Below, piece by piece: positions 1 to 64,000 of a DNA stretch of 64,000 bases (positions within the stretch are counted from its first letter, which is position 1; every line of letters starts with the position of its first letter). The notes under the pieces were generated by a model that saw nothing but the letters and a program-made list of their open reading frames with translations, did not search any database and had not been told where the DNA came from. The stretch lies in the NCBI RefSeq assembly GCF_037335815.1, contig NZ_CP147841.1:1234591-1298590 (forward strand), read 5' to 3'. Made by a program: the position numbers and the translations under genes. Source of the DNA: Salinirubellus litoreus. GTDB lineage: Archaea; Halobacteriota; Halobacteria; Halobacteriales; Haloarculaceae.

Positions 1-679
1 GTGTGTTCGCCGCGACCGTCCCGAGGTCGGGGAACCCCTCGGGGGGTGTGACGCCGTCGATGGGGTCGAACCCCGCGTCGGACGGGCGGTCGCGGACGAG
101 AACCCCGACCCCGAGGGTGAAGGCGAAGCCGACGAGGGCCGCCGCGAGCATCGAGTCGCGCCACCCGGTCGCCTCGACGGCGAGCGCGAGCGGCGTCGTC
201 GCGAGCACACCGCCGACACCGGCGGCCGCGGCCGTCAGGCCGGTCATCGTGGCGAACTCGCGGGGGCGGTACCAGTTGGCGAGGAAGCGGAGCGTGGCGA
301 TGAACAGGACGCTCCCGCCGAGACCGACGACCGCCCGCGAGAGGAAGGCCGCGAGGAACGACCCCGAGACGGCGAAGCCGACGACGCCGGCCGACATACA
401 GAGGAGGCCGACGGCGGCCACCCGTCGGCTCCCGAACCGGTCGACGAGCAGGCCGGAGGGGAGCTGGAGCGCCGCGTAGATGTAGAAGAAGGAAGCGTGG
501 AGGAATCCCAGCTCCGCGCCGGTCGTGTCGAACGTCCGGGCGAGCGGTCCCGAGAGGACGCCCGTCGAGACGCGGTGGAAGTTGACCAGGAGGAAGCCGC
601 CCGCGAGCGCGGCCCAGAGCACCCACCGCCACCGGGTCGGCGCTCGGAGCGTGGAGGGGAGACGGGCGGACGGCGACAT
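1..679 (-). CDS. MFS-type transporter, partial (start codon at 677-679 complement; C-terminal part lies beyond window start)
   Basis: Reverse-strand reading from complement of 'cat' at 677-679 gives MSPSARLPSTLRAPTRWRWVLWAALAGGFLLVNFHRVSTGVLSGPLARTFDTTGAELGFLHASFFYIYAALQLPSGLLVDRFGSRRVAAVGLLCMSAGV... with repeated hydrophobic helices and GC3-rich codons; absent from ORF track only because no in-window stop. Confidence 0.55.
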   Translation of the reverse strand, partial: MSPSARLPSTLRAPTRWRWVLWAALAGGFLLVNFHRVSTGVLSGPLARTFDTTGAELGFLHASFFYIYAALQLPSGLLVDRFGSRRVAAVGLLCMSAGVVGFAVSGSFLAAFLSRAVVGLGGSVLFIATLRFLANWYRPREFATMTGLTAAAAGVGGVLATTPLALAVEATGWRDSMLAAALVGFAFTLGVGVLVRDRPSDAGFDPIDGVTPPEGFPDLGTVAANT

Positions 680-777
680 GGCGGACGCTCCGGGTCCGGG
701 GGTAATACGCTGTCGGTCGTTCGAGCGACCCACCCGGCGGGGTGAGGGTATTTCGGGGTGGTCCCCGTCCGGGCGAT

Positions 778-1659
778 ATGGACACGAGCCGGCAGCTCTA
801 CGAACTGGGAGCGACCGGGTGGCGGCGCGGGCTCTACGACGACGTCGAGCACACCTTTCGGGCCCCGATCGTCAACTGGATCTTCCGGACCGCTACCGCG
901 AACCTCCCCGGGTTCACCCGCTACGCGTGGGGCCAGGTCAAGCCGCTGTTCGAGACCCGTGCGTTCGCCGAGTGCAGCGTCGCCTACCGCGACGCGGTTC
1001 TCTCGGCGCTCGAAGCGGAGGAACGAGGGCCGCTCCCGACGCTCCGCAAGCCGACGACCGGGCTCTCGCCCGCGGAGTACGCACAGCTCCGCGGGCAGGT
1101 CGCCACGTTCGACGTCGTGGCCCCGCGGCTCGCCGTCCTGTTCGAGGTGATGGACCGGGCGCTCCACGAGGAGCCCCTGGGAACGGACGTGGCCGACGAC
1201 CGGGCGACGACCGCCCCGTTCCCCGAGCACCTGGACCGGGACCGAGGAGTCGCGCCGACGATGGCCGACGACGTGCCCGGAGAGATCGTGGAGACGGTCG
1301 ACGAGATCCGGGCGTTCCACGGGTTCGAGGGCGAGAGCCTGCCGAGCATCTACCGCTGTCTCTGTCAGTGGCCGGGCTACCTGGAGCCAGCGTGGGAAGC
1401 CCTCGAACCGCGCTTCGAGGGGTCGGGGTTCGAGGCGGCCCTCGAACGGGGTTCGGCGGTCGTCGAGTCGTTCGTCGACGGCGCACCCTACCGACCGGCG
1501 CTCGGGCCCGGGGCCCTCGACGCCGCGGGGGTCGGCGACGCCGGCGAGGACGCCCGGGAGCTGTTCCGGTCGTTCAACGGCGGCCCCGTCGAGACGGTGC
1601 TCCCGGCGCTCCCGGTGTGGGCGGCGACGGTCGGATCGGAGGGCGAGCGGTCGCTCTGA
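778..1659 (+). CDS. conserved haloarchaeal protein, possibly halocarboxylic acid dehydrogenase DehI-family
   Basis: ATG at 778 inside track ORF 742..1659; acidic, GC3-rich; motifs IYRCLCQWPGYLEPAWEALEP reminiscent of DehI-like proteins; family assignment from memory only. Confidence 0.45.
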   Translation: MDTSRQLYELGATGWRRGLYDDVEHTFRAPIVNWIFRTATANLPGFTRYAWGQVKPLFETRAFAECSVAYRDAVLSALEAEERGPLPTLRKPTTGLSPAEYAQLRGQVATFDVVAPRLAVLFEVMDRALHEEPLGTDVADDRATTAPFPEHLDRDRGVAPTMADDVPGEIVETVDEIRAFHGFEGESLPSIYRCLCQWPGYLEPAWEALEPRFEGSGFEAALERGSAVVESFVDGAPYRPALGPGALDAAGVGDAGEDARELFRSFNGGPVETVLPALPVWAATVGSEGERSL

Positions 1660-1667
1660 CGACGCTG

Positions 1668-2441
1668 TCAGCCGACCATCGTCAGCCCGCCCGAGACCGA
1701 GAGCACCTGTCCGGTGACGAATCCGGCGTCGTCGCTGGCGAAGTAGGCGACCGCGCCGGCGACGTCCTCGGGTTCGGTCATCCGGCCGAGCGGGATCTGC
1801 TCGCTCATCGCGCCGAGTATCCGCTCGGCGAGGTCGGACTCCTCGCGCATCTCGCGGGTGAGCGGCGTGTCGGCGGGGCCGGGACAGACCACGTTGCACC
1901 GGATGCCGTCGCGGGCGAGTTCGCGCGCCATCGTCTTCGTGAACGCGACGATCGCGCCCTTCGTCCCGGCGTAGACGGCCTCGCCGGAGGACCCCACGCG
2001 GCCGGCGTCGGAGGCGACCGAGACGACGGCCCCGCCCTCGCCGCGCTCGGTGAGGACTTCGGCGGCGGCCCGGGTGCAGTTGAGCGTCCCCCGGTAGTTG
2101 ACGTCGATGATGCGGTCCCAGATCTCGGGATCCTGTTCGAGGAACCACTCGATGCGGTCCCAGCCGGCGTTGTTGACGAGGACGTCCATCCCCGCCCTGT
2201 CCGCGACGTCGTCGACGACCCCTCGCATCTCGTCGAGGTCGGTGACGTCGCCGACGGCCGGGAAGGCCTCGCCGGGGAGGTCCGACTCGTCGACGGCCTC
2301 GACGGTGGCTTTCGCTCTGTCGGCGTCGATATCGTTGACGGCGACGGTCGCCCCCGCTTCGGCGAGCCGGTGGGTGATAGCCGACCCGAACCCGCCGCCC
2401 GCACCCGTCACCAGCACCGTTTTGCTGTCGATTCCGTGCAT
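1668..2441 (-). CDS. SDR family oxidoreductase (FabG-like short-chain dehydrogenase/reductase)
   Basis: C-terminal 257 aa of track ORF 1668..3554; start ATG (complement of cat 2439-2441) verified; TGAGGGFG Rossmann motif, NNAG, S...YxxxK catalytic triad (YAGTKGA). Confidence 0.85.
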   Translation of the reverse strand: MHGIDSKTVLVTGAGGGFGSAITHRLAEAGATVAVNDIDADRAKATVEAVDESDLPGEAFPAVGDVTDLDEMRGVVDDVADRAGMDVLVNNAGWDRIEWFLEQDPEIWDRIIDVNYRGTLNCTRAAAEVLTERGEGGAVVSVASDAGRVGSSGEAVYAGTKGAIVAFTKTMARELARDGIRCNVVCPGPADTPLTREMREESDLAERILGAMSEQIPLGRMTEPEDVAGAVAYFASDDAGFVTGQVLSVSGGLTMVG

Positions 2442-2698
2442 AGGCCGATGTGGTGTGGTCGACACTTGACTGACGGGGGTGTGGGGTGCCCTTCGTACCA
2501 CCGGAGCGGTGTGCGGGGATGCGGGCTCTCGTTTCGCGTCGAACTCGTGCGGTGAGGTCCCCGTATCGCCCGTCCGCTCCACGGAGAGCGAGATGGTTCG
2601 GAGCGGGCGAGCGCGTCCGTGGTAGAGTCGCGCCGGCCGCTCGCGGGACCGACTTCGGTCCCGTCTCTCGAGAACGACTCCGATACGGCCCCGCGTCG

Positions 2699-4054
2699 CT
2701 ACACCAGCGGCGTCCCGTCCGCCCGTGGACCGAGCATCGGGCCGTGTGGGCCGTCGCCCTCGACTACGCGGCGGGTCTCGTAGTCCGTCGAGCGCTCGAC
2801 CGGGACGCGACCGATGGCCCGGATCATGTCGACGTACTCCTCCACGGAACGGAACTCCCCGTGCTCCCCGCCCGCGCGCTTGGTGATCTCCTCGGAGAGG
2901 ATGGTCCCCATGAAGTCGTCGGCACCGCAGGAGAGCAGCTTCAGCCCGCGGGCGTCGCCGTACTTCACCCACGAGGACTGGACGTGCTCGACGTTGTCGA
3001 GGTAGAGCCGCGAGACGGCGATCATCAGCTCGTCCTCGGCGTGACTGGCCCCATCCGAGACGAGCCCGCGGTCGTACAGCGGCGTGTCGTGGTGGACGAA
3101 CGAGAGCGGAACGAACTCCGTGATCGCTCCCGTCCGGTCCTGTAAATCCCGTATCCGGTCGAGGTGCATCACCCGGTGCATCTCGTTCTCGACGTGGCCG
3201 TACATGATCGTCGAGGTCGTGGGGAGCCCGACGTTCGCCGCGGCCTCCATCGCCTCGAGCCACTCCGCGGTGTCGATCTTCCCCGGACAGATGACCTCGC
3301 GCACCTCGTCGACGAGTATCTCCGCTGCGGTACCTGGAACGGAATCGAGTCCGGCCTCCTTCAGCGTCCCGTAGATCTCCTCGTAGGAGCGGTCGGTCCC
3401 CCGGCGGGCGTGGTAGGCCTCCTCGGGCGTCATCGAGTGGAGGTGGACGCCACCCACACTCATCGCCTCCATCTGCTCGACGTACGTCCCGGGGTCGACC
3501 TCGTACGCCTCCGGGGGTCGGTAGTTCGGCGGGTCGGCCATCGATTCGAGCCACTCGCGGTGGTCCGAATCGAGGACGAACGCGGGGTGGAGCCCCGAGA
3601 CCGACGTCACCTCGTAGATGCCCCGACCGAGGTGTTCCTCGACGATCTCCCGGGCCTCGGCCGGCGTCTTCGTGAACCCGCCGTCGCCGTGCTCGCCGTC
3701 GTACCCCTCCTCGAACGAGCCGGCGGGGTCCTTGAAGTTACAGAACAGACACCCCGTGTTGCAGGCCGTGGTGACGTTGTTGTTGAGGTTGACGACGAAC
3801 GTGACCTCCTCGCCGACGACCTCGGCCCGCCGGCGGTCCGCGGCCTCCAGAACCCGTTCCTTGCGTCGCGGATCGATCCCCTCGACGTCGGTTCCGGTGG
3901 TCATGAGTTCGACGCCGTCGGCGACGGTCAGCCGCTCGCCCGCGCGGGCCCTCGCAAGCGCGTCCTCGAACGACTGGTCGGTCTCGGGGACGTGTTCGAA
4001 GTCGAACTCCCCCCGCGGAACGTTTGTCCGTGCCGACGTCTCGAACGCGTCCAT
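2699..4054 (-). CDS. cofH: radical SAM FO synthase subunit CofH (7,8-didemethyl-8-hydroxy-5-deazariboflavin synthase subunit 2)
   Basis: CNTGCLFCNF radical-SAM cysteine motif, ~450 aa, archaeal F420 pathway; ATG (MDAFETS) at complement 4052-4054, GTG alternative at 4069. Confidence 0.65.
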   Translation of the reverse strand: MDAFETSARTNVPRGEFDFEHVPETDQSFEDALARARAGERLTVADGVELMTTGTDVEGIDPRRKERVLEAADRRRAEVVGEEVTFVVNLNNNVTTACNTGCLFCNFKDPAGSFEEGYDGEHGDGGFTKTPAEAREIVEEHLGRGIYEVTSVSGLHPAFVLDSDHREWLESMADPPNYRPPEAYEVDPGTYVEQMEAMSVGGVHLHSMTPEEAYHARRGTDRSYEEIYGTLKEAGLDSVPGTAAEILVDEVREVICPGKIDTAEWLEAMEAAANVGLPTTSTIMYGHVENEMHRVMHLDRIRDLQDRTGAITEFVPLSFVHHDTPLYDRGLVSDGASHAEDELMIAVSRLYLDNVEHVQSSWVKYGDARGLKLLSCGADDFMGTILSEEITKRAGGEHGEFRSVEEYVDMIRAIGRVPVERSTDYETRRVVEGDGPHGPMLGPRADGTPLV

Positions 4055-4074
4055 ACCCCCTCCGTTCACCTGAA

Positions 4075-4090
4075 GGGTAAAAACCCACCG
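4075..4090 (-). promoter_or_regulatory. putative TATA-like promoter element (coding-strand GGGTTTTTAC) about 23 nt upstream of cofH ATG; same architecture upstream of glycosyltransferase gene at 5193-5205
   Basis: ttttta-like box centred about -27 from ATG, consistent with leaderless haloarchaeal transcripts; motif CCGGT..GGGTTTTT(A/G) shared by both upstream regions. Confidence 0.3.
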
Positions 4091-4129
4091 GCGTCGGCGA
4101 GCTCGTTCGTGGGTCCCCGCTCACCGTCG

Positions 4130-5170
4130 CTACTCCGCGCCGGCCTCCCGGTAGCAGTCGAGCCACCGCTCGGCGATCGCCCCCCGATCGAACGCCTCGA
4201 AGGAGTCGTCGAACGTCCACTCCGGATAGTCGCCCGCGTCGACGATGGCGTCCTCGATCTCCTCGGGCGTCGTCGCACGGAACCCCCGCTCGCGCCGCTC
4301 GACGAGTTCGTGGGCCGCCGAGTCCTCCTGGTACTCGACGATACCCACGCAGCCGCAGGCCATCGCCCACAGCAGCTCCGTCGCGAACGGCTCCCACGTC
4401 GCGGTGTGGACGAAGACGTGAGCGGCCCGGTAGCGCGCGATGCGTTCCTCCCGCGAGAGGTCGCCGACGAACGTCACGCGGTCGTCGATACGGAGGTCCG
4501 CGACCTGCGCCTCGTAGGCCTCGCGCTCGGGACCGTCGCCGATCACCGTCGCCGTCCAGTCCCGACCCCGGAGTTCGGCGAGCGCCAGAAATAGCGATCC
4601 GAGGTTGGCCGACCCGTCGAGGTGTCGTCCGGCGACGATGTCGGTCCCGCCGGCCGGCTCGGTCGAGTGGATCAGCGAGGTGTCGAGCATCTCCGGGACC
4701 ACCCGGGTTCGCTCCTCGCCCGCGCCGAATTCGCGCACCCACGTCTCGACCAGCCGCGAGGGGGCGACGACCCGGTCGCCGGCCCGGGCAGCCCGTCGGA
4801 TCAGTCGGCCGGTCGGATCGTCGCCGTACCAGTCGACGATCAGGGGGGCCCGTGCCAGCCGTGCGCCCGCCCTGGCGGCGAGGACGGCCGCCGGCGGGGC
4901 CGGCCGCGCGTGGACGACGTCGGGACGGTCGACGGCGAGCAGCCCCGCGATCCGCGAGACGAACGAGACGTCCGCCGGCGAGACCGTGACCGCCCGGTAG
5001 CGGACGCCCTCGCGCTCGCGGTACTCGTCGTAGCCATCCCACCACCCCGTACAGTAGACGGTGACCTCGTGGCCCCGTTCGGCGAGCTCGCGGGCCACCC
5101 GCTCGGTCCGGGCGACGCCGTCCCGGTCGACGTACCGGCCAGTCCGCGAGGCGACGACGACGACCTGCAT
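4130..5170 (-). CDS. glycosyltransferase family 4 (GT-B, RfaB-like)
   Basis: 346-aa ORF with two Rossmann-like halves, C-terminal EPFATELLWAMACGCVGIV motif typical of GT4 (E-x7-E region). Confidence 0.75.
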   Translation of the reverse strand: MQVVVVASRTGRYVDRDGVARTERVARELAERGHEVTVYCTGWWDGYDEYREREGVRYRAVTVSPADVSFVSRIAGLLAVDRPDVVHARPAPPAAVLAARAGARLARAPLIVDWYGDDPTGRLIRRAARAGDRVVAPSRLVETWVREFGAGEERTRVVPEMLDTSLIHSTEPAGGTDIVAGRHLDGSANLGSLFLALAELRGRDWTATVIGDGPEREAYEAQVADLRIDDRVTFVGDLSREERIARYRAAHVFVHTATWEPFATELLWAMACGCVGIVEYQEDSAAHELVERRERGFRATTPEEIEDAIVDAGDYPEWTFDDSFEAFDRGAIAERWLDCYREAGAE

Positions 5171-5410
5171 GCCGGTGGCTCCGAGGGGTCGGACAAAAAC
5201 CCAATCGACCGGCCCCGATCGAACGTCACCGCCTCTCGGAACGGCGTGCTGGATAGGGGGTGTTCGGCACGGGAGAGCGGTCCGGGTCTCTCACCGGTGT
5301 CGACGCTCGCCACCGAGCCCCCGAGATGAACGTCTCGGGGGCTGTGAGACGAGCTCACCCGGTCCCTGCAGGCCGTGCGGGTTTCCGTCTCCCGACCCTC
5401 GGTGTCACGT

Positions 5411-5581
5411 ATGTCCGGGTTGATCCAGCGAACCGCACAGTCGATCGACAGTACGTGGCAGTCGATATGGCACGAGTCTAGTCGTGTCGAAAAGGTGGTG
5501 GTCGCCGTCGTGCTCCTGGCCACCGGACTGGCCATCCCGGTGATCCCGATCGTCTGGATCGCCCGGATCGTCGCCAACTGA
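5411..5581 (+). CDS. small hypothetical membrane protein (56 aa)
   Basis: ATG at 5411 within track ORF 5375..5581; C-terminal hydrophobic stretch VVVAVVLLATGLAIPVIPIVWIARIV; weak evidence. Confidence 0.25.
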   Translation: MSGLIQRTAQSIDSTWQSIWHESSRVEKVVVAVVLLATGLAIPVIPIVWIARIVAN

Positions 5582-5775
5582 TCGGTGACGCGATCGGGGA
5601 TGGATGCGCGACTCGTGTTCGGCGGGTTCCCGGAGTTCGACGCCGGGAGACGGGTTCGTCGGAGCAGCGCGACCCGTCTGTGAGCGTCACCGTGTCCAGT
5701 CGGGTGGTCGACCCGCTCCCCCGTGGTCGGTGGTGTCGTCCGCGGAGGCGGGCACGTCCGCAACGACGATCTCTA

Positions 5776-6630
5776 TCAGAGTACCCCTCGCCCGCCGGCG
5801 ATCCCGAAGGTCGCCCGCGCCTCGAACGGTCGGTCCTCGCCGCTCGCCGGTCCGAACTCGCAGACCGCGTTCGCCGACCGGACGTCGCGGGCGATCCCCT
5901 GCCACGCGACGCCGAACCGACCGTCCCCTCCCGTTCGCCCCCCGTCGTCGGGAGCGATACCGCCACCGTGGAGCGGCGTCCGACCGGAGGGCCCGCGCTC
6001 GCCCAGCGAGACCGGGACGGGACCCTCGCGGAACGCACCCCGGGGCGCGTAGCCGTCGAGGGTCCATCCACGACCGGCCGCCGCGCCCACCGAGACCCGG
6101 GTCACGCTCGCCCGCCCGAGGCCCCCGTCCGGCTGGTCGGCCCGCGCTCCGGCCCAGAGCCACACCCGGTAGGCGTGCTCGTCGCCGTCGAGGCGGTAGA
6201 CGACCACGGCGACGTCGGCGCTCACCCACGACTCGGGAACTCCGCTCCCGTCGTCGCCGGGCACCGAGATCGAGTCGCGGTACGCCCCCACGTAGGTCGG
6301 TCCGTCGACTCCCGGTTCCTCGCTCTGCCCCCAGACGCCGTGCTCGCCGTAGGTCCCCGCGAGCGAGGCCACCTCCGGTCCGAACCCGTCCTCGAACGCG
6401 AGCCGCTCGGTCGTGAGGGCGACGTCGGCGTTCGACTCCCCCGAGGAGCCGAGCGCGGAGAGACAGCCGGACGTGGCGGAGAGCCCGCCACCAGCGAGAG
6501 CAAGCAGGGCACGGCGCGAGCACGCCGACGGCGACGACGTGGTGCGGGGGTCGGGCGGCGAGTCCGATCTGACACGAGGACCGGACGCGTCGGAGGGGCT
6601 GGAGGGCTGGCGCGACACGTCAGCGATCAC
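5776..6630 (-). CDS. Tat-signal lipoprotein, Gly-rich hypothetical secreted protein
   Basis: SRRALLALAGGGLSATSGC twin-arginine motif followed by lipobox-like cysteine; opposite/overlapping frames are R-rich junk; true start (GTG/ATG) within first 40 codons uncertain. Confidence 0.5.
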   Translation of the reverse strand: MIADVSRQPSSPSDASGPRVRSDSPPDPRTTSSPSACSRRALLALAGGGLSATSGCLSALGSSGESNADVALTTERLAFEDGFGPEVASLAGTYGEHGVWGQSEEPGVDGPTYVGAYRDSISVPGDDGSGVPESWVSADVAVVVYRLDGDEHAYRVWLWAGARADQPDGGLGRASVTRVSVGAAAGRGWTLDGYAPRGAFREGPVPVSLGERGPSGRTPLHGGGIAPDDGGRTGGDGRFGVAWQGIARDVRSANAVCEFGPASGEDRPFEARATFGIAGGRGVL

Positions 6631-6722
6631 GGTGCGGTCGGCTATCGGCCTTTCGACCGCGCTCTCCCCCTTTTCCCTACCGGGCGCAACGACTTTCCAC
6701 CGCGCGCGGCAGTCCCCGGTAC

Positions 6723-8519
6723 ATGAAACAGCTCGAACGGTACCTCAACGTCCGGAGTGCGTACGGGGCGTCGGTCGCCCCCGACGGTACCGTGGCGTTC
6801 CTGATGGACACGACCGGCACCCCGCAGGTGTGGACGCTCGATTCACCGGGGGCGTGGCCGGAACAGCGGACCTTCTACGACGAGCGGGTGACGTTCTGCA
6901 GCTACTCGTCCGCTCGACCGGAACTCGCCTTCGGGATGGACGACGGCGGCAACGAGCGCGAGCAGCTCTTCCGGCTGGACCCGGACGGATCCGTCGTCGA
7001 TCTGACGCGGCACCCCGACGCCAAACACTACTGGGGTGGCTGGTCGAACGACGGCGAGCGGTTCGCCTTCGCCTCCAACCGGCGCGACGAGTCCGTCTTC
7101 GACGTCTACGTCCAGGACCGCGACGCCGTGGGCGAGAACGCCGAACTCGTCTTCGAGGGCGACGGTATCTACTCGGTGGGCGGGTTCTCGCCCGACGACC
7201 GTCACCTCGTCCTGCTGGAGAGCCACTCGAACTTCGACGCCGACGTCCACGCCCTCGACGTCGAGACCGGCGAGAAGACCCACCTCACCCCCCACCAGGG
7301 CGACGTCCGCTACGGCGGCATCGAGTGGGGTCCCGACGGGTCGCTCTACGTCGTCACCGACGACGGGACGGACCTGCTCTACCTCGCCCGGCTCACCCTC
7401 GACGCACACCTCGACACGGTAGTTCGGGACGAGGCGTGGAACGTCGACGGGGTGGCCATCGATCACGACACGGGGCGGCTGGTCTACTCGCGGAACGTCG
7501 ACGGCTACACCGACCTCACGGTCGGCGAGTTCTCGGACCCGACCGAGATCGACACCTTTCCCGCGCCGGACCTCCCCGAGGGCGTGGCGGGCGGCGTCTC
7601 GTTCGGCTCGGAGGGCGAGCGGTTCGCCTGCTCTGCCTCCGGGTCGACGACGAACACGAACGTCTACGTCGTCGAGGTCGAGAGCGGGGAGACCGAGCCG
7701 TGGACCCGTGCCTCGACCGCTGGCATCGATCCCGGAACGTTCCGCCCGCGCGAACTCGTCCGCGTCGAGTCGTTCGACGGACGCGAGATCCCCGCGTACC
7801 TCTCGCTCCCCGCCGAAGTCCCGGAGGGGGGTGCCCCCGTGGTGGTCGACGTCCACGGTGGGCCAGAGTCACAGCGCCGACCGTCGTTCGGTTCGCTGGG
7901 ACAGTACTTCCTCTCGAACGGCTACGCGATGTTCGAGCCGAACGTCCGGGGCTCCACGGGGTACGGGAAGGCCTACTCCCGGCTCGACGACGTGAGAGAT
8001 CGGATGGACTCGGTGAAGGACCTGAAAGCGGGGGCGGAGTTCCTCGCCGGCCACCCGGATATCGACGGCGACCGCGTGGTGGTGATGGGCGGCTCCTACG
8101 GTGGATTCATGGTGCTCGCGGCGCTCACCGAGTACCCCGACCTGTGGGCCGCGGGCGTCGATATCGTGGGTATCGCGAACTTCGTGACGTTCCTCGAGAA
8201 CACGGGGTCCTGGCGGCGCGAGCACCGCGAGGCCGAGTACGGCTCGCTGGAGGTGGACCGGGAGTTCCTCGAATCGATCAGTCCGCTCCACGGCGCGGAT
8301 CGCATCCGCGCGCCGCTGTTCGTCATCCACGGCGCGAACGACCCGCGGGTGCCGGTCGGCGAGGCCGAGCAGATCGCCGAGGCCGCGAGCGAACACGTCC
8401 CCGTCGAGAAGCTGATCTTCGAGGACGAGGGCCACGGCCTCTCGAAGCGCGAGAACCGCATCGAGGCCTACACGCGGGTCGTCGAGTTCCTCGACGAGCA
8501 CGTCCGAGCGGGATCGTAG
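6723..8519 (+). CDS. S9 family serine peptidase (prolyl oligopeptidase/acylaminoacyl-peptidase-like) with N-terminal beta-propeller
   Basis: 598 aa; catalytic GGSYGG nucleophile elbow, C-terminal alpha/beta hydrolase with D and H (HGANDPRV); ATG at 6723. Confidence 0.85.
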   Translation: MKQLERYLNVRSAYGASVAPDGTVAFLMDTTGTPQVWTLDSPGAWPEQRTFYDERVTFCSYSSARPELAFGMDDGGNEREQLFRLDPDGSVVDLTRHPDAKHYWGGWSNDGERFAFASNRRDESVFDVYVQDRDAVGENAELVFEGDGIYSVGGFSPDDRHLVLLESHSNFDADVHALDVETGEKTHLTPHQGDVRYGGIEWGPDGSLYVVTDDGTDLLYLARLTLDAHLDTVVRDEAWNVDGVAIDHDTGRLVYSRNVDGYTDLTVGEFSDPTEIDTFPAPDLPEGVAGGVSFGSEGERFACSASGSTTNTNVYVVEVESGETEPWTRASTAGIDPGTFRPRELVRVESFDGREIPAYLSLPAEVPEGGAPVVVDVHGGPESQRRPSFGSLGQYFLSNGYAMFEPNVRGSTGYGKAYSRLDDVRDRMDSVKDLKAGAEFLAGHPDIDGDRVVVMGGSYGGFMVLAALTEYPDLWAAGVDIVGIANFVTFLENTGSWRREHREAEYGSLEVDREFLESISPLHGADRIRAPLFVIHGANDPRVPVGEAEQIAEAASEHVPVEKLIFEDEGHGLSKRENRIEAYTRVVEFLDEHVRAGS

Positions 8520-8593
8520 AGTCCCTCCGGGGCGTGTCCGGTCCCGGCCGCTCGACTGAAGATTGACAACCACCCGCCCGCTACCGGTGGTCG

Positions 8594-9712
8594 ATGCTCT
8601 CGCCCGTGGGTGCCCTCCTCTCGCACCTCGTCCTCGCGCTCGTCTGCCTCTCGGGGGTGCGCCTCGTCGCCGCCTCGGCGGGGCCCGATCCCCGCGTCGC
8701 CCGACGGCTCCGCCGGGGCGGGGCGTTCCTGGCGCTCCTCCTCGCCACCGGCTGGGGGGTCGGCGTCGGCACCGACGCCCACGTGGCGGCGTGGACTGCC
8801 AGCGCCGTCCCGGGGCTCGGTGCCGATCTCTACCCGACGCTCGGGACGTTCGCGCTGTTCTGCGGGCCGGTCCCGCTCGCGACGTACGCGGCCTACCGCG
8901 GCGCGGACGCCGCCCTCACCGCTGCTCCCGACGCCGCGGCTCACAGCGGCGGATCGCCCCGGGGGTTCGCCGAGGGGTACGCCCTGGCCGTCGGTCCGGC
9001 GCTCGTCCTGACGGCGCTCGCGCCCGCGGCCCCCGACGGCTGGTGGCTGGTGGCCGGGGTCGCGCTCGTGGGCGTCCTCCTCGCCGCGGGGTCGCCGCTG
9101 CTCGTCCGTCGGATGGTCAGCTCGCGGCCGCTGAGCGCCGCCGAGCGTGCGGCCATCCCCTCGGAGGTCCCCGTCCTCGTCCTGCTGACGGGACGCGACG
9201 GCCCGGTGAACGCGCTCGCGGCGGGCGTGCTCCCCGGCCTCCGATGCGTCTACGTCACCGAGCGGCTGCTCGACTCGCTCCCGTCTCACGAGGCCGCGGC
9301 CATCGTCACCCACGAGGTCGGCCACCACCGCCGCAGACACGTCCCGCTGCGGCTCGGGGCGGTCGGCGCGTACGTCCTCCCGTGGCTCGGCGCGACGACG
9401 CTCGACGTCCCCGGCGCGTTCCTCGCTGGGCTCGTCCTGCTCGTCCCCGCGACGCTCGTCATCTTCCGGATCGTCCGCTGGACCGAGTACGACGCCGACG
9501 CCTACGCCGCCCGGCGGACCTCCCCGGGGGCGCTGGCCGACGCGCTCCGCCGGCTCGGCGAGCGCGGGCTACTGAGCGGGACGGGCGGCCCGCTCGCGCT
9601 CCACCCGCCGCTCGCCGTGCGTATCGCCCGTCTCGATGACCTCGATCGCGAGCGGCCCGATCCCCACCGGGAGGGCCGCCAGCCCCGGCCCGAGGGCCAC
9701 TCGGGAGACTGA
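8594..9712 (+). CDS. M48 family zinc metalloprotease (HtpX/Ste24-like), polytopic membrane protein
   Basis: HEVGHH zinc-binding motif, multiple TM helices; ATG at 8594. Confidence 0.8.
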   Translation: MLSPVGALLSHLVLALVCLSGVRLVAASAGPDPRVARRLRRGGAFLALLLATGWGVGVGTDAHVAAWTASAVPGLGADLYPTLGTFALFCGPVPLATYAAYRGADAALTAAPDAAAHSGGSPRGFAEGYALAVGPALVLTALAPAAPDGWWLVAGVALVGVLLAAGSPLLVRRMVSSRPLSAAERAAIPSEVPVLVLLTGRDGPVNALAAGVLPGLRCVYVTERLLDSLPSHEAAAIVTHEVGHHRRRHVPLRLGAVGAYVLPWLGATTLDVPGAFLAGLVLLVPATLVIFRIVRWTEYDADAYAARRTSPGALADALRRLGERGLLSGTGGPLALHPPLAVRIARLDDLDRERPDPHREGRQPRPEGHSGD

Positions 9713-9787
9713 GCGACCTCCCGCACACTACTCGCCGGTGAGAACTATCTGCTGGTTTTATCCATCTCCACGGGACTCTACCCGCAC

Positions 9788-10252
9788 GTGACACCACCGT
9801 CCCGCGACCGGGCCGAGGCCGCGCTCCGCTCGTTGCGGGGGGCCTACGACTCGTTCGACGTCCACCAGACCTCCGTCTCGCTCGACCCGGGGGCCTACGA
9901 CACCGCGCTCCACGACGGGCTGATCGACGCCGCGATACGGGTCGAGAACGACGCCGGGGAGGTGCTCGTGGTCGAGGACCGAAGCCGGTGCGAGCCGCGC
10001 GTCCGGTTCGATCACGAGGCGGGGAGCGACCTCGCCGAGACGGCGCGGTCGGCGCTCGCCGACACGACCGGCGTCGTCTGCCGGGTGACCGACCTCCGGA
10101 GGGTCTCGGTGCTGGCGATACACGACGAGACGGACGCGAGTCGTCCCGCGAAGTTCGCGCTGGACGTCCGCCTCTCGGGTCTGTACGAGGGCGGCGAACC
10201 GGGGAACGGGTTCGACTGGTGCGACGGTCTCGAAGTCCAGGCGATCGAGTGA
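9788..10252 (+). CDS. hypothetical acidic protein (possibly NUDIX-like fold)
   Basis: GTG start at 9788; acidic composition unlike R-rich opposite-strand ORF 9758..10282; weak NUDIX-box-like segment E..ETARSALADTTG. Confidence 0.4.
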   Translation: MTPPSRDRAEAALRSLRGAYDSFDVHQTSVSLDPGAYDTALHDGLIDAAIRVENDAGEVLVVEDRSRCEPRVRFDHEAGSDLAETARSALADTTGVVCRVTDLRRVSVLAIHDETDASRPAKFALDVRLSGLYEGGEPGNGFDWCDGLEVQAIE

Positions 10253-10310
10253 GCCGAGGTCGGCCAGAGCGGTCGTTCCCACCGTCAGGAGCCGGCTCCG
10301 GCGGTCCCGG

Positions 10311-10697
10311 CTACTCGATTATCTCGCCGACCGCGAAGTTCGACTTGACCTCGGTTATCTCGATCTTGACGCGCTCGCCGACCTCGCCGCCCGGGACGAT
10401 GATGACGTAACCCCGTTCGACCCGCGCGATGCCGTCACCCTGCTTGCCGAGGTCCTCGATCTCGACGTAGCGTATCTCGCCGCGCTCGACCGGCGGCTGT
10501 GGCTCGTCCGGCGGACTCGATCCCTCCGCCGACTCCTCGACCGCCTCCTCGGTGCTGATGAGCGCCACCCGGTAGGTCTCGCCCGCCGCGACCGACCCGG
10601 TGTCTATCTCCCGGCGCGGCACCTCGACGACGAACCGGTCCTCCTCGGACTCGATCTCGGCACTGAATAGACACAGCAGTTTCTCGGAGATCTCCAT
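10311..10697 (-). CDS. TRAM domain-containing protein
   Basis: C-terminal GKQGDGIARVERGYVIIVPGGEVGERVKIEITEVKSNFAVGEIIE matches TRAM OB-fold consensus common in haloarchaea. Confidence 0.8.
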   Translation of the reverse strand: MEISEKLLCLFSAEIESEEDRFVVEVPRREIDTGSVAAGETYRVALISTEEAVEESAEGSSPPDEPQPPVERGEIRYVEIEDLGKQGDGIARVERGYVIIVPGGEVGERVKIEITEVKSNFAVGEIIE

Positions 10698-10773
10698 GAG
10701 ACTCTCTGACTCGCGGCAAGGCCGCCCAGCGGTATAGAACTACCGACGGGGCGGCGACGGGGGGACGGGACGG

Positions 10774-11463
10774 CTACGGATCGTCCCCCGAGAGCGGGGT
10801 TCCGTCGGGCCGTTTCGCCCCCTCCGAATCGTGGACCACGACGCCCTCGACGCCCGCCGGCTCGTAGTTCTCGCGGAGCGCGATGGCCTCCTCGACGTCG
10901 CGGACGGCCCGCTCCTTCAGCGCCCGGGCGAGATCCTCGGCGTCCTCGCGGGAGATGTCGCGTCCGAGCCCCTCGCACTCGTGGGCGCGTACAGGACCCT
11001 CGCGGTCGACGGCTTCGCCCATCGGCTGGCTCGCGGTCGCCAGGTCGACGCTGAACGGGTAGGTCCGACAGACCAGCGGCCGGGCGTCGTGGACGGTACA
11101 CGCGCCGGTTCCCTCGTCCTCCGTGTAGAACGTACAGTCCCCGCAGGCATCGGTCTGGAGCGCCCACTCCAGGGTCTCGCCCTCGGGGCCGTCGGCCCCT
11201 TCGTGGAGGCCGTAGGGCATCGGGCGGGCGACGTCCCGCCAGTCGTACTCGTGTTCGAACTCGGGGCTCTCGGCGGTGGCCCGCTGGAGGTTTCGTACTT
11301 CCTCGGGAAACACGGTCGCGGTGTGTTCGTCCCCAGCGTGGCCCTTGCAGCACGCCCCACAGCGCGTACACTCGAACCCGATGGTCTCGATGGCATCCGC
11401 GAGTTCCGAGACGTCGAGGTCCCGCGCCCGTTCGAGTTCGGCTTCGAGGCTCTGACCCGACAC
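10774..11463 (-). CDS. YkgJ-family (UPF0153) cysteine-cluster zinc/iron-chelating domain protein
   Basis: CTRCGACC plus further Cys clusters (CGDC, C..C); GTG start at 11461-11463. Confidence 0.65.
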   Translation of the reverse strand: MSGQSLEAELERARDLDVSELADAIETIGFECTRCGACCKGHAGDEHTATVFPEEVRNLQRATAESPEFEHEYDWRDVARPMPYGLHEGADGPEGETLEWALQTDACGDCTFYTEDEGTGACTVHDARPLVCRTYPFSVDLATASQPMGEAVDREGPVRAHECEGLGRDISREDAEDLARALKERAVRDVEEAIALRENYEPAGVEGVVVHDSEGAKRPDGTPLSGDDP

Positions 11464-11527
11464 ACCCTCGTTTCGGGTCGAACGCGAAAAGAGGTGTCGG
11501 GTGGCGAGTGGACGTGGAGTGTCGGGT

Positions 11528-11913
11528 GGGACTGAAAGGGGCCGGCGGTTCGGGGAAGGCGGGCGACGTAAGCACCGAAGCGGAGTGAGCGAAGCGAACG
11601 GAGCGAGGAGCGCAGCGAGCTCTGCTCGCGGGCCGAAGGCCCGCTCGCATGGTCCGCGGCGGCTTCGCCGCCGCGCTACCCCCGACCCGAACCGTCGGGG
11701 GCTTTCGGGGTGTTCTCATCGTTGGCAGCGGGGGAGACCACGACCACCTCGAAAGCCCCCGGTGGCTGGACTCGCGCGGAACACTCTGCGCTCCTCGGCC
11801 TTCGGCCTGCGGTGCTTGAGGCTCCGTGCTTCGTCCAGTCAGCGCGAGGCCGGCGGAGCCGGCCTCGAATGGTCGCGGCGGCGAAGCCGCCGCGCACGGC
11901 CCCTTTCAGTCCC
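11528..11913. repeat. 386-bp palindromic (head-to-head dimer) intergenic repeat element, family shared with 21010-21293 and 25537-25712
   Basis: Left terminus GGGACTGAAAGGGGCC (11528-11543) and inverted copy GGCCCCTTTCAGTCCC (11898-11913); inner CGGGGGCTTTCGGGGTG (11696-11712) and CACCTCGAAAGCCCCCG (11745-11761); internal hairpins CGGCGGC-TTC-GCCGCCG, GAGGCCGGC-TCC-GCCGGCCTC. Confidence 0.7.
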
Positions 11914-11963
11914 TCCCGACATCGGAGGCTATCGAACGCCGTCGCTGACCGAGACGACACGCC

Positions 11964-11970
11964 AAAAAAG
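11964..11970 (-). terminator. oligo-T tract (CTTTTTT on coding strand) 22 nt downstream of thermosome stop
   Basis: plus-strand AAAAAAG at 11964-11970; archaeal termination typically at oligo-T. Confidence 0.45.
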
Positions 11971-11991
11971 TGCGGAAGGTCGAAACGCCGT

Positions 11992-13572
11992 CTAGTTCGA
12001 CGCGATGACGTCGTCGATGCGGGCGATCATGGTGGCGGCCTCGGTGGCGCTCTCGATGGCCTCGCGCTTGACCGCCGCGGGGTCGAGGACGCCGTGCTCG
12101 ACGGGGTCGCCGATCTCGCCGGTCTGGCCGTGCGAGATGATGCCGGCGATGCCCTCGTTATCGTGGCGCGAGCGCAGGTCGACCAGCGCGTCGATGGGGT
12201 CCATACCCGTGTTCTCGGCGAGCGTGCGCGGGATGATGTCGATGGCGTCGGCGAACGCCTCGACGGCGAGCTGCTTGCGGCCCTCGATGCCGGCCGAGCC
12301 CTGACGGATGTGGTCCGCGATGGCGATCTCCGTCCCGCCGGCCCCGGGGACGACGCCGCCCTTGTCGAGCGCGGCGGTGACGACGTCGAGCGCGTCGTTG
12401 AGCGCGCGCTCGAGCTCGTCGGCGACGTGTTCGGTGCCGCCGCGGGCGAACACCGTCACCGATTCGGCGGCCGCGCCGCCCTCGACGAACGCGAGTTCGT
12501 CGTCGCCGAACTTCTCGACGCGGATGTGGTCGGCCCGGCCGAGGTCGTCGGATTCGAGGTCGTCGACGGAGCCGATGGTCTTCGCGCCGGTGGCCTTCGC
12601 GATGGACTTCGCATCGGAGTCACCGACCGACTCGAACGCGAGGATGTCCTGCTTGGCGAGGTAGGAGGCGACGCGGTCCTCGATGTCACCGGTGACGAAC
12701 GCGACGTCGACGCCCGCGTCGGCGACCTTCTCGGCGTAGCTCCGGAGCTCACCCTCCTCGGCCTCGATGGCGGCCTCGAGCTGGTCGACGCTCGTGATGT
12801 CGTACTCGGCGTCGATGTTGGATTCGCGAATTTCGAGGTCGAGGTCGAGCACCGCGACGGTGGCGTCCTCCACCGAGCGGGGCATGTCGTCGTGGACGGG
12901 CTCCTCGTCGACGATGACCCCCTGGACGAGTTCGGTCGCCGAGGACGAGGCCCCGGTCTGGGTCCGGACGGTGATGCTGTCGCGGTCGACGCCACTGTCG
13001 GTTCGGACCTGCTGGACGGCGGCGACGATGGTTTCCGCGAGCGCGTCGGCCTCGATGTCGCCCGTGCCCTTGCCGGTCATCGAGGACTCGGCGACGGACT
13101 CGAGGAGGTCGTCGTCGAGCTCCTCGTCGAGGGTGACGTCCTCGATGGCCTCCAGCGCGAGCTGTGCGGCCTCGTTGTACCCCTCGACGATGGTCGTCGG
13201 GTGGACGTCGTCCTCGAGGAGGTCCTCGGCCTGGACGAGGAGCTGACCCGCCAGCACCGACGCCGTGGTCGTCCCGTCGCCGACCTCCTCCTCCTGGGAG
13301 TCGGCGACCTCGACGATCATCTGGGCGGCGGGGTGCTCGATGTCCATCTTGTTGAGGATGGTCGCGCCGTCGTTCGTGATGACGACGTCGCCCGAGTCCG
13401 AGACGAGCATCTTGTCCATCCCTCGGGGGCCGAGCGTGGTCCGTACGGCCTCACTGACGGCTTTCCCGGCCTGGATGTTCGAGGACTGTGCGTCCTGCCC
13501 GCGTGTCCGCTGGGTGTCCTCCGCGAGGATGAACATCGGCTGACCGCCCATGCGCTGACGCTGTTGTGCCAT
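11992..13572 (-). CDS. ths: thermosome subunit (group II chaperonin, CCT/TCP-1 family)
   Basis: 526 aa; N-terminal ...[42 protein letters not shown]-binding motif, full equatorial/apical domains. Confidence 0.95.
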
Positions 13573-13597
13573 AATCGGTTCTTAATCGCCAGCGGTT

Positions 13598-13610
13598 CTA
13601 TATAAAACCT
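13598..13610 (-). promoter_or_regulatory. TATA box (coding strand TTTTATATAGA) about 28-31 nt upstream of thermosome ATG
   Basis: plus strand TCTATATAAAACC at 13598-13610; AT-rich island in GC-rich context; position fits leaderless haloarchaeal promoter. Confidence 0.55.
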
Positions 13611-13725
13611 TCTGAAACTGCCCCGGAGAACGACGGACGGCGGCGTGTGCCGACTGTTGGCACGGGACGGAACGACCCACGGAAGGGGCCCGGAACGGGT
13701 CGTCTCGCGAGACGGGCGAGTCGCC

Positions 13726-14502
13726 TTACGGCTCGACGATCTCGACCGGTTCGATCCCCCGCTCGGACAGTTCGGACTCGATCCGGTCCACCCGGGGGCC
13801 GATAGCGTCGGGTTCGTGGCTGTCCGTCCCGACCGTCACCTCGACACCGGCGTCGAGGAGGGCGTCGAGGAACGGGCTGTTCGGGTGGAGTTCGCCGTAC
13901 TCGTCGAGCGCCCGGCCGGCGTTGATCTCGGGGACGGTCCGCGAGTCGGCGAACGCCTCGGCCGCCCGCCGGTAGTGCTCGTCCGTCGCGAGCCCGCGGA
14001 ACGCGGGGTTCCGTTCGAGGAGGTCGGGGTGGGCGGCGATCTCGAACAGTTCGGCGTCGGCGAGCGCGACCAGCTTCTCGAAGTAGCGGTCGACGAGTTC
14101 GCGGCGCTCGGCCTCGGGCTTCTCCGCGAAGTACGACTCGACGTGGACGTTCACGCCGTCGAGGAAGTGGACGCTCCCGATGGCGTAGTCGAAGCCCGCC
14201 TCCTCGAGAAACGCCTCGATGGTCCCCTCGTCGTCGGGCTCGTAGTCCATCTCCACGGCGTCGAACACCCGGAGGTCGAACCGCTCGCCGATCCGCTCGA
14301 TACCCTCCCGTCGGCGCTCGTAGGTCAGGTCGAGGTTGAACCCCATCGCCTTCTTCCGGCTCGCCCGGCCCTCGTCGGTCGAGACGTTGCAGTGATCGGC
14401 GATGCCGACCGCGTCGAGGCCGGCGTCCTCCGCGGCGCGGCACATCGACCAGAGGAACGAGCCGTCCGAGTAGGTGGAGTGGGTGTGGTAGTCGGCGTTC
14501 AC
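13726..14502 (-). CDS. PHP domain protein (histidinol-phosphatase HisJ family-like)
   Basis: N-terminal HTHSTYSDG metal-binding motif, further His/Asp ligands (GIADHCN, GSVHF, GTDSHEPD); GTG start. Confidence 0.7.
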   Translation of the reverse strand: MNADYHTHSTYSDGSFLWSMCRAAEDAGLDAVGIADHCNVSTDEGRASRKKAMGFNLDLTYERRREGIERIGERFDLRVFDAVEMDYEPDDEGTIEAFLEEAGFDYAIGSVHFLDGVNVHVESYFAEKPEAERRELVDRYFEKLVALADAELFEIAAHPDLLERNPAFRGLATDEHYRRAAEAFADSRTVPEINAGRALDEYGELHPNSPFLDALLDAGVEVTVGTDSHEPDAIGPRVDRIESELSERGIEPVEIVEP

Positions 14503-14548
14503 TGATCGTCGGGAGGGTCGGGACGGTTACGTACCTGTCGGCTTCCCG

Positions 14549-14974
14549 GTGGAACGGGCCACGCATAGCGAGATCCGGACGGATACGGGAGCTCCCGTTC
14601 GAGCCACGGTAACACCGGGCAAAGGTTCTATACCGGTCTCTCGCCTACGGACGGGCGTGCTCCGGAACCGGGAGGGGACGGCCGTCGACCCGGTGCCGTT
14701 CCTGGTCGTGAGCGGGCTCTCGCTCCTCGGGAGCCTCTCGTTCGTCCCGGTCTACTGTCTCACCCTGGGGCTCTCGATGCCCCTGTCGGTCGGTGTCGGC
14801 GGGGCGGTCTTCCTCTGTCTCTCTGCCGCCGCGTACTACCGGATGGTGTGGCGGGCCCTCCCGGATCTCCGGGGGGAGGTTCCCCCCGCTGTTCGCCTCC
14901 AGCGGCTCGTCTACGGCGCGCTCGCCGTCGCCGGCGTCCTCTCGCTGCTCACCCTCCTGCTTTTGTCGCGGTGA
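14549..14974 (+). CDS. hypothetical small membrane protein (true start possibly internal)
   Basis: three predicted TM helices (VPFLVVSGLSLLGSLSFVPVYCLTLGL, MPLSVGVGGAVFLCLSAAAYY, LVYGALAVAGVLSLLTLLLLS); N-terminal 30 codons look non-coding. Confidence 0.3.
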   Translation: MERATHSEIRTDTGAPVRATVTPGKGSIPVSRLRTGVLRNREGTAVDPVPFLVVSGLSLLGSLSFVPVYCLTLGLSMPLSVGVGGAVFLCLSAAAYYRMVWRALPDLRGEVPPAVRLQRLVYGALAVAGVLSLLTLLLLSR

Positions 14975-14988
14975 CCGGTACGGGAGGT

Positions 14989-15384
14989 ATGCGCGAGGTG
15001 GAGGTGTCGCGGTTCGTTCAGGCCCCGCCGGCCGCCGTCGAGCCGCTGCTCTCCCCCATCGGCCTGATGGACGCCGAGGGGAGCTTCGAGGTCCGGAACG
15101 TGAGCGACACCGACGGGGGGACGGAGGTCACAGTGGGAGGCTACGGGCTCGAACTCGTCTTCCGGTTCACCGAACGCGAGGACGGGATCGCCTACGAACA
15201 GGTATCGGGGCCGCTCGACGTCCTCGAAACGACGGTCACCTGTGCCCCGGAGAACGAGGGGACGCGACTCACCGCCCGGTCGCGGGTGGCCGTCGGCGGT
15301 CCCGAACTGATCGACCGACTCGCGGCGTGGAAGCGCCGCGGGGAACTCCGGCGGGCGCTCCGGGCCGTCGCGGACGCGGCCTGA
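14989..15384 (+). CDS. SRPBCC (polyketide cyclase/START-like) domain protein
   Basis: ATG at 14989 preceded by GGGAGG; 131 aa acidic protein MREVEVSRFVQAPPAAVEPLLSPIG... typical of SRPBCC fold. Confidence 0.55.
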   Translation: MREVEVSRFVQAPPAAVEPLLSPIGLMDAEGSFEVRNVSDTDGGTEVTVGGYGLELVFRFTEREDGIAYEQVSGPLDVLETTVTCAPENEGTRLTARSRVAVGGPELIDRLAAWKRRGELRRALRAVADAA

Positions 15385-15501
15385 ACTCCCCGACTCGACC
15401 TCCTCTCGCTGGCACTCCCTGCGGAGTCCTCTTTCCGTGGTTGTGCGTACGCCCCGCCCGTTCGCCCTGGTGTTTCAGGGCTGGAGAGGGTTTCTCCGGT
15501 C

Positions 15502-15726
15502 ATGGGCGTCCTCAGCACGCTGAAGGAGACCCTGCAGGCGTCGACGCAGTCGGGGAACCGCGGCGACGTCACGGAAGGCGAGTCGAAGGGTGCCTACTGG
15601 TGTCACGACTGCGACGAGCGCATCAGGGACGTGGACGCTCCCGGCGAGGGACCGCCTAACTGCCCGGACTGCGGCGGGGAGATGACGTTCGAGCGGTCGG
15701 TCGGGTCGACCGGCTGCGCCTGCTAA
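15502..15726 (+). CDS. small zinc-ribbon protein (CxxC...CxxC)
   Basis: 74 aa, CHDCDE ... CPDCGGE zinc-ribbon spacing, acidic, GC3-rich. Confidence 0.5.
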   Translation: MGVLSTLKETLQASTQSGNRGDVTEGESKGAYWCHDCDERIRDVDAPGEGPPNCPDCGGEMTFERSVGSTGCAC

Positions 15727-15736
15727 GTCGCCCACT

Positions 15737-16993
15737 CTACTCGAACGCCAGTTCCTCGCCCTCCGATTCGGGGAAGGGGTTCTCGAAGTCCGACCAGTCG
15801 GCGTCCATCTCGGCGTCGGTGAGCACGCAGTTCGCGAGCCGATCCCGGAGGCCGTCTTCGTCCATCCCGCGGCCGATGAGCACGAGTTCCGTCCGTCGGT
15901 CGCCCCACTCCTCGTTCCAGGGGAGGTCGGGTCGCATCCGCCGCTGGGTCTCCCGGCGCTCCTCGGGGAGCGCGGCGACCCAGTTCCCGCGCACCGTCAC
16001 CGCCCGGTACGACGGACCGACGCCGCTGTACCGCAGGGCGACGTCCTCGCGCCCGGCGACCCAGACGATACCCTTCGAGCGGATGACCGACTCCGGCAGG
16101 TCGGAGAGGAACGACGCGAACCGCCCGGGGTGGAGCGGCCGCTCGGATCGGAACGGGAACGACGTCACCCCGTAGGTCGACTGGGGATCGTGGTCGGCGT
16201 GGTCGTGGTCGTGTCCTTCCTCGTGGGCCTCGGCGTGTTCGAGCGCCCGCTTCCAGCCCTCGGTCTCGCTCACCGTGTCGTGGTCGAACAGCCCGGTATC
16301 CAGTACTGCGTCGAGGTCCACTTCCCCCCGGGTGACCCGGTACTGCCGGGCCTCGGGGTTGAGCGCCTCTAGGAGGTGCTCGGTCTCCTCGATGCCCTCC
16401 TCGTCGGCGACGTCGCACTTGTTGACGAGGAGGACATCCGCGCACTCTACCTGCCCGACGAGCAGGTCCGACAGCGGCCGGACCTCCCCCTCGCGTTCCG
16501 CCTGTCCCGGTCGCGTTCTCCGGATATCCTCGGTCGTGACCACCTCGTCGTCGGCGAGCGTCGACCGGAAGTTCGCCGCGTCGACCACGGTGACGAGCGT
16601 GTCGAGCCGGTACGGCGCGCTCGCGGGGCCGGTCGTGAAGAGCCGGGCGACCGGCGCGGGTTCGGAGATTCCCGAGGACTCGACGACGAGGTGGTCGAAG
16701 TCCCGGCGGCGGGCGAGTCGGCTCACCGCCACCTCCAGGTCGTCCCGGAGGTCACAGCAGATACACCCGTTCGAGAGTTCGGTGATGCCGTCCTCCCGAG
16801 CGTCGATCAGTTCGGCGTCGACGTTCACCGCACCCATGTCGTTGACGAGCACCGCGAGACGTCGGCCGTCGGCGTTCGACAGCAGGTGGTTGAGCGTCGT
16901 CGTCTTCCCGGCCCCGAGCGCCCCGCTGAACACCGTCACCGGGACGCCGTCGCCACCCGTCAGGCTCATGCTCGTCGTTCGGGCCTCGCTCAC
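15737..16993 (-). CDS. CobW/COG0523 G3E-family GTPase (metallochaperone) with His-rich segment
   Basis: GALGAGKTT P-loop, GCICCDL metal-binding motif, HEEGHDHDHADHD His-rich linker, CobW C-terminal domain; alternative ATG at 16969. Confidence 0.8.
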   Translation of the reverse strand: MSEARTTSMSLTGGDGVPVTVFSGALGAGKTTTLNHLLSNADGRRLAVLVNDMGAVNVDAELIDAREDGITELSNGCICCDLRDDLEVAVSRLARRRDFDHLVVESSGISEPAPVARLFTTGPASAPYRLDTLVTVVDAANFRSTLADDEVVTTEDIRRTRPGQAEREGEVRPLSDLLVGQVECADVLLVNKCDVADEEGIEETEHLLEALNPEARQYRVTRGEVDLDAVLDTGLFDHDTVSETEGWKRALEHAEAHEEGHDHDHADHDPQSTYGVTSFPFRSERPLHPGRFASFLSDLPESVIRSKGIVWVAGREDVALRYSGVGPSYRAVTVRGNWVAALPEERRETQRRMRPDLPWNEEWGDRRTELVLIGRGMDEDGLRDRLANCVLTDAEMDADWSDFENPFPESEGEELAFE

Positions 16994-17071
16994 TTAGTGC
17001 TCGCGACCGGCGGTCGTGCGCGGCCCGCGGGCGGTCGACACGCTTTTTCGCCGAACGCCCCACGGGCGGGC

Positions 17072-17368
17072 ATGGACCTGGAAGCGCGTATCCGGGCGTT
17101 CCGGGCGGACCTGGAGGAGTGGCTCCGGGGGCTCTACCACGGGATGATCTCGCATCCGGCGTACGAACTCATCGAGAAGGAGGCCGAGGACCAGGAGGAC
17201 GCCTTCCTGCTGGCGTGCTTCCCCGACGCGTTCGGCATCCCGAGTCCCGTCTCGTACTACACCGCCGAACTGCTCCCGTACCTGGGCGAGGAGTTCGAGG
17301 GGTGGGAACGGCGGATGTGGGACCGCGAGTCGATGCTCGAACGCAAGGGCCAGCAGTACCACTTCTGA
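17072..17368 (+). CDS. small acidic hypothetical protein translationally coupled (TGATG) to ArsA-family ATPase
   Basis: ATG verified at 17072; 98 aa MDLEARIRAFRADLEEWLRGLYHGMISHPAYELIEKEAEDQEDAFLL...; stop TGA overlaps ATG of next gene at 17366-17370. Confidence 0.5.
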   Translation: MDLEARIRAFRADLEEWLRGLYHGMISHPAYELIEKEAEDQEDAFLLACFPDAFGIPSPVSYYTAELLPYLGEEFEGWERRMWDRESMLERKGQQYHF

Positions 17369-18366
17369 TGGACGGGACGGCGACGAACGAGGACGACGGG
17401 ATCGAGAAGTTCGTCTTCTTCGGCGGGAAGGGCGGCGTCGGCAAGACCACCGTTTCGAGCGCCTACGCCCACCGGTGTGCGACCAGCGGTATGGAGACGC
17501 TGCTGGTGTCGACGGACCCGGCACACAGCACCGCGGACGTGTTCGACCAGGCGTTCGACGACGACCCGACCCCCGTGGAGGGGTACGACTCGCTCTCGGT
17601 CATGGAGATCGACCCCGACGAGGCCGTCGACGAGCACCTGATGGAAATAAAGCGGACGATGGGCGACCAGGTGAGCCCCTCGATCGTCAACGAGATCGAC
17701 CGACAGATCGAGCTCGCCCACCGGACGCCGGGTGCCCACGAGGCGGCGCTGTTCGACCGGTTCATCGAGGTGATGCGCGGCGCGGACGAGTACGACCGCG
17801 TCGTCTTCGACACTTCGCCTACCGGAGGAACGCTTCGATTGCTCTCGCTCCCGGAGTACCTGGGCGGGTGGATCGACCGGCTCCTGAGCAAGCGCGAGGA
17901 GAGCGTGAGACTGTTCGAACGGGCGGCGCTGGGCGACCGCGAGCCACGGCGCTCCCGCGTGGGCGATCCCATCATCGCCCGGCTCCAGGGGCGAAAGGAG
18001 AATTTCGAGTTCGCGGGGGAGGTCCTCCGCGAGCGGGCGTCGTTCTACCTCGTCCTGAACCCCGACCAGCTCTCGATCCGCGAGACGCGGCGGGCGATCG
18101 ACTCGCTCCGCGAGCAGGACCTCGTGGTGTCGGGGCTGGTGATGAACCGGCTCACCCCCGAACCCGACGCCGAGGAGGACGGTCGCGGCGCGCGCTACCT
18201 GCGCGAGCGGGTCGAGACCGAGACCGAGCGGGTCCGGGAGGCCCGTGAGACGCTCGACCCGCCCGTCGTCGCGACCATCGAGACGCGCGTCCGCGAGGTC
18301 AAGGACGACCTGCTCGGAGCGGTCGCCGACGAGCTCGATATCGATATCGGCGTCGTCGCCAACTGA
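17368..18366 (+). CDS. ArsA/GET3-family anion-transporting / tail-anchored-protein-targeting ATPase
   Basis: GGKGGVGKTT deviant Walker A, DTSPTGGTLRLL (signature DTAPTGHT-like), 332 aa. Confidence 0.85.
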   Translation: MDGTATNEDDGIEKFVFFGGKGGVGKTTVSSAYAHRCATSGMETLLVSTDPAHSTADVFDQAFDDDPTPVEGYDSLSVMEIDPDEAVDEHLMEIKRTMGDQVSPSIVNEIDRQIELAHRTPGAHEAALFDRFIEVMRGADEYDRVVFDTSPTGGTLRLLSLPEYLGGWIDRLLSKREESVRLFERAALGDREPRRSRVGDPIIARLQGRKENFEFAGEVLRERASFYLVLNPDQLSIRETRRAIDSLREQDLVVSGLVMNRLTPEPDAEEDGRGARYLRERVETETERVREARETLDPPVVATIETRVREVKDDLLGAVADELDIDIGVVAN

Positions 18367-18493
18367 GGCCGCCACGGCGAATCGCCATGTAAATGTAGGT
18401 CCCTAGAACACCCGCAAGAAACCCCGAGGAAGGGGTTCACACCTCAGAATTACCAAATTTTAAGTGGGAGTTTTCGTATGGTCTCGGTACGTC

Positions 18494-20329
18494 ATGGTTC
18501 AGATAGCCGTACTGGTGGTGCTTTCGCTGGTAACGTTCACGATCGGGTATCTCGGGTACTCGAGGTATCTCGCCGGCTTCGTCGAACTCGACGACGAGAA
18601 GGAGACGCCAGCACACAAGTACGAGGACGGCCAGGAGTACGTCCCGGCGAAGAAACCCGTGTTGCTGGGACACCACTACTCCAGCATCGCGGGTGGGGCA
18701 CCCATCGTCGGGCCGATCACGGCCGGGGCGGCGTTCGGGTGGCTCCCCGCCATCCTGTGGATCGCCATCGGCAACCCGCTGTTCGGCGCGGTCCACGACT
18801 TCATGTCGCTCTCGGCGAGCGTGCGCCACGAGGGTAAGTCGATCGGCTACATCATCGGCGAGTACGTCGGCAAGCGGGGGAAGGACATGCTGCTGTGGTT
18901 CGCCTTCCTGACGATCATCCTGGTCATCGCCGTGTTCGCGCTGGTGGTCGCCGTCGTCTTCAACGCGTTCCCGTCCTCGGCGACGGCGAGCGCCATCTAC
19001 ATCGCGCTCGCGCTGGTCTTCGGGGTCTACCTCTACCAGCTCGACCTGCCGTTCCTGCCCGGCGCGGTGGCGTTCGTCGCCATGGTGTTCGCCGGCGTCT
19101 GGGTCGGCCTCCAGTACCCCATCGCGATGGTCGCCTCCGAGTCGACGGCCCCCGACGTCATCGTGCTGCTCGGCTCGGCGTCGAGCTGGGACTGGCTCCC
19201 GCTGGCGAGTTCGCTCGGCGCGAACGTCGCCGCCTGGGTGCCGGTCGTCTGTATCTACGGGTTCATCGCCAGCGTCCTGCCCGTGTGGGTGCTGCTCCAG
19301 CCCCGCGACTTCCTCACGTCGAGCCTGCTGTACGTCGGCGTCGGCGGGATGCTCCTCGGGATCCTCGTCGCCACGGGCATCTCGCTGTTCGGCGGCGGCT
19401 TCTCGGTGGTCTACGACGGGACGACGTACACGTCCCTGGAGACGAGCCTCCCGGCGTTCACCGGGTTCACCAGCGCGCTCGGACCCATCTTCCCGTTCCT
19501 GTTCGTCACCATCGCCTGCGGGACCATCAGCGGGTTCCACTCGCTGGTCTCCTCGGGCACCTCCGCGAAACAGCTCAACAAGGAGACCGACGCCCGCGCA
19601 ATCGGCTACGGCGCGATGCTCGGCGAGGGGCTACTGGCGACGACGGCCGTCTCGGCGCTGGCCATCGTCGGCGTGACCTCCTGGCAGGGCGGCGGCATCG
19701 TCGGCGCGCTCGCCAACTTCCCCGTCGGCGGGGCGATCATGCTCGGTGCCGGCTTCGGCATCCCCACGGCCGCGGGCGCGGCGTTCATCGGCCTCGTGTT
19801 CGTCAGCTTCCTGCTGACCAGCACGGACACCGCCGTCAGGCTCGGCCGGTACATGATGGACGAGATCGTGGGCGTCCCCGAGTCCGGTGCCGGGGAGTTC
19901 GCCACGAACAAGTACGCCAACGCCGGCATCCTGCAGGTCATCCCGGCGTACCTGCTCGTCGGCAGCGGGACGTGGTCGAGCCTCTGGCCGCTGTTCGGCG
20001 GCGCGAACCAGACGCTCGCCGCGCTCGCGCTTCTGGCCGCGACGCTCTGGCTCGCCAACTGGGACGAGAAGAAGCAGCTCATCAGCACGGGGCTGCCGAT
20101 GGCGCTGATGCTCGTCATCACCGTCACGGCGCTGCTGTGGATCGGCCTCTACCGCGCGCCGCTCGCGTTCCTCGGCGCGACCGACCTCGCCTCGCAGATA
20201 TCGTTCGCCATCCAGTCGATCATCTCGCTGGTGCTGGTGGGACTCGCGGTCTCGGTGGCCTGGATGGGCTACAAGAACATCCGGAACGTCCGGGACAGCT
20301 ACACCGGCGCGGTCACGAGCGACGACTGA
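18494..20329 (+). CDS. cstA: carbon starvation protein CstA (peptide/pyruvate transporter family)
   Basis: 611 aa polytopic membrane protein; HHYSSIAGGAPIVGPI and GNPLFGAVHDFMSL motifs characteristic of CstA. Confidence 0.9.
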   Translation: MVQIAVLVVLSLVTFTIGYLGYSRYLAGFVELDDEKETPAHKYEDGQEYVPAKKPVLLGHHYSSIAGGAPIVGPITAGAAFGWLPAILWIAIGNPLFGAVHDFMSLSASVRHEGKSIGYIIGEYVGKRGKDMLLWFAFLTIILVIAVFALVVAVVFNAFPSSATASAIYIALALVFGVYLYQLDLPFLPGAVAFVAMVFAGVWVGLQYPIAMVASESTAPDVIVLLGSASSWDWLPLASSLGANVAAWVPVVCIYGFIASVLPVWVLLQPRDFLTSSLLYVGVGGMLLGILVATGISLFGGGFSVVYDGTTYTSLETSLPAFTGFTSALGPIFPFLFVTIACGTISGFHSLVSSGTSAKQLNKETDARAIGYGAMLGEGLLATTAVSALAIVGVTSWQGGGIVGALANFPVGGAIMLGAGFGIPTAAGAAFIGLVFVSFLLTSTDTAVRLGRYMMDEIVGVPESGAGEFATNKYANAGILQVIPAYLLVGSGTWSSLWPLFGGANQTLAALALLAATLWLANWDEKKQLISTGLPMALMLVITVTALLWIGLYRAPLAFLGATDLASQISFAIQSIISLVLVGLAVSVAWMGYKNIRNVRDSYTGAVTSDD

Positions 20330-20933
20330 ACCCGAGCAGCGACCTGAACCGTCCGAGCACTCCGCTCTCGCCGTCTCCCTTCTCCCCTCCCTCGGACCAC
20401 AGCCGGAAGGCGGCCGCCACGTCCGCCCCCGGACTCGCCACGACGGTCTCGTTTTCCGGGGAGACGACGACGAACCGGAGCCAGTAGTGGCCGTGGTAGC
20501 CGTACGAGAGCAGCGTCCGCGACTCGAGGTCGACGACCCGCTCTCCGACCTCCTCCGGGATCTCGGGGACGACGAGCGCGAAGACGAACTCCGTCTCGTA
20601 GTGGCGCTCGTCGGGGTCGATCCACTCCTCGGCCAGCGTCTCGCCCAGGTCCGCGAGCCGGTCGAGGTCCGCGGCCGTGACGCCGTCGGCCCGGCGGACG
20701 AACAGGTGTCCGACCTTCTCGTGGTGGCCGTAGGAGATCGACGGGTGGAGGAACTGCTTGTGGTTCTCGACCTCCAGCCGCCCGTAGAGCCCGAACCGCT
20801 CGCCGTCCACCCGTCGGTCCTTCTCGAGGTCGTAGCTGTACATCAGCCGGTCGCTCACCCGGTCGAGGTACTCGTCCTCCCAGTCGGGCACCCCGGAGAC
20901 CGTCCCCCCCCGCCGGACGGGCGTCACCGTCAC
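20313..20933 (-). CDS. hypothetical conserved haloarchaeal protein (206 aa)
   Basis: acidic GC3-rich ORF; 17-nt convergent overlap with cstA 3' end; no recognisable domain. Confidence 0.55.
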   Translation of the reverse strand: MTVTPVRRGGTVSGVPDWEDEYLDRVSDRLMYSYDLEKDRRVDGERFGLYGRLEVENHKQFLHPSISYGHHEKVGHLFVRRADGVTAADLDRLADLGETLAEEWIDPDERHYETEFVFALVVPEIPEEVGERVVDLESRTLLSYGYHGHYWLRFVVVSPENETVVASPGADVAAAFRLWSEGGEKGDGESGVLGRFRSLLGFSRRS

Positions 20934-21009
20934 TCATACTCCCGAGTCCGCGCCCGTTCGGCAAAACCCCATCGGGGTTCCGCAACCGGTGTGGGGTGGC
21001 CCATCGGGT

Positions 21010-21293
21010 GGGACTGAAAGGGGCCGCGCGTGGCGGCTCCGCCGTGGTACGAGAGACGCGAAGCGTCTCTCGTCACTGAGCGAATCGGAGATTCGCGAGG
21101 TCTGCGAACGCGGCGCGTTCGCCCGATCACGAAACGGCTCCGCCGTTTCGAACGACCGCGACCGTTCGAGGCCGGCGTTGCCGGTCTCGCGCTGGCTCCG
21201 GTCGCGCGGCTCGCGGCGCTCCTCGCCTTCCTGCGGTCGGCTGCGGTGCTTACGTCGCCGTGCTTCCCGGAGCCAGCGGGGGCTTTCGAGGTG
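21010..21293. repeat. 284-bp monomer copy of the palindromic intergenic repeat family (see 11528-11913, 25537-25712)
   Basis: termini GGGACTGAAAGGGGCC (21010-21025) and CGGGGGCTTTCGAGGTG (21277-21293); interior collinear with reverse complement of right arm of element at 11.7 kb (ACCGTTCGAGGCCGGCGTTGCCGGTCTCGCGCTG, GCGGTGCTT) with a ~100-bp insertion. Confidence 0.7.
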
Positions 21294-21417
21294 CTCCTGT
21301 CTGAAGTGAGATTGCTGGAAACACCTCGGGAGTCCCCGACGCGACCTACTGTGGGCTCGGACGTTCGAACCCCCCACGAGGGCCAGAGCTAAGTTCCCAC
21401 GCGAATTGATAGCGCGT

Positions 21418-21626
21418 ATGGGCAAGACCGAGGAGAACACCGAGACCTGCGGTCGGTGTGCGATGAGTTCGGTCGCGGGCGTGATGGAGGGGGGAGCACG
21501 ACCCGTTCGCCGAGGGCGGGATCGAGGTCGACGACCGCGAACTGCGGACGGTCTCGCCGGGGGTCTGGCTCGGGCGCGTGAAGACCCGGCTCGACGACTG
21601 GGCGACCCGTCTCACGTACGGTCGGT
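21418..21626 (+). CDS. small CxxC protein with apparent frame break at a G6 homopolymer (about 21489-21494); second half continues in +1 frame to stop at 21624-21626
   Basis: frame A MGKTEENTETCGRCAMSSVAGVMEGG then frame B EHDPFAEGGIEVDDRELRTVSPGVWLGRVKTRLDDWATRLTYGR*, both GC3-rich; one extra G would restore a 69-aa ORF; track ORF 21406..21693 continues in R-rich frame. Confidence 0.35.
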
Positions 21627-21706
21627 GAGACGGACGTCGGACAACCGTTCGGTGATCGACACGCGACAAGACGTATTACCCTTCGTACCGTAATCCCGTC
21701 AACCGA

Positions 21707-22402
21707 ATGGAAGAGAGCGTCTCGGGATTCAAGGAACGCGGGTCGTGGGCGGACATCGTCGAACACGGCGAGCGGGTCACGCGGGCACTGAAGGACCTCG
21801 CCGGCGAGGACCACCACGTCCCCGGCGGACCCCTCGCGGAGTGGGACGAGTGGCGTCCGAAGGTCGAGGAGCGCCTCGACGAGGACGTCTCGGAGAAGAC
21901 CGCCGAACAGGCCGCCGTCGCCGAGGGCGAGGGCGAGCGCGCCGGGAAGGAGCCCAACGAGGACGTCCAGACCGCCGGCGAGAAACTCACCGAGTCCTAC
22001 GAGAGCCTCGACGAGCCCGACCAGGCGGTCGAGAAGGCCGGCGAGTCGATCGACTACATCAAGCGGGCCGCCGATTCGGCCGGTCGGCGGGCGATACGGG
22101 CCGTCGAAGGCACGGTCTACAAGACGGTCATGACGCAGGTCTCGCCGTACTACTTCGACAACGAACTCGTCAGCGCGAACGTCCGCCGGGCCGGCCGGGA
22201 CGACTACGTCTTCGAGGTGAACGTCAACGACGACGACCTGAAGATCCACGTCTCGAACAGGCTGGCCGACCTCGAACAGTCCGTCGAGCGCTGGCACGTC
22301 GACACGGAGAAGGAGGTCGAACACGCCGCCGTCGCCGAGGGGGCCGAGGAGGTCCTCGACGACGCCGGGACCGACGGTCGCTCGCGTCCACACTCGAACT
22401 GA
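21707..22402 (+). CDS. hypothetical acidic protein (231 aa)
   Basis: strongly acidic, GC3-rich, ATG start; no recognised domain. Confidence 0.6.
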   Translation: MEESVSGFKERGSWADIVEHGERVTRALKDLAGEDHHVPGGPLAEWDEWRPKVEERLDEDVSEKTAEQAAVAEGEGERAGKEPNEDVQTAGEKLTESYESLDEPDQAVEKAGESIDYIKRAADSAGRRAIRAVEGTVYKTVMTQVSPYYFDNELVSANVRRAGRDDYVFEVNVNDDDLKIHVSNRLADLEQSVERWHVDTEKEVEHAAVAEGAEEVLDDAGTDGRSRPHSN

Positions 22403-22471
22403 GCGGTCGCGGCCCGCCGTCCACCCCGCGCTCGTCCTCGCGGGTCGGCGTAGCGAACGGTTGCAACCACC

Positions 22472-22499
22472 GCGCTTCTCGCGGGTCGCTTCGCTCCCC
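22472..22499. repeat. 28-bp inverted repeat, left copy (CGCTTCTCGCGGGTCGCTTCGCTCCCCG); partner at 23702-23729
   Basis: reverse complement of 23702-23729 matches 27/28; pair flanks M29 aminopeptidase gene. Confidence 0.6.
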
Positions 22500-22580
22500 G
22501 CTCGCTATGTGGAGACTCTCCCTTCGGTCGAGTCTCCCGCTTCCGAAACCTGTTTCCACCGACCACACGACGTGGTGAGC

Positions 22581-23660
22581 ATGGACCCGCGCATCCGCGA
22601 ACACGCAGAGGTCATCGTCGACCACTCCGTCGACCTGCAGGAGGGGGACAACGTCGTCGTCGTCGCGCCGTCGGTCGCCGAGGACCTCGTCGTCGCGCTC
22701 CACGAACTCATCGGGGACCGTGGCGCGAACCCGGTGTCGCTCGACGGCTCCACCCGCGCGGCCCGGGCGTTCATGCGGGCTTCGGACCCGGAGGACTTCG
22801 AGCTTCCGAGCCACCAGATGGCGCTCTACGAGGAGATGGACGCCTACATCGCCATCCGGGGGCAGACGAACGCGACCGAGACCAGCGACGTCGATCCCGA
22901 GATCATGGCCGCCCGCCAGCGGGCCCACCAGCCGATGCTCGACGAGCGTCTGGGGAAGCGCTGGGTCGGCACGCAGTTCCCCACGCAGGCACAGGCCCAG
23001 CTCGCCGAGATGTCCACCGAGGGCTACGAGAACTTCGTCTGGGACGCCACGATCAAGGACTGGGATGCGGTCCGCGAACACCAGGAACAGCTGGTCGAGA
23101 TCCTCGACCCCGCCGACGAGATCCGGATCGTCTCCGGCGAGACGACCGAGGTGACCATGAGCATCGCCGGCAACCCCTGTCTCAACGACTACGGCGAGAA
23201 GAACCTCCCCGGCGGGGAGGTCTTTACCGCACCCGTCCCCGACAGCGTCGAGGGCGAGGTGCTGTTCGACAAGCCCGTCTACCAGCAGGGTCGGGAGGTC
23301 AACGGTGCGAGGCTCGTCTTCGAGGACGGCGAGGTGGTCGACCACTCCGCCGAGAAGAACGAGGCGGTCCTGACGAGCATCCTGAACACCGACGAGGGCG
23401 CTCGTCGACTCGGGGAGCTCGGTATCGGGATGAACCGCTCGATCGATCAGTTCACGTACAACATGCTGTTCGACGAGAAAATGGGCGACACGGTCCACAT
23501 GGCGACCGGCAGAGCCTACGAGGACACGGTGGGCGAGGGCAACGAGCGCAACGACTCGGCGACCCACGTCGACATGATCGTCGACATGAGTGAGGACTCG
23601 TTCATTGAGGTCGACGGCGAAGTGGTGCAACGGGACGGGACGTTCGTGTTCGAGGAGTGA
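22581..23660 (+). CDS. M29 family aminopeptidase (aminopeptidase T/PepS-like)
   Basis: ATG verified at 22581; 359 aa with MATGRAYEDTVGEGNERNDSATHVDMIVDM C-terminal metal-binding region typical of M29 (AmpS/AmpT). Confidence 0.75.
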   Translation: MDPRIREHAEVIVDHSVDLQEGDNVVVVAPSVAEDLVVALHELIGDRGANPVSLDGSTRAARAFMRASDPEDFELPSHQMALYEEMDAYIAIRGQTNATETSDVDPEIMAARQRAHQPMLDERLGKRWVGTQFPTQAQAQLAEMSTEGYENFVWDATIKDWDAVREHQEQLVEILDPADEIRIVSGETTEVTMSIAGNPCLNDYGEKNLPGGEVFTAPVPDSVEGEVLFDKPVYQQGREVNGARLVFEDGEVVDHSAEKNEAVLTSILNTDEGARRLGELGIGMNRSIDQFTYNMLFDEKMGDTVHMATGRAYEDTVGEGNERNDSATHVDMIVDMSEDSFIEVDGEVVQRDGTFVFEE

Positions 23661-23701
23661 GTGGCCGTAGCGACCGTAGGGAGCGAGGCCTCTGTACCGA
23701 A

Positions 23702-23729
23702 CGGGGAGCGGAGCGACCCGCGAGAAGCG
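23702..23729. repeat. 28-bp inverted repeat, right copy (CGGGGAGCGGAGCGACCCGCGAGAAGCG)
   Basis: see 22472-22499; also lies within a ~50-nt imperfect direct repeat (23653-23705 vs 23799-23850) that duplicates the gene's terminal TTCGAGGAGT(G/A)AGTGGCC. Confidence 0.6.
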
Positions 23730-23865
23730 TGAGGCGCTCGCTCCACTCGCGCCTCGGAGATACGAGCGGCGACCAGCGGGAGCCGCGAGTATGGATTCGA
23801 GGAGTAGAGTGGCCCGAGCGAAGCGAGTGAGGCCCTCACCGAACGGCGAGGCGTCGCTCGGCGCG

Positions 23866-24162
23866 TCAGTCCTCTTCTATCGCCCCGCTCTCGGCCATCA
23901 GTTGCGCGGATCTGAGGCAGTCCTCGGCGACCCGCTCCAGCGGGTAGTCCTCGAAGTACCGGTGCATCAGGAGCATCTGCATCCCCACCAGGTTCGCGTA
24001 GGGCGTGTTGTCGTCCGCGGACCCGACGTGGCTCTGGATGGAGAGCTCGTCCCCGGAGCCCTCGACGGTCTCGCTCGCGACGAAGACGAAGTCGTCGTCC
24101 TCGTCGAGCTCCTCGATCGTCTCGATCACGTTTCCTTTGGCGTCTTCGAAACCGGACGACAT
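23866..24162 (-). CDS. small acidic hypothetical protein (98 aa)
   Basis: ATG at complement 24160-24162 (MSSGFEDAKGNVIETIEELDEDDDFVFV...); longer track ORF start overlaps tRNA and is rejected. Confidence 0.5.
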   Translation of the reverse strand: MSSGFEDAKGNVIETIEELDEDDDFVFVASETVEGSGDELSIQSHVGSADDNTPYANLVGMQMLLMHRYFEDYPLERVAEDCLRSAQLMAESGAIEED

Positions 24163-24230
24163 TGTGCGGTCGATGGTTCGGGGAGTGAAACGGCTTGTGG
24201 TCGGCAGCGCAGTGAGCGAACGCCCCGGGA

Positions 24231-24305
24231 CGAGCACGGTGGGATTCGAACCCACGGCCATCGGATTAGAAGTCCGACGCTCTGTCCTAGCTGAGCTACG
24301 TGCCC
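24231..24305 (-). tRNA. tRNA-Arg (anticodon UCU)
   Basis: reverse complement GGGCACGTAGCTCAGCTAGGACAGAGCGTCGGACTTCTAATCCGATGGCCGTGGGTTCGAATCCCACCGTGCTCG folds as cloverleaf: 7-bp acceptor stem, D-loop AGCTAGG, anticodon loop CU-UCU-AA, T-loop GTTCGAATC; no encoded CCA. Confidence 0.9.
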
Positions 24306-24452
24306 TCGGCGCGTCGTAGCGCCGCCGCGGTCAAAAGCGGTTGGGATTCCCCCTCCTAGCGACGTCGGTCTCCGTCCACCTCCTCGACGCTCTCCGGAGT
24401 ATCGGAGCCCGGGACCGCAAGCCACCTAACCCGTCCCGTCGACCCCTCTCCC

Positions 24453-25502
24453 GTGCAGACCACCCACGAGGTCCACGTCGGGGACGCCCGCGATCTCTCA
24501 CTCCCCGACGACTCGATCGAACTCGTCGTCACCTCGCCGCCGTACCCGATGATCGAGATGTGGGACGCGTCGTTCGCGGCGCAGGACTCCCGGATCCGCG
24601 ACGCGCTCTCGGCGGAGGAGGGCGACCGGGCGTTCGACCTGATGCACGACCTGCTCGACGACGCGTGGGCCGAGGTCGCCCGTGTGCTCGTCCCCGGCGG
24701 AATCGCGGTCGTGAACGTGGGTGATGCGACCCGGACGGTCGGTGACACCTTCTCCCAGTACCCGAACCACGTCGAGATTACCCGGAGACTCCGCGGACAC
24801 GGGCTCTCGGCGCTCCCCGATATCGTCTGGCGCAAGCCGACGAACTCGGCGGCGAAGTTCATGGGCAGCGGGATGCTCCCGCCGAACGCCTACCCGACCC
24901 TCGAACACGAGCATCTCCTGGTGTTCCGGAACGGCGACACCCGCTCGTTCCCGCCCGGCGACGACGCCCGGTACGGGTCGGCCTACTTCTGGGAGGAGCG
25001 AAACGAGTGGTTCTCGGACCTCTGGGAGATCACCGGGACGCGCCAGTCCCTCCCCGGCGAGGTCCGGGCACGCTCGGGGGCGTTCCCGCTCGACCTCCCG
25101 CTGCGGCTGGTGCTGATGTTCTCCGTCTACGGCGACACCGTACTCGACCCCTTCTGGGGGACCGGGACGACCTCGATGGCGGCGCTCGTCGCCGGACGGA
25201 ACTCCGCGGGCGTCGAGCGCGAACCCGATCTGGTGGGGGCGTTCGCCGAGCGGGTCGGCGAGGCTCCCCGCATCTCGGAGGCGTTGGCGACCGAGCGACT
25301 GGATCGCCACCGGGAGTTCGTGACCGAGCGGCGGTCGGACGGTGGGGAGCCGGGATACGAGGCCGAACACTACGACTTTCCGGTGGTCACGAAACAGGAG
25401 CGGTCGATCCAGCTTCGGGTCGTCGAGTCGGTCGGGCGAGAGAACACCGATGGCGAGGAGGACGCGACGAACCGATGGGTGGCCCAGCACGTGACGATGT
25501 AG
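24453..25502 (+). CDS. beta-class DNA methyltransferase (N4-cytosine/N6-adenine type; probable orphan, Zim/CTAG-MTase-like)
   Basis: motif IV TSPPYP near N-terminus followed by motif I DPFWGTGTT near residue 230 (circular permutation class beta); no adjacent restriction endonuclease; GTG start. Confidence 0.8.
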   Translation: MQTTHEVHVGDARDLSLPDDSIELVVTSPPYPMIEMWDASFAAQDSRIRDALSAEEGDRAFDLMHDLLDDAWAEVARVLVPGGIAVVNVGDATRTVGDTFSQYPNHVEITRRLRGHGLSALPDIVWRKPTNSAAKFMGSGMLPPNAYPTLEHEHLLVFRNGDTRSFPPGDDARYGSAYFWEERNEWFSDLWEITGTRQSLPGEVRARSGAFPLDLPLRLVLMFSVYGDTVLDPFWGTGTTSMAALVAGRNSAGVEREPDLVGAFAERVGEAPRISEALATERLDRHREFVTERRSDGGEPGYEAEHYDFPVVTKQERSIQLRVVESVGRENTDGEEDATNRWVAQHVTM

Positions 25503-25536
25503 GGGCCAGTGCGTGCTACTTCGGATACGTCTGCAA

Positions 25537-25712
25537 CACCTCGAAAGCCCCGAGTCGCTAGGGGAAGGCGGACGACGCGGGGACCGCAGGCCGAAGGCAG
25601 AGGAGCGCAACGACCCGGAAGCCGAGCGAGACGGCTTTGCCGTCTCGCTGGCCGTGCGAACGGGCGGCTTTGCCGCCCGTGAGCAGACGTAGCCGTCGGG
25701 GGCTTTCGAGGT
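25537..25712. repeat. 176-bp compact copy of the palindromic intergenic repeat family with perfect 16-17-bp terminal inverted repeats
   Basis: CACCTCGAAAGCCCCG (25537-25552) ... CGGGGGCTTTCGAGGTG (25696-25712); interior GGGGAAGGCGGACGACG, CCGAAGGC, GAGGAGCGCA, hairpin CGGGCGG-CTTTG-CCGCCCG homologous to left arm of 11.5-kb element. Confidence 0.7.
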
Positions 25713-25809
25713 GTTCCCAACTGCTGTCGCGGCTCACGACTCGTAGGCGATGCACCACCCTCACGAAACCCCACGCGCTTTAGTCGGGACCTCACGAAAC
25801 CCACCGTAC

Positions 25810-26487
25810 ATGGACCTCTCGTTCGACGAGTTCGTCCTCGCGGCGGCCACCGCCGACCTCTCCGAGGAGCCGGCGGCCCGCGAGCACGCCGACTGCGTCG
25901 AGTTCCGGATGGACCTCGCCGGAGGTGACCCGCTCGATGCTCTCTCGGGATACGACGGGGAGCTCCCGCTGCTCGTCACCGATCGCCCGGAGTGGGAGGG
26001 TGGCGAGGCGGCCGACGAGGGCCGGATCGAGGACCTCGTCGCGGCGGTCGAGCACGAGGCCGTCGCGGCGGTCGACGTCGAACTCCACGAGGTGGCCGGC
26101 GGGGACGGCCTCGACGTCGTGGAGGCCGCCCGGGAGTCGGGGACGAAAGTGGTCGTCTCGGTCCACGACTTCGAGGGGACGCCGCCACGGAGCGAGCTCC
26201 GGCGGCTCGTCGAGCGGGCGAGCGAGTACGGCGACGTCGCGAAGCTCGCGGTCACGGCCGAGAGCCCCGACGACACGCTCGCGCTGCTGGCGGTGACGCG
26301 GGCGCACGCCTCCGCGGGGCGAACGCTGGCGACGATGGCGATGGGCGAGGCCGGTCGGCACACGCGCGTCGTCGCGCCGCTGTACGGTTCCCGGATCGGC
26401 TACGCGCCGGTCGACCCGTCGCGGGCGACCGCGCCCGGCCAGTACGAGCTCGGGACGCTCTCGCGGCTGGTCGACGAACTCCGCTGA
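25810..26487 (+). CDS. aroD: 3-dehydroquinate dehydratase type I
   Basis: ATG verified at 25810; 225 aa; conserved catalytic Lys/His context (VEFRMD, VSVHDFEGTP, AKLAVTA) typical of AroD. Confidence 0.85.
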   Translation: MDLSFDEFVLAAATADLSEEPAAREHADCVEFRMDLAGGDPLDALSGYDGELPLLVTDRPEWEGGEAADEGRIEDLVAAVEHEAVAAVDVELHEVAGGDGLDVVEAARESGTKVVVSVHDFEGTPPRSELRRLVERASEYGDVAKLAVTAESPDDTLALLAVTRAHASAGRTLATMAMGEAGRHTRVVAPLYGSRIGYAPVDPSRATAPGQYELGTLSRLVDELR

Positions 26488-26557
26488 GGCCCCCATTCAA
26501 GAGGGGTCGTCTACACCCGCAGAAGGCCTATGTGCGGCGGGCGGGAATCATCCGGGA

Positions 26558-27001
26558 GTGACCGGGCGACCGACCTACAAGCGGCCGTGGCTGGCCGCCA
26601 TGCTGGCGTTCCTCCAGCCCGGACTCGGGCACCTCTACCTGCGGGCGTGGATGCGCGCGCTGCTCTGGTTCGCCCTCTGGATCGGTACGCTCGCCGTGAC
26701 GGTCCCGTCGGTCGGGTCCGGGAGCCTGCTCGCGATCGTCGAGCGGACGCTCGGGGCGCTCGCCGCGCTCCCGACGGGGGCCGCGCTCGCGCTCGGGTCG
26801 ATCACCCTGTTCAGCACGCTCGACGCCTACTGGCTGGCCTCGCGGCTCAACGAGCGCTCCCGCAGGACCGAGCGCGGGGCCGCGAACTGCCCCCACTGCG
26901 GCAGGGAGGTCGACGCGTCCCTCGACTTCTGTCACTGGTGTACCGAACCGATCGACGTCGGCCCCGGGTACGGTGACGGCGAGGAGTCGATCGTACGGTA
27001 G
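26558..27001 (+). CDS. hypothetical membrane protein with C-terminal zinc ribbon
   Basis: two-three TM helices then CPHCGREV...CHWC; GTG start at 26558 (ATG alternative at 26600). Confidence 0.5.
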   Translation: MTGRPTYKRPWLAAMLAFLQPGLGHLYLRAWMRALLWFALWIGTLAVTVPSVGSGSLLAIVERTLGALAALPTGAALALGSITLFSTLDAYWLASRLNERSRRTERGAANCPHCGREVDASLDFCHWCTEPIDVGPGYGDGEESIVR

Positions 27002-27076
27002 CAGGGTCCCGGTGAACGACGGGCGAGCTGATACCTGCTCGCATCGGTCGTTCGAGGAAAGGTCGAGACGGTGTGT

Positions 27077-28465
27077 TCAGTTCGCCGGCTCGATGTTCTG
27101 GTTCACGTGGAAGACGTTCTCCGGGTCGTACTCGGCCTTGACCTCCCGGAGTCGCTCGTAGTTGTCGCCGTAGGTGGCGTGGATCCGGTCCTCTCCCTCT
27201 TCCATCATGAAGTTGACATACGCACCGCCCGCCGAGTGCGGGTGGAGCGCCTCCCAGTAGTCCCGGGCCCAGTCGGTTATCCGCTCGGTCTCGTCCCGAT
27301 CCGAGGCGACGCCAGCCATGACCATCGACCAGGTGGCGTCCCGGTAGCGCCAGGCGGTCTCGTCAGCGTCGACGTCGTGGACGGCACCGTCGATGGGGTA
27401 GAGGTGCATCGTCGACTGGGGGGTCGGCACCTCGGCGAAGCGCTCGTGTGCGGCGATGGCCTCGTCGGTCAGTTCCCGGACGAAGTCGCCCTTCCAGTAC
27501 CAGTGGTCGCCCGGCGGATAGAATCCATCGAACATCGCCTGGAGCGCCGGGTAGGGCATCTCCCCGACGTGCTCGAACAGCGGTTCCGCGACGTCGCGGG
27601 CCGGCCCGAGCACGTCGTCGACGTCCCCGTCTCCCAGGTAGCACCACATCAGCCCGCAGACCTTCTCGCCGTGGATGTCGGTCGGGAATGGGTCACCCGG
27701 GACCTCCGCGACCAGGTAGAAGGCGTAGACGTCCTCGGGCTGCTGTGGGAGCCACTCGCGGTACCACTTCATCGTCGGTTCGAGCTGATCGAGGGGCCAG
27801 AACATCGGCCCGGCGACCACCGTGTCGACGGGGTGGAGCTGGAACTCGAAGCTCGTGACGACGCCGAAGTTGCCGCCACCACCACGCAGCGCCCAGAACA
27901 GGTCCGGGTTCTCCGTCTCGCTGGCGTGGACCAGGCTGCCGTCGGCGAGCACTACGTCCGCGCTCACCAGGTTGTCGCAGGTCAGGCCGTACCTGCGGGT
28001 CAGATAGCCGTGGCCGCCGCCGAGGGCCAGGCCGCCGACGCCGGTCGTCGAGATGATCCCGCTGACCGTCGCCAGCCCGAACCCGTGGGTCGCGTGGTCG
28101 ACGTCGCCCCACGTACAGCCGGGCTCGACGGCCACGGTCATCGCGTCGAGGTCGATGCGGATTCCCGTCATCTCTGACAGGTCGACGACCAGGCCGTCGT
28201 CCACCAGGGACAGGCCGGGGCCGTTGTGTCCCCCGCTACGGATGGCCGTTTCGAGCCCGTGTTCGCGTCCGAAGTTCACCGCCGCGGCGACGTCGGTGAC
28301 GTCCTCGCACATGGCGATCAACGCCGGCTCCCTGTCGATCATCGCGTTGTAGATCGCGCGCGCCTCGTCGAACTCGGGGTCCTCCGGTCGGATCAGTTCC
28401 CCCCGAAGCGCCTCGTCGAACTCCTCGATCGCCGCTTCGTTCGCGTCTCCTGTTGTCGCTGACAT
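27077..28465 (-). CDS. FAD-binding oxidoreductase (FAD-linked oxidase / berberine-bridge-enzyme-like, PCMH-type)
   Basis: ATG verified at complement 28463-28465; RSGGHNGPGLS FAD-binding PCMH motif, C-terminal BBE-like domain (NVFHVNQNI). Confidence 0.8.
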   Translation of the reverse strand: MSATTGDANEAAIEEFDEALRGELIRPEDPEFDEARAIYNAMIDREPALIAMCEDVTDVAAAVNFGREHGLETAIRSGGHNGPGLSLVDDGLVVDLSEMTGIRIDLDAMTVAVEPGCTWGDVDHATHGFGLATVSGIISTTGVGGLALGGGHGYLTRRYGLTCDNLVSADVVLADGSLVHASETENPDLFWALRGGGGNFGVVTSFEFQLHPVDTVVAGPMFWPLDQLEPTMKWYREWLPQQPEDVYAFYLVAEVPGDPFPTDIHGEKVCGLMWCYLGDGDVDDVLGPARDVAEPLFEHVGEMPYPALQAMFDGFYPPGDHWYWKGDFVRELTDEAIAAHERFAEVPTPQSTMHLYPIDGAVHDVDADETAWRYRDATWSMVMAGVASDRDETERITDWARDYWEALHPHSAGGAYVNFMMEEGEDRIHATYGDNYERLREVKAEYDPENVFHVNQNIEPAN

Positions 28466-28661
28466 AGTGATCTCCGTCTCCCGCGCTCGTCTCCACAGGT
28501 CCTCGCCCGCTCTACTCGGCACGGCGAGCGCTACTTCTCACTTCATAATTATCTATAGTTAATGTTTTCGTGTCGTAGAATATACTCGATATTTCGGCGC
28601 AGGCACAAAGGTTCGTGCGAAGGGGGGAGGCCGGAGAGTCCTCGAGCCCTCTCCGGTGTGC

Positions 28662-29837
28662 TCAGGACGAAACCGCGGTGGGCCGCTCGCTCGCGACGCG
28701 ACCGGCCAGATCCGGCGCTCCGAGCGGGAGTTCGACGGTGAACGTGCTCCCGTCCGGGCCGGTGTCGGTCAGTTCGATGGTTCCGCCGTACGAGTCGACC
28801 AGTACCGACACGAGGTAGAGGCCGATCCCGTGGTCCGCGCCGCCGAGGTCCGGTCGAGTGAACAGGGTGTCGGCGGCCCCGTCGGGGATGCCGGATCCGT
28901 CGTCGGTGATCTCGACGGCGACCGCGTCGATGGCCGCCTCGACGACCACGGAGACGTGCGGCGTGTCGCCGCCGTTGTGCTCGACCGCGTTCGAGAGCAG
29001 GTTCCAGAACACGCGCGGGAGCAGTGCGTTCGCCCGGACACGGACCCCGTCGGGGACGTCCGTCTCGACTTCGACCCGCTCGTACCGCTCCTCCAGCTTC
29101 TCTACCTCCTCGGCGAGCACGTCGCCGAGATCGACCGACTCCAGCTCTGACTCGCCGGCCATCGCGTTCAGCAGCACTCGGACGTCGCGTATCACGGCGG
29201 CCATGTCCTCGCTCTGGCGGTGGATCGTCTCGCTGTAGTCGTGGGTCCGGTCGCCCGGGGAGTGCTCGTCCATCAGGGTCGCGGCGTAGCCGGAGACGAC
29301 GTTCGCGGCGTTGATGACCTCGTGTCGGAGGAGGCCGTTGAGGTACTCGAGGAGGTCGCGCTGGGATTCGAGGTGCTCGGCCTCCAGCGCCGCACGTTCG
29401 GCCTCGATGGCACTGTGGATCGCCCGCTCCTCGGAGACACCCACGAGGACGCCGATGCCGCCGCCGATGGCGACCGCCCAGCGCGCCCAGGCGACGGCGA
29501 TCCACGGGTCGACGGGGATGACCGCCATGAGCGCGAGGTTGATCGCGAGGAAGCTGATCGTCCCACCGGCGGTCCACGCCCCGACCCGGGAGTAGCGTCC
29601 GGGGCCGAGGTCGCTCCGTTCGAGCCAGTAGCCGGCGTATCCGAGCAGGACGACGAACGGTACGGTCGTGAGCAGGCCGATGAGGAACTCGTCCGCGAAG
29701 ACCGCCGGGGCGTTCGGCCCAGCGACTCCGAGGGCACGGAGGAGGATCTCACCGGCGGTGACGAACGCGAGGGCGACTGCGAACCCCAGGAGGTACCGGG
29801 GGGTACGGTGGTCCGCCGATAGAAGCGCGTTCGCCAT
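28662..29837 (-). CDS. membrane-bound sensor histidine kinase (no cognate response regulator adjacent)
   Basis: ATG at complement 29835-29837; 5-6 TM helices, H-box LRHEVINAANVV, HATPase_c N/G1/G2 boxes (NLLSNAVEHN, DDGSGIP, GIGLYLV). Confidence 0.8.
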   Translation of the reverse strand: MANALLSADHRTPRYLLGFAVALAFVTAGEILLRALGVAGPNAPAVFADEFLIGLLTTVPFVVLLGYAGYWLERSDLGPGRYSRVGAWTAGGTISFLAINLALMAVIPVDPWIAVAWARWAVAIGGGIGVLVGVSEERAIHSAIEAERAALEAEHLESQRDLLEYLNGLLRHEVINAANVVSGYAATLMDEHSPGDRTHDYSETIHRQSEDMAAVIRDVRVLLNAMAGESELESVDLGDVLAEEVEKLEERYERVEVETDVPDGVRVRANALLPRVFWNLLSNAVEHNGGDTPHVSVVVEAAIDAVAVEITDDGSGIPDGAADTLFTRPDLGGADHGIGLYLVSVLVDSYGGTIELTDTGPDGSTFTVELPLGAPDLAGRVASERPTAVSS

Positions 29838-29954
29838 CTGCTTTTCCGGTTTCCTGCCGCCTCGTATATACGTCCGCTTCGTCTCACGCAACGTGTCTCG
29901 CGCGGACGAACCCGAACCGACCGGCGTACCGCCCGACGTCCGGTGACGATCCCG

Positions 29955-31127
29955 CTACTTCTCGATGATGTTCTCCTCGACGGCCTCGCCGAAGTGCCGC
30001 GCGGTATCCTCGTAGTAGACGAGCATCTCGTCGCCCACCTCGAGGTCGGTCACCGCCTTGCGACCCTCCCGGGTGGCCACCTTGATCGTCTCGGCGTTCT
30101 GGAGCAGCGTCTCGATGCGGTCGCCGCCCTCGGTCTCGGCCTGGACGCGGAACATCGGTCGTCGCTCGATCTTCACCCGTCCCACGAGCGCCTCGCGGGT
30201 CTTCCCGGACGTGTCGACGACCTGCACCTCGTCGCCCGAGCCGAGTTCGGCGAGGTACTTCGTCTCGCCGCCGGGCGAGCGGACGTAGGCGTGGACCGCG
30301 CCCGCGTTTACGCGGAACGGGCGCGAGGCGACGTACGGCGACTCCGCCGTCTCGGCGTGGACGAAGAACAGCCCCCGCGCCATCGACCCGACGAGCATCC
30401 CCTCGTCCTCCGCGAACATCGAGGCCGTATCGACACAGACCCGGTCGGCGCTGCCCGTCTGCTCGATCTCGGTGACGGTGGCGTACTCCAGATCGAGCGT
30501 CTCGCGGTCGGCCTCCTCGCGCAGACGGACCGTCTCCCGTATCTCGTCGGCGTCGTCCGTGTCGAGGAGGACGCCGTCGGCACCGAGTTCGAGCGTCTCG
30601 AACGCCGTCCGGGCCTCCTCGGCCGACCGGACGCCCGCCACGAGGCTCGTCTCCTCGCCGATGCGCGCGATGAGGTTCTCCAGGGGGATGATCTTCCAGT
30701 CCTCGCCGACGACGAGCGTGTACTCGGCGTCGGCGGCCGCCGCCTCCGCGAACGCCTCGTGGTCCGGGCTCGTGATCCGAACGTAGGATCCCTGCGCGGC
30801 CTGGTCCGACCGCCGGAGGGTGGTCAGATCGGCGCTCCCCGAGAGATCGCTCGGCAGGTCGATGGTGCCGTCGCCCTCCCCACCCTTGCCGACGACGAGG
30901 AGATCCGGTTCGGCCTCCTCGCCACCCTCGGCGTCCATCACGTGGACGTCGTCGCCGGCGAACGCCGCGACGTTCACTCGACCCAGTTCGCGGACCTTCG
31001 CCACGTCGTGCCGGTCGACGAGAACCCAGTCGACGCCCGCCTCCAGTCCGGCGGTGATGCGCCGCTTGCGGGCCTCCCAGTCGCCCACCTCGTCGTCGGC
31101 CTTCAGCCAGACGGTCCGATCTGTCAT
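29955..31127 (-). CDS. 3-dehydroquinate synthase II (archaeal-type, aroB')
   Basis: 390 aa; archaeal DHQS-II family architecture (MTDRTVWLKADDEVGDWEARKRRITAGLEAGVDWVL...); shikimate pathway partner of aroD 3.5 kb upstream. Confidence 0.8.
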   Translation of the reverse strand: MTDRTVWLKADDEVGDWEARKRRITAGLEAGVDWVLVDRHDVAKVRELGRVNVAAFAGDDVHVMDAEGGEEAEPDLLVVGKGGEGDGTIDLPSDLSGSADLTTLRRSDQAAQGSYVRITSPDHEAFAEAAAADAEYTLVVGEDWKIIPLENLIARIGEETSLVAGVRSAEEARTAFETLELGADGVLLDTDDADEIRETVRLREEADRETLDLEYATVTEIEQTGSADRVCVDTASMFAEDEGMLVGSMARGLFFVHAETAESPYVASRPFRVNAGAVHAYVRSPGGETKYLAELGSGDEVQVVDTSGKTREALVGRVKIERRPMFRVQAETEGGDRIETLLQNAETIKVATREGRKAVTDLEVGDEMLVYYEDTARHFGEAVEENIIEK

Positions 31128-31385
31128 GTCTGTCCGGGGGGTCGAGGGGTCCCGTATTTAAGGTGGCGAACGCACTCCCCGAGGTCAGGTCCGGAACGGG
31201 GCCGTCGGAGGCAGCTTCACCGCCCGCACGTACGGCGGCTGTTCCGCTCGCCCGCCACGTCGTCTCGATCACCGAGAGTGCCAGTTCCCGACGGTCCGCC
31301 CGCGGAACGGCGCGCGCGGTGGCCTGCGCCGACCGTAAACCCCCTCGGTGCCAACTCTTATACCCGTCTTCTCCGTACGTCTACT

Positions 31386-32615
31386 ATGCTCATCCCGTTG
31401 CAGACGGGTATCGCCCTCCCCGTGGTCGCGCTCGTACTGCTGGCCATCGCCATCGTCGCGGTCTACCAGGCGGTGGAGATCGTCAACGCCTACGAGAAGC
31501 GCGCGCTGACGGTGTTCGGGGAGTACCGCAAACTCCTCGAACCCGGCATCAGCTTCATCCCGCCGTTCGTCTCCCGCACCTACGCGTTCGACATGCGGAC
31601 CCAGACCCTGGACGTCCCGCGCCAGGAGGCCATCACGCGGGACAACTCGCCGGTGACCGCCGACGCCGTCGTCTACATCAAGGTGATGGACGCGAAGAAG
31701 GCGTTCCTCGAGGTCGACGACTACAAGCGCGCCGTCTCCAACCTCGCCCAGACGACCCTCCGGGCGGTGCTGGGCGACATGGAACTCGACGACACGCTCA
31801 ACAAGCGCGGTGAGATCAACGCCCGCATCCGTCGCGAACTCGACGAGCCCACCGACGAGTGGGGGGTCCGCGTCGAGAGCGTCGAGGTCCGGGAGGTCAA
31901 CCCCTCCCAGGACGTCCAGCAGGCGATGGAGCAGCAGACCTCCGCCGAGCGCCGCCGCCGTGCCATGATCCTCGAGGCGCAGGGTGAACGCCGCTCCGCC
32001 ATCGAGACCGCCGAAGGTGACAAGCAGTCGAACATCATCCGCGCCCAGGGTGAGAAGCAGTCCCAGATCCTCGAGGCGCAGGGTGACGCCATCTCGACGG
32101 TCCTCCGGGCGAAGTCCGCCGAGTCGATGGGCGAACGGGCGGTCATCGACAAGGGGATGGAGACGCTCGCGGAGATCGGTCAGAGCGAGTCGACCACGTT
32201 CGTCCTGCCCCAGGAGCTCACCTCGCTCGTCGGCCGCTACGGCAAGCACCTCACCGGAAGCGACGTGAAGACCGACGGCCAGCTCCTCGACAGCATGGAC
32301 TTCGACGAGGAGACCCGCGAGATGCTCGGCCTCGACGACATCGAGGAGATCCTCGGGCAGATCGACGAGGAGGCCGAGATCGACACCGAGGCGATGGAGC
32401 AGGAGGCCGAAGCCATCAAGCAGGGTGCGGACCCGACGGATATCCGGAGCGCCGACGAGGTGATCGAGGAGATGGACGACGAGATGCCCGAACCGGACGT
32501 CCCCGAGCCCGAATCGGAGTCGGAGCCCGAACCGGAGTCCGGGACGGACGACACGGCCGCCGAGGACGGCGCGGCCGACGGGGAGGAGTCGAAGCGCGAG
32601 CCCGAACCGGAGTGA
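31386..32615 (+). CDS. SPFH/band-7 (stomatin/prohibitin-like) membrane protein with acidic C-terminal tail
   Basis: ATG at 31386; N-terminal TM, SPFH core (IPPFVSRTYAFDMRTQTLDVPRQEAITRDNSPVTADAVVYIKV), coiled-coil EAQG repeats, long D/E-rich tail; track ORF 29943..32615 upstream part is junk. Confidence 0.85.
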   Translation: MLIPLQTGIALPVVALVLLAIAIVAVYQAVEIVNAYEKRALTVFGEYRKLLEPGISFIPPFVSRTYAFDMRTQTLDVPRQEAITRDNSPVTADAVVYIKVMDAKKAFLEVDDYKRAVSNLAQTTLRAVLGDMELDDTLNKRGEINARIRRELDEPTDEWGVRVESVEVREVNPSQDVQQAMEQQTSAERRRRAMILEAQGERRSAIETAEGDKQSNIIRAQGEKQSQILEAQGDAISTVLRAKSAESMGERAVIDKGMETLAEIGQSESTTFVLPQELTSLVGRYGKHLTGSDVKTDGQLLDSMDFDEETREMLGLDDIEEILGQIDEEAEIDTEAMEQEAEAIKQGADPTDIRSADEVIEEMDDEMPEPDVPEPESESEPEPESGTDDTAAEDGAADGEESKREPEPE

Positions 32616-32685
32616 GCCGGCCCGACCGAGGGCGGCGCGCGAACAGGCAAAGGGGTTTTACCGCGGAGCCCGAATAGGCGGACGT

Positions 32686-33306
32686 ATGGGAGAGGAGCGG
32701 GGGGTAGACGAGTCCAAGCGGTCGACGCTCCGGCGGTTCGCGGCGCTCGGAGCGGCGAGCCCCCTGACGCGACTCGCCGGCGACGGATCGAGCGGTAGCG
32801 CCTCGAGTTCGAACGTCCGCGACGCCATCCTCGGTTACCTGGCGACGACGCCCGGCGCGCACTTCTCGAAGCTCCGCGACGACCTCAAACTCGGGACCGG
32901 CGAGACCCAGCACCACCTCCGCCGGCTCGAGGAGCGCGGGACCGTCGAGTCCAGACGCGACGGCGACTACCGCCGGTTCTTCCCCGCCGGGCGCTTCTCG
33001 GCGTTCGAGCAGGACGCGCTCGGCTACCTCCGGCGCGGGACCGCCCGGGGGATGGTGCTCGCGCTCCTTCGCGACCCGGACGCCTCGGGCGGTGACCTCG
33101 CCGAGACCCTGGACGTCTCGCGCTCGACCGTCTCGAAGTACGCGGCCGAACTCGACTCGGCGGGTCTGCTCTCCCGCGAGGACGGCTACGCGCTCGAACG
33201 GCCGGAAGCCCTGCTGATGCTCGTCGTCAGGTACGCGGACTCGTTCGGACCCGACGCCGTCGCGTTCGCGAGCGAGGCCGCCGAGTACGTGAGATACGAC
33301 GGCTGA
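32686..33306 (+). CDS. winged helix-turn-helix DNA-binding protein (two wHTH-like segments)
   Basis: ATG verified at 32686; HFSKLRDDLKLGTGETQHHLRRLEERGTVES and GGDLAETLDVSRSTVSKYAAELDSAGLL wHTH segments; N-terminal SKRSTLRRFAALGAAS twin-arginine-like motif. Confidence 0.6.
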   Translation: MGEERGVDESKRSTLRRFAALGAASPLTRLAGDGSSGSASSSNVRDAILGYLATTPGAHFSKLRDDLKLGTGETQHHLRRLEERGTVESRRDGDYRRFFPAGRFSAFEQDALGYLRRGTARGMVLALLRDPDASGGDLAETLDVSRSTVSKYAAELDSAGLLSREDGYALERPEALLMLVVRYADSFGPDAVAFASEAAEYVRYDG

Positions 33307-33371
33307 GGCGTGCGATCACGCGGGACGGTCGAGCGTGCGGGGGAGGGCCGAATCGGGGATGGAGGCGGACT

Positions 33372-33450
33372 GTACGGACGGTTGTAGTCTTTTACCGATG
33401 ACCGCCGACCCGACCGGACGATCATCGGTACATCGTTACACCCGTCCGTA
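33372..33450. repeat. nested-hairpin element at convergent gene junction (copy 1); partner at 35531-35620
   Basis: outer stem TACGGACGG (33373-33381)/CCGTCCGTA (33442-33450), inner stem TACCGATGA (33393-33401)/TCATCGGTA (33422-33430), 20-nt loop CCGCCGACCCGACCGGACGA; abuts stop codon of minus-strand gene (TCA at 33451). Confidence 0.5.
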
Positions 33451-33693
33451 TCAGACCGTCACCTTCCAGGTCGTCCCCGAGGAGTAGCCCCACTTCTCGA
33501 CCTCGACGTCGAACTCGCCGTCGCGGATAGCGGTCATGTTCGTCCCGACCTCCTTCGCCGAGAGCCCGAGCTCCTCGCCGATGAGCCGTGACTTGAAGTA
33601 GGTCTTCATCGCCGCCTGCTCCCGCAGGTACTGGAGGATTCGTCGCTGCTTGTCGGTCAGGTCCCCGCCGGTCGCCGCCGCGGTGGCGCTCAT
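33451..33693 (-). CDS. small HTH-like haloarchaeal protein (80 aa)
   Basis: MSATAAATGGDLTDKQRRILQYLREQAAMKTYFKSRLIGEELGLSAKEVGTNMTAIRDGEF... HTH segment, ATG start. Confidence 0.55.
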   Translation of the reverse strand: MSATAAATGGDLTDKQRRILQYLREQAAMKTYFKSRLIGEELGLSAKEVGTNMTAIRDGEFDVEVEKWGYSSGTTWKVTV

Positions 33694-33895
33694 GGAGATA
33701 CGGTGGGGACGACCACACCTATACGGTTTGGTACGTCGGGTAAAACGCCGCGCAGTCGTGCGATTTCGTCCGAAATACCGCAGCCAGTCACCCCTGCATC
33801 CCGCGGCTCCCCGGTCGGACGGGGGGGCTTGGTACGGCAGGGAAACGCCCGATCCGACGGGTGCACGGTCGGGGTTCGGGACCGGTCCGAGCGGA

Positions 33896-34954
33896 TCAGA
33901 TGACGTCGGTCACCGTCGCGGCCTCGACGGCCGCCTCCTCGCTGACGCCGTCGCCGAGGATGGTGTAGCGGTCGCGGATGGAGTGTGCGGTGGTCATCGC
34001 CTCGACCATCGTCTCGGGATCGACGCCGAGCCCCTCCGCGGTGGTCGGCGCGCCGATGCTCCGCAGGGCGTCCCGCACCTGTCGCCACTCGCCGTCCTCG
34101 CCGCTGTGGAGGTACTCGGTGAGTATCGATCCGACGCCGACCTGGTGGCCGTGGAGCGCCTGCCCGGGCGCGATGCGGTCGAGCTGGTGGGAGATGAGGT
34201 GCTCCGCGCCCGACGCCGGCCGGGAGGAGCCCGCGATGGACATCGCCACACCCGAGGAGACCAGCGCCTTGACGACCACCCACGCGCTCTCCTCTAACCC
34301 CTGTTTGATCGAGTCCGCGTTGCCGACGAGCATCTCGGCGGTCATCTGCGAGAGCGCGCCCGCGTACTCGGAGTACTCGACGTTCTTGAGCCGGTGGGCG
34401 AGCTGCCAGTCCTTCACCGCGGTGTAGTTCGAGATGATGTCCGCACACCCCGCGGTCGTGAGCCGCCAGGGGGCGTCGGCGAGCACCTCCGTGTCGGCGA
34501 TGACGGCTACCGGTGGGTCGGCCGCGACCGAGTGGCGGGTGTCCCCCTCCGGGACGCTCCCGCGCCCGGAGACGATGCCGTCGTGGCTCGCCGCCGTCGG
34601 GACGGAGACGAGCGCGCGGTCGACGCGGTCGGCCGCCATCTTCGCGATGTCGATGGGCTTGCCGCCGCCGATGCCGACGAGGAATCCCACCTCCTCGCGC
34701 TCGGCCCGCTCGATGACCCGCTCGACCTCCGCGAACGAGGCGTCCTCGACGACGATCCGGACGGGGTCGTGGCCGGCGTCGGCGAACGCCGCGGCCACCC
34801 GGTCGCCGGCGAGCTCGTTCGGCGTCGGCGAGGTGACGACCAGCGGCCGGCCGTCGAGGTAGAGGTCCTCGACCGCCTCGACGGTCCGGTCGAGGACGCC
34901 GTGACCCACCACCACGTCCCGCGGGAGGCGGATCCACGTCGATTTCCGGAACAT
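33896..34954 (-). CDS. egsA: sn-glycerol-1-phosphate dehydrogenase [NAD(P)+] (archaeal lipid backbone synthesis)
   Basis: ATG verified; 352 aa; GIGGGKPIDIAK glycine-rich NAD(P)-binding loop and DHQS-like fold His ligands (HGHQVG) typical of G1PDH. Confidence 0.85.
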   Translation of the reverse strand: MFRKSTWIRLPRDVVVGHGVLDRTVEAVEDLYLDGRPLVVTSPTPNELAGDRVAAAFADAGHDPVRIVVEDASFAEVERVIERAEREEVGFLVGIGGGKPIDIAKMAADRVDRALVSVPTAASHDGIVSGRGSVPEGDTRHSVAADPPVAVIADTEVLADAPWRLTTAGCADIISNYTAVKDWQLAHRLKNVEYSEYAGALSQMTAEMLVGNADSIKQGLEESAWVVVKALVSSGVAMSIAGSSRPASGAEHLISHQLDRIAPGQALHGHQVGVGSILTEYLHSGEDGEWRQVRDALRSIGAPTTAEGLGVDPETMVEAMTTAHSIRDRYTILGDGVSEEAAVEAATVTDVI

Positions 34955-35171
34955 ACCCGAGATGACGGCGGCACGCGTTTAACGGTTCCCTCCCCTCGCT
35001 CCGTTCGTCCGTCACGAGGGGTCGCTACGCGGTCCCTCGAACGGCTCCGATCGCTCACCGCCACTCGACCGAACCGAGCGCGACCACCGAACACGCCGTC
35101 TCGCCCTCCAGTCGGCCGGCGAGCGCCCGTGCCGGCCGAAAGCTGTTAGTAGTCCTACCTTTGATGCTAAC

Positions 35172-35519
35172 GTGCCGGGCGTGGTCTCGGGGGGACGCTC
35201 CACGACCGGGGGGAACGTGGAGGAGAACGAGAACGATCGGCAGGTGTCGGGACGGAGGACGGCGCCGGGAGCCCTCTACGCCAGTGCGGACGCCGTCGCG
35301 GTCGACTTCACCCGCGACGGGTACCGTACGGTGTTCGTGGAGGTCGGACCGGACGCCGACGAGGAGTGGCGACTGGTGGCCGAACGGCTCGGGTACACCG
35401 TCGAGGGGCCGGGCACGGACGTCTACCGGCGGTGGCGGGTCGAGGAGTGGTGGGAGGGTTCGGCCGAGGCCGTTCACGTCCTCCGGCTGGACCCCGACCG
35501 CGAGCCGCTGCGGCTGTAG
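35172..35519 (+). CDS. hypothetical small acidic protein
   Basis: GTG start (35172 or 35218); C-terminal 80 aa GC3-rich and acidic (DFTRDGYRTVFVEVGPDADEEWRLVAERLGYTVEGPGTDVYRRWRVEEWWEG). Confidence 0.35.
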   Translation: MPGVVSGGRSTTGGNVEENENDRQVSGRRTAPGALYASADAVAVDFTRDGYRTVFVEVGPDADEEWRLVAERLGYTVEGPGTDVYRRWRVEEWWEGSAEAVHVLRLDPDREPLRL

Positions 35520-35530
35520 TCACGGCGCTC

Positions 35531-35620
35531 GTACGGACGGCTGTAGTCCTCTACCGGTGACCGTCGGCCCCGCCCGGACGAGCCCGGTGGTCACTTGGTA
35601 GATCGCCACGACCGTGCGTA
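35531..35620. repeat. nested-hairpin element at convergent gene junction (copy 2)
   Basis: GTACGGACGG...CCGTGCGTA outer stem (8/9), TACCGGTGACC...GGTCAC-TT-GGTA inner stem with compensatory substitutions relative to copy 1; flanked by GCTGTAGTC as in copy 1 (GTTGTAGTC); abuts stop of epimerase gene (TCA 35621). Confidence 0.5.
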
Positions 35621-36610
35621 TCAGACGGTGTCGAGTATCGAGAGCACGCCCTCCTCGGCCTCGCGGTCCGGGCCGTTCTCCCGACCCGTCCGCTCGGAGT
35701 CGCGGTGGTCGGCGACCGTCGCCGCGAGCGCCGTCCCGTGGTCGGTCGAGCCCCACCCGAGCGACCGGAGCTTCGTCGTCGAGAGCAGGTGGGGATACTC
35801 CCGGTAGAGCGGGAAATCGGCGAGTTCGAGGTCGGCGGCCGCCAGTTCGCGGGGACCGGCGAACACCCGCTCGACCGCCGTGTCGCAGGCCTCCGCGATA
35901 CGATCGACCCACTCGCCGAGCGTCGGGGCGTGGCCGTCGCCGACGTTGTACGTCTCGCCCGGCTCGCCCGCCTCGGCGACCGTCCGGAGCGCACGCGCGA
36001 CGTCCCCGACGTAGACGAGGTGCCAGAGGTTCGTCCCGTCGCCCGGGACGACCACCCGGTCGAAGTTCTCGACGCGGTCGATCCAGTAGTCGAACCGCTC
36101 GGTGTAGTCGTGCGGGCCGTAGATCACGGGCGGTCGGACGCTCATCGCGTTCACGCCCCGCTCCGCGGCCTCGTACACCGCGCGGTCGCCCTCGGCCTTC
36201 CGCGGGCCGTAGCTGTCCCAGGAGTCGTCGACCGCCTGCTCGGGCGTGCAGTCGTGGAGCGGCGTCTCGTCCTCGCGCTTGGGGATCCGGTTCGCGCCGT
36301 AGGCGGCCCCCGAGGAGACGTAGACGTAGGCGTCGGCGTCCGCGAACGCCTCCGTGGCGACCCGGACCTCCCGGGGGTGGTAGGCCACGCAGTCGATGAC
36401 CACGTCCGGGTCGACCTCCATCGACAGCCGCTTCACCTCCCCCTCGACCGTCCGGTCGCCCTCGACGCGTTCCACCCGGTCGTCGTCGGCGAACGGGTTC
36501 TCGCTGTTCCCGCGGTTGAATATCGTCACCTCGTAGCCGGCGTCGAGGAACTCCTCGACGGTGTGTCGACCGACGAACCGCGTCCCGCCGACGACGAGCG
36601 CTCGTGTCAT
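35621..36610 (-). CDS. NAD-dependent epimerase/dehydratase (extended SDR)
   Basis: ATG at complement 36608-36610; VVGGTRFVGRH Rossmann motif, YxxxK (YGPRKAEGDRA), 329 aa. Confidence 0.85.
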   Translation of the reverse strand: MTRALVVGGTRFVGRHTVEEFLDAGYEVTIFNRGNSENPFADDDRVERVEGDRTVEGEVKRLSMEVDPDVVIDCVAYHPREVRVATEAFADADAYVYVSSGAAYGANRIPKREDETPLHDCTPEQAVDDSWDSYGPRKAEGDRAVYEAAERGVNAMSVRPPVIYGPHDYTERFDYWIDRVENFDRVVVPGDGTNLWHLVYVGDVARALRTVAEAGEPGETYNVGDGHAPTLGEWVDRIAEACDTAVERVFAGPRELAAADLELADFPLYREYPHLLSTTKLRSLGWGSTDHGTALAATVADHRDSERTGRENGPDREAEEGVLSILDTV

Positions 36611-36722
36611 ACGCCCCCCTCCCCCGGCGGGGCAAAAAACACCACGGGACGGTCCGAACTGTCCGACTCCGCGCGGCCTCCAAGGTTTATTACGCCGCTT
36701 TGCGTGCCGGACGCGTGAGGAC

Positions 36723-36869
36723 ATGAGTCACGGCCCGCGGGATCACCTCGACGACGCGCCGCCGGAGCGGGTCCCCGGCGGGCTCAAGGACGGGACGGCC
36801 GACGGGACGACGATGGACGACGGGGGCGACGAGGCGGCCGACGGGCCCCGGGACGACGGAGGGGCCTGA
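36723..36869 (+). CDS. very small acidic/disordered hypothetical protein (48 aa)
   Basis: ATG at 36723, ends 17 nt before next gene; D/G-rich; weak. Confidence 0.2.
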   Translation: MSHGPRDHLDDAPPERVPGGLKDGTADGTTMDDGGDEAADGPRDDGGA

Positions 36870-36885
36870 CGGCCGTCGCCCGGAG

Positions 36886-37896
36886 ATGGCGACGCTCCCC
36901 GTCCCGAGCCAGATCGTCCTCGCGCTCGTCCTCCTTCCCGGGTACGTGCGGTTCCGTGTCGCCCTCTACTTCGCCCGGTACGCCGGCCCCGTCGACTGGT
37001 CCGAGTACGAGAAGGCCGCCCTGAGCCTCGTCGCGAGCGCGGGGCTCCTGGCGGGAACCGGCGTCGCCTTCCCGGGCGTCGTCGCCGTCCGTAGCGTCGA
37101 CGGCGAACTCGCCGTCGTCACCGACGTCACCCTGGAGGGGTACGTCGCGCTCCTGGTCGTCGCGGTCCTCGTCGGCGGGGCGCTCGGTCACGGGCTCGTA
37201 GTGCTCTACGGCCGGGTGTACGGGCTGACGCGCCTCCGGGTCGATCCCCGGGAGTACCTGCTCCGGCGGCTGGAGGTGCCCGTCACGGCCCGCGTCGTGA
37301 CCGACGACCGGGAGATCGTCGGCGGCGTGCGCTACACCGACAGCGAGGGGACGCCCGCGGTGATCAGCGGCCCGCGGCTCCTCACTACTCGCGATGGGGT
37401 GCCGTACCGCGAGTGGATGGGGCGGTACGCGTACGTCGACCCCGAGACCGTCGAGAGCGTCCACTTCGGCTCGCCGTTCGGGCCCGAGAGCGAGCGAGGT
37501 GGCCCCCTCGCCCGGGCGTGGCGGGACCTCCGATCGCGTCTCGGCTCCGGCGTCGAGACCGGAGCCGGGAGCGAAGCCGCTACCGCCGGGCTGGAGACCC
37601 CCGGGGGGCGCGAATCGACCCCGCCGGTGACCGTCTCGGAGGGGCCGCTCGACCGCGGGGCCGATCGCGTGGGCGTCCGGGGAGCGGTCCGGAACGAACT
37701 CGACGAGCGGATCGCGTTCGTCCAGGTCAGAGTCGAGTTCGAGGACGCCGACGGGGCGATCGTCGGGACGGCCGTCGACAGTTTCGAGCGGCTGGGCGGA
37801 GGGGACGCCTGGCGGTTCGAGGCGAGTTACGCGACCGACGACCCCGGGGAGGTCGCGTCGTACTCCGTCGGGTGGCACGCCGCCCCGTCGCTGTAG
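36886..37896 (+). CDS. hypothetical membrane protein (336 aa, N-terminal TM helices)
   Basis: ATG at 36886; hydrophobic N-terminal third, acidic soluble C-terminal domain. Confidence 0.6.
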   Translation: MATLPVPSQIVLALVLLPGYVRFRVALYFARYAGPVDWSEYEKAALSLVASAGLLAGTGVAFPGVVAVRSVDGELAVVTDVTLEGYVALLVVAVLVGGALGHGLVVLYGRVYGLTRLRVDPREYLLRRLEVPVTARVVTDDREIVGGVRYTDSEGTPAVISGPRLLTTRDGVPYREWMGRYAYVDPETVESVHFGSPFGPESERGGPLARAWRDLRSRLGSGVETGAGSEAATAGLETPGGRESTPPVTVSEGPLDRGADRVGVRGAVRNELDERIAFVQVRVEFEDADGAIVGTAVDSFERLGGGDAWRFEASYATDDPGEVASYSVGWHAAPSL

Positions 37897-37929
37897 CCGG
37901 GTCGGACTACCTGAACCGAGGTGAGAGTC

Positions 37930-38107
37930 CTGCCCTTCAGGGCGGACGTGAATCGGACAACAGAGACGCAACCGCCGGTATTAACCCACCTGACAGTGTA
38001 TTGGCGACAAGCTCAACGCGGAAAATTGGAGGTGGTTTGGCGTTCCTCCGTCATCAAAAACGCGAGCCTCCCGCGATTGAGCCTGCCCATCGTGGTATGA
38101 AGGGCAG
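37930..38107. ncRNA. candidate structured ncRNA (unassigned family) in 460-bp ORF-free convergent intergenic gap
   Basis: gap 37897-38356 between convergent gene ends has no credible ORF; local GC dip; long-range closing stem CTGCCCTTCA (37930-37939)/TGAAGGGCAG (38098-38107); internal hairpins GGAGG-N12-CCTCC; further palindrome CGCGTCC-GACGT-GGACGCG at 38201-38219. Confidence 0.15.
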
Positions 38108-38356
38108 GCAGGCCGATGGCACGGCCCGTATCCACCCACCGTCCAACCGTGGGGGGTCGGTCGATGCGGTATCGACCGCAGTGCAAGGAGATACCGCGTC
38201 CGACGTGGACGCGCAACTCGCCACACCGCGCACGCGGCTCACGCACCGTGTACGAACCCGGTACTCTCCACGCGGGGAGAGGAAGTTGCCTTCGGGGACG
38301 TGGGACCGGCCCGCTGTCCTGCGAGGGAAACCCCGCCGTTCATGGCGGGGAGGACG

Positions 38357-39223
38357 TCATTCCGCCCAGACCTGCCCGAAGGCCTCGAAGAACTCGGCGT
38401 CGGTCCCGAGGAGTTCGTGGCGGGCCCGGAGGGTTCTCGCGCGCGCGGCCACGTCGTCCACGTGCGCGTCGAGGCGCTGGCGGTAGCTCTCGCGCCGGCG
38501 GTTCCCGAGGTGCGTTCGGAGGGTGCGCTCCTCCTCGAGCCCCTCGACGACGGCGTCGCCCGAGACGGGGAGGTCCCGCTCGACGGGATCGATGACCCGC
38601 GCGAGGACGAGCTTGTTCCGCGCGAGCGCTTCGAGCCCCCGTTCGATCTCGTCGGCCGGTTCGAGGAAGTCGCTCGCCACCAGCACGAGCGAGCGCGAGC
38701 CGATGGTCGCGGCGTAGGACTCGAGCGCCCGCCCGAAGTCGGCGTCGCCGGCCGGTTCGATGGCGTTGAGCGTGTCGACCAGCCCGAGCACCTCCCCCCG
38801 GTTCGAGCGGCCGCGGTCGAGCCGGTCGTACGTCTCGTCGAACCGGACGAACCGGAAGTCGTTGTGCTCGCGGGCGACGAGGTAGGCGAAGCCCAGCCCC
38901 AGTTTGGCGGCGAACTCGAACTTCGTGGGGAGGCCCTCCTCGCCCGCGAAGTCCATCGACGCCGAGGAGTCGAGCAGGACGTGGACCGTGAGGTTGCGCT
39001 CGGCCTCGTACTCCTTGACGTAGAACTCGTCGGTGCGGGCGAACAGCTTCCAGTCGATCCGCCGGGTGTCGTCGCCCGGGGCGTACCGCCGGTAGTCCGC
39101 GAACGTGAGCCCCTCGCCGCGCTCGGCCGAGCGCTGCTCGCCCTGGAACTGCGAGGCGACGTTGCGCTTCTGCGAGCGGGCGTAGCGCTCGATCTCGTCG
39201 AGGAACCCCGGTTCGATGGTCAT
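38357..39223 (-). CDS. DUF58 domain protein (vWA-like, MoxR-associated)
   Basis: 288 aa; characteristic DUF58 core (FADYRRYAPGDDTRRIDWKLFARTDEFYVKEYEAE...LLDSSASM); immediately downstream of MoxR ATPase. Confidence 0.8.
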   Translation of the reverse strand: MTIEPGFLDEIERYARSQKRNVASQFQGEQRSAERGEGLTFADYRRYAPGDDTRRIDWKLFARTDEFYVKEYEAERNLTVHVLLDSSASMDFAGEEGLPTKFEFAAKLGLGFAYLVAREHNDFRFVRFDETYDRLDRGRSNRGEVLGLVDTLNAIEPAGDADFGRALESYAATIGSRSLVLVASDFLEPADEIERGLEALARNKLVLARVIDPVERDLPVSGDAVVEGLEEERTLRTHLGNRRRESYRQRLDAHVDDVAARARTLRARHELLGTDAEFFEAFGQVWAE

Positions 39224-39239
39224 GGCCGGAGTGGTCGTC

Positions 39240-42032
39240 TCACAGCAGTTCCTCGACGGCGTCGTCGGAGGTCATCCCCTCGCGCTCGGCCCGGAAGTCG
39301 ACGATGATCCGGTGGCGGAGCACTGGCTTTGCCATCGCCTCGATGTCGGCCTCGCTGACGTACGAGCGGCCCTCCAGGAGCGCACGGGCCTTCCCCGTCA
39401 CGACGAGCGCCATGCTCGCCCGCGGGGAGGCCCCGTACTCGATGTGGTCCGCCTCGCGGGTCTCGCGGACGAGCCCCACGGCTCGGTCACGGATGTCCTC
39501 GGCGATCGGTACCTCGCGGGTGAGCTCCTGGGCCTCCCGGAGCTCCGCCCGGTCGAGCACGGTCTCGACGGGGATCGTCCGGTCGAGCCGCGAGGTGTAG
39601 CGGTCGACGACCTCGATCTCCTCCTCCAGCGAGGGATAGTCGACGAGGATCTTCAGCAGGAAGCGGTCGGACTGCGCCTCGGGCAACGCGTAGGTGTTGT
39701 GGTTGATGCCGCACGCGCCGAGCCCAGCGAGGTAGTTGTGGGTCTCCGGGACGCTCAGCCCAACGACCGGCCCCTCGTAGGGTTCGCGTTCGATGCTCGT
39801 CACCCGGTCGTAGAACACGTCGCCATCGACCAGTCCGCGGAGGTACTCGGTCAGCTCTGTGGCCTCGTCGATACGGTCGGTGTACTCCTCGACGACGTAC
39901 GAGACGGCCTCGCGGGGTCGTTCCTCCGACTCGTAGGCGCTCCAGACTTGGTGTTTCGTCAGTCCAGATCCGTCGACGACGTCGGTCAGCGACAGGCCAC
40001 ACGCCCTCGCGGTGTCGCCGAGGTCGTCGACGATGCTCGTCCGGAGGTCCCGTCCTCGCCGGTCGGCGAGCGTCCGCTCGGCGTCCTCGAGGAACGACTC
40101 GAAGTGGCTCGTCGCCATCCGGTCGCGTCGTTCCCCGAGCCACCGGTAGGAGTTATACCAGTCCCGCTCGGAGAGCGGCGAGTCGTGTTTCATCCCGAGC
40201 CGGTCGACGACTCGATCGACGGGCTCGGCCGGAAGCGGGGTCGTTCGGTGAGCCGACTCGAACGCCTCGACGTCGGGCTCGTCCCCGCGCCACTCGAACC
40301 GGTCGAGGTACCGCGCGACGTCCTCGCCCTGTATCCGCACCTCGAAGCGGTCCTCGCGCTCGTACAGCCACGGGACGATGCCCTCCCCGAGGAGGAGATG
40401 AGCAACGAGGTTCGTCAGGGTGCGGTCGGTCTGGACGAACGTCACGCGACGCTGTTCCGCGTCGTAGTGGGACTCGGTGAGCAGGAACGTCTCGAGGAAC
40501 GGACGCTTGAACGCCTCGGGGGCCGAGAGGAGTCGTTCGGGCTCGTGAAGGTGGTAGCGCTCGGCGAGGTAGTCGACGAACGGCTTCGAGTCGACCGTAG
40601 CCTCGCGTCCGGTGTCGTCCTCGCGGATGCGCACGTCGAGGCCGACGCGCTCGACGATGTCGATCCATCGGTCGAGGAGGTTGGGGAGGTTCTTCTGGCG
40701 TACGGCGACGCTCGAATCGGTTACGTGGCCCTCGGCGAGGACGAGGCCGAGGAGGAGACCCGCCTCCTCGTCCGTGAGCTCGTCATCGATTCGGTGTCTC
40801 GCGTGCGATTCGGTGTGATCGCCGCCTTCGACGTTGGCGCTACGGAGTGCCTCGTGGAGTGCCTCGCCGACACCGTTCTCCGTCCCGGAGAGGTAGGAGA
40901 GCACCCGATCGTAGCTGGTGCCCGCCCGGTCGGCCAGTTTCCGCTTCGTGAGCCCCGCTGCGATACGGAGGTCGTCGATCTCGTCGGACGAGAGCAGTTC
41001 GCCCTCGTCGAGTCGTTCGTCGAGTGCGGCGACCCGCTCGCGTCGAACGACGTGGTGGCCGTGCTCGGATTCGAGCCGCTCCATCGCTTTACCGTGGGAC
41101 GGGAACGGCTCCGTCGGCAGGTCCATCTCTCGTGGCGCGACGAGGTGGTCGTCCTCGTCCAGTTCGCGGGCCTTCACCCACTGTATCGCCCCGGTCCGGT
41201 TGACGAGGAACGGGTGGTCGGCCGAGACCCGAATGGTCCGTCCGGTCTTCGTCTCGACGGTGTACGTCTCGCCCTCGTAGTCCACCTCGTAGACCATGCA
41301 GGGCGTTTCTCCGAGTTCGCCACCGGGACCGAGCGTCTGCGTCGTCCCGCCGACGTCGTACATCCGGGTGTCGTCGCTCTCGTGGACGAGTTCGCCGTGC
41401 TCGCGGGCGTGTTCCAGCGCGTCGCCGGCACGCCACAGCCGGCCGTCCATGTAGAGCGACTCGTCGGGATGGAGGCTCCCCTCCTGGTCGATCGGGTTCT
41501 GTGTCGCCAGGAGGAAGAACGGTTCGGGGAGCCGGTAGGTCTCGCCGGCGGCAGTCACCTGCTTCTCCTCCATCGCCTCGAGGAGAGCGGCCTGGGTCTT
41601 CGGCGTCGCGCGGTTGATCTCGTCGGCGAGGACGATGTTCGCGAAGATCGGCCCCTTCTCGAAGACGAAGTCCCGACCGCCCTCGCCCTCCCGGATGATC
41701 TCGGTCCCGGTGATGTCCGAGGGCATCAGGTCGGGCGTGTTCTGCACCCGCGAGAACGAGAGGTCGATGACGTTCGAGAGGGTGCGAACGGTGAGCGTCT
41801 TCGCCAGCCCCGGGTTCGATTCGAGGAGGGCGTTGCCATCACACAGCAGACAGATCAGCAGGTCGTCGAGGACCTCCCGCTGGCCGACGAGCCGCTTGCC
41901 GACCTGCTCGCGGACCTCCTCGAGTCGCTCCTGGAGGGTGTCGATGTCGATGTCCGTGGTTCGCGCCGCGGTGTCGCCGTCGTACTGTACGTCACTGCCG
42001 TCGGTCGGGGTCGTATCGGAGCGGTCGTTCAT
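39240..42032 (-). CDS. MoxR-family AAA+ ATPase interrupted by a ~594-aa intein (mature extein about 336 aa)
   Basis: ATG at complement 42030-42032; Walker [10 protein letters not shown], Walker [21 protein letters not shown] | [insert] | [30 protein letters not shown]; extein junction matches MoxR consensus QNPIEQEGTYPLPEAQ exactly. Confidence 0.9.
39696..41477 (-). mobile_element. intein with LAGLIDADG homing-endonuclease domain inserted in MoxR sensor motif
   Basis: N-terminal [15 protein letters not shown] (block A-like, Ser1), block [19 protein letters not shown] motifs [17 protein letters not shown] and [17 protein letters not shown]-terminal block [26 protein letters not shown] followed by +1 Thr; embedded HTH-like segment [27 protein letters not shown]. 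Confidence 0.75.
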
Positions 42033-42060
42033 GCGTCTTCGTCGTCCTCTCGTCTGTCGT

Positions 42061-42900
42061 TCATGTCTCCTCGTTCTGGCGGATGCGGACGTTGTACTCG
42101 CGGATGATGTCGGCGTTCTCGACCTCGTCGGCGGGGGCGAACCCCGACTGCTGGGCGTCGTACGAGCCCGAGGCGGAGAATCCGCCGCCCTCGTAGGAGC
42201 GGTCCTGGGTCTCGCTGTCCTCCTCGCCGCCGGCCGAGCCGCCGATGACCGCGTCGAGATCGTCGTCACCGCCGTCGACGTCGGTCTCCTCGCCCAGGAT
42301 CTCCTCGCCGTCCTCGAGCCCGCTGTAGTCGTCCTCGTCCCGGTCCTCGTTCCCGGTGTCGAGGTCCTCTGGGCCGCCCGTCAGGTCGATCCCGACGACG
42401 CTCGCCTGGACCGTCGCCGCCGAGAGGACGATCACGAGGACGACGCCGCCGGCCACCCGGCGGGTCGAGACGAGGTCGGCGCTGGACGCCCGGCGGAGCC
42501 CCGCGAGGACGTCCTCGTAGAGGCGGGCGGCGACGCGGGTCTCGGAGCCGGCCCGGGCGGCGTCCCGGGCCGTCCGGAGCGCCTCGCGGACTTCCGGATT
42601 GACCTCCTCGAACCGCTCGACGAGCGGCACGCGGACCCGGATGACGAACTCGACGACGCCCACGAGGAGGCCCACCCCGGCGGCGATGGCCTGGGGGGTG
42701 TACTCCGGGCCGGGGAGGTCGAGGCCGAGGACCGTCAGCCCGAGGTTGACCGCGAGCGTGACGACCGCGAGGTCGACGACGGCCTGGATCGCGGCCGCCT
42801 TGTACCCCTCGCGCCGGACCCGGCCGACGGCCCGTTCGACCCGCTCGCGGGCCTCGCCGACCGGGAGGCGCTCGTCGGTCGTCCGACTACCCTCCGCCAC
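42061..42900 (-). CDS. hypothetical membrane protein in MoxR/vWA cluster (four TM helices, acidic C-terminal tail)
   Basis: GTG start at 42898-42900; [26 protein letters not shown]..., D/E/G-rich tail; 28 nt upstream of MoxR start. Confidence 0.6.
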
Positions 42901-42903
42901 GGT

Positions 42904-43599
42904 TCAGGGCCTCCTCGACGGCTGGGGCTCGTCCCGCGAGGACGAAGACGAGGACGAGGAGCGTGCCTCCTCCAGCTGCTGTTCGAGCTGCTCGATCCGG
43001 TTCTCCTGATCGCTTACGGTCTGCTGGAGCGACTCGATCTGGTTCTCCTGTGCGGTGACGGTCCGGCGGAGCTCCGTGTTCTCGTCCTCGAGCTGGTTCA
43101 CCTCCTCCTCCAGTTCGGCCACCTCCTCCTCGAGGTCCTCGCGCTGCTGTTCGAGGGTGTCGACCTGGTTCCGGAGCCGGTTCCGCTCCTGTTGGAGCTG
43201 GTTTACGTCCTGCTCCAGGCGGTCGCGCTCCTGTCTCGCCTGCTGGAGCTCCCCGCGTGCGGTCTGGAGCGAGTCCTGCGTCTCGGCGAGTTCGCTCTCC
43301 GCCTGACTGAGCTGCTGTTCGGTCTCCCGGAGGTCCTCCGTGACCTGCTGGAGGTCCCGCTGTCGGGTCTCTATGCTCTCGTTCACCTGCTCGAGCTCGT
43401 TGCGCGCACTCCGTAGCTCCGAGCGGGTCTCGGAGAGGTCCTCCCGGAGCTGCTGGTTCTGCGTGCGCAGCTGATCGTTCTGCTGGCGCATGTCCGACAC
43501 CGACTCCTGGTAGAACATCGTCGCGCCGGCCGTCCCGGCGACGCTGACGGCGATGAGCAACACGAGCGCGAGGTTGATGCTGCTTCCGATGAGTTTCAT
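42904..43599 (-). CDS. coiled-coil protein with N-terminal signal/anchor (Q/E/L heptad-rich)
   Basis: MKLIGSSINLALVLLIAVSVAGTAGA signal-anchor then ~170 aa of QQLxxxLxE repeats; ATG verified. Confidence 0.65.
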   Translation of the reverse strand: MKLIGSSINLALVLLIAVSVAGTAGATMFYQESVSDMRQQNDQLRTQNQQLREDLSETRSELRSARNELEQVNESIETRQRDLQQVTEDLRETEQQLSQAESELAETQDSLQTARGELQQARQERDRLEQDVNQLQQERNRLRNQVDTLEQQREDLEEEVAELEEEVNQLEDENTELRRTVTAQENQIESLQQTVSDQENRIEQLEQQLEEARSSSSSSSSRDEPQPSRRP

Positions 43600-43659
43600 T
43601 GTGGGTCTCCAGTTCCCGGACGGACATACTTCTTGTCCGTGCGGCCGCAGTCGACTGTC

Positions 43660-46077
43660 TCAGTCGTTCTCACTCTCCACCCCCCTCCCGGTCCGCGTGG
43701 TCGCCCGACGCCCGCTCGCGCGCCGGTAGGCCCCGAGCCGGCGCGCGACGACCTCGAGCAGGAACACGATCAGCGCGGCCGTCAACAGGACCCACCCCCA
43801 CTCCTGCCTGACGTCGCGGGTGCTGATGGCCCGCTGGGTGACGACCTCGGCGATCCGTTCGGCCTCGCCCGACAGGAACCGCTCGCCCCCGGTCATCCGT
43901 GCGAGCGACGCCAGTCCCCCGGCGGGGCCGAGCGGCGCGTACTCGTCGGGGTAGTTCACCGCGTAGGTGGTGTTCACCACCGTCTCGAACCCGGTCCTGG
44001 TCGGCGTCACCGTCGTCTCGTAGGTCCGGGGGCCGACCTGGCGGAACGTCGGCGGACCCGCCGGGCGATCCTCGCCGACGTACTGGATCCGGGTGGGCTG
44101 GCCGACGCGGGTGTCCGGCGCGGAGACTACCCCGGTCGCGCCCCGCTCGGGGTCGCCGATGGCCCAGTTGACCGACTTCGTGAGCAGCAGCGAGTCCGGC
44201 TCCTGGAGCAGGCCGTCGAGCGTCCCGTCGTTTCCGTAGGCGGTGATCGAGACCACGCGGCCGAGCCCGTAGCGCCACTGGGCGATCGCGGGCGTCCCGT
44301 CGCCGGCGGCGACGAGGAAGTCCGCGCCCGGCCGCACGCTCACGTCGTGGACCAGCGGCGGGTTCGCGGTCGTCTCCACGCCGGCGGTGATGAAGTGATT
44401 CCGGTCGACGATGGTGAGTTTGTCCGAGGCGAACGTCCGGGAGTCACCGCCGAACAGCAGCCGCAGGCGGTCGGTCTCGTCCGCCCGGAGGAACTGCCCG
44501 CCGGTCACGCCCGCGACCTCCGTGAGCAGTTCGTCGTTCACGGGGTTGCCGACGCCGACGGTGATGACCTGGGTGCCCCGCGCGCCGAGCCGCCGCGCGG
44601 CCTGGACGGCGGTGCTCCCGCGGTCGTTCCCGTCGCTGATGACGATGACCGTCCCGGGGCCGGAGAGCAGGTCCGAGGCCCCCCGGAGCCCCACGCCGAG
44701 GTCCGTCCCGCCGCGGCTGTTCAGCCGCCTGATCTTCGACTGGAGCTGCGATCGGTTCCCCCCGAGCTCGACGACGTCCTGCACCCTGAACGCGCGGGTG
44801 TTGAACCCGACGATGCCGACCTCGTTCTCGTCGCCGAGCTGTTCGAGGACGTCGAGTGCGATCGACTTCTGGACCCGCATCCCCGACTGGGCGCTCGATG
44901 AGATGTCGACCAGCAGGGTGATGCGGGCTGTCCGGCCGCCTCCCTCGCCGAACGAGACCGGGAGCGTCGAGGCCAGCGCGGAGCTCTGGTAGCCGCCGCG
45001 CTCGTAGGCGCTCGGCCCGCCCGCGACGACCAGGCCCGTCCCGTTGATGACCGCCTGCTGGAGCGCCGAGACGTTCCCCAGCGCCAGGTTCGGCACGTTC
45101 TGGAGCACGACCGTCTGGTACGGCGAGAGGTCCGACGGGATCGAGTCCGCACGCTCGACGTCGTAGAGCCGCTCCAGGAGGTCACCGAACGGGTACTCCC
45201 CGCGGGCGACGTAGAGCACCCTCGGCTTCGGGACCACCCGGACGGACTTGTAGTAGACGTCGTTGGCTCCGAATCGGTCGTCGCTCTCGAGCCGAACCGT
45301 GAGTTCGTGGCTGCCGATCTCCGAGAAGGTGTAGGTGAACTCGTAGGCCCCCTCACCCGCCACCTCCCCGGTCGCGATGGGTGTCCCGTCCGCCGAGACC
45401 GTGACGGTCGCGGAGCCGTTCCCGATCCCCGCGCCGCCGACCCTGACGAGGAAGGCGTTCTGGACGCCCACGCTCGTCTTCGCCGGCCCCGCGAGGCTGA
45501 CGTATCGCTCGGGCGAGCGGACCGAGAGATCGAGCGTGTGGACCGTCGCGTTCGCGCTCCGGGCGATCTCGGCGGCCTCGTCGAGCGAGCGTCCGCCGGT
45601 CACCCGCCCGTCGGAGACCAGCAGCACGGACGACCCGCGGTCGACGTTCGCGACGACGGCGTCGCCGATGCGGGAGGTGTTCTCCGAGGCGATCACCGAC
45701 CTCGTCACCGGGACGCCCTCCGCCTCGATGTCGCTGGCGAGGTCGGCCGGGTCCGCGCCCGTCACCCCCATCGACCTCGACTCGTCGACGAGCATCTGGA
45801 CCTGCGGGTCGCCCGGCGTCGTCCGAGAGACGACGGTGTACGGTCCCGCCGCGGCGAGCACCAGACAGATCACGACGACGACCCGGGTGGTGAACAGGAG
45901 GACGCGACGGCGGCGCGGCCAGTCGCCGCCCGACCCCCGGAACCGGAAGGTGAGCCAGGCGGCGAGCGCGAGCGCGACCGGGAGCGCGAGGAGGACCCCC
46001 GGGAGTTCGACCCCGACGGTCACCCCGCGAACGGTGGTCTCGAACGACGACCAGAGGTCCGAGAGCGCGACCGCCAT
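43660..46077 (-). CDS. large vWA domain-containing membrane protein (BatB-like)
   Basis: 805 aa; N-terminal TM helices, vWA MIDAS region (LLVDISSSAQSG ... ISDGND), C-terminal TM; ATG at complement 46075-46077 abuts stop of upstream gene. Confidence 0.8.
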   Translation of the reverse strand: MAVALSDLWSSFETTVRGVTVGVELPGVLLALPVALALAAWLTFRFRGSGGDWPRRRRVLLFTTRVVVVICLVLAAAGPYTVVSRTTPGDPQVQMLVDESRSMGVTGADPADLASDIEAEGVPVTRSVIASENTSRIGDAVVANVDRGSSVLLVSDGRVTGGRSLDEAAEIARSANATVHTLDLSVRSPERYVSLAGPAKTSVGVQNAFLVRVGGAGIGNGSATVTVSADGTPIATGEVAGEGAYEFTYTFSEIGSHELTVRLESDDRFGANDVYYKSVRVVPKPRVLYVARGEYPFGDLLERLYDVERADSIPSDLSPYQTVVLQNVPNLALGNVSALQQAVINGTGLVVAGGPSAYERGGYQSSALASTLPVSFGEGGGRTARITLLVDISSSAQSGMRVQKSIALDVLEQLGDENEVGIVGFNTRAFRVQDVVELGGNRSQLQSKIRRLNSRGGTDLGVGLRGASDLLSGPGTVIVISDGNDRGSTAVQAARRLGARGTQVITVGVGNPVNDELLTEVAGVTGGQFLRADETDRLRLLFGGDSRTFASDKLTIVDRNHFITAGVETTANPPLVHDVSVRPGADFLVAAGDGTPAIAQWRYGLGRVVSITAYGNDGTLDGLLQEPDSLLLTKSVNWAIGDPERGATGVVSAPDTRVGQPTRIQYVGEDRPAGPPTFRQVGPRTYETTVTPTRTGFETVVNTTYAVNYPDEYAPLGPAGGLASLARMTGGERFLSGEAERIAEVVTQRAISTRDVRQEWGWVLLTAALIVFLLEVVARRLGAYRRASGRRATTRTGRGVESEND

Positions 46078-47885
46078 CAGAGGTCACCCCGCCACCGCAG
46101 GTACGACAGTTCGGCGAGGACGAACAGCAGCGCCCCGCTCGCGGCGAGCGGCGAGAAGTCGAGCGGCCTCGGGACCTCCTCCTCGCGCTCCTGGACCATC
46201 CCACCCGGACCGGTCGAGAGCGCCGGGGCCGAGACGTTCGACTCGGACTCGCTGAGCAGCGACGCGCCCACCCGACGCTCGCCGTAGCTGTAGAACCCCG
46301 TCTCGGTCAGGACGAGCGTCCCGGACTCGGGCGTCACGCTCCCCGCCGGCGTCTCGACGGTCGTCCCGTTCGGGACCGGCAGGCGTGCCCCCGTCTCGTA
46401 GTTGGTCGCCGGGAGCGGCTCGCGTCCCGCCGCCTCGTAGACCGCCCGCTTCCAGAACACCGGATACTGGTAGTGGAACTGGAACGCCGAGTCGTCCTGG
46501 AGGTAGCCGTAGTAGAGCAGCCGCCCCTCGCCGAGCGGCGCGCGGGCGATGAACGGCGAGCCGTCCGCGGTGACGATCGCCTCGGCGTCCCGTTTCAGCT
46601 CGGCCCGCTGGTACACCTGCGGCGGCGGGAGCTGGATCCCCCGGACCAGCGGGTCGCTGTCGACCCGAAGCGAGGGGTTGGTCGCGGTGCCGTTCGGCTC
46701 CACCGCGAGCAGTCGGCCGTAGCTGATCGAGCCCAGGTTCCCCTGCGCGCCGACGATGACGCCCCCGCCGTTCCCGGCGATCTCGACCGCCCGGTCCCGC
46801 GTCGACTGGAGCAGGCGGTCCCCGTCCACGCCCGAGAAGATCACCACGTCGTAGGACCGGCTGATGGTCGTCGGCGGGTTGTCGACCGTCAGGTCCACCT
46901 CGTCGAGCACCTCCAGGGCCGTCCGCAGGTACCGGTTCTCCTCGTTCGTGAGCAGGAGCACCCGTATCTGGGCCTCCCCGGGGCCGGCGACGTGGAGCCG
47001 GTCGTCGACGGGGAAGCTATCGCCGGGCGAGAGGCGCACCTCGCTGTTGCCCGTCGGCACCGGGAGCGTCGCGGTCCCGACGTCGCCCGGCTGGAGCGTG
47101 AGCCGTTCGCGCTCGCCCCCCAGGCTCACCGTCCGCTCGACCTCGCTCTCCCCGTAGTTCTTCACCGAGACCGTGACGTCCGTCCGCCCGTACTCGGCGG
47201 CGATGAGGCCGACGTTGTCGACCCGCCCGCCGACCTGCCTGACGTCGACGGTGTAGCCGCGCCCCCGGACGGTCTCGACGGCGGTCCGCCAGGCGTCCGA
47301 GCCGGCGAAGTCCGAGGCGACGACGATACGCGCCTCCTGGTCGCCGACGGCGGCCGCCGCCGTGATCGCGGCCGCGAGGTCCCCGTCGACGTCCGTGACG
47401 CCGGCCTCGTCGATGGCGGCCGTGGCGTCGTCGCTGCTCCCGCGTCTGAGCACCACCTCCGGGCTCTCCCTGGCGACTACGACCGAGGTCGTCCCCGTGA
47501 CGACCTCCTGTGCGATGGCCTTCGCGCGGGCGAACCGTGTCCCACCGTCGGCGTCGCCGATCGTCATGCTCGCGCTCGCGTCGAGGACTACGACCGTCTC
47601 CTCGACCGTCTCGGTGCCGCTGACGGTGACGTACGGCGAGGCGAGCGCGAGCGCCACCGCGACGATGACGAGCGCCTGGATCAACAGCAGGAGGTTCCGC
47701 CGGAGCTTCTCGAGGGCGGGGCTGTCCGTGCCGGCCTCGTCGCCCGACTCGAGGAACTCCAGGGTCGGCAACCGGAGCCGGGTCGGCTCCGGCCGCACTA
47801 GGTAGAGGAGGGCGAGCGGGACGAGGGCGGCGAGGGCGGCGAGGCCCAGCGGGGTGAGGAAGACGTCCGCGAGTCCTGCCATCAT
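46077..47885 (-). CDS. BatA-like vWA domain membrane protein
   Basis: N-terminal two TM helices, vWA core (VVVLDASASM ... VVASDFAGS); start ATG pair MM about 47880-47886 (track GTG at 47921). Confidence 0.75.
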   Translation of the reverse strand: MMAGLADVFLTPLGLAALAALVPLALLYLVRPEPTRLRLPTLEFLESGDEAGTDSPALEKLRRNLLLLIQALVIVAVALALASPYVTVSGTETVEETVVVLDASASMTIGDADGGTRFARAKAIAQEVVTGTTSVVVARESPEVVLRRGSSDDATAAIDEAGVTDVDGDLAAAITAAAAVGDQEARIVVASDFAGSDAWRTAVETVRGRGYTVDVRQVGGRVDNVGLIAAEYGRTDVTVSVKNYGESEVERTVSLGGERERLTLQPGDVGTATLPVPTGNSEVRLSPGDSFPVDDRLHVAGPGEAQIRVLLLTNEENRYLRTALEVLDEVDLTVDNPPTTISRSYDVVIFSGVDGDRLLQSTRDRAVEIAGNGGGVIVGAQGNLGSISYGRLLAVEPNGTATNPSLRVDSDPLVRGIQLPPPQVYQRAELKRDAEAIVTADGSPFIARAPLGEGRLLYYGYLQDDSAFQFHYQYPVFWKRAVYEAAGREPLPATNYETGARLPVPNGTTVETPAGSVTPESGTLVLTETGFYSYGERRVGASLLSESESNVSAPALSTGPGGMVQEREEEVPRPLDFSPLAASGALLFVLAELSYLRWRGDL

Positions 47886-48080
47886 TCGGTCCAGCGTGTG
47901 GGTGGATAAGGGTCTTTCCACCGTCGTCCGCGTTAGGCCGGGCGTAAGTCACCCCCTCGGACACCCGCCCCACTCGATCCGTCGTGGGCGACCGGACCAC
48001 CGGGTGCGGTGACGACCTCGCCACGGTGTTCCGGGCGCTACGTCCGGGCCCCTCGGGAGGTGTCGTCGACGGCTACGGGC

Positions 48081-48656
48081 TCACGACTTCGGGACGCAGA
48101 CCGTGCCGTTGGCCTCCGCGGTGAACGCGCCGTTCTCGTCGGTGTCCCCCCAGAAGAACAGGATCCCGGTCGCTCCCTCCCACCGGCCCGTTCCATCGGT
48201 GACCCGTCCCCGGCTGGTGAACTCGCCGTCGGAAGCCAGGTCGGAGTCGAAGATCCCCACGTCCTGTAGCGTCAGGGTCCCCCAATTGGTGGCTATCTCG
48301 AACACACCCCTGTAGGAGACGGTGTCGGAGGGTACTGTAGACAGCCCCGCCGACGGCACGAGTTCCTCGATGGCGAGGGCGGTTGAGCCGTTGAGCGGGC
48401 CCGCGCCCCTGAGGATCCCCTCGGTACTCGGAAGCGACTCGGGCGTCGGGGGCGGGAGTATCCGGCCGGCTATCTTGCCGCCGTTGATCGTGAAACACCG
48501 CTCGTCCGGTGCGGCACGGCCGGGAGAACTCGCTATTGCTCCCACCGTTCCCAGCCCGAGCAGGCCGAGCGCGGTCCGCCGCGAGAGCCCGCCGGGGCGG
48601 TCCGTTCGTGCGTCGGTGTCGGTGTCGGTCGTCTCGCCGAATGTGCGTGTTTCCAT
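48081..48656 (-). CDS. Tat-secreted hypothetical protein
   Basis: SRRTALGLLGLGTVGAIASS twin-arginine signal; ATG at complement 48654-48656; preceded upstream by extremely AT-rich promoter island. Confidence 0.6.
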   Translation of the reverse strand: METRTFGETTDTDTDARTDRPGGLSRRTALGLLGLGTVGAIASSPGRAAPDERCFTINGGKIAGRILPPPTPESLPSTEGILRGAGPLNGSTALAIEELVPSAGLSTVPSDTVSYRGVFEIATNWGTLTLQDVGIFDSDLASDGEFTSRGRVTDGTGRWEGATGILFFWGDTDENGAFTAEANGTVCVPKS

Positions 48657-48805
48657 CGGAACTACCCGAGGATAATTATAGCTATTAACTATTAAATTAA
48701 TACGTTCGTCCGTCGACCCTGCGCGACGGTGTTCCCGGGCGAGGACGCCCCGGCGGTGAAGGTGAGCGCGGCGTTTCCGAACGCCGATCCGATCGGTCGC
48801 TGTCC

Positions 48806-51800
48806 TCAGTCGTCGGTCGAGACGACGCCCTGGTCCTCGGAGCCGGCCGCGCCGGCCGCACCGGCGGCGTCGGGGAGTCGGTTGCGGACGTCGGCCTCCT
48901 CGCGCTCGGCGATGACCTCCGCGTAGGCGTCGGGCATCACCTTCACGAACTTCCCGAGCTCCTCCTCCCAGTGCTCGAGGACGTAGTTCCCGCGGTCCGA
49001 GTCGGTGTGGGCGACGTGGTTCTCGACCAGCCGGCGGAGCATCCGGCGGTCCTTCTCGTCGAGGTCACGCGAGGTCGAGACCATCCCGTGGTTGACCTTC
49101 GACTCGAAGTCGCCCTCGCGGTCGAGCACGTAGGCCACCCCACCACTCATCCCGGCGGCGAAGTTCTTGCCCGTCTCGCCGAGGACGGCCACACAGCCGC
49201 CGGTCATGTACTCACAGCCGTGGTCGCCGACGCTCTCGACGACCGCCTTCACGCCGGAGTTCCGGACCGCGAAGCGCTCGCCGGCCATCCCGTTGACGTA
49301 GAGCTCGCCGCCGGTCGCGCCGTAGAGCGCGACGTTGCCGACGACGATGTTCTTCTCGGCCTCGTAGGGGGCGTTCTCCGGCGTCTCGACGACGATCCTG
49401 CCCCCGGAGAGCCCCTTGCCGAGGTAGTCGTTGCCCGAGCCGGTGAGCTCCATCGTCACGCCGGGGGCGAGGAACGCGCCGAACGACTGGCCGGCGACGC
49501 CCTCGAAGTCCACGCGGATGGTGTCGTCGGCGAGACCGGCCTCGCCGCGTGCCTGCGAGATGCGGTTCGAGAGCGTCGCGCCGACCGCGCGGTGCCGGTT
49601 GTCGATCTCCATGTCGAGCGAGATCGGCTCGCCGCGCTCGATCGACCCCGCCTCCTCCACCGCGTCGAGTATCTCCCAGTCGAGCTGCTCGTCGACGTCG
49701 TGGGTCTGGGGGTCGACCTTCGTCCGGGCCTCGCCGGCCAGCGGCGCGATGACCGCCGAGAGGTCGAGCTTCCTCGCCTTGGGGTGCTCGACGTCGTCGC
49801 GCTGGCGGAGACACTCGACCCGTCCGATCATCTCCTCGACGGTCGTGAAGCCGAGCTCGGCCATGATCTCCCGGAGCTCCTGGGCCATGAACGTCATGTA
49901 GTTGATGACGTGCTCGGGCTGGCCGGGGAACCGCTCTCTGAGGTCCTCGCGCTGGGTGGCCACGCCCACGGGACAGGTGTTCTCGTGGCACTGGCGGGCC
50001 ATCACACAGCCCGAGGTGACGAGCGAGGCGGTGCCGAAGACGTACTCCTCCGCGCCCAGCAGCGCGGCGATGGCGACGTCGCGGCCCGTCTTCAGCCCGC
50101 CGTCGGTGCTCACCTTGATGCGCGAGCGCAGACCCGTCGCACAGAGCATCTGGTTGGCCTCGGCGAGACCGAGCTCCCACGGCAGGCCGGCGTTCTTGAT
50201 GCTGGTCTTGGGCGAGGCACCCGTCCCGCCGGAGTGTCCCGAGATGTGGACCGCGTCGGCGTTGGCCTTGGCGACGCCGGCCGCGATGGTGCCGATGCCG
50301 GCCTCGCTCACGAGCTTGACGTTGATGTCCGCGTCGGGGTTGCCCGCCTTCAGGTCGTGGATGAGCTGTTTCAGGTCCTCGATCGAGTAGATGTCGTGGA
50401 GCGGCGGCGGCGAGATGAGCCCGACGCCGGGCGTCGAGTAGCGGACGTGGGCGATCATCTCGTTGACCTTCTTCCCGGGGAGGTGCCCGCCCTCGCCGGG
50501 CTTGCTCCCCTGGGCCATCTTGATCTGCAGTTCGTCGGCGTTCGTCAGGTAGTTCGAGGTGACGCCGAACCGCCCGGAGGCGACCTGTTTCACCGAGGAG
50601 TTCTTCTCCGTCCCGAACCGTTCCGGTGGTTCGCCGCCCTCGCCGGTGTTGGCCTTCCCGCCGAGCCGGTTCATCGCGATGGCGTTGTTCTCGTGGGCCT
50701 CCGGCGAGAGGCTCCCGAGGCTCATCGCCGCCGTCGAGAACCGCTCGACGATGGACTCGACCGGCTCGACGTCCTGGACCCTGACTGGATCCCGATCGGA
50801 GACGAACTCCAGCAGCCCCCGCAGGCTCTGGAGGTTCTCCGTCTGGTCGTTCATCATCTCCGCGAAGTCCCCGTACCGCTCGTAGTCGCCCGTGCGGACC
50901 GCCTGCTGGAGCGTCCCCACCGACTTGGGGTTCCACTCGTGGAACATCCCGTTCGAGCGGTGCTCGTACTCGCCCTGGTGTTCGAGGGTGACGTCCTCGT
51001 CGAAGGCGACCTCGTGGCGGCGCTCGAGATCGGTTTCGAGGTCGCCGATGTCGATCCCCTCCGTCCTCGCGGTGGTCCCCTCGAAGTACTCGGAGACGAG
51101 CTCCGAGGAGAGGCCCACGGCCTCGAATATCTGGGCCCCCTGGTAGGACTCCACGGTCGAGATGCCCATCTTCGCCATCGTCTTGAGGAGGCCGTCCTCG
51201 ACCGCTCCCACGTAGGAGTCGATGGCCTCCTCGACGTCCGCGCCGTCCGGCCCGGCGACGATGTCGGCGATGGACTGGTAGGCGAGGTAGGGGTTGATCG
51301 CTCCCGCGCCGTAGCCCACGAGCGTCGCGAAGTGGTGGACCGCACGCGGGTCGCCCGACTCGAGGACGAGTCCGACGTGGTTGCGCAGGCCGTTCCGGAC
51401 GAGGTGGTGGTGTACCCCACCGACGGCGAGCAGCGAGGGGACGGGCACCCGATCTTCGCCGGCGTTCCGATCCGAGAGCACGAGGATGTCGTGTTCGTGG
51501 GCGGCCTCGGTCGCGTCGGCCCGCACCCGGCGAACCGCGTCCTCGAGCGTCGGGACCTCCTCGGGATCGTAGGTGATGTCGACGACGGCCGTCGAGAGCC
51601 CGGTAGAGCCGTCGAGGTCCTTGATCGCCGCGGTTTCGGCGTCGGTCAGGACGGGCGAGTCACACACCAGCTGGCGGGCGTGTTCCGGCGTCTCGCCGAG
51701 CAGGTTCCCCTGGGGGCCGAGCCGGGTCTCCATCGACGTGACGAGCTCCTCGCGGATGTAGTCGATCGGCGGGTTCGACACCTGCGCGAACAGCTGCTTG

Positions 51801-53401
51801 AAGTAGGTAAAGAGTGGGCGGTTGAACTGCGACAGGACGGACAGCGGCGTGTCGTCGCCCATCGAGCCCACCGGGTCCTTCCCCTGCTCGACCATCGGCT
51901 CGATGAGGTGGTTCATCTCGTCCTGGGTGTAGCCGTACAGCGCCTGGTGCGAGCGGAGCCCGCCCACCTCCTCGTGGGGCGTCCGATCGGTACCGTCGTC
52001 GAGGTCGCCGAGCGAGACCTGGTTCCCGCGGACCCACTCGCCGTACTTCGAATCGAGCAGGCCCTCGAACACCTCATCGTCGGGCACGATGCGGCCCTCC
52101 TCGGGGTCGACGAGGAAGAGCTGTCCCGGCTGGAGCCGGCCGCGCTCGACGATCTCGGCGGGGTCGTGGTCGAGCGCGCCGGCCTCGCTCGCCATCACGA
52201 GCGTGCCCTCCTCGAGGACGTCGTACCGGCAGGGTCGTAGCCCGTTCCGGTCGAGGACGGCTCCGATGCGGTCGCCGTCCGTGGCCGCGACCAGCGCGGG
52301 GCCATCCCACGGTTCGACCAGCGAGGCGTGGTAGTCGTACCACTCCTGGCGCTCCTCGCTCACCCGGTTCTCGGGCTTGCGCCACGCCTCGGGGATGAGC
52401 ATCCGGAGCGCGTGGGGCAGGTCGCGGCCGCCCTTCATCAGCAGTTCGAGCGCGTTGTCGACGCTCGCCGTGTCGGACTGCTCGGGGTCGTCGATGATCG
52501 GCTTGACCGTCTCGATATCGGAGCCGAAGTCGGGGTGGGCGATGTCGGTCTCCCGGGCCCGCATCCAGTTGATGTTCCCCTGGATGGTGTTGAACTCGCC
52601 GTTGTGGATGATGGTCCGGTAGGGGTGGGCGAGGTGCCACGCGCCGAGCGTGTTCGTCGAGAACCGGGCGTGGACCATCGCGAACGTCGTCTCCATCCGC
52701 TCGTCGGTGAGTTCCGGGAAGTAACGTGGGAGCTGATCGGCCTTCAGCAGCCCCTTGTAGACGACGGTCTTGCGGTCGAGCGAGCAGACGTAGAAGCGCT
52801 CGCCGCCCGAGATCCCCTCCTCGTCGATCCGGTTCTCGACGTCCCGTCGCGCGACGTAGAGCGCCCGGTCGAACGCCTCCGCGTCCATCCTCTCCTCATC
52901 CTCCGCTCCTCCCTTCGAGAGCCCGCCCTCCGGACGGACGAAGACCTGGGCGACGCGGGGTTCCGACTCCCGGGCCGTCCGGCCGATGTCGGCGGCCTCC
53001 GCGTCGGTGGGGACGTCCCGCCAGTGGAACGCCTCGAGCCCGTGCTCGGCGAACGCCGACTCGAAGACCCGCCGCAGTCGCTCGCCCGCCTCGCGGTCCT
53101 GGGGGAGAAACAGCGTCCCGACGGCGTACGCCCGGGCCGGCGGGAGGTCGACGTCGAGCTCCTCGGCGAAGAACCGATGTGGGGTCTGGAGCAGCACTCC
53201 GGCGCCGTCACCGGTGTTCCGCTCCGCCCCGGTCGTCCCCCGGTGTTCGAGGTTCTCGAGCAGTTCCAGTCCGTCCGCGAGCACGTCGTGGCCGCCGTCA
53301 CCGTCGAGGTCGTAGACGACCCCTACGCCACAGGACCCGCGGTAGTCGTCCGGCGACGCGAGCCCGGCTACGCCCGCGTCGGCGTCCCTTCGGTCTGACA
53401 T
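48806..53401 (-). CDS. gltB: glutamate synthase large subunit
   Basis: 1531 aa; N-terminal amidotransferase Cys (CGVGV), FMN/GXGXXG and 3Fe-4S cluster cysteines, C-terminal GXGG beta-helix; ATG (MSDRRDAD) at complement 53399-53401. Confidence 0.95.
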   Translation of the reverse strand: MSDRRDADAGVAGLASPDDYRGSCGVGVVYDLDGDGGHDVLADGLELLENLEHRGTTGAERNTGDGAGVLLQTPHRFFAEELDVDLPPARAYAVGTLFLPQDREAGERLRRVFESAFAEHGLEAFHWRDVPTDAEAADIGRTARESEPRVAQVFVRPEGGLSKGGAEDEERMDAEAFDRALYVARRDVENRIDEEGISGGERFYVCSLDRKTVVYKGLLKADQLPRYFPELTDERMETTFAMVHARFSTNTLGAWHLAHPYRTIIHNGEFNTIQGNINWMRARETDIAHPDFGSDIETVKPIIDDPEQSDTASVDNALELLMKGGRDLPHALRMLIPEAWRKPENRVSEERQEWYDYHASLVEPWDGPALVAATDGDRIGAVLDRNGLRPCRYDVLEEGTLVMASEAGALDHDPAEIVERGRLQPGQLFLVDPEEGRIVPDDEVFEGLLDSKYGEWVRGNQVSLGDLDDGTDRTPHEEVGGLRSHQALYGYTQDEMNHLIEPMVEQGKDPVGSMGDDTPLSVLSQFNRPLFTYFKQLFAQVSNPPIDYIREELVTSMETRLGPQGNLLGETPEHARQLVCDSPVLTDAETAAIKDLDGSTGLSTAVVDITYDPEEVPTLEDAVRRVRADATEAAHEHDILVLSDRNAGEDRVPVPSLLAVGGVHHHLVRNGLRNHVGLVLESGDPRAVHHFATLVGYGAGAINPYLAYQSIADIVAGPDGADVEEAIDSYVGAVEDGLLKTMAKMGISTVESYQGAQIFEAVGLSSELVSEYFEGTTARTEGIDIGDLETDLERRHEVAFDEDVTLEHQGEYEHRSNGMFHEWNPKSVGTLQQAVRTGDYERYGDFAEMMNDQTENLQSLRGLLEFVSDRDPVRVQDVEPVESIVERFSTAAMSLGSLSPEAHENNAIAMNRLGGKANTGEGGEPPERFGTEKNSSVKQVASGRFGVTSNYLTNADELQIKMAQGSKPGEGGHLPGKKVNEMIAHVRYSTPGVGLISPPPLHDIYSIEDLKQLIHDLKAGNPDADINVKLVSEAGIGTIAAGVAKANADAVHISGHSGGTGASPKTSIKNAGLPWELGLAEANQMLCATGLRSRIKVSTDGGLKTGRDVAIAALLGAEEYVFGTASLVTSGCVMARQCHENTCPVGVATQREDLRERFPGQPEHVINYMTFMAQELREIMAELGFTTVEEMIGRVECLRQRDDVEHPKARKLDLSAVIAPLAGEARTKVDPQTHDVDEQLDWEILDAVEEAGSIERGEPISLDMEIDNRHRAVGATLSNRISQARGEAGLADDTIRVDFEGVAGQSFGAFLAPGVTMELTGSGNDYLGKGLSGGRIVVETPENAPYEAEKNIVVGNVALYGATGGELYVNGMAGERFAVRNSGVKAVVESVGDHGCEYMTGGCVAVLGETGKNFAAGMSGGVAYVLDREGDFESKVNHGMVSTSRDLDEKDRRMLRRLVENHVAHTDSDRGNYVLEHWEEELGKFVKVMPDAYAEVIAEREEADVRNRLPDAAGAAGAAGSEDQGVVSTDD

Positions 53402-53756
53402 ACCACGATCTAGCCACAGGCTTCTTATGAGGCTTCGCTTCAAGGACTAATGGTTCATAAAACGCAACTTAGGCTATTAATACAGAATGAGGTCTCCACA
53501 GGGGGGTAAACGACCGTCCAGTGGGAGCACGACTCGTGGCCTGTTTGATTGTTTAACCCGCTCGAGTACACCTGAGGTTACCGATTCCGGCGGTATTTGA
53601 CAGGATTCCTCATCGGATGGTCCGAATCCTGACGGTCCGAAACAGTGTACTCACGATAGACAGGACGCATCGCCCCGGGCACGACCGCTCCCGGACCGCG
53701 AGGCCACGGGGGTACCGGGGCCAGTTCGACGACCGATCCCCGGAATACCATCACCG

Positions 53757-53816
53757 CTCGAACAGCAGGCTCTCACGGCTACTCGAACGCCCGGGCCTCA
53801 CAGCGCACCCTCGAAC
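53757..53816 (+). repeat. three phased CTCGAAC direct repeats (25 and 28 nt spacing) in ORF-free gltB-proS intergenic region
   Basis: CTCGAAC at 53757, 53782, 53810 plus degenerate GCTCGACC at 53884; perfect hairpin GAGGCGGCC-TGAC-GGCCGCCTC at about 53846-53867; GACGC-TTC-GCGTC hairpin then T5 runs at 53924-53928 and 53941-53945. Confidence 0.4.
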
Positions 53817-54004
53817 ACAGGAGGGGAGCTAAACCCCCGTACCGCGAGGCGGCCTGACGGCCGCCTCACGGGCACTCCGCGCCCGCTCGACCATTCCCCG
53901 ACGCTTCGCGTCGCGCGCCGAGCGGCCTTTTTCACCCATGTTTTTGGACCGGGGTCCACAGCGAGCGGAGCGAGCGAGGACCCCCGGCTGGAAAAAGATG
54001 GTCG

Positions 54005-55468
54005 CTAGTAGTTCCGCGCGAAGTAGGCCGTCTCCACGGCCTCCTCACCGCAGATCCCGCAGGTGTCGTGGACGGGTTCCTCGTCCTCGTCGAGCGGGAG
54101 GAGCACGATCTCGGCGGCGACGTTCTCCTTGATCTCCGCCTCGCAGTCCTCGTCGCCACACCAGCCGGTCTTCACGTAGCCGCCGTGGCGGCCGACGGTT
54201 CCGAGGATCTCGTCGCGGCCGTGAACTTCCCGGATGTTCTCCTCTAAGTTCTCCTCGGCGGCGGCGTAGAGCTTCGCGTAGACGGTGTCGAGCGCCTCGT
54301 CGACCGTGCCTCCGATGTCCTCCCGGTCGGCGACCTCGCGCTCGCCGTCCGGGCGGTGGACGAGCGTGGCCTCGCCGTCCTCGACCTCGTTGGGGCCGAC
54401 CTCGATCCGGAGGGGCACGCCCTTCAGCTCCCACTCGTTGTACTTGAAGCCGGGGTTGCGCTCGTCGCGGTCGTCCAGGTTCACGCGGAACTCGGCACCG
54501 AGGTCGTCGGCGAGGTCGCCGGCGTACTCCAGCACGTCGTCCTTCGTCTCCTCGTTCCAGATGGGGACGATCACGACCTGCGTGGGCGCGAGCGTCGGGG
54601 GCAGGACGAGCCCCTGATCGTCGGAGTGGGTCATGATGAGCGCGCCGAGCGCCCGCCAGGAGAGCCCCCACGAGGTGGTGTGCGCCACCTGTTCCTCCTC
54701 GTCCTCGTCGGTGTAGTAGACGTCGTAGGCCTCGGCGAACCCCGTCCCCAGGTAGTGGCTGGTACAGGCCTGGACGGACTTGCCGTCGGGCATCAGCGCC
54801 TCGATGGTGGTCGTCGTGTCCGCGCCGGGGAACTTGTCGTGGTCGGGTTTACGACCCTTGAGCCCGGGGATCGCCATCACCTCCTCGTAGAGGCGGTGGT
54901 ACTGGTCGAGCCGGGTCATCGTCTCGTCCCAGGCGCCGTCGCGGTCGCGGTGTGCGGTGTGGCCCTCCTGCCAGAGGAACTCCTTGGTGCGGAAGAACGG
55001 TTTGGTGTCCGTCGCCTCCCACCGGATGACCGAGCACCACTGGTTCACGCGGAGGGGGAGGTCGCGGTGGCTCCGGACCCACTGGCTGACGAACGGGGTG
55101 ATGATCGACTCGCTGGTCGGCCGGACCGCGAGTCGTTCGTCGAGCTCCTCCCGACCGGCGTGGGTGACCCAGGCGACCTCGGGGTCGAACCCCTCAACGA
55201 TCTCGGACTCGCGTTCGAGGTAGCTCTCGGGGATGAGGACGGGGAAGTAGGCGTTCTGTACCCCCGTCTGCTTGAACATCCCATCGAGGTTCTCCTGGAG
55301 CCGCTCCCAGAGGGCGTATCCTCTGGGCCTGGTGACGATGAACCCGCCCATGGGGGCGTAGTCGGCCAGTTCGGCCTTCCGCACTACCTCGGCGTACCAG
55401 TCGCCGGTGCTGTGCTCCTTGGACTCGGTGATCCCGAGTTCTTGGTCCTGATCCGTCGCGTCGCTCAT
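54005..55468 (-). CDS. proS: proline--tRNA ligase (archaeal/eukaryotic type)
   Basis: 487 aa; class II aaRS motifs, C-terminal zinc-binding CGICGEE ... archaeal-type C-terminal domain ending ...AYFARNY; oligo-T 8 nt after stop. Confidence 0.95.
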   Translation of the reverse strand: MSDATDQDQELGITESKEHSTGDWYAEVVRKAELADYAPMGGFIVTRPRGYALWERLQENLDGMFKQTGVQNAYFPVLIPESYLERESEIVEGFDPEVAWVTHAGREELDERLAVRPTSESIITPFVSQWVRSHRDLPLRVNQWCSVIRWEATDTKPFFRTKEFLWQEGHTAHRDRDGAWDETMTRLDQYHRLYEEVMAIPGLKGRKPDHDKFPGADTTTTIEALMPDGKSVQACTSHYLGTGFAEAYDVYYTDEDEEEQVAHTTSWGLSWRALGALIMTHSDDQGLVLPPTLAPTQVVIVPIWNEETKDDVLEYAGDLADDLGAEFRVNLDDRDERNPGFKYNEWELKGVPLRIEVGPNEVEDGEATLVHRPDGEREVADREDIGGTVDEALDTVYAKLYAAAEENLEENIREVHGRDEILGTVGRHGGYVKTGWCGDEDCEAEIKENVAAEIVLLPLDEDEEPVHDTCGICGEEAVETAYFARNY

Positions 55469-55617
55469 GGTCGTGAGTGTGTCAGCGTGGTCTTAAACAC
55501 GGCGCGTTCGTCGCCGGGGGCCGCCCGAGAGGGATCAGGAGGGTTCACCCTGCGGACCCGGACAGGAGAAGACTACCGACGGCCCGGGAGCGGACAGCGG
55601 CGGAAAGGTGATAAGGG

Positions 55618-56046
55618 ATGGAGGCCGACCGACACCCGAGAAGGATGACGAACGAGCCCCCCTCTAGCGCGGACCTCGACGTGGTCCTCGGGGTCATCTC
55701 CGAACGGGAGCGCCGGTTCGCGCTGTATTACCTGCGCGAGCGCGAGTCGACGTCGGTCCGTCGGCTGGCCGACGTCGTCGGGACGTGGCTGGCCGTCGAG
55801 GACGGGACGGCTCCCGCGAACGTCGAGGAGCGCGACCGCCTTATCGAGGCGCTCCGCGGGACGCACCTGCCGGCGCTCTCCGACGTCGGACTCCTCGAGT
55901 TCGACCGGGAAGCCGACGAGGTGACGCTGGTCCCGCCGTGTGGGGTCGTCGACCCGCTCCTCGAGACGACGGCGTCGCTGGAACAGGCGACGCGGGTGCC
56001 ACCGTCGGCCGAGGCGGCGGCCGCCCGGAACGAACGAACGCTGTAG
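55618..56046 (+). CDS. hypothetical HTH-like haloarchaeal protein
   Basis: ATG at 55618 with upstream GGTGATAAGGG; RRFALYYLRERESTSVRRLADVV winged-helix-like segment. Confidence 0.5.
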   Translation: MEADRHPRRMTNEPPSSADLDVVLGVISERERRFALYYLRERESTSVRRLADVVGTWLAVEDGTAPANVEERDRLIEALRGTHLPALSDVGLLEFDREADEVTLVPPCGVVDPLLETTASLEQATRVPPSAEAAAARNERTL

Positions 56047-56049
56047 GCC

Positions 56050-56787
56050 ATGAGCCTCGCGGAGTTCGTCGACCAGGTCGCCGACCGCCGCAAGCGGATC
56101 ACCGTCTACGGGCCCGAACCGCCGGAGGACGTCGCCGACCTGTTCGAGACGTGGAACGTCACCGTCGACTACGAGCACCTGCCGACGGCCCCGGAGGACG
56201 CCTTCATCACGGTCCACGAGGGCGAGGAATTCCTGGGTGGGGTGAGCGCGGCCGCGCTGGCGACACTCACCACCCCCACCGTGGGCGAGCCCTGGGGGGA
56301 GTCCGACCGCGAGGAGAGCTATCGCGAACTACTGGAACTGCTCGACGACACGCTGTTCTTCTCGCAAAACCGCCGTCAGCTGCTGGCGACCTCCCGGGAG
56401 TTCGAGGAACGGGCCTGGCGACGCGGCACGGGAGCGCTCCACGCGACGTTCCAGTCCGAGGACGCCTTCGGTCCGCAGGTCAGCGTGTACGGGCGACTGG
56501 CCGGACAGTCCGACCTCGGGGTCCACGTTTACGCACCCGAGGCGTGGCGGCCCGTCGAGGCCGCCCCCGAGTGGGCACCCTCCACCGACGGCGTCCACTG
56601 GCACCACGCCGACGCCGAGGAGCTCCACCGGACCTGGCTCGTCGCCTACGACGGCGGTGAGGACCCCGAACAGAAGTGCGCGCTGGTCGCCTTCGAGGAA
56701 CGCGAGGACGAGTACGAGGGGTTCTGGACGTACGACCCGATGCTCGTCGACGATATAATCGACTATCTCTGGCGGAACTACCGATAG
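56050..56787 (+). CDS. hypothetical protein (possible DICT-like sensory domain), starts 4 nt after previous stop
   Basis: 245 aa acidic ORF; ATG at 56050. Confidence 0.5.
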   Translation: MSLAEFVDQVADRRKRITVYGPEPPEDVADLFETWNVTVDYEHLPTAPEDAFITVHEGEEFLGGVSAAALATLTTPTVGEPWGESDREESYRELLELLDDTLFFSQNRRQLLATSREFEERAWRRGTGALHATFQSEDAFGPQVSVYGRLAGQSDLGVHVYAPEAWRPVEAAPEWAPSTDGVHWHHADAEELHRTWLVAYDGGEDPEQKCALVAFEEREDEYEGFWTYDPMLVDDIIDYLWRNYR

Positions 56788-56853
56788 CACCCCCCGTCGT
56801 GGTTGCCGTGCGGCGAACGAGCAGTCATGCCCGGTGAGGCCGTAGTCGGGCCC

Positions 56854-57327
56854 ATGTACTCGACGATACTCCACCCGACCGACGGCAGCGAGGCGTCGAC
56901 GGCGGCCGCCGACCACGCCATCGAACTGGCGAGTACGAACGACGCCACCCTCCGTCTGCTCTACGTGGTCGACGTGAGCACGCTCGCGGCCGACGACTTC
57001 GGAACGGTCCTGCTCGACAGCCTGGAGGAGAACGGCCGGGCGGCCCTCGACGACCTCGCGGCGCGTGCCGAGGCGGCCGGCGTCGAGTGCGTCACCGTCG
57101 TCGAGACGGGCACCCCCCACCGCGAGATCGTCGCCGACGTGGAGGGCTCGGACGTGGATCTCGTCGTGATGGGGACGCACGGACGAACGGGCCTCGACCG
57201 GTTCCTGCTCGGGAGCGTCGCCGAGCGCGTCGTCCGCACTGCCGGCGTCCCCGTGCTCGTCGTCCCGCCGGAACGGGGCGGGGAGAGCGAGGGGACGGAC
57301 GAGACGAGCGAGGCGGGCACGGAGTAG
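56854..57327 (+). CDS. universal stress protein (UspA family)
   Basis: ATG verified at 56854; ILHPTDGSEAS, MGTHGRTGLDRFLLGSVAERV, VLVVP motifs. Confidence 0.8.
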   Translation: MYSTILHPTDGSEASTAAADHAIELASTNDATLRLLYVVDVSTLAADDFGTVLLDSLEENGRAALDDLAARAEAAGVECVTVVETGTPHREIVADVEGSDVDLVVMGTHGRTGLDRFLLGSVAERVVRTAGVPVLVVPPERGGESEGTDETSEAGTE

Positions 57328-57404
57328 TCCAGAGGACCGCGCGAGTCCTCGAGGGCACCGATCACGCCGTCACCCGGCCAGGAGCGACTGTTGCACGATT
57401 TATA

Positions 57405-58486
57405 ATGTCCGCTGGCTTAGCCGTACGGATGGGTGTCGACCGGACACGGCGGGCGATACTGCGGCTCGGTAGCGCCGGTCTCGCCGCCGGGGTCGCGGGG
57501 TGTTCGATCCCGCTCGACGGCGAGGATCGAGGCCGGACGGCCACGGTGACGCCCGCGCCGCTGCCGACGGTCGACGCCGATAGATCCCGGCTGCCGCCGG
57601 TCGGTGCGGTGGTCGAGTTCGGTCCGCTCGAACTGCTCGTCGAGAGCGTCGAGCGCTCCGATCGGGCCACCGTGCTCGGGACCGAGATCAGGCTGGTCGA
57701 CGACGACGAGTTCCTCGCCGTCGAGACCCTCTTTTTGAACACGAGCGATCGGTACCTCGCGGTCGACGTCGACCGGTACGAGGTGGCCCACGGGACGGGG
57801 GTCGCCGAGCCGATCGAGCCGTTCGCCGGGCTCGCCGCGTCGAGCTTCGGTGGCTGGGCGTTCGCGCCGGGCGAGCGACGGCGGGTACGGCTCCACTACA
57901 AGATCCCGCCCAGGGCCGCCGACGCGCGACTCCGCGGGTCGGTTCGGATCCGCTCGCTCCCCGACGAGGCGACTGCCGTCGCCGTCCTCGAGATCGATCT
58001 GACCTCGGTGACTGCCGATTCCACCGGGCTAGAGGGGTCGCTCTCGGCACCGGTTCGCGAGGTCGGCAAGGGGGCCGCCGCGTCCGGGCTCTCGGTGACC
58101 GTCCGCGACGTCGCGGTCCCGGTCGCGGTGCCGAACTGGACGCCGCCTCCCGGACGCGAGCACCTCGCGCTCTCGCTCTCGGTCACGAACGAGGTCGAGC
58201 CCGGGCGACCGATAGTCGTCGCGCTAGGGCGGTTCGGCGGGCTGACGCTGGCCGATCCCCGGGGGACGGCGTTCACCGAGGAGGTCCGGTTCGACGGGAC
58301 GCTCGCGGACGAGCGCCGCTACGACGGCTCGTCGGCGCTCCTCACGGGCGAGACCCGTGAGGGGGTACTGGCGATCCCGGTGCCGGTCGAGGCCTCCCGC
58401 TCTACCTGTTCTGGACGCCGCCGGTCGCGCTCTGGGAGGTCGGGACGGAGGTCGCGATCAACCGGTTCGTCTGGCGGCTCCGCTGA
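57405..58486 (+). CDS. Tat-signal lipoprotein, reading frame broken near 58391-58400 (apparent single-C indel); C-terminus continues in another frame to TGA at 58484-58486
   Basis: MSAGLAVRMGVDRTRRAILRLGSAGLAAGVAGCS (Tat + lipobox); frame 0 loses coding signature after ...VLAIPVPVEA, alternative frame GC3-rich (L)PLYLFWTPPVALWEVGTEVAINRFVWRLR*; track ORF 57087..59894 is a composite. Confidence 0.45.
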
Positions 58487-58488
58487 AC

Positions 58489-58881
58489 TCACCGGAACCC
58501 GAGCACCCGATACCGGTGGGCGAGGTACGCGACGGCGACCAACGTTCCCAGCCCGGGGACGAAGACGGCGTAGTAGTACCCCGGGGGGACGCGCCCGGTC
58601 CGGGAGGCGACGTACAGCCCGTCGTAGTGGACGGCCAGGGGGCTCGCCAGCCAGTTCCCGACCACGACCGCCCAGTAGAGCGGGACGAGCAGCCGGCCGC
58701 CGGCCGGCAGGTACGCGCCGGCGACGCCCGCGAACCACAGGAGGAACGCCGACACGGGGATCACGGTGGCGACGACCGCGACGGGGACCCACCAGAGCGA
58801 ACTGCCCGGGGCGTCGGCCACCGCGAACACGAGCTCCTCCTCGGTGCTGTCGGCCTTCGTGGGGGCCCGCGACCGGCTCAT
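58489..58881 (-). CDS. small membrane protein (130 aa)
   Basis: M51 of track ORF; three TM helices (LWWVPVAVVATVIPVSAFLLWFAGVAGAYL...); stop 2 nt from convergent lipoprotein stop; ATGA overlap with upstream Cys-rich gene. Confidence 0.45.
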   Translation of the reverse strand: MSRSRAPTKADSTEEELVFAVADAPGSSLWWVPVAVVATVIPVSAFLLWFAGVAGAYLPAGGRLLVPLYWAVVVGNWLASPLAVHYDGLYVASRTGRVPPGYYYAVFVPGLGTLVAVAYLAHRYRVLGFR

Positions 58882-59429
58882 CGCTCGTCGTCGTACCGCT
58901 CGGCGGCCGTGGCGAAGCCGGTCTCGTCGAGCTCTCGCGAGCGCCGCCCCTCGGCGGCCGCCACCGCCTCGGGATCGGGCGAGGCGTCGTCGTCGATGCG
59001 CGCCCAGGACCGGTGGACCTTCGCGTGACACCAGCGACAGAGGTAGACCGTCACCTCGTGAGCCGGTTCGTCCCCCGCTCGCTGGGGTGTGTCGGCCGAT
59101 CCGTCGCGGTAGGAGAGGTGGTGCTCCTCGAGCAGCGGTCGCTCAATCGAGTTGGCGACGCGGTGTTCCTCCAGCCCACACCGGACGCACTCGCGGTCGT
59201 GCTGGCGGGCCCGGAAGTGCGGGCAGTCCTTCCACTCCCACTCGCCGTGGGGGTCGGCGGCCGGACACCGCAGGTCGTCCGCCCGGCGCTCGGCGGCGAA
59301 CTCCGGATCGTTCTCGGCGCGCTCGACGGCGTAGCGACACCGGCCGTCGTCGGTGAGGTGGTCGCATCGCTCGACGAACGCGTAGGGGTCGTCGACGCCC
59401 ACGGAGGTGCCACCGGGGGCCTTCTCCAT
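58878..59429 (-). CDS. Cys/His-rich putative zinc-binding protein (183 aa)
   Basis: ATG at complement 59427-59429; C..C pairs: CDHLTDDGRC, CPAADPHGEWEWKDC, CVRCG, CRWCHAKVH. Confidence 0.55.
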   Translation of the reverse strand: MEKAPGGTSVGVDDPYAFVERCDHLTDDGRCRYAVERAENDPEFAAERRADDLRCPAADPHGEWEWKDCPHFRARQHDRECVRCGLEEHRVANSIERPLLEEHHLSYRDGSADTPQRAGDEPAHEVTVYLCRWCHAKVHRSWARIDDDASPDPEAVAAAEGRRSRELDETGFATAAERYDDER

Positions 59430-59534
59430 GCCCGGAAGTGGGACGCGCGGCGCTTGAACCTGACGCGGCCTCGTCCGCGCTCGCGGTTCGATTCCCCGCC
59501 AACCGTTTTGTCCCGGCGTCGAGTCGCTCGGACC

Positions 59535-59894
59535 GTGCGCGTCGTTCACCGACCGTCGGGCGGGCCGGAGCGGACACTCGCCACGGACGTCGACGTGGCC
59601 GACTCCCTCCTCGGGAGGGCCCGCGGGCTGATGTTCCGCCGGTCGATACCCGATGACTACGCGCTCGTCTTCCCGTTCGGGAGACCCGTAACGCGGGGGC
59701 TCCACATGGTCTGTGTGCCCTTCGACATCGACGCGGTCTGGCTCGTCGACGGTCGGGTCCAGCGCGCGACGCGACTCCGGGCCTGGCGGGGGTTCGGCCG
59801 AGCCTGGGGGGATACGGTCCTCGAACTCCCCGCGGGGGCCGCCGACGGCGTCGACCCCGGGGACCGCGTCGATCTGGTCGGCGCGGGGCAGTAG
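59535..59894 (+). CDS. DUF192 (COG1430) domain protein
   Basis: C-terminal part of track ORF 57087..59894: RARGLMFRRSIPDDYALVFPFGRPVTRGLHMVCVPFDIDAVWLVDGRV matches DUF192 core (GLM.R..L....G..F.F......FWM.N...P.D..F.D); GTG/TTG start near 59506-59535. Confidence 0.45.
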   Translation: MRVVHRPSGGPERTLATDVDVADSLLGRARGLMFRRSIPDDYALVFPFGRPVTRGLHMVCVPFDIDAVWLVDGRVQRATRLRAWRGFGRAWGDTVLELPAGAADGVDPGDRVDLVGAGQ

Positions 59895-59955
59895 CGACCC
59901 CGCCGGACGACCTCGGAGAGACAAATTTTATAGACACTCTCAACGGTTTCCGTGT

Positions 59956-61305
<1,350 letters not shown>

Positions 61306-61376
61306 CCGCCCGGGCCCGACCTCGGGCCGCCGCGGACCGCCACCACTACTACCACCCCCGTCGCTACCACCGAACC

Positions 61377-62372
61377 ATGACCGACGAGACGGACGGGACG
61401 GACGGAGCGGACGAGTTCGACGTCCTCGTCCTCCGGCACGGGACCGAGGGGCTCTCGATGGAGTCGTACGCCGAGGCGCTGCGCGAGCGTCTCCCCGACA
61501 GGGACGTTCGGCTGGCGCGCACGCCCGGCCAGGAGCGCGACCTGGTTGGGGGAGCGCGGATCGTGACGGGGAGGAACATCGACGAGTCGCTGATCGACCG
61601 TGCGGAGCGGCTCGAACTGTTCGCGTGTACGTTCGCCGGGACCGACCACGTCCCGACCGACGCGCTGGCCGAGCGCGGCGTCGCGGTGACGAACGCGGGC
61701 GGCATCCACGCGCCCGGTATCGCGGAGGGCGCTATCGGGCAGATGCTCACGTTCGCCCGGCGACTCGACGAGGGGTGGCGACGGAAGGGGAACCACGAGT
61801 GGCGGCACTTCCAGTCGAACGAGTTCATGGGTTCGACGGTCACCGTCGTCGGCCTGGGCTCGATCGGGCGGGCGCTCGTCGAGCGACTCGAGGGGTTCGG
61901 CGTCGAGACGATCGGCGTCCGCTACACCCCCTCGAAGGGCGGACCGACGGACGAGGTGATCGGCTTCGAGACCGAACCGCTCCACGAGGCGCTCTCGCGG
62001 ACCGACTACCTGGTGATCGCCTGCCCGCTGACCGACGAAACCAGAGGACTGATCGACGCCGAGGCGTTCGCGACCCTCCCCCCGGAGGCCGTCCTCGTGA
62101 ACGTCGCCCGGGGTGGCATCGTCGACACTGGGGCGCTGATGGACGCGATCCAGGACAACGGCATCCGGGGGGCGGCCCTGGACGTGACCGACCCCGAACC
62201 GCTCCCCCCGGACCACCCGCTCTGGCGGTTCGAGAACGTCCTCATCACGCCACACACGGGCGGGCACACCCCCCAGCACTGGCCCCGCCTCGCGGATATC
62301 GTGGCGCGGAACGTCGACCGGCTCGACTCGGGCGATCCGCTCGAGAACCTGGTCCGCGCGCCGGAGGAGTGA
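61377..62372 (+). CDS. D-isomer-specific 2-hydroxyacid dehydrogenase family
   Basis: ATG verified; GLGSIGRALVERL NAD-binding, catalytic R/E/H context (NVARGGIVD, ITPHTGG). Confidence 0.85.
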   Translation: MTDETDGTDGADEFDVLVLRHGTEGLSMESYAEALRERLPDRDVRLARTPGQERDLVGGARIVTGRNIDESLIDRAERLELFACTFAGTDHVPTDALAERGVAVTNAGGIHAPGIAEGAIGQMLTFARRLDEGWRRKGNHEWRHFQSNEFMGSTVTVVGLGSIGRALVERLEGFGVETIGVRYTPSKGGPTDEVIGFETEPLHEALSRTDYLVIACPLTDETRGLIDAEAFATLPPEAVLVNVARGGIVDTGALMDAIQDNGIRGAALDVTDPEPLPPDHPLWRFENVLITPHTGGHTPQHWPRLADIVARNVDRLDSGDPLENLVRAPEE

Positions 62373-62376
62373 GGGC

Positions 62377-63045
62377 TCAGTCGTTCCTGGGGGTCGGTCC
62401 CGTGTCCCCGTCGTGCGCCCGGAGGATCCGCTCGTAGTAGGGGATCATTATCTCCATGGCCTGCCTCCAGTGGTCCTCGGTGTGCATGTCGTGGAGTTCG
62501 ACCGCGAGGAGGTAGCGCGCGGCCTCGGGGCCGTAGCCGGACTGGCCCTGATGGGGCTTGTGGGGGTACTCGGGGTCGGCCATCGCCGCCCGGAGCTCGT
62601 ACATCTGCGCGCGCTGCATCGGCTGGGCGTAGTCCCCGCCCACCTTGTGTCGCTTCCAGGCGACCGTGCTGTCCGGGGCGTACTGCGGGTCCATGCCGAC
62701 CAGCGCGGCGCGCTCGGCGAACGCCTCCTCGACGGGGCTCCAGTCGGCCTCGGCCAGCGCGTCGTAGTCGAGCTCGCCGTCGACCGTACACGTCGCCTCG
62801 ACGTCGTCCTTCGCCCACAGCGCGTCGACGTACGCGGCGGCCGCCGCCCGGGTCGTCGAGGGGTCGAGGTGGGCGAACTGGTATCGGTCGACGACCGCGA
62901 AGGCGTCGATCGCCTTCTCCCGCTCGCGCCGGTCGTGCCACCGGAACCCGAGGCAGATCTGTTCTGCCATCTCGCTCGCGACGTCTCTCGCGGGCTCGTC
63001 CCCGAAGACGGCCGAACTCGCCCCGTGGTCGGCCGAACTACTCAT
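62377..63045 (-). CDS. hypothetical protein (222 aa from ATG 63045; track ATG 63120 alternative)
   Basis: acidic GC3-rich ORF; no recognised domain. Confidence 0.5.
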   Translation of the reverse strand: MSSSADHGASSAVFGDEPARDVASEMAEQICLGFRWHDRREREKAIDAFAVVDRYQFAHLDPSTTRAAAAAYVDALWAKDDVEATCTVDGELDYDALAEADWSPVEEAFAERAALVGMDPQYAPDSTVAWKRHKVGGDYAQPMQRAQMYELRAAMADPEYPHKPHQGQSGYGPEAARYLLAVELHDMHTEDHWRQAMEIMIPYYERILRAHDGDTGPTPRND

Positions 63046-63421
63046 TGTCACCCCACGAGGTGCCACCGTCGGCGGACGGGGCCGCCCGATCGCTCCCGAG
63101 GCCGCTCCGCGTCGATCCATCGTGCTCAGCTACCCTGCCGGGGGTCGTCGGGGTCGTCGTCGACATATTTTCACCAATCACGGGACGTAGTAAAAACTGG
63201 ACGCAGTGACTTCAGATTCTGAAGAAACCCCGGGCGGAGTACCGCATATTCTGGTGATACATCGAGAGGCATGTGTGGTTTAGCTCGCTACATCCGCGTA
63301 CGGATCTACAGGTCATAAACTCCTGATCCGGCTCAGAATCCGATCCACGCTCCCTTCGCCACGAACCGGACGTGGCTCGCGGGGGTGCGACCGTCCCGAC
63401 CGGGCCACGGTTCGGTCGCCC

Positions 63422-64000
63422 TCAGAGGAGTTCGCGCGGGAACTCGGCGAACGTCTCCGCGCCGTCGTTCGTCACCCTGAACGTCTCGCTGATCTCGACG
63501 CCGAACTCGTCGTACCAGATGCCGGGGATGAGGTGGAACGTCATGTCCTCCTCGAGCACGGTGGTGTCCCCGGGGCGGAGGCTGGCGGTGTGTTCGCCCC
63601 AGTCCGGCGGATAGCCGAGCCCGCAGGCGTAGCCGATGCGGGACTCCTTCTCGATCCCGTACTCGGCGATGACCTCCCGCCAGGCGGCCTCGATCGACTC
63701 CGCGGTCACGCCCGGCTCGACGGCGTCGAGCGCCGCCTCGAGCCCTTCGACGACTATCCCGGCGGTCTCGTCCATCTCTCTCGGGGGATCGCCCACGTTC
63801 ACGGTGCGGGCCATCGGGCAGTGATACCGGTGTTTGCAGCCGGCGAGTTCGATGATGACCGGATCGCCCTCCTCGAACTCCCGGTCGCTCCAGGAGAGGT
63901 GTGGCGTCCCCGTGAACTCCCCCGAGGGCATCAGCGGGGCGATCGCGGGGTAGTCCCCGCCGTCGGCCTCGACCCCCTCGATGAGCGCCTCGTAGATGGC
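63422..64000 (-). CDS. M24 family metallopeptidase (creatinase/prolidase fold), partial - N-terminus beyond window end
   Basis: reading frame continues open upstream of track start 63931 (…AIYEALIEGVEADGGDYPAIAPLMPSGEF…) to window edge; pita-bread C-terminal domain-like sequence. Confidence 0.5.
   Translation of the reverse strand, partial: AIYEALIEGVEADGGDYPAIAPLMPSGEFTGTPHLSWSDREFEEGDPVIIELAGCKHRYHCPMARTVNVGDPPREMDETAGIVVEGLEAALDAVEPGVTAESIEAAWREVIAEYGIEKESRIGYACGLGYPPDWGEHTASLRPGDTTVLEEDMTFHLIPGIWYDEFGVEISETFRVTNDGAETFAEFPRELL

What the first reader, a model, noticed from the sequence alone, without database searches (positions are those of the whole stretch)
39696..41477. Large LAGLIDADG intein splitting the conserved QEG|TY sensor motif of a MoxR AAA+ ATPase, with apparent Ser1 nucleophile and an embedded HTH
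The MoxR ORF is about 930 aa where MoxR proteins are normally about 320-340 aa. Removing residues SLHPDES...GINHN (594 aa) rejoins ...[10 protein letters not shown] to [26 protein letters not shown], which is exactly the MoxR consensus. The insert has the intein block structure: block A-like [12 protein letters not shown], block B SADHPFLV, two LAGLIDADG motifs, and C-terminal [15 protein letters not shown] followed by Thr. I am not aware of MoxR being a known intein host. Ser1 inteins are uncommon. The endonuclease region also contains a helix-turn-helix-like segment. The host ATPase sits in a MoxR-DUF58-vWA operon, so splicing would gate that whole system.
Basis: partly seen in the sequence, partly recalled or inferred. 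Interest (0 to 1): 0.7.

Follow-up and report, generated by a model that had tools for sequence, protein, structure and literature searches.

The report
Mobile intein inside a MoxR ATPase
A 594-residue self-splicing, self-propagating protein insert (an intein with a homing endonuclease) interrupts the catalytic core of a haloarchaeal MoxR ATPase gene; the element is real and looks active, but it is an ordinary kind of element in a host protein that the searchable literature has not described.

Summary
On the minus strand, CDS 39243-42032 encodes a 930-aa MoxR precursor. Codons 186-779 (window 39696-41477) form a 594-aa in-frame insert between ...[10 protein letters not shown] and [12 protein letters not shown].

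The insert is an intein:
- It passes the Pfam Intein_splicing, Pfam LAGLIDADG_3 and NCBIfam intein_Nterm cut-offs.
- A confident AlphaFold model matches the solved intein endonucleases PI-TkoII, TliVMA and PI-PfuI.
- Ser1, the block B His, the terminal His-Asn and Thr+1 are invariant in 42 copies.

Orthologous operons 83-92% identical in DNA lack exactly these 1782 nt. Another pair with 99.1% identical exteins differs only by the intein. The endonuclease core is under strong purifying selection (dN/dS 0.09), so the element is probably still homing.

The same site is occupied in Halobacteria, Nanohaloarchaeota and freshwater DPANN archaea. It is rare: about 20-36 clusters among 1.84 billion representatives.

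The embedded HTH is supported by fold (Xre/Cro-like) but is below Pfam thresholds. One atypical feature is that the block F aspartate is an invariant glycine.

No searchable paper names MoxR as an intein host, though JGI auto-annotation already labels such proteins. Verdict: a new member of a known kind, of modest interest. "Gating the operon" is unsupported speculation.

The parts
39240..42032 (-). MoxR (AAA_3) precursor gene with intein. The CDS is 39243-42032 (930 aa) and the stop codon is 39240-39242.
   Evidence: ORF list and translation. Pfam AAA_3 3.4e-54 and AAA_lid_2 1.5e-21. The start at ATG 42032 is supported by the N-termini of homologues.
41478..42032 (-). N-extein, aa 1-185. It holds Walker A (GLAKT, aa 75-79), Walker B (LADEINR, aa 135-141) and sensor-1 (ATQNP, aa 176-180), and ends in Gly-1 (G185).
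   Evidence: G185 is invariant in alignment A1. The motif names rest on my own knowledge of AAA+ proteins.
39696..41477 (-). Intein, 594 aa: Ser1 ... His593-Asn594, followed by Thr+1.
   Evidence: Pfam Intein_splicing 67.8 bits (cut-off 35.8) and LAGLIDADG_3 45.4 bits (cut-off 22.5). NCBIfam TIGR01445 29.8 bits (cut-off 24.5). phmmer to PI-PkoII 2cw7, 2.3e-12. AF2 pLDDT 90.3 and Foldseek 2cw7 2e-20. Exactly absent from orthologous loci.
41103..41477 (-). N-terminal half of the Hint (splicing) domain, intein aa 1-125. Block A is [12 protein letters not shown] and block B is S85-A-D-H88.
   Evidence: Beta-rich in the model. S1, L2 and H88 are invariant in 42 copies. dN/dS 0.154.
40824..41102 (-). 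Helical accessory module with an Xre/Cro-type helix-turn-helix (HTH1), intein aa 126-218. The core is [29 protein letters not shown].
   Evidence: Pfam HTH_31 E 0.0048, 17.6 bits, below the cut-off of 27, and sub-threshold in 11 of 18 family members. The AF2 domain model has pLDDT 92. The listed Foldseek PDB hits are almost all Xre/Cro/C1-type HTH proteins (HipB, C.Kpn2I, 434 Cro, P22 c2, SinR), but with E of 0.035 or weaker. The module is absent from the 514-527-aa DPANN versions. It is the most relaxed segment, dN/dS 0.366.
40278..40802 (-). Double-motif LAGLIDADG endonuclease core, intein aa 226-400. Motif 1 is [13 protein letters not shown] (aa 239-251, window 40725-40763, acidic E249). 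Motif 2 is [11 protein letters not shown] (aa 327-337, window 40467-40499, acidic E335).
   Evidence: Pfam LAGLIDADG_3, two stretches. Foldseek matches to I-DmoI (E about 2e-7) and to intein endonucleases. Position 249 is E or D and E335 is invariant in 42 copies. dN/dS 0.088.
39822..40277 (-). Post-endonuclease helical region, intein aa 401-552. It includes a second HTH-like stretch ([28 protein letters not shown]) and a long helix leading into the C-terminal Hint half.
   Evidence: AF2 helices 417-551 with pLDDT about 90. Only weak sequence signals: profile against PDB best E 0.009, with TetR/HTH hits of E 0.27 or weaker, and hhalign against HTH1 E 0.0033 with probability 9.7%. The HTH assignment here is an inference. 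dN/dS 0.196.
39696..39821 (-). C-terminal half of the Hint domain, intein aa 553-594. Block F is [12 protein letters not shown], with Gly573 where the block F Asp is expected. Block G is ACGINHN.
   Evidence: phmmer alignments to PI-PkoII, PhoCDC21 and Pho RadA inteins. G573, H593 and N594 are invariant in 42 copies. F:4 is Asp in 77 of 96 related inteins and Gly only in this family. dN/dS 0.119.
39243..39695 (-). C-extein, aa 780-930. It starts with Thr+1 (T780), holds the arginine-finger motif SDRF (aa 788-791) and the AAA_lid_2 domain.
   Evidence: T780, D789, R790 and F791 are invariant in A1.
38357..39223 (-). DUF58 gene immediately downstream in the same operon.
   Evidence: Pfam DUF58 1.4e-40. 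Same position in the orthologous loci L002 and L033.
42061..47921 (-). Upstream operon genes: BatA/VWA_2/DUF7406-8 (46077-47921), VWA (43660-46077), coiled-coil membrane protein (42904-43599) and DUF7502 (42061-42900).
   Evidence: Pfam. Colinear at 83-89% nucleotide identity with intein-less loci L001 and L002.

Best explanation
The insert is a full-length, class-1-type intein carrying a double-motif LAGLIDADG homing endonuclease. It sits in the AAA+ core of a MoxR ATPase, between sensor 1 (ATQN) and the arginine finger (DRF).

Inferred mechanism of splicing. The 930-aa precursor is translated, and the two Hint halves (intein aa 1-125 and 553-594) fold together. Ser1 makes an N-to-O acyl shift at the Gly185-Ser186 bond. 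The hydroxyl of Thr+1 (T780) takes over the N-extein by trans-esterification. Asn594, helped by His593, cyclises and releases the intein. An O-to-N shift then leaves a normal Gly-Thr peptide bond in a 336-aa MoxR with the consensus ...[22 protein letters not shown].

Inferred mechanism of spread. The freed intein is a site-specific endonuclease. It uses acidic residues E249 and E335, and it has flanking helical DNA-binding modules, at least one of them an Xre-type HTH. It cuts intein-less alleles around CAGGAGGGG|ACCTACGCG. Repair from an intein-bearing copy then copies the element in (homing), within polyploid cells or after DNA exchange between haloarchaea.

Shown here: the in-frame insertion at a conserved site; the Hint and LAGLIDADG signatures and fold; invariance of the catalytic positions; empty and occupied alleles among near-identical hosts; and purifying selection on the endonuclease. 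Inferred: that splicing and DNA cleavage actually occur.
For: - Coordinates and junctions are exact.
- Curated thresholds are passed: Intein_splicing 67.8 bits against 35.8, LAGLIDADG_3 45.4 against 22.5, and TIGR01445 29.8 against 24.5.
- The sequence matches solved inteins: PI-PkoII 2.3e-12, and the PhoCDC21, Pho RadA and DnaB inteins.
- The AF2 model has pLDDT 90.3 and pTM 0.85. Its Foldseek top hits are PI-TkoII (2e-20), TliVMA (1e-19), PI-PfuI (1e-12) and I-DmoI.
- In 42 copies S1, L2, H88, G250, E335, H593 and N594 are invariant, and position 249 is E or D. Thr+1 is invariant in A1 and in every scanned locus at this site whose downstream flank could be read.
- The spliced extein aligns across the junction with MoxR 2R44 (1.4e-73).
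- Intein-less orthologues at 89-93% identity sit in the same operon. blastn shows one clean 1777-1782-nt gap.
- P0009 (intein-bearing) and P0053 (empty) have 99.1% identical exteins. Their loci are 95.5-98.3% identical in DNA, with a precise 1782-nt indel.
- Intein-bearing alleles are scattered among empty ones in the extein tree.
- dN/dS against L003 is 0.088 for the LAGLIDADG core, compared with 0.056-0.125 for the exteins.
- All 42 copies are full length (514-633 aa) and none is a mini-intein.
Against: - No experimental evidence for splicing or cleavage exists here.
- The block F aspartate, which normally assists steps 1 and 2 (PMC10663303), is an invariant Gly in this family, so the chemistry may differ in detail.
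- The last 8 residues of the model have pLDDT below 50.
- The intein tree largely follows the host MoxR subgroups, so much of the distribution is vertical. Loss rather than recent gain could explain some of the empty/occupied pairs.
- GC and GC3 of the intein (0.672 and 0.862) are close to those of the extein (0.678 and 0.929), so there is no compositional sign of recent arrival.
Confidence: 0.92

Rival explanations
1. The intein has been domesticated as a conditional splicing switch. It holds MoxR inactive, and with it the BatA/VWA-DUF58 system, until a signal such as salt permits splicing.
For: - The insertion lies in the catalytic core between sensor 1 and the arginine finger, so the precursor cannot be an active ATPase (AAA+ knowledge).
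- Conditional splicing is documented for other archaeal inteins. A salt-dependent Halobacterium intein is cited in PMC10663303.
- The unusual catalytic set of Ser1, F:4 Gly and Thr+1 could make splicing slow or condition-dependent.
Against: - Orthologous operons work without the intein at 89-99% extein identity.
- Occupancy is patchy and rare.
- The endonuclease, which a pure regulator would not need, is the most constrained intein segment (dN/dS 0.088).
- No data here bear on splicing kinetics.
Confidence: 0.08
2. The intein still splices but its endonuclease is no longer active. It would be a vertically inherited passenger at the end of the homing cycle, and the empty alleles would reflect precise losses only.
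For: - The intein tree broadly mirrors the host MoxR subgroups.
- Intein base composition is close to that of the host gene.
- In some inteins the endonuclease domain is needed for splicing. [quoted passage not shown] Constraint on the domain could therefore be structural rather than catalytic.
Against: - Both LAGLIDADG acidic residues are conserved in 42 of 42 copies.
- dN/dS of the core (0.088) is as low as in the exteins.
- No mini-inteins or degraded copies were found.
- Near-identical hosts differ in occupancy.
Confidence: 0.15
3. The 594-aa segment is a permanent, non-splicing domain insertion: a DNA-binding or nuclease domain fused into MoxR.
For: The block F Asp is missing, and the segment contains HTH-like modules.
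Against: - The Hint signatures pass curated cut-offs.
- Ser1, the block B His, the His-Asn end and Thr+1 are all invariant.
- The insert splits the ATPase between sensor 1 and the arginine finger, which would destroy the active site.
- Close orthologues lack it precisely at the codon boundary.
Confidence: 0.02
4. The insert is an assembly or sequencing artefact, a chimeric join at the junctions.
For: None found.
Against: - The same in-frame junctions occur in 28 protein clusters and more than 20 independent genome or metagenome assemblies from different laboratories.
- A 99%-identical copy exists on an independent ENA contig (P0001).
Confidence: 0.01

Closest known systems
PI-TkoII / PI-PkoII (Thermococcus kodakarensis DNA polymerase intein-2; PDB 2CW7)
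   Same: It is the best sequence match (2.3e-12) and the best fold match (Foldseek 2.1e-20, TMt 0.62). It shares the overall plan: a Hint domain split by a double-motif LAGLIDADG endonuclease with extra DNA-binding subdomains, and a length of more than 500 aa.
   Different: The host is a DNA polymerase, not an AAA+ chaperone-like ATPase. Identity is only 17%. PI-TkoII has the block F Asp where this family has Gly. The Xre-type HTH module was not detected by sequence in PI-TkoII, since one search aligned only the Hint parts.
TliVMA and PhoVMA inteins (PDB 7QSS, 7QSU, 7QST) and PI-PfuI (1DQ3)
   Same: They have the archaeal intein plus LAGLIDADG endonuclease fold (Foldseek 1.3e-19 to 1.4e-12, TMt 0.60-0.79). 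The VMA inteins also sit in a P-loop ATPase.
   Different: They are shorter (361-454 aa) and sit in different host proteins and insertion motifs. Identity is 12-14%.
Haloarchaeal MCM/cdc21 and RFC inteins (the AAA+ hosts surveyed in PMC4071816 and PMC4760082)
   Same: They are inteins inserted in conserved ATPase-core motifs of AAA+ proteins of Halobacteria. Their distribution is patchy and ascribed to homing and gene transfer.
   Different: Those hosts are replication proteins, and the common sites are the P-loop or near Walker B. MoxR is not among the 13 host genes listed for Halobacteria and does not appear in the main text of the archaeal and bacterial survey. The site here lies between sensor 1 and the arginine finger.
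Canonical class 1 intein mechanism (as reviewed in PMC10663303)
   Same: Position 1 carries a nucleophile (Ser). Block B is (S/T)xxH. The intein ends in His-Asn. The +1 residue is a nucleophile (Thr).
   Different: The block F aspartate is replaced by an invariant glycine. Among related inteins, Asp is found in 77 of 96 and Gly only in this family. Both nucleophiles are hydroxyls, with no cysteine.

Membership tests
Intein (Hint-domain protein-splicing element, class 1) | In-frame insertion at a conserved site of a host protein whose homologues exist without it | tested here: met
   The spliced sequence aligns without a gap to MoxR 2R44 and to 312-345-aa MoxR proteins. Orthologous loci lack exactly 1782 nt.
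Intein (Hint-domain protein-splicing element, class 1) | Cys or Ser nucleophile at intein position 1 | tested here: met
   Ser1 in 42 of 42 copies.
Intein (Hint-domain protein-splicing element, class 1) | Block B TxxH motif | tested here: met
   S85-A-D-H88 here. His is present in 42 of 42 copies. The -3 position is S in 26, T in 14 and N in 2.
Intein (Hint-domain protein-splicing element, class 1) | Block F aspartate (F:4) that assists steps 1 and 2 | tested here: not met
   Gly573 in 42 of 42 copies. It aligns with the Asp of PI-PkoII, PhoCDC21 and Pho RadA. Related inteins have Asp in 77 of 96. The review calls this residue highly conserved rather than universal, so I treat the result as a deviation, not an exclusion.
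Intein (Hint-domain protein-splicing element, class 1) | C-terminal His-Asn followed by Cys, Ser or Thr at +1 | tested here: met
   H593 and N594 in 42 of 42 copies. Thr+1 is invariant in A1 and in every scanned locus at this site whose downstream flank could be read.
Intein (Hint-domain protein-splicing element, class 1) | Hint fold and curated profile matches | tested here: met
   PF14890 67.8 bits against a cut-off of 35.8. TIGR01445 29.8 against 24.5. AF2 model and Foldseek matches to solved inteins.
Intein (Hint-domain protein-splicing element, class 1) | Demonstrated protein splicing | not testable with these tools
   Needs expression of the ORF or proteomics.
LAGLIDADG homing endonuclease (monomeric, double-motif) | Two LAGLIDADG motifs, each with a conserved acidic residue | tested here: met
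   PF14528 45.4 bits against a cut-off of 22.5, two stretches. Position 249 is E or D and E335 is invariant in 42 copies.
LAGLIDADG homing endonuclease (monomeric, double-motif) | Pseudo-dimeric alpha-beta-beta-alpha-beta-beta-alpha fold | tested here: met
   Foldseek matches to I-DmoI (E about 2e-7, TMt 0.65-0.70) and to intein endonucleases. The secondary-structure order in the model agrees.
LAGLIDADG homing endonuclease (monomeric, double-motif) | Site-specific cleavage of the intein-less allele (homing) | not testable with these tools
   Only indirect support: dN/dS 0.088 and patchy occupancy among near-identical hosts.
MoxR AAA+ ATPase (Pfam AAA_3) as host | AAA_3 ATPase domain plus AAA_lid_2, with Walker A, Walker B, sensor 1 and arginine finger | tested here: met
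   AAA_3 3.4e-54 and AAA_lid_2 1.5e-21. The motifs were located and are invariant in A1. 2R44 match 1.4e-73.
MoxR AAA+ ATPase (Pfam AAA_3) as host | Genomic association with DUF58 and VWA-domain genes | tested here: met
   DUF58 lies downstream. DUF7502, a coiled-coil protein, VWA and BatA/VWA_2 lie upstream on the same strand. The arrangement is conserved in L001, L002 and L033.
Xre/Cro-type helix-turn-helix (HTH_3 / HTH_31) for intein aa 126-218 | Profile match above the curated threshold | tested here: not met
   HTH_31 17.6 bits against a cut-off of 27, and HTH_3 13.3 against 23. Sub-threshold hits in 11 of 18 members, best E 7e-5. A profile search against PDB sequences found nothing significant.
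Xre/Cro-type helix-turn-helix (HTH_3 / HTH_31) for intein aa 126-218 | Lambda-repressor-like helical fold | tested here: inconclusive
   The AF2 domain model has pLDDT 92. The listed Foldseek hits are almost all Xre/Cro/C1-type proteins, with rmsd 1.5-3 A over 50-57 residues for the best-fitting ones and TMt about 0.6, but E-values are only 0.035-0.4.

The most novel reading that the evidence does not exclude
The MoxR intein family may use a variant of class-1 splicing chemistry that is all-oxygen (Ser1 and Thr+1) and lacks the block F aspartate (invariant Gly). Another residue, for example the invariant Glu6 or Pro4 of block A, would supply the missing function. This could make splicing intrinsically slow or condition-dependent, so that the intein acts in practice as a post-translational brake on the MoxR-VWA system. 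In addition, the clade structure suggests the element has moved between DPANN symbionts and their haloarchaeal hosts: Nanohaloarchaeota copies are basal to Halobacteria copies, and one nanohaloarchaeal MoxR carries two inteins.
Probability: 0.1. Interest if true: 0.55.

Novelty: new member of a known kind. Interest (0 to 1): 0.3.

Why it matters
- It adds MoxR, a chaperone-like AAA+ ATPase outside the replication and repair network, to the list of intein hosts. It also adds a new insertion site, between sensor 1 and the arginine finger. A second site, just after Walker B, was seen in one nanohaloarchaeal genome.
- Because near-identical strains with and without the intein exist in metagenomes, it is a usable marker of gene flow among Haloarculaceae-like haloarchaea and Nanohaloarchaeota.
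- The invariant combination of Ser1, block F Gly and Thr+1 gives intein chemists a natural cysteine-free, aspartate-free case to test.
- Public gene calls are sometimes truncated at this locus (P0006 starts at Met10 of the intein), so automated annotation undercounts such hosts.
- None of this changes current understanding of inteins.

Tried and rejected
- Literature. Searches for MoxR + intein, 'methanol dehydrogenase regulat' + intein, COG0714 + intein and 'MoxR-like' + inteins gave either nothing or papers that mention the two terms separately. I read two of the three such phage papers. The supplementary tables of the Novikova survey are not held, so I cannot exclude a table entry there.
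- HTH by sequence. Profile searches of the two helical modules against PDB sequences gave no significant hit. hhalign between the two modules was weak (E 0.0033, probability 9.7%), so I do not claim a duplication.
- Transfer between MoxR paralogues. Between host subgroups the inteins are more similar than the exteins (56% against 49%), and I first read this as recent transfer. The intein tree largely follows the host subgroups, so I reduced the claim to 'old association with each subgroup, plus patchy gain or loss within subgroups'.
- Composition. GC and GC3 show no foreign signature.
- Promoter and terminator scan. It was uninformative: the bacterial consensus does not suit archaea, and counts were at shuffle level.
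- Other copies. tblastn found no second intein or MoxR copy in the window.
- Source organism. It was not found among GTDB species representatives carrying the intein. The closest named exteins are Haloglomus spp. at 81-82%.
Full report
**1. The observation**

On the minus strand an ORF runs from 42269 to 39240. Homologues all begin at the internal ATG at 42032 (MNDRSD...). This gives a 930-aa product, CDS 39243-42032.

The segment SLHPDES...GINHN is exactly 594 aa. Deleting it yields a 336-aa protein. Across the junction that protein reads ...[22 protein letters not shown].... It aligns end to end, without a gap at the junction, to the solved MoxR protein 2R44 (E 1.4e-73) and to 312-345-aa haloarchaeal MoxR proteins.

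The whole protein scores for AAA_3 (3.4e-54) and AAA_lid_2 (1.5e-21).

The operon context is real, though richer than described. On the minus strand the order is BatA/VWA_2/DUF7406-8 (46077-47921), VWA (43660-46077), a coiled-coil protein (42904-43599), DUF7502 (42061-42900), MoxR, then DUF58 (38357-39223).

**2. What the insert is**

- Curated models. Three pass their own cut-offs: Pfam Intein_splicing (67.8 bits against 35.8), Pfam LAGLIDADG_3 (45.4 against 22.5, two stretches) and NCBIfam intein_Nterm (29.8 against 24.5).
- Solved relatives by sequence. phmmer finds PI-PkoII (2.3e-12) and several mini-inteins. The alignments cover the block B region and blocks F and G.
- Predicted fold. An AlphaFold2 model built from an 18-sequence family alignment is confident (pLDDT 90.3, pTM 0.85). 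Its best Foldseek matches in the PDB are intein endonucleases: PI-TkoII 2e-20, TliVMA 1e-19, PI-PfuI 1e-12. I-DmoI follows, matching the endonuclease core.
- Layout along the model:
  - Hint N-half, aa 1-125.
  - A helical module, aa 126-218.
  - The double LAGLIDADG core, aa 226-400.
  - A second helical region, aa 401-552.
  - Hint C-half, aa 553-594.

**3. Catalytic positions**

I aligned 42 copies of this intein: the window copy, 22 proteins from metagenomes and genomes, and 19 loci from GTDB species representatives. The following are invariant: Ser1, Leu2, the block B His (H88), Gly250 and Glu335 of the two LAGLIDADG motifs, His593 and Asn594. The first LAGLIDADG acidic residue (position 249) is always Glu or Asp. 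Thr+1 is invariant in A1 and in every scanned locus at this site whose downstream flank could be read.

These are the residues required by the canonical class-1 mechanism as reviewed in PMC10663303, with hydroxyl nucleophiles at both junctions.

One expected residue is missing. The block F aspartate is a glycine (G573) in all 42 copies. In the phmmer alignments this Gly pairs with the Asp of PI-PkoII, PhoCDC21 and Pho RadA. Among 96 C-terminal Hint domains from the most similar 50%-cluster representatives, the position is Asp in 77, Gly in 18 and Asn in 1. All 18 Gly cases belong to this MoxR family. I record this as a family hallmark that is not yet explained. It does not exclude the element from the inteins.

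**4. Evidence that it is, or recently was, mobile**

- Empty alleles exist. A search with the spliced extein returns intein-less MoxR proteins at 89-93% identity (P0029-P0042, 332-339 aa).
- The empty alleles are orthologous. Two of them were traced to contigs with the same operon: BatA/VWA, VWA, coiled coil, DUF7502, MoxR, and then a downstream gene that is DUF58 in L002 and is cut off by the contig end, without a Pfam assignment, in L001.
- The indel is precise. blastn of the window region against these loci gives colinear matches at 83-92% nucleotide identity, with one gap of 1777-1782 nt exactly at the intein.
- Occupancy is patchy. In a neighbour-joining tree of exteins, intein-bearing alleles are scattered among empty ones.
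- The clearest pair is P0009 (intein-bearing) and P0053 (empty). Their exteins are 99.1% identical. Their loci (L033, L034) are 95.5-98.3% identical in DNA and differ by a precise 1782-nt indel at the same codon boundary.
- The endonuclease is constrained. Against the 84%-identical copy in L003, dN/dS is 0.088 for the LAGLIDADG core. That is as low as in the exteins (0.056 and 0.125). The Hint halves give 0.154 and 0.119. The first helical module is the most relaxed, at 0.366.
- All 42 copies are full length (514-633 aa). No mini-intein or decayed copy was seen.

Together these results fit an element kept by homing rather than a dead passenger. They do not prove endonuclease activity.

**5. 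Distribution**

A scan of one genome per GTDB species with the intein profile found the same site...NP(I/V)(E/D)QEG|SL...HN|T(Y/F)xLPEAQ..., occupied in the following:

- a Haloarculaceae MAG (84% identity);
- Halorientalis salina;
- a Halorussus strain;
- a Halorutilales genome;
- Nanohaloarchaeota and Asbonarchaeaceae MAGs (44-50% identity);
- at 28-34% identity, Woesearchaeota, Nanoarchaeota and other groundwater archaeal MAGs;
- one 5.3-kb contig binned as a CPR bacterium.

The intein tree has a halophile clade, with the nanohaloarchaeal copies basal, and a freshwater DPANN clade. Within the halophiles it largely follows the host MoxR subgroups, so much of the history is vertical.

The family is rare. 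A profile search of 1.84 billion 50%-cluster representatives gave 36 hits at E of 1e-30 or better. Of these, about 20 have the size and match position expected for MoxR-hosted copies.

The window's own organism did not appear among the species representatives. The nearest named exteins are Haloglomus spp. at 81-82%. I infer the source is an undescribed haloarchaeon of the Haloarculaceae/Haloglomus neighbourhood.

**6. The HTH claim**

The segment [29 protein letters not shown] scores for HTH_31 only below threshold (E 0.0048, 17.6 bits against 27). The same sub-threshold hit recurs in 11 of 18 family members (best E 7e-5).

A separate AlphaFold model of intein aa 126-218 is confident (pLDDT 92). 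Its listed Foldseek PDB matches are almost all Xre/Cro/C1-type HTH proteins, such as HipB, C.Kpn2I, 434 Cro, P22 c2 repressor, SinR and Aca1. The best-fitting of them superpose at rmsd 1.5-3 A over 50-57 residues. Their E-values are weak (0.035-0.4), as expected for so short a domain.

So the HTH is supported by fold but not established by sequence statistics.

The module is accessory. The 514-527-aa DPANN versions of the intein lack it.

A second HTH-like stretch ([28 protein letters not shown]) lies after the endonuclease core. The evidence for it is only the helical model and weak profile signals.

Extra DNA-binding modules flanking a LAGLIDADG core are a known theme in intein endonucleases, for example the DNA-recognition region of PI-SceI. 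That statement rests on my own knowledge.

**7. How it most likely works**

The precursor cannot be an active ATPase, because the insert separates sensor 1 from the arginine finger (AAA+ knowledge).

After translation the Hint halves associate and the following steps occur:

1. Ser1 forms an ester at Gly185.
2. Thr+1 attacks that ester.
3. Asn594 cyclises and releases the intein.
4. An O-to-N shift restores the Gly-Thr peptide bond.

The free 66-kDa intein then acts as a homing endonuclease on empty alleles. In polyploid, recombination-prone haloarchaea this converts empty copies.

All of these steps are inferred from sequence, fold and population pattern. None was observed.

Nothing here supports it, and the patchy occupancy at 99% extein identity argues that the host does not need the element.

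**8. Comparison with what is known, and novelty**

The element is an ordinary archaeal LAGLIDADG intein in architecture. It is closest to PI-TkoII, TliVMA and PI-PfuI (12-17% identity).

Inteins in conserved ATPase motifs of AAA+ proteins such as MCM and RFC are well known (PMC4760082). Ser1 and Thr+1 are accepted class-1 nucleophiles.

What appears undescribed is the host and the site:

- MoxR is not among the 13 haloarchaeal host genes of PMC4071816.
- It is not in the main text of PMC4760082.
- No paper in the searchable library connects the two terms. The supplementary tables of PMC4760082 could not be checked.

The proteins are already in public databases, and JGI's pipeline labels several of them 'MoxR-like ATPase/intein/homing endonuclease'. 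I therefore rate it a new member of a known kind, with one mechanistically curious feature (block F Gly), and of modest interest (0.3).

Noticed in passing
L009:4689-9012 (Candidatus Nanohaloarchaea MAG JBDGRK010000021.1): A single MoxR ORF of about 1430 aa carries two inteins. One has Cys1 and sits just after Walker B ([10 protein letters not shown]|CVTAG...GIIVHN|TQAALLEAM). The other is the Ser1 intein at the QEG|TY site. MoxR therefore has at least two intein insertion sites.
   Followed up: partly
window 39759-39761 (intein Gly573); the family as a whole: The block F aspartate expected in class-1 inteins is an invariant glycine in all 42 MoxR-site inteins. Related inteins have Asp in 77 of 96. 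What compensates for it is unknown.
   Followed up: partly
L027, L029, L030, L031 (Woesearchaeota and Hadarchaeota MAGs): Weakly related LAGLIDADG inteins (23-25% identity) picked up by the same scan sit in the G1 motif GH(V/I)DHGK|C of a translation GTPase, with Cys1. The L030 copy has 11 in-frame stops in the matched stretch, so it may be decayed or mis-aligned.
   Followed up: no
L015-L017, L019, L020, L022-L024, L026 compared with window 40824-41102: The 514-527-aa DPANN versions of the MoxR intein lack the Xre-like HTH1 module that is present in the 582-633-aa versions. The module is a separable accessory.
   Followed up: partly
L021 (JACQKJ010000027.1, binned as Candidatus Komeilibacteria, a CPR bacterium): The same intein at the same MoxR site lies on a 5.3-kb contig assigned to a bacterial MAG. 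This is either a cross-domain occurrence or a mis-binned archaeal contig.
   Followed up: no
L003:6001-7782 and protein P0006: The NCBI protein for this MAG locus (736 aa, 'LAGLIDADG family homing endonuclease') starts at Met10 of the intein, although the reading frame is continuous with the N-extein. The public gene call is truncated and hides the MoxR host. P0025 shows the same pattern.
   Followed up: partly
L033:9613-12540 compared with L034:2552-2808: The two near-identical loci (95-98% nucleotide identity) also differ by an indel of about 2.9 kb downstream of DUF58. The extra DNA holds a DUF7562 gene and a fused Complex1_30kDa/49kDa gene.
   Followed up: no
window 39216-42107 (+): A 963-aa ORF runs antisense to the whole MoxR-intein gene. 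It is a shadow ORF typical of DNA with about 69% GC, not a gene. Many other long overlapping ORFs in this region are of the same kind.
   Followed up: no
window 42904-43599 (-): The operon includes a 231-aa protein with a hydrophobic N-terminal stretch that I read as a likely membrane anchor (not tested), a long Q/E-rich coiled coil and a poly-Ser tail. It has no specific Pfam family, and its position is conserved in L001, L002 and L033.
   Followed up: no
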